IMG/VR virus record: IMGVR_UViG_2675903368_000014 | Strand: one strand, 5' to 3' | Origin: a virus | Lineage: Duplodnaviria > Heunggongvirae > Uroviricota > Caudoviricetes | Length of the DNA: 3,913 nucleotides | Part shown: piece by piece, positions 1-3,913 of the stretch | Numbering within the stretch: position 1 is the stretch's first letter | Layout of the letters: the number at the start of each line of letters is the position of its first letter | Notes under the pieces: generated by a model | What the model was told of the DNA's origin: nothing | The model's input: only the letters and a program-made list of their open reading frames with translations | The model's database searches: none | Program-made: the position numbers and the translations under genes

Positions 1-425
<425 letters not shown>

Positions 426-429
<4 letters not shown>

Positions 430-608
430 CGCATCCTCACGATAATATCCGGGTAGGCGCGATCACTTTCGTCTACTCCGTTACAAAGCGAGGCTGGGTA
501 TTTCCCGGCCTTTCTGTTATCCAAAATCCACTGAAAGCCCAGCGGCTGGCTGAGGAGATAAATAATAAACGGGAGGCGATATGCACAAAGCATCTCCTGT
601 TGAGTTAA
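426..608 (+). CDS. orf60a: Small early protein, lambda orf60a-like (60 aa); alternative ATG at 420 gives 62 aa
   Basis: ATG 426-428 overlaps the exo stop (ATGA) and yields exactly 60 aa ([15 protein letters not shown]...HLLLS), ending TAA 606-608. Size, position directly after exo and the 28-nt overlap with the next ORF match lambda orf60a as I recall its annotation. Confidence 0.7.
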
Positions 609-772
609 GAACGAGTATTGAGATGGCACATAGCCTTGCTCAAATTGGAGTCAGGTTTGTGCCAATACCAGTAGAAACAGACGAAGAATTTCATACGTTA
701 GCCACATCCCTTTCGCAAAAGCTGGAAATGATGGTGGCGAAAGCAGAAGCAGATGAGAGAGACCTGGTATGA
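581..772 (+). CDS. orf63: Small early protein, lambda orf63-like (63 aa)
   Basis: ATG 581 is preceded by GGGAGG (571-576) at 4-nt spacing. The 63-aa ORF ([23 protein letters not shown]...) ends TGA 770-772. Size and position match lambda orf63 from memory. Confidence 0.75.
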   Translation: MHKASPVELRTSIEMAHSLAQIGVRFVPIPVETDEEFHTLATSLSQKLEMMVAKAEADERDLV

Positions 773-852
773 CAACCACTGAATGCATTTTTCTGGCAGC
801 GGGCTTCATATTCTGTGTGCTTATGCTTGCCGACATGGGACTTGTTCAATGA
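769..852 (+). CDS. Possible 27-aa hydrophobic micro-ORF (MTTTECIFLAAGFIFCVLMLADMGLVQ), translationally coupled on both sides
   Basis: ATG 769-771 overlaps the orf63 stop as ATGA, and its own stop TGA 850-852 overlaps ATG 849-851 of the next ORF as ATGA. A purine-rich stretch (GAGAGAGA, about 754-761) lies upstream. It is below the length cutoff of the ORF track and could be chance. Confidence 0.3.
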   Translation: MTTTECIFLAAGFIFCVLMLADMGLVQ

Positions 853-1064
853 CACCTCAGCAAGAAAACGCCCTTCGCAGTATTGCCCGTCAGGCTAATT
901 CTGAAATCAAAAAAGCCAGACAGCAGTTTCCGGATAAAAACGTCGATGACATTTGCCGTAGCGTACTGAAGAAGCACCGCGAAACGGTAACGCTGATGGG
1001 ATTCACACCGACTCATTTAAGCCTGGCGATCGGCATGTTAAACGGCGTCTTTAAGGAACGGTGA
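849..1064 (+). CDS. Hypothetical small early protein, 71 aa from ATG 849 (93 aa if ATG 783 is used); occupies the lambda orf61 position but does not match its 61-aa size
   Basis: ORF track frame 783..1064. The internal ATG 849 has GGGA (837-840) about 8 nt upstream and is ATGA-coupled to the preceding micro-ORF. Stop TGA 1062-1064. Product MTPQQENALRSIARQANSEIKKARQQF... is hydrophilic and not recognised. Confidence 0.5.
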   Translation: MTPQQENALRSIARQANSEIKKARQQFPDKNVDDICRSVLKKHRETVTLMGFTPTHLSLAIGMLNGVFKER

Positions 1065-1085
1065 GCATGAAAAGCAAAATCATCA

Positions 1086-1110
1086 GGGAGCTACAGGCTC
1101 CTTTTTTATT
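1086..1110 (+). terminator. Candidate intrinsic terminator: GC-rich hairpin plus T6 run
   Basis: Stem GGGAGC (1086-1091) pairs with GCTCC(T) (1097-1102) around loop TACAG, followed by TTTTTTATT (1102-1110). It sits 22 nt after the upstream ORF stop and 53 nt before the TraR-like start. The stem is short (5-6 bp). Confidence 0.4.
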
Positions 1111-1162
1111 GTTCGCATTCACCCTCAAGCGTATTAACCAACAATTCAGGGATTAATGGAAG

Positions 1163-1384
1163 ATGGCAGACATCATTGATTCAGCATCAGAAATTGAAGA
1201 ATTACAGCGCAACACAGCAATAAAAATACGCCGCCTGAACCACCAGGCTATATCTGCCACTCATTGTTGTGAGTGTGGCGATCCCATAGATGAGCGAAGA
1301 CGCCTGGCCGTTCAGGGTTGTCGGACTTGTGCAAGTTGCCAGGAGGATCTGGAACTTATCAGTAAACAGAGAGGTTCGAAGTGA
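1163..1384 (+). CDS. orf73: TraR/DksA-family C4 zinc-finger protein, 73 aa (lambda Orf73-like host-transcription modulator)
   Basis: Translation MADIIDSASEIEELQRNTAIKIRRLNHQAISATHCCECGDPIDERRRLAVQGCRTCASCQEDL... carries the C-x2-C-x17-C-x2-C motif (Cys35, 38, 56, 59) with the same spacing as F-plasmid TraR. Length is exactly 73 aa. Stop TGA 1382-1384. Confidence 0.85.
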   Translation: MADIIDSASEIEELQRNTAIKIRRLNHQAISATHCCECGDPIDERRRLAVQGCRTCASCQEDLELISKQRGSK

Positions 1385-1536
1385 GCGAAATTAACTAGAA
1401 GCCAAAGATAAAATCATCGCTGAGCAGGAGAAAATCGCTAACGGAGAAAAGACAGTAAGTCAGTATATGAAAACCGCATAATATCATCAGATAAAAATCG
1501 ATCGTAAAGCGAAATATTAATACCAGAATAAACGAG

Positions 1537-1560
1537 TCGAGGTAAATTATATTACCTCGA
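1537..1560. repeat. Perfect 9-bp inverted repeat with 6-nt spacer (TCGAGGTAA-ATTATA-TTACCTCGA); possible terminator of the minus-strand gene, or a dimeric operator-like site
   Basis: Positions 1537-1545 are the exact reverse complement of 1552-1560. It lies about 35 nt downstream of the minus-strand gene stop (1595-1597). On the minus strand it is followed by CTCGTTTATTCTGG, a weak T-tract; on the plus strand it is followed by A-rich sequence. Confidence 0.35.
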
Positions 1561-1594
1561 TAAATTAACTAAAACTTGCCCGCTATATACTATC

Positions 1595-2197
1595 TCATTC
1601 AGTATCATCACGCGCGGTCTGTGCATATGTTACTACCGCACCTAATGTATTAATTTTCTTTTCAACATAGATAATATTATCGTACTCATAATTGCCATAC
1701 GGATAGCAAATGCGAATATTCTCATGTAGATCGGGGTCATCCACCTCAGCTCCAGAACAACTTTTTGAACTACCGGAAGTATACCGATACGGTGCAACAT
1801 AAGACGATGTCTCTCCAGGCAAAAAATAAGTTAGTGTTGTAAGGGGTATAATCAGAAAAAATCCAGCAAATATGCACATCCCTGCATAAACCTTAAGGTA
1901 TGCTGACAGACTCTTCCAGCCGCTTTGTTTTACTATCCCCTTCTTAACCCAAAACAGAGATAACAGAAAAGCTATTCCCATGCTAAACAGAATGTAATAG
2001 TGGGATATACTCTGATTAAGAAACGTGACCCTGTAAATATCTGCCCGCCACCAGAAGAAAAAGAAAATAAAGATCAGGCCTGAAACTGTCATGCAAATCA
2101 AATAAGGATACGAATCTTTTTTCATGTTTAGCGCCCATAAAATTTTTCCTGCCCCGGACAAATTTACCATCCATTTTTTGCGCAGAAAATAGCTCAT
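1595..2197 (-). CDS. Hypothetical inner-membrane protein, 200 aa, three predicted TM helices plus a Tyr/Cys-rich C-terminal domain of about 74 aa; candidate moron
   Basis: Longest ORF in the AT-rich segment and opposite in strand to all flanking phage genes. An in-frame TAA lies immediately upstream of ATG 2195-2197. Hydrophobic stretches are PYLICMTVSGLIFIFFFFWW, ISHYYILFSMGIAFLLSLFWV and YAGMCIFAGFFLIIPLTTLTYFL. No strong Shine-Dalgarno is present; alternative starts are Met10 (2168-2170) and Met25 (2123-2125). Confidence 0.65.
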   Translation of the reverse strand: MSYFLRKKWMVNLSGAGKILWALNMKKDSYPYLICMTVSGLIFIFFFFWWRADIYRVTFLNQSISHYYILFSMGIAFLLSLFWVKKGIVKQSGWKSLSAYLKVYAGMCIFAGFFLIIPLTTLTYFLPGETSSYVAPYRYTSGSSKSCSGAEVDDPDLHENIRICYPYGNYEYDNIIYVEKKINTLGAVVTYAQTARDDTE

Positions 2198-2369
2198 TAC
2201 TTACTGCACAATAATACACAAAATTGCGTAAATTTTTTGCATGGATTTTAGCTCTTTCAGCCGACGTTTAAGGGGTAAATAGCATTTCCTAAAAGCAACT
2301 GCACCAACCCAACAGAATGAGCTACCGCTTACGTTGAGAGCAAAAAAGTGTATAGCAGCAATGAACAGC

Positions 2370-2400
2370 ATCCTCGCACTGACGAGGATTTCTTTTATCT
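2370..2400 (+). terminator. Candidate intrinsic terminator (7-bp stem, T-rich tail)
   Basis: ATCCTCG (2370-2376) pairs with CGAGGAT (2383-2389) around loop CACTGA, followed by TTCTTTTATCT (2390-2400). It is oriented for + strand transcripts leaving the AT-rich segment, about 40 nt upstream of the 55-aa ORF start. Confidence 0.4.
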
Positions 2401-2439
2401 GAACTCGCTACGGCGGGTTTTGTTTTATGGAGATGATAA

Positions 2440-2607
2440 ATGCACTTCCGAGTCACAGGTGAATGGAATGGAGAACCATTCAACAGAGTTATCGAAGCAG
2501 AGAACATCAATGACTGCTATGACCACTGGATGATATGGGCGCAGATAGCACATGCAGACATAACCAATATTCGAATTGAAGAACTGAAAGAACACCAAGC
2601 CGCCTGA
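2440..2607 (+). CDS. Hypothetical small protein, 55 aa (MHFRVTGEWNGEPFNRVIEAENINDCYDHWMIWAQIAHADITNIRIEELKEHQAA)
   Basis: ATG 2440-2442 is preceded by GGAG (2429-2432) at 7-nt spacing. Stop TGA 2605-2607 lies inside the loop of the downstream terminator hairpin. Same strand as xis/int. Below the ORF-track length cutoff; hand-translated. Confidence 0.5.
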   Translation: MHFRVTGEWNGEPFNRVIEAENINDCYDHWMIWAQIAHADITNIRIEELKEHQAA

Positions 2608-2622
2608 TGGCGGCTTTTTCTT
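2597..2622 (+). terminator. Intrinsic terminator immediately upstream of the pI element
   Basis: 8-bp stem AAGCCGCC (2597-2604) pairs with GGCGGCTT (2609-2616) around loop TGAT, followed by TTTCTT (2617-2622). The reverse strand lacks a T-tract, so it is unidirectional. Confidence 0.6.
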
Positions 2623-2665
2623 GCGTGTAATTGCGGAGACTTTGCGATGTACTTGACACTTCAGG
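2621..2665 (+). promoter_or_regulatory. pI-type cII-activated int promoter region with cII recognition repeat TTGC-N6-TTGC
   Basis: TTGC (2621-2624), GTGTAA, TTGC (2631-2634) lie directly 5' of the xis ATG (2647). This is the known arrangement of lambda pI, whose transcript starts inside xis and so yields Int without Xis. The -10 and start site are not precisely assignable by eye. Confidence 0.7.
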
Positions 2666-2865
2666 AGTGGAACGCACGCCAGCGACGCCCAAGAAGCCTT
2701 GAAACAGTTCGTCGATGGGTGCGCGAATGCAGGATATTCCCTCCTCCGGTTAAGGATGGAAGAGAGTATCTGTTCCACGAATCAGCGGTAAAGGTTGACT
2801 TAAATCGACCAGTAACAGGTAGCCTTTTGAAGAGGATCAGAAATGGGAAGAAGGCGAAGTCATGA
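2647..2865 (+). CDS. xis: Excisionase Xis, 72 aa, lambda-type
   Basis: Translation MYLTLQEWNARQRRPRSLETVRRWVRECRIFPPPVKDGREYLFHESAVKVDLNRPVTGSLLKRIRNGKKAKS is recognised as lambda Xis. The 23-nt overlap with int (2843-2865) matches lambda. Confidence 0.93.
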   Translation: MYLTLQEWNARQRRPRSLETVRRWVRECRIFPPPVKDGREYLFHESAVKVDLNRPVTGSLLKRIRNGKKAKS

Positions 2866-3913
2866 GCGCCGGGATTTACCCCCTAACCTTTATATAAGAA
2901 ACAATGGATATTACTGCTACAGGGACCCAAGGACGGGTAAAGAGTTTGGTTTAGGCCGAGACAGGAGGATAGCAATCACTGAAGCAATACAGGCCAATAT
3001 TGAGTTATTTTCAGGACACAAACACAAGCCTCTGACAGCGAGAATCAACAGTGATAATTCTGTTACGTTACATTCATGGCTTGATCGCTACGAAAAAATC
3101 CTCGCCAGCAGAGGAATCAAGCAGAAGACACTCATAAATTACATGAGCAAAATTAAAGCAATAAGGAGGGGGCTGCCTGATGCTCCACTTGAAGACATCA
3201 CCACAAAAGAAATTGCGGCAATGCTCAATGGATACATAGACGAGGGCAAGGCGGCGTCAGCCAAGTTAATCAGATCAACACTGAGCGATGCATTCCGAGA
3301 GGCAATAGCTGAAGGCCATATAACAACAAACCCGGTCGCTGCCACTCGCGCAGCAAAATCAGAGGTAAGGAGATCAAGACTTACGGCTGACGAATACCTG
3401 AAAATTTATCAAGCTGCAGAATCATCACCATGTTGGCTCAGACTTGCAATGGAACTGGCTGTTGTTACCGGGCAGCGAGTTGGTGATTTATGCGAAATGA
3501 AGTGGTCTGATATCGTAGATGGATATCTTTATGTCGAACAAAGCAAAACAGGCGTAAAAATTGCCATCCCTACAACATTGCATGTTGATGCTCTCGGGAT
3601 ATCAATGAAGGAAACACTTGATAAATGCAAAGAGATTCTTGGCGGAGAAACCATAATTGCATCTACTCGTCGTGAACCGCTTTCATCCGGCACAGTATCA
3701 AGGTATTTTATGCGCGCACGAAAAGCATCAGGTCTTTCCTTCGAAGGGGATCCGCCTACCTTTCACGAGTTGCGCAGTTTGTCTGCAAGACTCTATGAGA
3801 AGCAGATAAGCGATAAGTTTGCTCAACATCTTCTCGGGCATAAGTCGGACACCATGGCATCACAGTATCGTGATGACAGAGGCAGGGAGTGGGACAAAAT
3901 TGAAATCAAATAA
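2843..3913 (+). CDS. int: Tyrosine site-specific integrase Int, 356 aa, lambda-type
   Basis: Translation MGRRRSHERRDLPPNLYIRNNGYYCYRDPRTGKEFGLGRD... is recognised as lambda Int. By my residue count the catalytic residues sit at canonical positions: R212, K235, H308, R311, H333 and nucleophile Y342 (..MASQYRDD..). Stop TAA 3911-3913 is the last codon of the window. Confidence 0.97.
   Translation: MGRRRSHERRDLPPNLYIRNNGYYCYRDPRTGKEFGLGRDRRIAITEAIQANIELFSGHKHKPLTARINSDNSVTLHSWLDRYEKILASRGIKQKTLINYMSKIKAIRRGLPDAPLEDITTKEIAAMLNGYIDEGKAASAKLIRSTLSDAFREAIAEGHITTNPVAATRAAKSEVRRSRLTADEYLKIYQAAESSPCWLRLAMELAVVTGQRVGDLCEMKWSDIVDGYLYVEQSKTGVKIAIPTTLHVDALGISMKETLDKCKEILGGETIIASTRREPLSSGTVSRYFMRARKASGLSFEGDPPTFHELRSLSARLYEKQISDKFAQHLLGHKSDTMASQYRDDRGREWDKIEIK

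Follow-up and report, generated by a model that had tools for sequence, protein, structure and literature searches.

Short conserved sequences are the known exchange points of lambdoid modules. A moron, as Juhala and Hendrix are reported to have used the word in 2000 (summarized in PMC3594210), is an accessory unit of a phage genome that is transcribed independently. In lambda, the slot between the TraR-like gene and tL4/ORF55 holds two genes for soluble proteins. The corresponding part of phage 434 has long been represented in GenBank by the entry M60848, in which a partial ‘ORF-22+’ and the terminator t-L4 are annotated, and by the genome record OL657226, in which CPT_434_36 is called a ‘putative membrane protein’. 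The announcement of the 434 genome states merely that the morons differ.

Among prophage-borne membrane proteins, SieA of P22 is an inner-membrane superinfection exclusion protein of 162-164 aa with three predicted transmembrane helices, which blocks DNA injection (PMC10883804). In P2-like prophages, Rousset et al. (2022, PMC9122126) defined the gpA-gpQ interval as a hotspot of anti-phage systems, with old and tin among many. Fourth in frequency among its cargoes is system #4 in Table S5B of that paper, given there as a single protein without a Pfam domain, described as ‘3 TM’, with 470 occurrences. In the supplementary text of the paper, motifs diagnostic of the family occurred in Table S5B only and not among the sequences of the cloned systems, so that system #4 seems not to have been assayed there. 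In P4 satellites, six of eight randomly chosen hotspot loci of no known function gave protection against phages (PMC13586616).

Identity of the window and its junctions with lambda

The window, the whole stretch of 3,913 nt that was analysed, spans the region from exo to int of a lambda-like phage, in the orientation of pL transcription. Its closest database matches were phage 2B8 (99.8%), phage 434 (99.1%, one indel aside) and mEp332 (98.0%), and reference lambda covered just 74% of it. The genes and junctions are as follows.

Left end, in order: C-terminal part of exo, orf60a, orf63, 216-nt ORF
1163-1384, plus strand: TraR/DksA-type zinc-finger gene, ‘orf73’ of lambda (Pfam PF01258, E 7.8e-9; PHROG 54)
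1381-1398, plus strand: ea22 stub at the left junction, GTG AGC GAA ATT AAC and then TAG
1397-2369: 434-type substitution cassette, 973 bp, 37.8% G+C, replacing lambda 29356-30379
2370-2399, plus strand: hairpin and T tract of the terminator tL4 of the pL transcript, at the right junction (t-L4 of M60848; pattern scan)
2440-2607, plus strand: ORF55, the right flank, common to lambda and 434 (PHROG 676; ORF55 in M60848)
2647-2865: xis, in the right part of the window
2843-3913: int, at the right end

The window was colinear with lambda (NC_001416) in BLAST at 45-1396 (97.0% identity) and 2370-3913 (97.7%), and the TraR/DksA-type gene, 97% identical to that of lambda, was the final gene common to both before the swap. 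The initial annotation had placed ea22 and ea8.5 of lambda here, on the same strand, and proposed that this module was exchanged. Both genes were found in lambda as stated (549 nt, 182 aa and 282 nt, 93 aa), and between colinear flanks they were cleanly replaced by unrelated DNA, with breakpoints at 1396/1397 and 2369/2370. The block without homology was a bit narrower than the segment 1385-2439 first delimited. The lambda DNA that it replaces (1024 bp) consists of ea22 from its 17th nt on, the spacer between the two genes, the whole of ea8.5 and a further 18 nt. No BLAST alignment was obtained between window 1397-2369 and lambda 29356-30379, and the Pfam and PHROG scans gave no Ea22 match.

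At the left junction, the 16 nt of the ea22 start (position 1837 of the lambda extract compared) were identical to lambda, and identity ended after 1396. At the right junction, lambda homology restarted exactly at the left arm of the t-L4 hairpin annotated in the 434 entry of 1990; three positions of the right arm were unlike lambda, with the stem pairing kept. Since the cassette follows a five-codon ea22 stub on one side and ends at the tL4 hairpin on the other, both junctions are short conserved sequences. The segment is ordinary lambdoid mosaicism. The cassette occupies the same slot as the ea22-ea8.5 module and keeps the beginning of ea22, whereas past the junctions it shows no similarity, codes on the opposite strand, has a lower G+C content than ea22, and contains one membrane-protein gene instead of two genes for soluble proteins.

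Past the ea22 stub, the frame shifted by +1 at 1398-1481 on the plus strand reads EAKDKIIAEQEKIANGEKTVSQYMKTA followed by a stop, and the DNA there is faintly similar to the 5' end of lambda ea22 (GCTGAGCAGG compared with GCAGAGCAGG). This may be what is left of a different ea22 allele, or coincidence. When 1397-1600 was searched against phages with blastn, only the copies in 434, 2B8 and mEp332 were returned.

Composition and polarity of the segment

The segment had been described as AT-rich from hand-counted samples, and recounting gave 55/100 G+C at 121-220 (54/100 by hand) and the same 35/100 at 1601-1700. Over its whole length the cassette has 37.8% G+C, compared with 46.8% in the rest of the window (chi-square p ~1e-6), a composition unlike that of its neighbours, as in the Salmonella P2-like copies of the gene (41-42% vs 53%). 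In a sliding analysis G+C was 0.33-0.41 across about 1400-2400 and 0.43-0.54 on both sides; the 973-nt stretch of lowest G+C in the whole sequence begins at 1346 and hence almost coincides with the cassette. The reversed polarity was likewise borne out: the longest stop-free run on the plus strand of 1385-2439 was 55 codons, and the sole long ORF was that at 1595-2197 on the minus strand.

The initial annotation took these features as marks of horizontally acquired, foreign DNA. The composition and the occurrence of the gene in unrelated phage types support this view and suggest a foreign origin; no donor was found. The direction of the exchange cannot be inferred, as the ea8.5 region of lambda is itself AT-rich (37-39% G+C).

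Distribution of the cassette and variability of the slot

The exchange itself was correctly recognized in the earlier reading, but it is not a new event of this phage: both 434 genome records contain this cassette, joined at the same points and carrying the same gene, and the feature is already known in GenBank as the 434 arrangement. In the phages the cassette was 99.7-99.8% (434, 2B8) or 98.7% (mEp332) identical to that of the window, with junctions identical in position. Among 50,697 records, both 434 genomes, 2B8 and mEp332 were the sole isolated phages encoding the protein. A search for other carriers, counting complete E. coli genomes in which at least 80% of the cassette was present, found it in 906 of 5426 (~17%, about one in six), O157:H7 strains included. 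These copies were all chromosomal, mostly one per genome. In O157:H7 strains the lambdoid prophage around it, at ybhC, is degraded, and that of non-O157 strains at the same site is fuller. The full lambda ea22-ea8.5 block was present in 156 complete E. coli genomes, so the 434 type is about six times commoner.

The locus had also been called hypervariable, and the contents of the slot agree with this: it holds ea22 and ea8.5 in lambda, ea22 and an LprI-family gene in ev099, six genes in Chlobot, and none in PhiR70_1. Like a moron, the cassette is present in some genomes and missing from otherwise colinear relatives, in which the slot is differently filled or empty. Taken together, we are confident that the segment is the 434 allele of a variable slot and carries the gene of a three-helix inner-membrane protein.

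Several minor features of the carriers were recorded. Phage 434 has ORF114 (345 nt) between ORF55 and xis, whereas the window lacks it and is lambda-like there; comparison of window 2608-2646 with 434 extract 4236-4666 showed that a 434-type cassette is combined with a lambda-type ORF55-xis junction, and likewise in 2B8 and mEp332. The 434 records have t'I where the window has a bidirectional hairpin (2597-2616); directly after it comes TTGCGTGTAATTGC (2621-2634), where those records place the CII box of the pI promoter. In 434 beyond attP (extract 6459-7055, outside the window), a gene is annotated in the record as an NleC-like type III effector metalloprotease. In the ybhC prophage of E. coli 1EC187, which carries the cassette, genes for a HipA-family kinase and a DUF3037 protein lie right after the S24-peptidase (repressor-like) gene (1905-3478), as another accessory pair in the immunity region. 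E. coli E189 (NZ_AP024521; extract 4431-7840) has a 96%-identical cassette in a badly degraded prophage beside torI and dsdC. Around the cassette lie a YqaJ recombinase fragment with a frameshift, an IS4 pseudogene and an ORF of 114 aa, as long as ORF114 of 434; the cassette therefore persists in remnants at a second chromosomal site.

The membrane gene and its product

The gene of the cassette was delimited by homologue alignments, hydropathy, AF2 modelling and dN/dS.

1595-2125, minus strand: gene for a 176-aa inner-membrane protein

The mechanical ORF extends to 2197 and has 200 codons for amino acids, while the homologues, of 169-180 aa in Salmonella, Klebsiella, Enterobacter, Cedecea and others, begin at its M25 (window 2125), which is invariant. 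Because the homologues of eight genera all begin at the M25 equivalent, the product is taken as 176 aa from the ATG at 2125, and both the 200-aa start of RefSeq (ATG 2197) and the 188-aa start of the 434 record OL657226 (TTG 2161) were rejected. The partial ‘ORF-22+’ of M60848 is in a different frame (ATG 2138). PHROG 1416 models the last 90 residues only, which suggests that some calls in phage records are truncated.

The homologues aligned at 42-78% identity with more than 30 invariant positions, and dN/dS was 0.04 against another E. coli copy and 0.08 and 0.14 against two Salmonella lineages. By these measures the gene is real and under clear purifying selection. The reading of the segment as decaying junk, with a chance or dead frame as its ORF, could draw on the lack of a database family with a function and on the different start codons in the 434 record and RefSeq; against dN/dS values of 0.04-0.14, invariant residues across genera and confident AF2 models it is extremely improbable and was discarded as refuted by the conservation. 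Another ORF, of 56 aa at 2201-2371 on the minus strand (CPT_434_35 in 434, also ‘putative membrane protein’), is probably not a gene, as it lies in the upstream region of the real one: it had no family match in the Pfam, PHROG, NCBIfam and PADLOC scans, and its region aligned to the Salmonella copies only with frame-breaking indels. The Pfam, NCBIfam and PADLOC scans likewise gave nothing informative for ORF55.

Hydropathy placed transmembrane helices at about 8-26, 40-60 and 84-102 (176-aa numbering). The loop between the second and third helices contains four lysines and zero acidic residues, and the C-terminal 75-77 or so residues are net acidic, with conserved Cys123 and Cys140. The positive-inside rule predicts a cytoplasmic N-terminus and a periplasmic C-terminal domain, in which a disulphide between Cys123 and Cys140 is plausible. 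The AF2 models (full-length protein, pLDDT 86; C-terminal domain, 88) showed three long helices followed by a small five-stranded barrel. In the alignment the conserved part was this predicted periplasmic domain rather than the helices.

The protein had no match in Pfam or NCBIfam, and neither it nor a Salmonella homologue matched a known defence system in PADLOC-DB v2. Residues 113-200 of the 200-aa ORF matched PHROG 1416 (E 2e-50), which is without an assigned function. Foldseek against BFVD gave no match at E <=0.001, and a structure search with the whole model returned generic helical matches and no significant fold. In an HMM profile search, 1.84 billion representative proteins yielded 57 relatives only, of which the full-length ones were about 165-200 aa and the others shorter, mostly partial sequences. 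The clusters checked had hypothetical names apart from a few evident mislabels, and came from Enterobacterales with one Pseudomonas cluster. The family is, as far as these profiles reach, small and mainly enterobacterial. No functional study of the gene was found in the literature. A gene carried by roughly every sixth complete E. coli genome, from a tiny family without an annotated function, is a useful lead.

Expression signals around the gene

Three elements on the minus strand were considered.

1537-1560, minus strand: terminator-like hairpin, 9-bp stem, tail CTCGTTTATT (pattern scan)
2161-2189, minus strand: candidate promoter, TTTTCT, 17 nt, TGgTAAATT (proposed from the alignment and by eye)
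2208-2221, minus strand: direct repeat TTGT-N6-TTGT, ‘CII binding site consensus’ in OL657226

The hairpin (1560-1537 in the direction of the gene) lies 35 nt past the stop codon of the membrane gene and has its T-rich tail on the minus strand; judged by its sequence pattern, it would give the unit a terminator of its own, as in a moron. A scan for consensus sigma-70 promoters found no site upstream of the gene. The candidate promoter is 36-64 nt before the ATG at 2125; its extended -10-like element TGgTAAATT (2169-2161) is partly conserved in the Salmonella and Cedecea copies. It would put the start of the transcript about 30 nt before this ATG, inside the longer ORF calls. An Rfam scan of the window found nothing.

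A CII-dependent promoter at 2221-2208 was rejected, as the pattern is loose and similar tandem TTGTGC boxes were seen in the alignment upstream of the Salmonella P2-like copies. By our own estimate, TTGT-N6-TTGT is expected once per ~16,000 positions per strand, giving several chance sites in a 48-kb genome. To our knowledge, no lambda-type CII is known in P2-like phages, and the spacing of the repeat to any -10-like element does not match that known for pRE or pI.

The cassette may be regarded as a 973-bp moron within the exo-xis portion of the pL operon of lambdoid phages, with a single gene transcribed against pL. The membrane gene is probably expressed from the repressed prophage, since it is oriented against pL and comes with a hairpin and an upstream region of its own. 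After induction, transcription from pL would run antisense across it.

Relatives in the P2 hotspot and proposed role of the protein

Homologues of the protein from Salmonella (70% and 57% identity), K. michiganensis (55%) and a metagenome (49%) were all located in P2/186-like prophages, between the replication gene gpA and the portal gene, so four separate lineages occupy the P2 gpA-gpQ locus. The protein was 51% identical to system #4 over 168 aa (E 1e-56), with the same length and architecture. By this homology and shared architecture it belongs to the ‘3 TM’ family of system #4 and PHROG 1416; the two differ in location, as the copies of system #4 lie between gpA and gpQ of P2-like prophages and the window gene in the lambdoid pL operon. 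At the DNA level the window resembled the Salmonella copies over the gene itself, some 130 nt upstream of it and some 30 nt downstream, and nowhere else, a pattern indicating that the mobile unit is the gene with its upstream region. The phage-borne copies had 39-42% G+C compared with 48-54% in their hosts.

The conserved part of the protein is predicted to face the periplasm, and the target is therefore probably at the envelope, where the protein would act. The likeliest single role, at clearly less than even odds, is defence of the lysogen against other phages, through superinfection exclusion or a block of DNA entry. This role is favoured by the repeated presence of the gene in the old/tin locus of P2, and the proposal was drawn by comparison with the mode of action of P22 SieA. 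The two proteins are alike in size, in their three predicted transmembrane helices, and in being prophage-borne, single-gene and transcribed against their neighbours, whereas SieA has a promoter of its own and the window gene a candidate promoter only. Unlike the window protein, SieA has a long loop after the first transmembrane helix and no C-terminal beta domain, and hhalign (probability 0.1%) detected no homology between them. An anti-phage role at the envelope is a plausible proposal. Its full form, to which we assign a probability of about 0.35, is that the 176-aa protein founds a single-gene family of superinfection exclusion or defence, which shuttles between the lambdoid ea22 slot and the old/tin hotspot of P2 and would block the entry of competitor genomes from the inner membrane or periplasm.

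The chromosomal relatives bear on a different reading. Homologues in Enterobacter and Klebsiella are not in prophages, adjoin LysR-type regulators and have near-native G+C, and another in Cedecea is likewise chromosomal. With them, a phage-independent role in the envelope or in host fitness is nearly as likely as the anti-phage role. The protein would then be a lysogenic-conversion factor in envelope physiology (stress, permeability or interaction with periplasmic proteins), and the phage would ferry a bacterial gene. The strong purifying selection throughout the family is consistent with such a factor, and so is the other envelope-related gene in this slot, the LprI-family lysozyme inhibitor of ev099. 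Still, four lineages are found in the gpA-gpQ locus, which is enriched for anti-phage genes (PMC9122126), and this account as a whole is held at well below even odds.

Small proteins with several transmembrane helices are, in the discussion of the same paper, common defence effectors, so that the protein might instead be an abortive-infection effector or toxin that damages the membrane and is kept silent before infection or induction. In the K. michiganensis hotspot (2281-5623) the homologue is accompanied by a 790-aa protein with a weak AAA_16 match, which counts in favour of this reading. However, the gene usually stands by itself and lacks a sensor partner, both in the lambdoid slot and in several P2 loci; conservation is in the predicted periplasmic domain and not in the helices, and ~17% of complete E. 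coli genomes carry the gene without an obvious antitoxin. A toxin of this kind is improbable. The 790-aa protein has a 279-aa partner on the other strand, and the pair is possibly a separate defence system of the NTPase type.

The gene family is an abundant occupant of the P2 defence hotspot, as system #4, and was apparently never assayed; classical 434 lysogens are a ready genetic system for the role of the gene.

Small ORFs were seen beside some of the hotspot copies. In four Salmonella P2-like loci (5100-5890), two of them on the same strand, of 81 or 123 aa and then 119 aa, precede the membrane gene; these companions had no Pfam or PADLOC match. Two further loci have one of the small ORFs, and one locus has neither.

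Follow-up and report, generated by a model that had tools for sequence, protein, structure and literature searches.

A replacement cassette of 434/2B8-type lambdoid phages carries a predicted inner-membrane protein gene with its own promoter, head-on to the pL operon

Positions 1397 to 2369 of the window (the whole 3,913-nt stretch of phage DNA analysed here) hold a replacement cassette that is a self-contained accessory-gene unit, or moron, of a 434/2B8-type lambdoid phage. Its membrane-protein gene lies on the minus strand, opposing the exo to xis-int genes that surround it. The account that we consider probable is that this gene is transcribed from its own promoter in the lysogen and that its expression is lowered by pL transcription after induction.

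The limits of the cassette were drawn from BLAST against lambda, junction alignments and base composition. Homology to lambda is confined to 49-1396 and 2370-3913, and the 973 bp in between are unrelated to the ea22-ea8.5 segment (1025 bp) that lambda has at the same place. GC content is 0.33-0.41 over 1401-2400 as against 0.43-0.53 in the flanks. The plus-strand neighbours (exo, DUF1382, the TraR-like orf73, ORF55, xis and int) are arranged as in the lambda pL operon; the orf73 homologue, a TraR/DksA-type zinc-finger gene at 1163-1384 (+; Pfam PF01258, PHROG 54), is convergent with the membrane gene. The whole cassette is found in 916 of 5426 complete E. coli genomes (~17%). Among complete phage genomes there are four distinct carriers in five records (2B8 twice, 434, 434B and mEp332), and the cassette is also in one old 434 fragment record. 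The possibility that 1397-1487 is left over from the 3' end of an ea22-like gene was probed by tblastn with a 28-aa reading, which gave no match outside these same phages. Across the full window, an Rfam scan (E ≤ 1) returned a single chance match, scoring 20.5 bits where the gathering score is 70.

The membrane gene occupies 1595-2125 on the minus strand and encodes 176 aa. The open reading frame is longer at its 5' end, giving 200 aa. Are these 24 additional codons part of the gene? They are interrupted by stop codons in three relatives (L025, L014 and L006), and in the homologue alignment all diverged members begin at the same methionine, the ATG at 2125, so the 200-aa version was rejected. 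The 176-aa form is used in some genomes by PGAP and in the Cappable-seq paper discussed below; many database entries place the start codon 24 codons too early. Because dN/dS against relatives is 0.04-0.14, we regard the minus-strand frame as a real gene. Structure prediction gives three transmembrane helices and, towards the C terminus, a small beta-barrel in which two cysteines (Cys123 and Cys140) are invariant; the AF2 model has a pLDDT of 83.8, and the predicted topology is N-in, C-out. The protein has no match in Pfam or PADLOC, and matches PHROG 1416, a family without assigned function. The product is a conserved protein predicted to lie in the inner membrane, and with a predicted periplasmic beta-barrel mounted on three helices it most likely works at the envelope to the advantage of the lysogen, for instance in the exclusion of other phages.

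The gene sits in prophages of E. coli O157:H7 and O55:H7, among other carriers, and also of Shigella sonnei. Intact copies are carried by CP-933K/Sp3 and a KplE1-like remnant, and since decayed prophages keep the gene intact a benefit to the host can be argued. In Enterobacter, Klebsiella and Cedecea some members of the family are plain chromosomal genes, and a role specific to phages is therefore not assured.

The first-pass annotation had proposed that the gene is read from its own leftward promoter somewhere in 2198-2440, and published transcription start data bear this out. Cappable-seq of E. coli O157:H7 EDL933 places a start at 892672(+) in seven of eight conditions (PMC10469882, supplementary files 6 and 8). 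Through a 141-nt promoter and leader stretch that is 100% identical, this start corresponds to the G at window position 2204 (TTGTGCA-G-TAAG, minus strand); it was recorded in the cryptic prophage CP-933K, a different element from the window's phage, with a truncated bet and no pL upstream. The EDL933 copy of the gene is at 892751-893281 (+) of NZ_CP008957, and a pattern of 9 → 0 RPKM in public strand-specific RNA-seq of this strain (LB against LB with antibiotics, Landstorfer 2014) may belong to it. Its signal ranges from 2.0 to 16.4, compared with 6.3-7.4 for the start of the neighbouring ybhC, and it is the sole canonical, gene-associated start listed from int to bet (PMC10469882). The same data contain weak minus-strand starts at positions equivalent to 1473 and 1456, just past the 3' hairpin described below, and weak plus-strand starts inside the membrane gene, at 2018 and 1684 (PMC10469882). 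Because of these weak extra starts on both strands, local transcription is more complex than one clean unit.

Set against the mapped start, the minus-strand sequence contains a -10 hexamer, TATTAT (2211-2216), that ends 7 nt before it. There is no good -35 element, and an A-tract (GCAAAAAA) is present at 2240-2233; on account of the poor -35 the site went unranked in our PWM scan. The promoter at 2204 is of the sigma-70 type and works in a resident prophage during ordinary growth. Between the start and the A-tract lie TTGTGCA-like heptamers repeated directly at 10-bp spacing (TTTACGCA, TTGTGTA and TTGTGCA; 2205-2232, minus strand), which overlap the core promoter and part of which is labelled 'CII site' in the 434 record.

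Could this be a CII-activated promoter, in which the TTGT-N6-TTGT repeats at 2208-2221 would drive the gene, or an RNA antisense to pL transcripts, when lysogeny is established? Record OL657226 annotates the repeats as 'CII binding site consensus ttgynnnnnnttgy', and their 10-bp spacing is that of real CII sites such as the one in pI at 2620-2633. The tetrads, however, are TTGT, not the TTGC of pRE, pI and paQ, and, counted from the mapped start, they fall at about -17 and -7 rather than astride a -35 element; by simple arithmetic some 0.5 chance matches to the degenerate pattern are expected in the window. Moreover, the repeats are better conserved, as three perfect copies, in P2/P88-like backbones of Salmonella and E. 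coli, and phages of the P2/P88 family are not known to carry cII. We consider CII control of this site highly improbable. The 434 record also carries a 56-aa open reading frame at 2201-2371, described as a "putative membrane protein", that is frameshifted with many stops in the 96% variant L025 and was likewise set aside. Neither this frame nor the "CII site" finds support in the comparisons.

With the start at 2204, the 5' leader comprises 78 nt (2126-2203; 79 with the start base itself). It includes a palindrome, TTTTCTGCGCAAAAAA, at 2190-2175 (overlapping 12-nt arms were called at 2173-2190 by the repeat tool) and a conserved motif, TGGTAAATT, at 2169-2161. Over the 137 nt upstream of the gene, alignment to L014 gives 77% identity with no gaps. 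Some 57% of synonymous sites differ, and the upstream region is thus far more conserved than these. Two interpretations of the leader were abandoned. The PWM scan together with conservation had suggested an extended -10 promoter at 2189-2161 (TTTTCT-17-TAAATT with an upstream TG), but the published start is 50 nt upstream of it, and since transcription begins at 2204 this motif belongs to the leader. A structured leader was also considered, and dropped because the consensus fold is weak (-4.2 kcal/mol).

The homologues indicate where the cassette came from. They are found in P2-like prophages between gpA and the portal gene (gpQ), convergent with gpA and the early operon, a locus that is the cos-proximal old/tin hotspot of P2-like phages (Rousset et al. 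2022, PMC9122126). P88, Chuche, L014 and L006 have the promoter region in common as far as the base equivalent to the transcription start, beyond which they diverge, and 2233-2293 (minus strand) is what remains of P88/P2-family backbone that flanked cos on either side, a cos segment of ~95 nt having been deleted. These alignments show that the cassette came from the gpA-gpQ hotspot of P2/P88-family phages and still carries the promoter region of their backbone as far as the start site, together with the flanks of the deleted cos. Compared with the P2 old/tin locus, then, the gene's homologues occupy the hotspot convergent with gpA and the window keeps from it the backbone promoter region and the sequence flanking cos, whereas the cassette itself lies in the exo-xis region of a lambdoid phage, has lost cos and encodes a protein that matches no known defence family (PADLOC). 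Location in a defence hotspot holds for the P2-like homologues and not for the chromosomal members of the family.

Within the stretch that the window has in common with the P2-like locus L014 (1488-2262) is an inverted repeat at the far end of the gene. Its arms, TCGAGGTAA at 1537-1545 and TTACCTCGA at 1552-1560, form a perfect 9-bp match around a 6-nt spacer, the only perfect inverted repeat in the window of at least 9 bp with a 3-8 nt loop. As such a repeat turns up somewhere in ~9% of 500 dinucleotide shuffles made from the complete window (mean 0.116 per window), its existence is not remarkable window-wide; scaling the shuffle mean arithmetically to the ~60 nt that follow a stop codon gives ~0.002. 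The minus-strand RNA of 1537-1560 folds with -12.9 kcal/mol (z = -3.0), and the structure is a candidate weak intrinsic terminator, or 3'-end protector, of the membrane-gene transcript.

A perfect dyad with an AT-rich spacer might also call to mind the operator of a dimeric DNA-binding protein, an alternative that the first-pass annotation had raised. On the minus strand TATAAT forms the spacer and TTTAGT stands 16 nt upstream of it, so that such an operator could overlap a promoter. The relatives speak against it. At stem pair 4 the window has A-U where L025 has G·U and L014 has G-C, and a further change from C-G to U·G in relatives leaves a pair that is valid only in minus-strand RNA; the half-sites thus change in L025 and L014 in ways that break the DNA dyad and keep the RNA pairing. 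The loop varies among relatives in both sequence and length, with TATAAT lost in L014, and no transcription start is reported at the predicted position, the nearest (1473 and 1456) having -10 elements of their own. The closer variants L029-L031 are near-identical and so uninformative on the stem. Because the stem covaries in this way, an RNA hairpin on the gene's strand fits and a protein-binding palindrome does not; we give the operator very little credence, and judge that 1537-1560 behaves like a conserved minus-strand RNA hairpin that travels with the gene.

By canonical standards this hairpin would make a poor terminator. It lies 34 nt past the stop codon of the membrane gene, a typical position, and passes a simple terminator scan. 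Only four of its nine pairs are GC, and three non-U bases precede a broken U-run (tail CUCGUUUAUUCU). In L014 the stem is kept, with an A·C mismatch, and the U-run is missing (-8 kcal/mol, z = -0.6). A further terminator-like site is present on the minus strand at 1248-1233. It is conceivable, if not the reading to be preferred, that the hairpin protects or processes the 3' end and that termination occurs further on, either through Rho acting on the antisense stretch, which is untranslated, or at 1248-1233.

On the plus strand the situation is different, since the hairpins there belong to the phage backbone. Over its full length the window has 13 terminator-like sites, compared with 3.8 ± 2.0 in shuffles. 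The hairpin at 2370-2389 (ATCCTCG-CACTGA-CGAGGAT, followed by TTCTTTTATCT) falls in a feature called 't-L4' in GenBank M60848 (2292-2322 there, 2366-2396 in the window), and the terminator as a whole spans 2370-2396. The homologous hairpin in lambda is the predicted t3, and a U·G pair in the stem in L025 and lambda is valid only on the plus strand. Lambda homology restarts exactly at 2370, putting the right-hand mosaic joint at this hairpin, and by sequence comparison we assign 2370-2389 to tL4 of the lambda/434 pL operon rather than to the cassette. The idea that the membrane gene is bracketed by hairpins therefore stands for 1537-1560 and falls for 2370-2389. Next to tL4 is a second, tandem terminator-like site at 2401-2428 (hairpin 2401-2420), equivalent to the predicted t4 of lambda, and beyond it t'I at 2597-2624 (annotated t'-I in 434, predicted t5 of lambda), whose hairpin (2597-2616) lies just upstream of the CII-dependent promoter pI (TTGCGTGTAATTGC, 2620-2633). 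Upstream of the cassette in the pL direction, a hairpin inside the orf60a homologue (490-512) and one in the gap between a 71-aa open reading frame and orf73 (1085-1103) correspond to the predicted t1 and t2. Set beside the known pL-operon terminators of lambda/434 (tL3, tL4 and t'I), these hairpins show no difference: 2370-2389 and 2597-2616 are annotated elements of phage 434, those at 490-512, 1085-1103 and 2401-2420 are the same elements as predicted in lambda, and the sole new point is where the cassette's mosaic joint falls, right against tL4.

This assignment changes what can be expected of pL transcripts, which the first-pass annotation had ending at 2370-2400. It is established for lambda that N-modified pL transcription reads through terminators to xis and int, and polymerases so modified will pass tL4 and t'I as well and not stop at 2370-2400; indeed, a pL transcript needs N antitermination to be at the cassette at all, as it has by then passed the terminator-like sites at 490-512 and 1085-1103. 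What does hold is that the membrane gene is antisense to pL read-through, this being a matter of geometry for any pL transcript that reaches xis and int. The gene is transcribed from 2204 on the minus strand; pL itself is outside the window, its opposing position being taken from synteny with 434 and lambda.

The mechanism that we envisage runs as follows. In the lysogen pL would be repressed and unmodified RNA polymerase stopped at the upstream terminators, leaving the membrane gene as the sole active unit, with tL4, the hairpin at 2401-2420 and t'I shielding xis and int from stray plus-strand starts. After induction N-modified polymerases from pL would pass every terminator, cross the cassette antisense and reach xis and int, running over the weak promoter at 2204-2240 on the way; transcriptional interference and antisense pairing would then lower expression of the membrane gene. 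Interference between convergent promoters is known from pR and pL of coliphage 186, and lambda paQ is antisense to Q. As in those cases, polymerases from a strong lytic promoter would cross a weak opposed promoter of the lysogenic state; the promoters concerned here are several kilobases apart and outside the lysis-lysogeny decision circuit. Shut-off of the membrane gene by convergent transcription in the lytic phase is plausible and can reasonably be inferred.

Need the orientation have any regulatory role? The gene could be a plain constitutive moron, always on from its own promoter, its antisense orientation being an accident of capture or serving to avoid feeding transcription into xis and int. 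The promoter is, after all, active in seven of eight conditions in a prophage without any pL, and no lytic operon confronts the gene in the decayed prophages and chromosomes that keep it intact. In P88 the backbone promoter region is as in the window and faces cargo genes of opposite orientation, and selection therefore does not hold promoter and cargo to one rigid arrangement. Against this, gene and early lytic operon are convergent in both of the phage families that carry it, and antiterminated pL polymerases must cross a weak promoter, the classic condition for interference, so that some drop in expression is hard to avoid. Simple constitutive expression is the less likely possibility, one to be taken seriously, and a lysogen-expressed moron lowered by pL transcription remains our preferred account.

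The layout as such, with its own promoter, its own hairpin and a head-on relation to the lytic operon, is a textbook moron pattern and involves no new principle. Morons of lambdoid phages, a concept due to Juhala and Hendrix, include lambda bor and lom and HK97 gp15. Like them, the cassette is an extra unit amid conserved backbone genes, with GC below that of its flanks, a promoter active in the prophage, a 3' hairpin and a small envelope protein as product; as with bor, its gene and the lytic operon around it are on opposite strands. It differs from typical morons in replacing ea22-ea8.5 instead of being a pure insertion, and in having an origin that can be traced to another phage family.

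As for the protein, small inner-membrane proteins of phages that act in superinfection exclusion include P22 SieA, T4 Imm and HK97 gp15. The cassette product resembles these in being a small phage-encoded inner-membrane protein of the resident state with a domain predicted to face the periplasm, but has no sequence or fold similarity to them and belongs to a family with chromosomal members too. That the cassette is a portable module for the resident state only, placed head-on to the early lytic operon and encoding a new periplasm-facing exclusion or defence protein of the inner membrane, is a speculative extension that we think rather unlikely. Nevertheless, an uncharacterised membrane gene is present in the prophages of about one in six complete E. 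coli genomes, and as its start codon is known, its transcription start is mapped and it originates from an anti-phage hotspot, it is a sensible candidate for exclusion and defence assays.

The window is the exo-to-int segment of a lambdoid phage. It is 99.8% identical to phage 2B8 and 99.1% identical to phage 434; the match to lambda covers just 74% of it, in two blocks (49-1396 and 2370-3913). Its + strand carries the end of exo, homologues of orf60a and orf63 (DUF1382), a 71-aa ORF, the TraR/DksA-type orf73 (1163-1384), ORF55 (2440-2607), xis (2647-2865) and int (2843-3913). In lambda and 434 these are all members of the leftward pL operon, which makes + the direction of pL transcription; pL, N and nutL themselves fall beyond the window's limits and are presumed present from synteny. 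Phage 434 (L001, 3074-3495) has an extra ORF114 of ~420 bp between ORF55 and the terminator t'I that is absent from the window (2599-2619) and from 2B8. After a variant of the cassette, a KplE1-like prophage remnant (L025) has an IS4 element, an ORF114 homologue and torI, and a Logan contig (ERR9997801, L029 1-3594) has kilR, gam and recT on the same strand, the latter being either an inversion relative to the usual lambdoid arrangement or an assembly chimera.

Where does the inserted unit begin and end? Lambda homology stops five codons into ea22 (GTG AGC GAA ATT AAC), where TAG follows, and the left recombination joint lies inside ea22; these remaining codons overlap the orf73 stop (1381-1398, +). 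The right joint is the foot of a + strand hairpin at 2370-2389 (ATCCTCG-CACTGA-CGAGGAT, tail TTCTTTTATCT), beyond which lies a second terminator-like hairpin (2401-2420, +). Lambda has the same 2370 hairpin, with a U·G pair, and it was predicted there as t3, alongside t1 (490-512), t2 (1085-1103), t4 (2401-2420) and t5 (2597-2616) (PMC4195576). M60848, an old record of 434, labels this hairpin terminator "t-L4" and its counterpart ahead of pI "t'-I". The U·G variant of the stem, found in L025 and lambda, pairs on + strand RNA only, which fits a tL4 role on that strand. Terminator-like sites are enriched in the window as a whole (13 versus 3.8 ± 2.0). The first-pass annotation described an antisense membrane gene bracketed by hairpins. 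The gene and both hairpins are real, but "bracketed" is misleading: given the position of the joint, the lambda homologue and the t-L4 annotation, the right-hand hairpin is a pL-operon backbone element outside the inserted unit.

Database annotation of the membrane gene is inconsistent. As listed, the ORF spans 1595-2197 (-) and encodes 200 aa. Relatives at 42-78% identity (Salmonella, Klebsiella, Enterobacter, Cedecea), however, all start at Met25, the ATG at 2125, and the 24 codons upstream contain in-frame stops in L025 and in two P2-family prophage loci (L014, L006). The 176-aa form is called in some genomes by PGAP. Entries differ over 2126-2197 and 2201-2371 (-): RefSeq usually gives 200 aa, the 434 record gives 188 aa plus a 56-aa 'membrane protein', and in 2B8 the region is annotated as two small fragments; comparison of homologues supports only the form starting at 2125. 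The 56-aa ORF (2201-2371) is frameshifted in L025 and was rejected as a gene. A dN/dS of 0.04-0.14 against relatives marks the membrane gene as real and under purifying selection. The 176-aa protein had no match in Pfam or PADLOC, its sole match being PHROG 1416 (function unknown), which covers the C-terminal half. A profile search of 1.8 billion representatives returned 61 proteins at E ≤ 0.001; full-length matches are ~170 aa and the remainder shorter fragments. In Enterobacter, Klebsiella and Cedecea, further members of the family occur as single genes on the chromosome. The protein probably has a phage-related function, though this is not assured.

Does the gene have its own promoter? A simple consensus scan of the - strand from 2126 to 2440 found none, and the preferred candidate of a PWM scan was an extended -10 at 2169-2161. 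Cappable-seq data are published for E. coli O157:H7 EDL933, covering four media and two growth phases (eight conditions) in three replicates (PMC10469882). There the cassette is part of prophage CP-933K and the 200-aa ORF spans 892679-893281; the annotation used for Cappable-seq calls the 176-aa form (gene 4195, 892751-893281). A canonical start was assigned to this gene at 892672 (+) in seven of the eight conditions, with signals of 2.0-16.4 where the start of neighbouring ybhC gave 6.3-7.4, and it is the sole canonical start that the data set lists from int to bet (PMC10469882). Since the 141 nt from 2260 to 2120 are identical in EDL933, the start corresponds to window position 2204, the G of TTGTGCA-G-TAAG. 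A -10 element, TATTAT at 2216-2211 (-), is suitably spaced from it; in place of a good -35 there is only an A-tract. The leftward promoter proposed for 2198-2440 therefore exists, and the proposal that the gene is expressed from it in the resident state is borne out by these published starts. CP-933K is cryptic, its truncated bet abutting an inverted nin region, so the data speak to resident-prophage expression and not to the behaviour of an inducible lysogen.

The 137 nt upstream of the gene are 77% identical, ungapped, to the E. coli P2-like prophage locus L014 although ~57% of synonymous sites differ, which indicates constraint. TG[GA]TAA[AT]TT at 2161-2169 (-) is invariant in lambdoid, P2-like and even Cedecea chromosomal copies; it resembles an extended -10 yet is transcribed as part of the mapped RNA's 5' leader, and may act in the leader or as a second promoter used under particular conditions. 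Elsewhere in the EDL933 data, weak - strand starts occur just past the left-hand hairpin, antisense into orf73, at 1473 (two of eight conditions) and 1456 (one), matching -10 elements at 1483-1478 (TATTAT, upstream TG) and 1467-1462 (TATACT). Another antisense start falls within xis at 2755 (-; 892121 + in EDL933, five of eight).

Diverged homologues of the gene sit in P2-like prophages, flanked by gpQ (portal) and gpA (replication) and convergent with the latter. This locus is the cos-proximal hotspot occupied in P2 by old and tin and elsewhere by many anti-phage systems (PMC9122126). P88 (L032), Chuche, L014 and L006 share …TCAAAAAAATTGTGCAAATTTGTGCACTATTGTGCAG up to the base aligning with the mapped start, after which their cargo differs. 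The window keeps this TCAAAAAAATTGTGCAAATTTGTGCACTATTGTGCAG piece plus AGGAAATGCTATTTACCCCTTAAACG from the far side of the P88-like cos (2233-2293, -; L014 3740-3925; P88 2751-2945) and lacks the ~95 nt between them, including the cos-like GCTGTTCCCCCGTCACC. Judged by the P2 cos sequence, the missing segment is probably the cos site. In P88-like phages copies of a direct repeat, ACGCGGGC, border it, pointing to a deletion from one copy to the other that followed capture from a P2-family prophage. With backbone retained from both sides and the intervening segment gone, the lambdoid cassette is a piece of such a prophage with its probable cos deleted. Three TTGTGCA heptamers at exact 10-bp spacing (2205-2232, -; L006 3894-3923; P88 about 2915-2945) are conserved in P2/P88-like backbones adjoining cos; conservation ends at the base aligning with the mapped start, with variable hotspot cargo directly after. 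The heptamers may bind a repressor across the core promoter, serve as a packaging signal or be plain promoter elements. The 434 record annotates TTGTgtattaTTGT (2221-2208) as a CII site, which would make this a CII-activated element, but the tetrads are not TTGC, their positions relative to the mapped start are -17 and -7, and the motif is P2-family backbone; we regard this reading as very improbable.

The left-hand hairpin is a perfect inverted repeat, TCGAGGTAA-ATTATA-TTACCTCGA (1537-1560), the only one in the window of at least 9 bp with a 3-8 nt loop. Such a repeat occurs somewhere in 9% of 500 dinucleotide shuffles (mean 0.116), and alone is only mildly unusual; scaled to the ~60 nt after a stop codon, the mean is ~0.002 by our own arithmetic. 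As - strand it folds at -12.9 kcal/mol (z = -3.0). L014, whose protein is 78% identical, shares DNA with window 1488-2262, from 137 nt upstream to ~107 nt downstream of the gene, hairpin included. At stem pair 4 the window has A-U, L025 G·U and L014 G-C; at pair 2 the window's C-G is U·G in L014. Each of these wobbles can form on - strand RNA only, and the loop varies in sequence and length among relatives. It is on this covariation that a hairpin belonging to the gene rests: the pattern fits an RNA hairpin of the membrane-gene transcript and argues against the alternative that the palindrome is a DNA operator for a dimeric regulator. Its tail reads CUCGUUUAUUCU; L014 has no U-run, and a single A·C mismatch there weakens the stem to -8 kcal/mol. 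A terminator role is doubtful on these features; the hairpin might rather protect the 3' end, the transcript being released further on.

What happens in lytic growth? Induced lambda makes Int and Xis from the pL transcript, its N-modified polymerase disregarding the terminators from tL1 to tI. The idea that pL transcripts end at 2370-2400 is accordingly wrong, as such polymerase reads through tL4 and t'I. Polymerases from pL would reach the cassette having already passed the hairpins at 490-512 and 1085-1103, would go on past tL4 and t'I, and in crossing the cassette antisense would run over the weak membrane-gene promoter; some fall in expression of the gene is likely for this reason. Coliphage 186, where interference has reportedly been demonstrated in such a convergent arrangement, is alike in that a lytic polymerase passes over a weak opposed promoter. 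A constitutive moron whose orientation has no regulatory meaning is a serious rival to a lysogen-on, lytic-off switch, if on balance the less probable one. The tandem tL4 and 2401-2420 hairpins plausibly protect xis and int from stray + strand starts, in line with the two weak ones detected inside the gene. These lie at 2018 (two of eight EDL933 conditions), fitting a promoter-like site TAAACA-16-TATACT at 1984-2011, and at 1684 (three of eight); their RNAs would run into tL4.

Overall, the observation of an antisense membrane gene between hairpins is confirmed, and its interpretation is supported in part, as regards the promoter and the gene's own hairpin; silencing in lytic growth is a prediction. 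The cassette is a traceable member of the moron class, which is already well known, and carries a membrane protein that is uncharacterised but widespread.

Follow-up and report, generated by a model that had tools for sequence, protein, structure and literature searches.

Why does a lambdoid phage carry, inside its early-left operon, a single membrane protein gene that is transcribed against the operon? The question arose from a 3,913-nt stretch of a caudoviral genome (IMG/VR record IMGVR_UViG_2675903368_000014), the whole of which is called the window below. A first-pass annotation had proposed an uncharacterised three-helix membrane protein, possibly an exclusion or defence factor or a lysogenic-conversion moron.

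A mobile unit in the early-left region

The gene, on the minus strand, is flanked by a TraR-like gene on one side and by ORF55-xis-int on the other, within the variable early-left slot of a lambdoid phage. It runs opposite to the pL-direction genes exo, orf60a, orf63, the TraR-like gene, ORF55, xis and int. Its orientation against the operon and its position in AT-rich DNA had been correctly described: the GC content is 33-41% across 1400-2400 versus 45-53% in the flanks. In other lambdoid phages the homology to the window ends at about 1397 and restarts at about 2344. The segment 1398..2343, of the type present in phages 434, 2B8 and mEp332, thus occupies the slot that holds ea22-like genes in other lambdoid phages. 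In 50,697 phage records, the gene was confined to mEp332 and to two records each of 434 and 2B8. The 434-type allele was present in 915 of 5,426 complete genomes of E. coli (about 17%), including O157:H7, where the gene (ECs0804) is intact in the decayed prophage Sp3, in which int and bet are pseudogenes.

A smaller unit within this segment, comprising promoter region, gene and terminator, is common to P2-like prophages. In blastn comparisons, window 1488..2262 matched the P2-like copy L021 with 76% identity over 778 nt, and the match to a second P2-like copy, L018, spanned 2258..1627. A candidate hairpin terminator was found by a terminator scan at 1537..1560 on the minus strand, 35 nt after the stop codon, with a 9-bp stem and a 6-nt loop, followed by CUCGUUUAUU. 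The hairpin appeared in the predicted fold, with a z of only -1.8 for the 81-nt stretch, and the homology to L021 runs across it. The similarity to the P2-like copies stops shortly beyond the promoter-like block and the hairpin. The roughly 775 bp of window 1488-2262 thus form an accessory unit that is self-contained and horizontally mobile, a 'reverse moron'. The earlier moron reading is well supported by the divergent base composition, a promoter-like block, the predicted downstream terminator, a patchy presence that interrupts synteny and the recurrence of the unit in P2-like prophages. Like the morons of HK97 and HK022 type, which have a promoter and terminator of their own, it is an extra gene of atypical composition found in only some relatives, here with a candidate promoter and a predicted terminator; unlike these, it opposes the surrounding operon and is common to two different phage lineages.

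An upstream ORF of 56 aa (2201-2371), included in the annotations of 434 and mEp332, is probably spurious: most of it falls beyond the shared unit, it overlaps both the promoter block and the tL4 hairpin, and RefSeq leaves it unannotated.

Promoter-like elements and translation start

An extended -10-like element, TGgTAAATT (2161..2169, minus strand), was invariant in an alignment of lambdoid and P2-like upstream regions, and related forms occurred in the copies L012-14 and in a chromosomal copy of Cedecea. The -35-like hexamer TTTTCT (2184..2189, minus strand), 17 bp upstream of the -10 hexamer, was invariant in all six aligned sequences; its agreement with the consensus is weak (3/6) and below the threshold of a generic promoter scan. 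From these elements we infer a putative sigma-70 promoter of the gene's own, TTTTCT-17 bp-TG-TAAATT, from which transcription would begin near window 2154; its spacer includes an A6 tract (2174-2179). Such a promoter would be independent of pL, so that the product could be made in the lysogen. Further upstream, three TTGTGCA-like direct repeats with 10-bp phasing (TTACGCA, TTGTGTA and TTGTGCA; 2204..2231, minus strand) are exactly preserved in the P2-like copies L018 and L021. For the paired-repeat pattern, the number expected by chance in the window is 0.06. The last two repeats overlap a 'CII box' of the 434 record (window 2208-2221). Compared with consensus sites, the repeats gave no convincing fit to those of DnaA, OmpR, PhoB, PhoP, TorR or MarA.

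The ORF originally reported (1595..2197, minus strand, 200 aa, ATG start) matched the sequence exactly. There was no sign of a frameshifted fragment: no indels were present in phages 434, 2B8 and mEp332, and the ORF is intact. The split annotation in 2B8, which could be read as a frameshifted pseudogene, is an annotation artefact, the DNA being free of indels. Values of dN/dS were 0.10 versus L021, 0.08 versus L017 and 0.14 versus L012, which identifies the ORF as real and protein-coding. The 176-aa protein encoded by its conserved part is under strong purifying selection, with dN/dS 0.076 in the C-terminal part and 0.12 in the transmembrane part.

Translation likely starts at Met25 of the 200-aa ORF, so that the product would have 176 aa and be encoded by window 1595-2125 (minus strand, to the stop codon at 1595-1597). 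All diverged homologues (42-78% identity) begin at this methionine, with MKK(D/Y)SYPYL, and outside 434-type DNA the upstream in-frame extension meets a stop within 1-14 codons, without a start codon. In the window, the 24-codon extension (2126..2197, minus strand) holds the conserved promoter-like block. Natural alleles carry frameshifts inside the extension while keeping the core intact, and polymorphic positions are about twice as dense in the extension (9/24) as in the core (30/176; p=0.027). Together, the homologue starts, the closed extension, the promoter-like block, the frameshifts and the denser polymorphism favour the 176-aa product; the Shine-Dalgarno sequence before Met25 is weak (TGGG). 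The 200-aa gene model is therefore probably wrong, and the 'basic N-terminus' with FLRKKW that had been ascribed to the protein, located in the first 24 codons, is probably untranslated; these codons would represent promoter and 5' leader.

The contrary view, that a 200-aa form from Met1 (or a form of 188 or 191 aa) with a basic cytoplasmic N-terminal tail is the real product in 434-type phages, appears improbable. The extension is open in 434, 2B8, mEp332 and E. coli prophages, the RefSeq annotation has 200 aa, and Met1 could be included in transcripts entering from upstream. Yet the extension occurs in no other family member, harbours the conserved -35 and -10 elements and tolerates frameshifts and the denser polymorphism, and the start codon differs among the three deposited phage annotations. 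The corrected 176-aa model is relevant to anyone cloning the gene.

Predicted architecture of the protein

Three hydrophobic stretches had been proposed, and Kyte-Doolittle segments were found at about residues 30-52, 64-85 and 98-127 (200-aa numbering). In the AlphaFold model, a beta domain comes after three long helices. The first transmembrane helix (residues 31-50; 2048..2107, minus strand) coincides with a hydropathy peak and with helix H5-29 of the model in 176-aa numbering. Both hydropathy and the AlphaFold model support the second helix (residues 64-84; 1946..2008, minus strand), preceded by the conserved loop WWRxxIYRVTFL, and the third (residues 104-126; 1820..1888, minus strand), preceded by a K-rich loop. 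The C-terminal domain of about 74 aa (1598..1819, minus strand) is predicted to be a small, five-stranded, periplasmic beta-barrel with the motifs CSGA and ICYPxGxY and two cysteines (Cys123 and Cys140 in 176-aa numbering), noticed in the first reading and invariant family-wide.

Loop 2 contains five K/R and no acidic residue and is predicted to be cytoplasmic; the C-terminal 74 residues comprise 6 basic and 12 acidic residues. An insertion N-in and C-out, with loop 1 and the barrel in the periplasm, would fit this charge bias and agrees with the periplasmic orientation assigned earlier to the C-terminal domain. The barrel probably contains a disulphide. The barrel is the only soluble domain of any size, the cytoplasmic parts being limited to about 5 N-terminal residues and a loop of about 19 residues. 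As this sole sizeable soluble domain is acidic and has two invariant cysteines, the site of action is presumably periplasmic.

Distribution and relatives of the family

Searches of the protein against Pfam and NCBIfam gave no match, and the PADLOC-DB v2 defence-protein models yielded no family at E up to 1. The first reading had rightly set the protein apart from RexB, SieB, Lom, Bor, Cor and holins, as shown by the lack of a Pfam or PADLOC match. PHROG 1416 (function unknown) matched residues 113-200 only; the partial match probably reflects truncated gene calls, e.g., the 49-aa CDS annotated in 2B8. A sequence search of the PDB with the family profile returned nothing below E 0.49, and the best Foldseek match of the model in BFVD had an E of 0.0095, with TM <=0.31. 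A 3,074-aa protein, P0177, matched in nine stretches (E 8.5e-8) and was ruled out as homologue: the similarity stems from a 21-residue Cys-free motif, each occurrence of which is worth about 5 bits, and the score was inflated by the identical tandem repetition of this motif.

Homologues with 78%, 70% and 57% identity were all located between the portal gene (gpQ) and the replication gene A (gpA) of P2-like prophages. This gpA-gpQ interval is a defence hotspot, which in P2 holds old and tin (Rousset et al. 2022, PMC9122126). Table S5B of that study lists as 'System #4' a single 181-aa protein of the E. coli P2 hotspot with the remark '3 TM', no Pfam hit and 470 occurrences, the fourth most frequent cargo of the hotspot (PMC9122126). 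In BLASTP, the window protein shared 51% identity with the System #4 protein over 168 aa (E 1e-56), which places both in the same family. The motifs YSYPYL, WWR..Y.ITYL, YFLPG, SKSCSGA, ICYPYG and ALGAVVTYA are common to them. The setting differs, the window copy residing in a lambdoid prophage beside xis/int and not in the gpA-gpQ interval of a P2-like prophage. System #4 is a line in a catalogue to which no function is attached. The family motifs were not found in the tested-systems tables of the same study (PMC9122126) and were absent from the DefensePredictor supplements; literature searches by accession, locus tag (ECs0804) and topic retrieved no characterisation or phenotype of any member. 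The family is conserved and uncharacterised.

The more divergent relatives were lone chromosomal genes with neither phage nor defence neighbours, in Enterobacter, Klebsiella, Cedecea and two metagenomic or other contigs. In Enterobacter mori the gene follows a LysR-family gene at a distance of 16 nt on the same strand; other relatives are situated amid small stress or biofilm genes, e.g., those for YmgB and Pmp3. Hence, the family need not be a defence family. No partner gene was conserved among the lambdoid, P2-like and chromosomal contexts examined, which suggests that the protein acts alone.

Possible function

Our best guess, held tentatively and with the functional step as its weakest part, is superinfection exclusion by a single protein at the inner membrane, on its periplasmic side. 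The barrel would bind either an entry factor of the inner membrane or those proteins of the incoming phage that penetrate the membrane (tape-measure or ejection proteins), and genome delivery would be blocked without killing of the cell. The proposal of exclusion or defence made at the outset gains circumstantial support from the gpA-gpQ location of the homologues with 57-78% identity and from System #4, and is weakened by the lone chromosomal genes among the divergent relatives. Further points in favour are the retention in the decayed Sp3, the frequency among the E. coli genomes and the precedent of P22 SieA. In a 2026 follow-up of the P2-hotspot study, 6 of 8 randomly picked loci of unknown function in the equivalent hotspot of P4 satellites were defensive. 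Points against exclusion, besides the chromosomal relatives, are the presence of StbA/StbB in the hotspot and the lack of sequence or fold likeness to known exclusion proteins in PADLOC, in Foldseek against BFVD and in profile comparisons.

P22 SieA, an inner-membrane protein of 162-164 aa with three transmembrane segments that blocks DNA delivery, provides a working model for how such a protein could act (PMC10883804). The window protein is similar in size (176 aa), in its three predicted transmembrane segments, in its predicted inner-membrane location and in being encoded by a single gene; SieA has its own promoter and is expressed in the prophage, and for the window gene a promoter of its own is predicted. 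The likeness does not extend to the sequence, as an hhalign comparison between the family profile and P22 SieA gave a probability of 0.2%. The C-terminal motif FxRYPxEAxxFNK of SieA types A-C, predicted to be cytoplasmic, is absent from the window protein, and SieA is devoid of a beta-barrel. While sieA lies between homologues of gene 16 (ejection protein) and gene 9 (tailspike) of P22-like phages (PMC10883804), the contexts of the window family, lambdoid early-left, P2 gpA-gpQ slot and chromosomal, are all different from this.

For HK97 gp15, the annotation is that of a moron product; with 62 aa it is unrelated in sequence to the window protein (hhalign probability 1.3%). It is a membrane-located exclusion protein. 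Similar to old and tin (and fun/Z) of P2, homologues of the window gene stand alone in the variable gpA-gpQ slot, but the proteins are unrelated, with no similarity by PADLOC or Pfam. In P2, Old acts in the cytoplasm as an ATPase-nuclease, and Tin is soluble. In architecture, short NfeD proteins (E. coli YbbJ, PF01957) are comparable, with few N-terminal transmembrane helices followed by a small OB-like barrel in about 150-180 aa, and an NfeD-like viral protein was among the weak Foldseek matches. Nevertheless, Pfam gave no NfeD match, hhalign against YbbJ reached a probability of 0.1%, no SPFH/stomatin (Band 7) partner gene was present in any context examined and, unlike in NfeD, the predicted position of the barrel is periplasmic, and its cysteines are conserved.

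An envelope protein of lysogenic conversion that benefits the lysogen by altering membrane physiology, and not by defence against phages, is rather unlikely, although it accounts for several observations. Divergent members are resident chromosomal genes without phage context, some of them near the stress and biofilm genes and one behind the LysR-family gene; the P2 hotspot also has non-defence cargo, its most frequent entry being StbA/StbB (PMC9122126); and retention in the decayed Sp3 is what a gene of benefit to the host would show. Examples of such host-fitness functions are stress tolerance, resistance to bacteriocins, antimicrobial peptides or contact-dependent toxins, and the modulation of transporters. 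Against this reading, the closest relatives are all in the P2 defence hotspot, no domain suggests a function in transport, enzymatic conversion or immunity, and the predicted inner-membrane location speaks against a direct contact with an animal host.

An abortive-infection effector, whose helices oligomerise and depolarise the membrane once an infection is sensed, is improbable. Rousset et al. 2022 (PMC9122126) remark that a role as suicide effectors is assumed for the transmembrane proteins of known systems, and small size, several transmembrane helices and location in a defence hotspot would suit such a role. Such a mechanism has been proposed both for RexB and for transmembrane effectors of CBASS, Thoeris and retron systems. 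However, no sensor partner is conserved beside the gene in any context examined, there is almost no cytoplasmic mass for the sensing of an infection, and PADLOC offers no matching model. Moreover, it is the extracytoplasmic barrel and not the helices that is conserved most.

Very improbable is a gene of the phage's own life cycle, activated by CII via TTGY-N6-TTGY at the establishment of lysogeny for a membrane modification during infection or integration or for lysis tuning: the CII-box consensus annotated in the 434 record, a pRE-like spacing that can be drawn to a weak -10 (AGCTAT) and the conservation of the repeats are outweighed by the occurrence of the same repeats with the gene in P2-like prophages, in which no lambda-type CII is known, and in the Sp3 remnant incapable of growth, by a chance expectation of about six TTGY-N6-TTGY sites per 48-kb genome, by half-sites that both read TTGT here, unlike the three lambda CII sites with TTGC, and by the complete lack of the gene in most lambdoid phages, so that it is not needed for growth. 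That the promoter senses infection, with CII of an incoming lambdoid phage inducing the gene through the TTGTGCA repeats, would be more far-fetched still.

The reading that we retain as a best guess is exclusion at the inner membrane from the periplasm. It may extend, doubtful as this is, to a new family of single-protein exclusion factors that act periplasmically via a disulphide-bonded OB-like barrel and whose promoter-gene-terminator unit moves between lambdoid and P2-like prophages. If so, they would join the few inner-membrane exclusion proteins whose action is understood (P22 SieA, HK97 gp15 and T4 Imm) as a mechanistically distinct case, because the domain that does the work would be periplasmic. 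The family escapes detection by every current defence-annotation library. If it blocks phage entry, it would be among the commonest prophage-borne barriers in E. coli, with consequences for the prediction of phage host range and for phage therapy. The locus itself is a clear case of an accessory unit that, together with its promoter region, has been exchanged between two unrelated lineages of temperate phages.

Genomic context

On its plus strand the window carries the distal part of an early-left (pL) operon of lambdoid type, with the 3' end of exo (1-429), orf60a/DUF1317 (420-608), orf63/DUF1382 (581-772), a PHROG 303 gene ending at 1064, a DksA/TraR zinc-finger gene (1163-1384), ORF55/PHROG 676 (2440-2607), xis (2647-2865) and int (2843-3913). 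On the minus strand, the first-pass annotation had placed a membrane-protein ORF of 200 aa (1595-2197). Nucleotide identity over 1400-2440 is 99.7-99.8 % with phages 434 and 2B8 and 98.7 % with mEp332. In 933W, lambda imm21, DE3 and many Stx phages, matches to the window end at about 1397 and restart at about 2344, the interval being filled by ea22-like genes; thus the 434 type has a different filling of a variable slot. The GC content is 33-41 % around the gene versus 45-53 % in the flanks. The stretch 1350-2650 contains seven terminator-like sites, where 1.2 would be expected. Terminator-like hairpins on the plus (pL-direction) strand are located at 2370-2389, annotated as 'tL4' in the old 434 record M60848, at 2401-2420, and at 2597-2616, the last coming after ORF55 and scoring on the opposite strand too. 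At 2607-2647 the window lacks ORF114, present in phage 434 between ORF55 and xis (3708-4188 in the 434 record L001), in agreement with mEp332, 2B8 and E. coli prophages and not with 434 itself. Beyond attP, outside the window, an NleC-like type III secretion effector zinc metalloprotease is annotated in 434 (L001, 5944-6041), another accessory gene of this phage near the attachment site.

Gene model and start codon

The minus-strand ORF exists as first described and is uninterrupted in 434, 2B8 and mEp332. A search of 5.8 billion proteins yielded 73 relatives, all enterobacterial and all without names. Over 176 codons, dN/dS was 0.10 against the E. coli P2-like prophage copy (L021) and 0.08 and 0.14 against two Salmonella copies (L017 and L012). 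These ratios, together with the family-wide conserved start, show a real gene under purifying selection. The 200-aa product, however, probably has to give way to translation from Met25. Relatives at 42-78 % identity have 169-180 aa and start at Met25 with MKK(D/Y)SYPYL, and outside 434-type contexts the reading frame upstream always runs into a stop within 1-14 codons and contains no start codon. Among 31 near-identical 200-aa alleles, 9 of 24 positions were polymorphic in residues 1-24 versus 30 of 176 elsewhere (p = 0.027), and several natural alleles carry a frameshift within the 24-residue extension, the core being intact. Most likely the product has 176 aa, encoded by 1595-2125 on the minus strand; that the 200-aa model holds for the 434-type copies seems improbable. 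The product differs among the deposited annotations of the three phages, with 188 aa from TTG in one, 200 aa in another and two fragments in the third; none uses the family-supported Met25. Since the ORF is uninterrupted in the 2B8 DNA, the split annotation there is an artefact. The start of the plus-strand gene at 783-1064 is likewise uncertain: the longest ORF has 93 aa, phage records give only a 72-aa form starting at 849, and over the first 46 residues each form matches a PHROG family of its own (phrog_303, phrog_26061).

A mobile unit with putative regulatory sequences of its own

The segment 2262-1488 has 76 % DNA identity to a segment of the E. coli P2-like prophage L021, and a similar span matches Salmonella P2-like prophages. 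This shared span reaches from 137 nt before Met25 to about 107 nt beyond the stop and includes a hairpin terminator candidate on the gene's strand (1560-1537). The interpretation as a moron is well supported by this AT-rich, compact unit common to lambdoid and P2-like prophages, in a slot variable among lambdoids. The unit has been exchanged between both prophage types. Alignment of the upstream regions revealed an invariant block, TTTTCT-17 bp-TGnTAAATT (2189-2161); related TG-extended -10 forms are present in more distant copies, one of them chromosomal. As a promoter, the block would place the transcript start near 2154. Of the other translation starts, Met1 (2197) is upstream of the -35 element, while Met10 (2170) and the TTG start of the 434 record (2161) fall within the spacer and the -10 hexamer. 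This arrangement backs the Met25 model independently of the protein evidence. With a predicted promoter of its own, the gene may be active in the prophage.

Three TTGTGCA-like direct repeats in 10-bp phase (2231-2204, minus strand) precede the block, with centres at about -53, -63 and -73 relative to the predicted start of the transcript. They recur exactly in the P2-like copies L018 and L021 and are unlikely by chance. A 'CII box' in the 434 record overlaps the repeats, a label given by consensus alone. An A6 tract (2174-2179, minus strand) is located in the 17-bp spacer and a G4 tract (2152-2155, minus strand) near the predicted transcript start. N-terminal frameshift alleles, e.g., the protein entries P0022 and P0027, imply length changes in these tracts, and a change of the spacer from 17 to 16 bp could alter promoter strength. 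Just upstream of the gene, a 56-aa ORF (2201-2371, minus strand) is annotated in 434 ('putative membrane protein') and mEp332. It is probably spurious, as both the conserved promoter block and the tL4 hairpin overlap it, most of it falls beyond the unit common to P2-like prophages, and it is missing from the RefSeq annotation of E. coli prophages.

Protein architecture and known families

The three strongly hydrophobic segments noticed at first were confirmed by hydropathy and correspond to three long helices ahead of a beta domain in an AlphaFold model from 18 family sequences (pLDDT 83.7). Loop 2 is K-rich (5 basic, 0 acidic residues), and in the C-terminal 74 residues acidic side chains outnumber basic ones, 12 to 6. 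By the positive-inside rule this charge bias predicts an N-in, C-out orientation, in line with the periplasmic C-terminal domain proposed earlier; loop 1, with a short predicted strand, would by topology be on the same side of the membrane. The two cysteines of the C-terminal domain are invariant across the family, as are the motifs CSGA and ICYPxGxY. Modelled alone (pLDDT 87), this domain forms a five-stranded small barrel, presumably periplasmic and probably disulphide-bonded. The dN/dS was 0.076 for the extracytoplasmic domain versus 0.12 for the transmembrane part, selection being strongest on the former.

Pfam, NCBIfam, PADLOC and a PDB sequence search gave no match for the protein, and the full model matched nothing specific in the PDB or a viral structure library. 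When 1.84 billion cluster representatives were searched exhaustively by profile, 61 relatives emerged, nearly all of the same 166-189-aa architecture; a single large protein (P0177) was a repeat artefact and not a homologue. In sequence tests the protein matched neither SieA, gp15 or NfeD nor any PADLOC family. SieA of P22, an inner-membrane protein of similar size with three transmembrane segments (PMC10883804), is the functional precedent, but the protein is not a member of the SieA family (hhalign probability 0.2 %). Work on SNIPE established the inner-membrane injection site, with ManYZ and the tape-measure protein, as a target of defense; the present protein, however, has no nuclease domain and is not a SNIPE family member. 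Annotations of the gene read 'hypothetical' or 'putative membrane protein' throughout, and a literature search found no functional study of it or its relatives. It encodes a prophage moron membrane protein and candidate exclusion factor, outside known families, yet not categorically new.

Distribution and possible function

The 434-type allele was present in 915 of 5,426 complete E. coli genomes, always chromosomal and, save for one genome, with a nucleotide identity of 95 % or more. In both of the two genomes examined it belongs to a lambdoid prophage located at ybhC/attB-lambda. The O157:H7 copy is ECs0804 of prophage Sp3 (Sakai, L027), with an intact ORF in a prophage whose int and bet are pseudogenes. 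In the O157:H7 ybhC prophage of FRIK944 (L022) and Sakai, int and bet are lost or broken and lpxR is inserted; ECs0804 and the adjoining small early-left genes are intact.

In P2-like prophages, relatives are located between the portal gene and replication gene A (E. coli 78 %, Salmonella 70 % and 57 % identity). This interval is a hotspot of anti-phage systems, harbouring old and tin in P2 (Rousset et al. 2022, PMC9122126). The gene is enriched in a slot known for defense cargo. The family had been noticed once before, as an uncharacterised line of a supplementary table in that study: System #4 of Table S5B, without Pfam match, described as '3 TM' and, with 470 occurrences, the fourth most frequent entry. 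Its protein is 51 % identical to that of the window. The family motifs are absent from the tables of cloned and tested systems; the family was catalogued there and not assayed. According to a 2026 follow-up study, 19 % of P2-like phages carry only unknown genes at the hotspot locus, and at the equivalent hotspot of P4 satellites six of eight random loci of unknown function were defensive. In four Salmonella copies (L012, L013, L017, L020), two small co-oriented hypothetical genes (81 and 119 aa) lie between portal gene and homologue, about 500-750 nt upstream of the latter; L018 and L021 lack them, so the association is not obligate.

We tentatively propose that the protein works by itself at the inner membrane, on its periplasmic face, and hampers the genome delivery of incoming phages; the barrel may bind membrane-penetrating phage proteins or mask an inner-membrane entry factor. 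The scarce cytoplasmic mass, the lack of a partner gene and the selection on the extracytoplasmic domain led to this proposal. A defense role is plausible, but weakened by chromosomal relatives. The more divergent members are lone chromosomal genes in Enterobacter mori, Klebsiella, Cedecea and two further contigs, around which neither phage or defense neighbours nor a conserved partner gene were found. In Enterobacter mori (L005-L008, 7085-8510) a LysR-family regulator gene of the same orientation ends 16 nt before the homologue, which suggests co-transcription and a resident non-phage role. These relatives favour an envelope function in host fitness unrelated to phages, on the whole a less likely alternative. 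An abortive-infection membrane effector is improbable, since a sensor and a cytoplasmic domain are missing. Least probable is that the gene, perhaps controlled by CII, serves the cycle of the phage itself, as it is present in P2-like phages and in a dead prophage. The family, no surprise to the specialist, is a widespread, well-defined and directly testable candidate.
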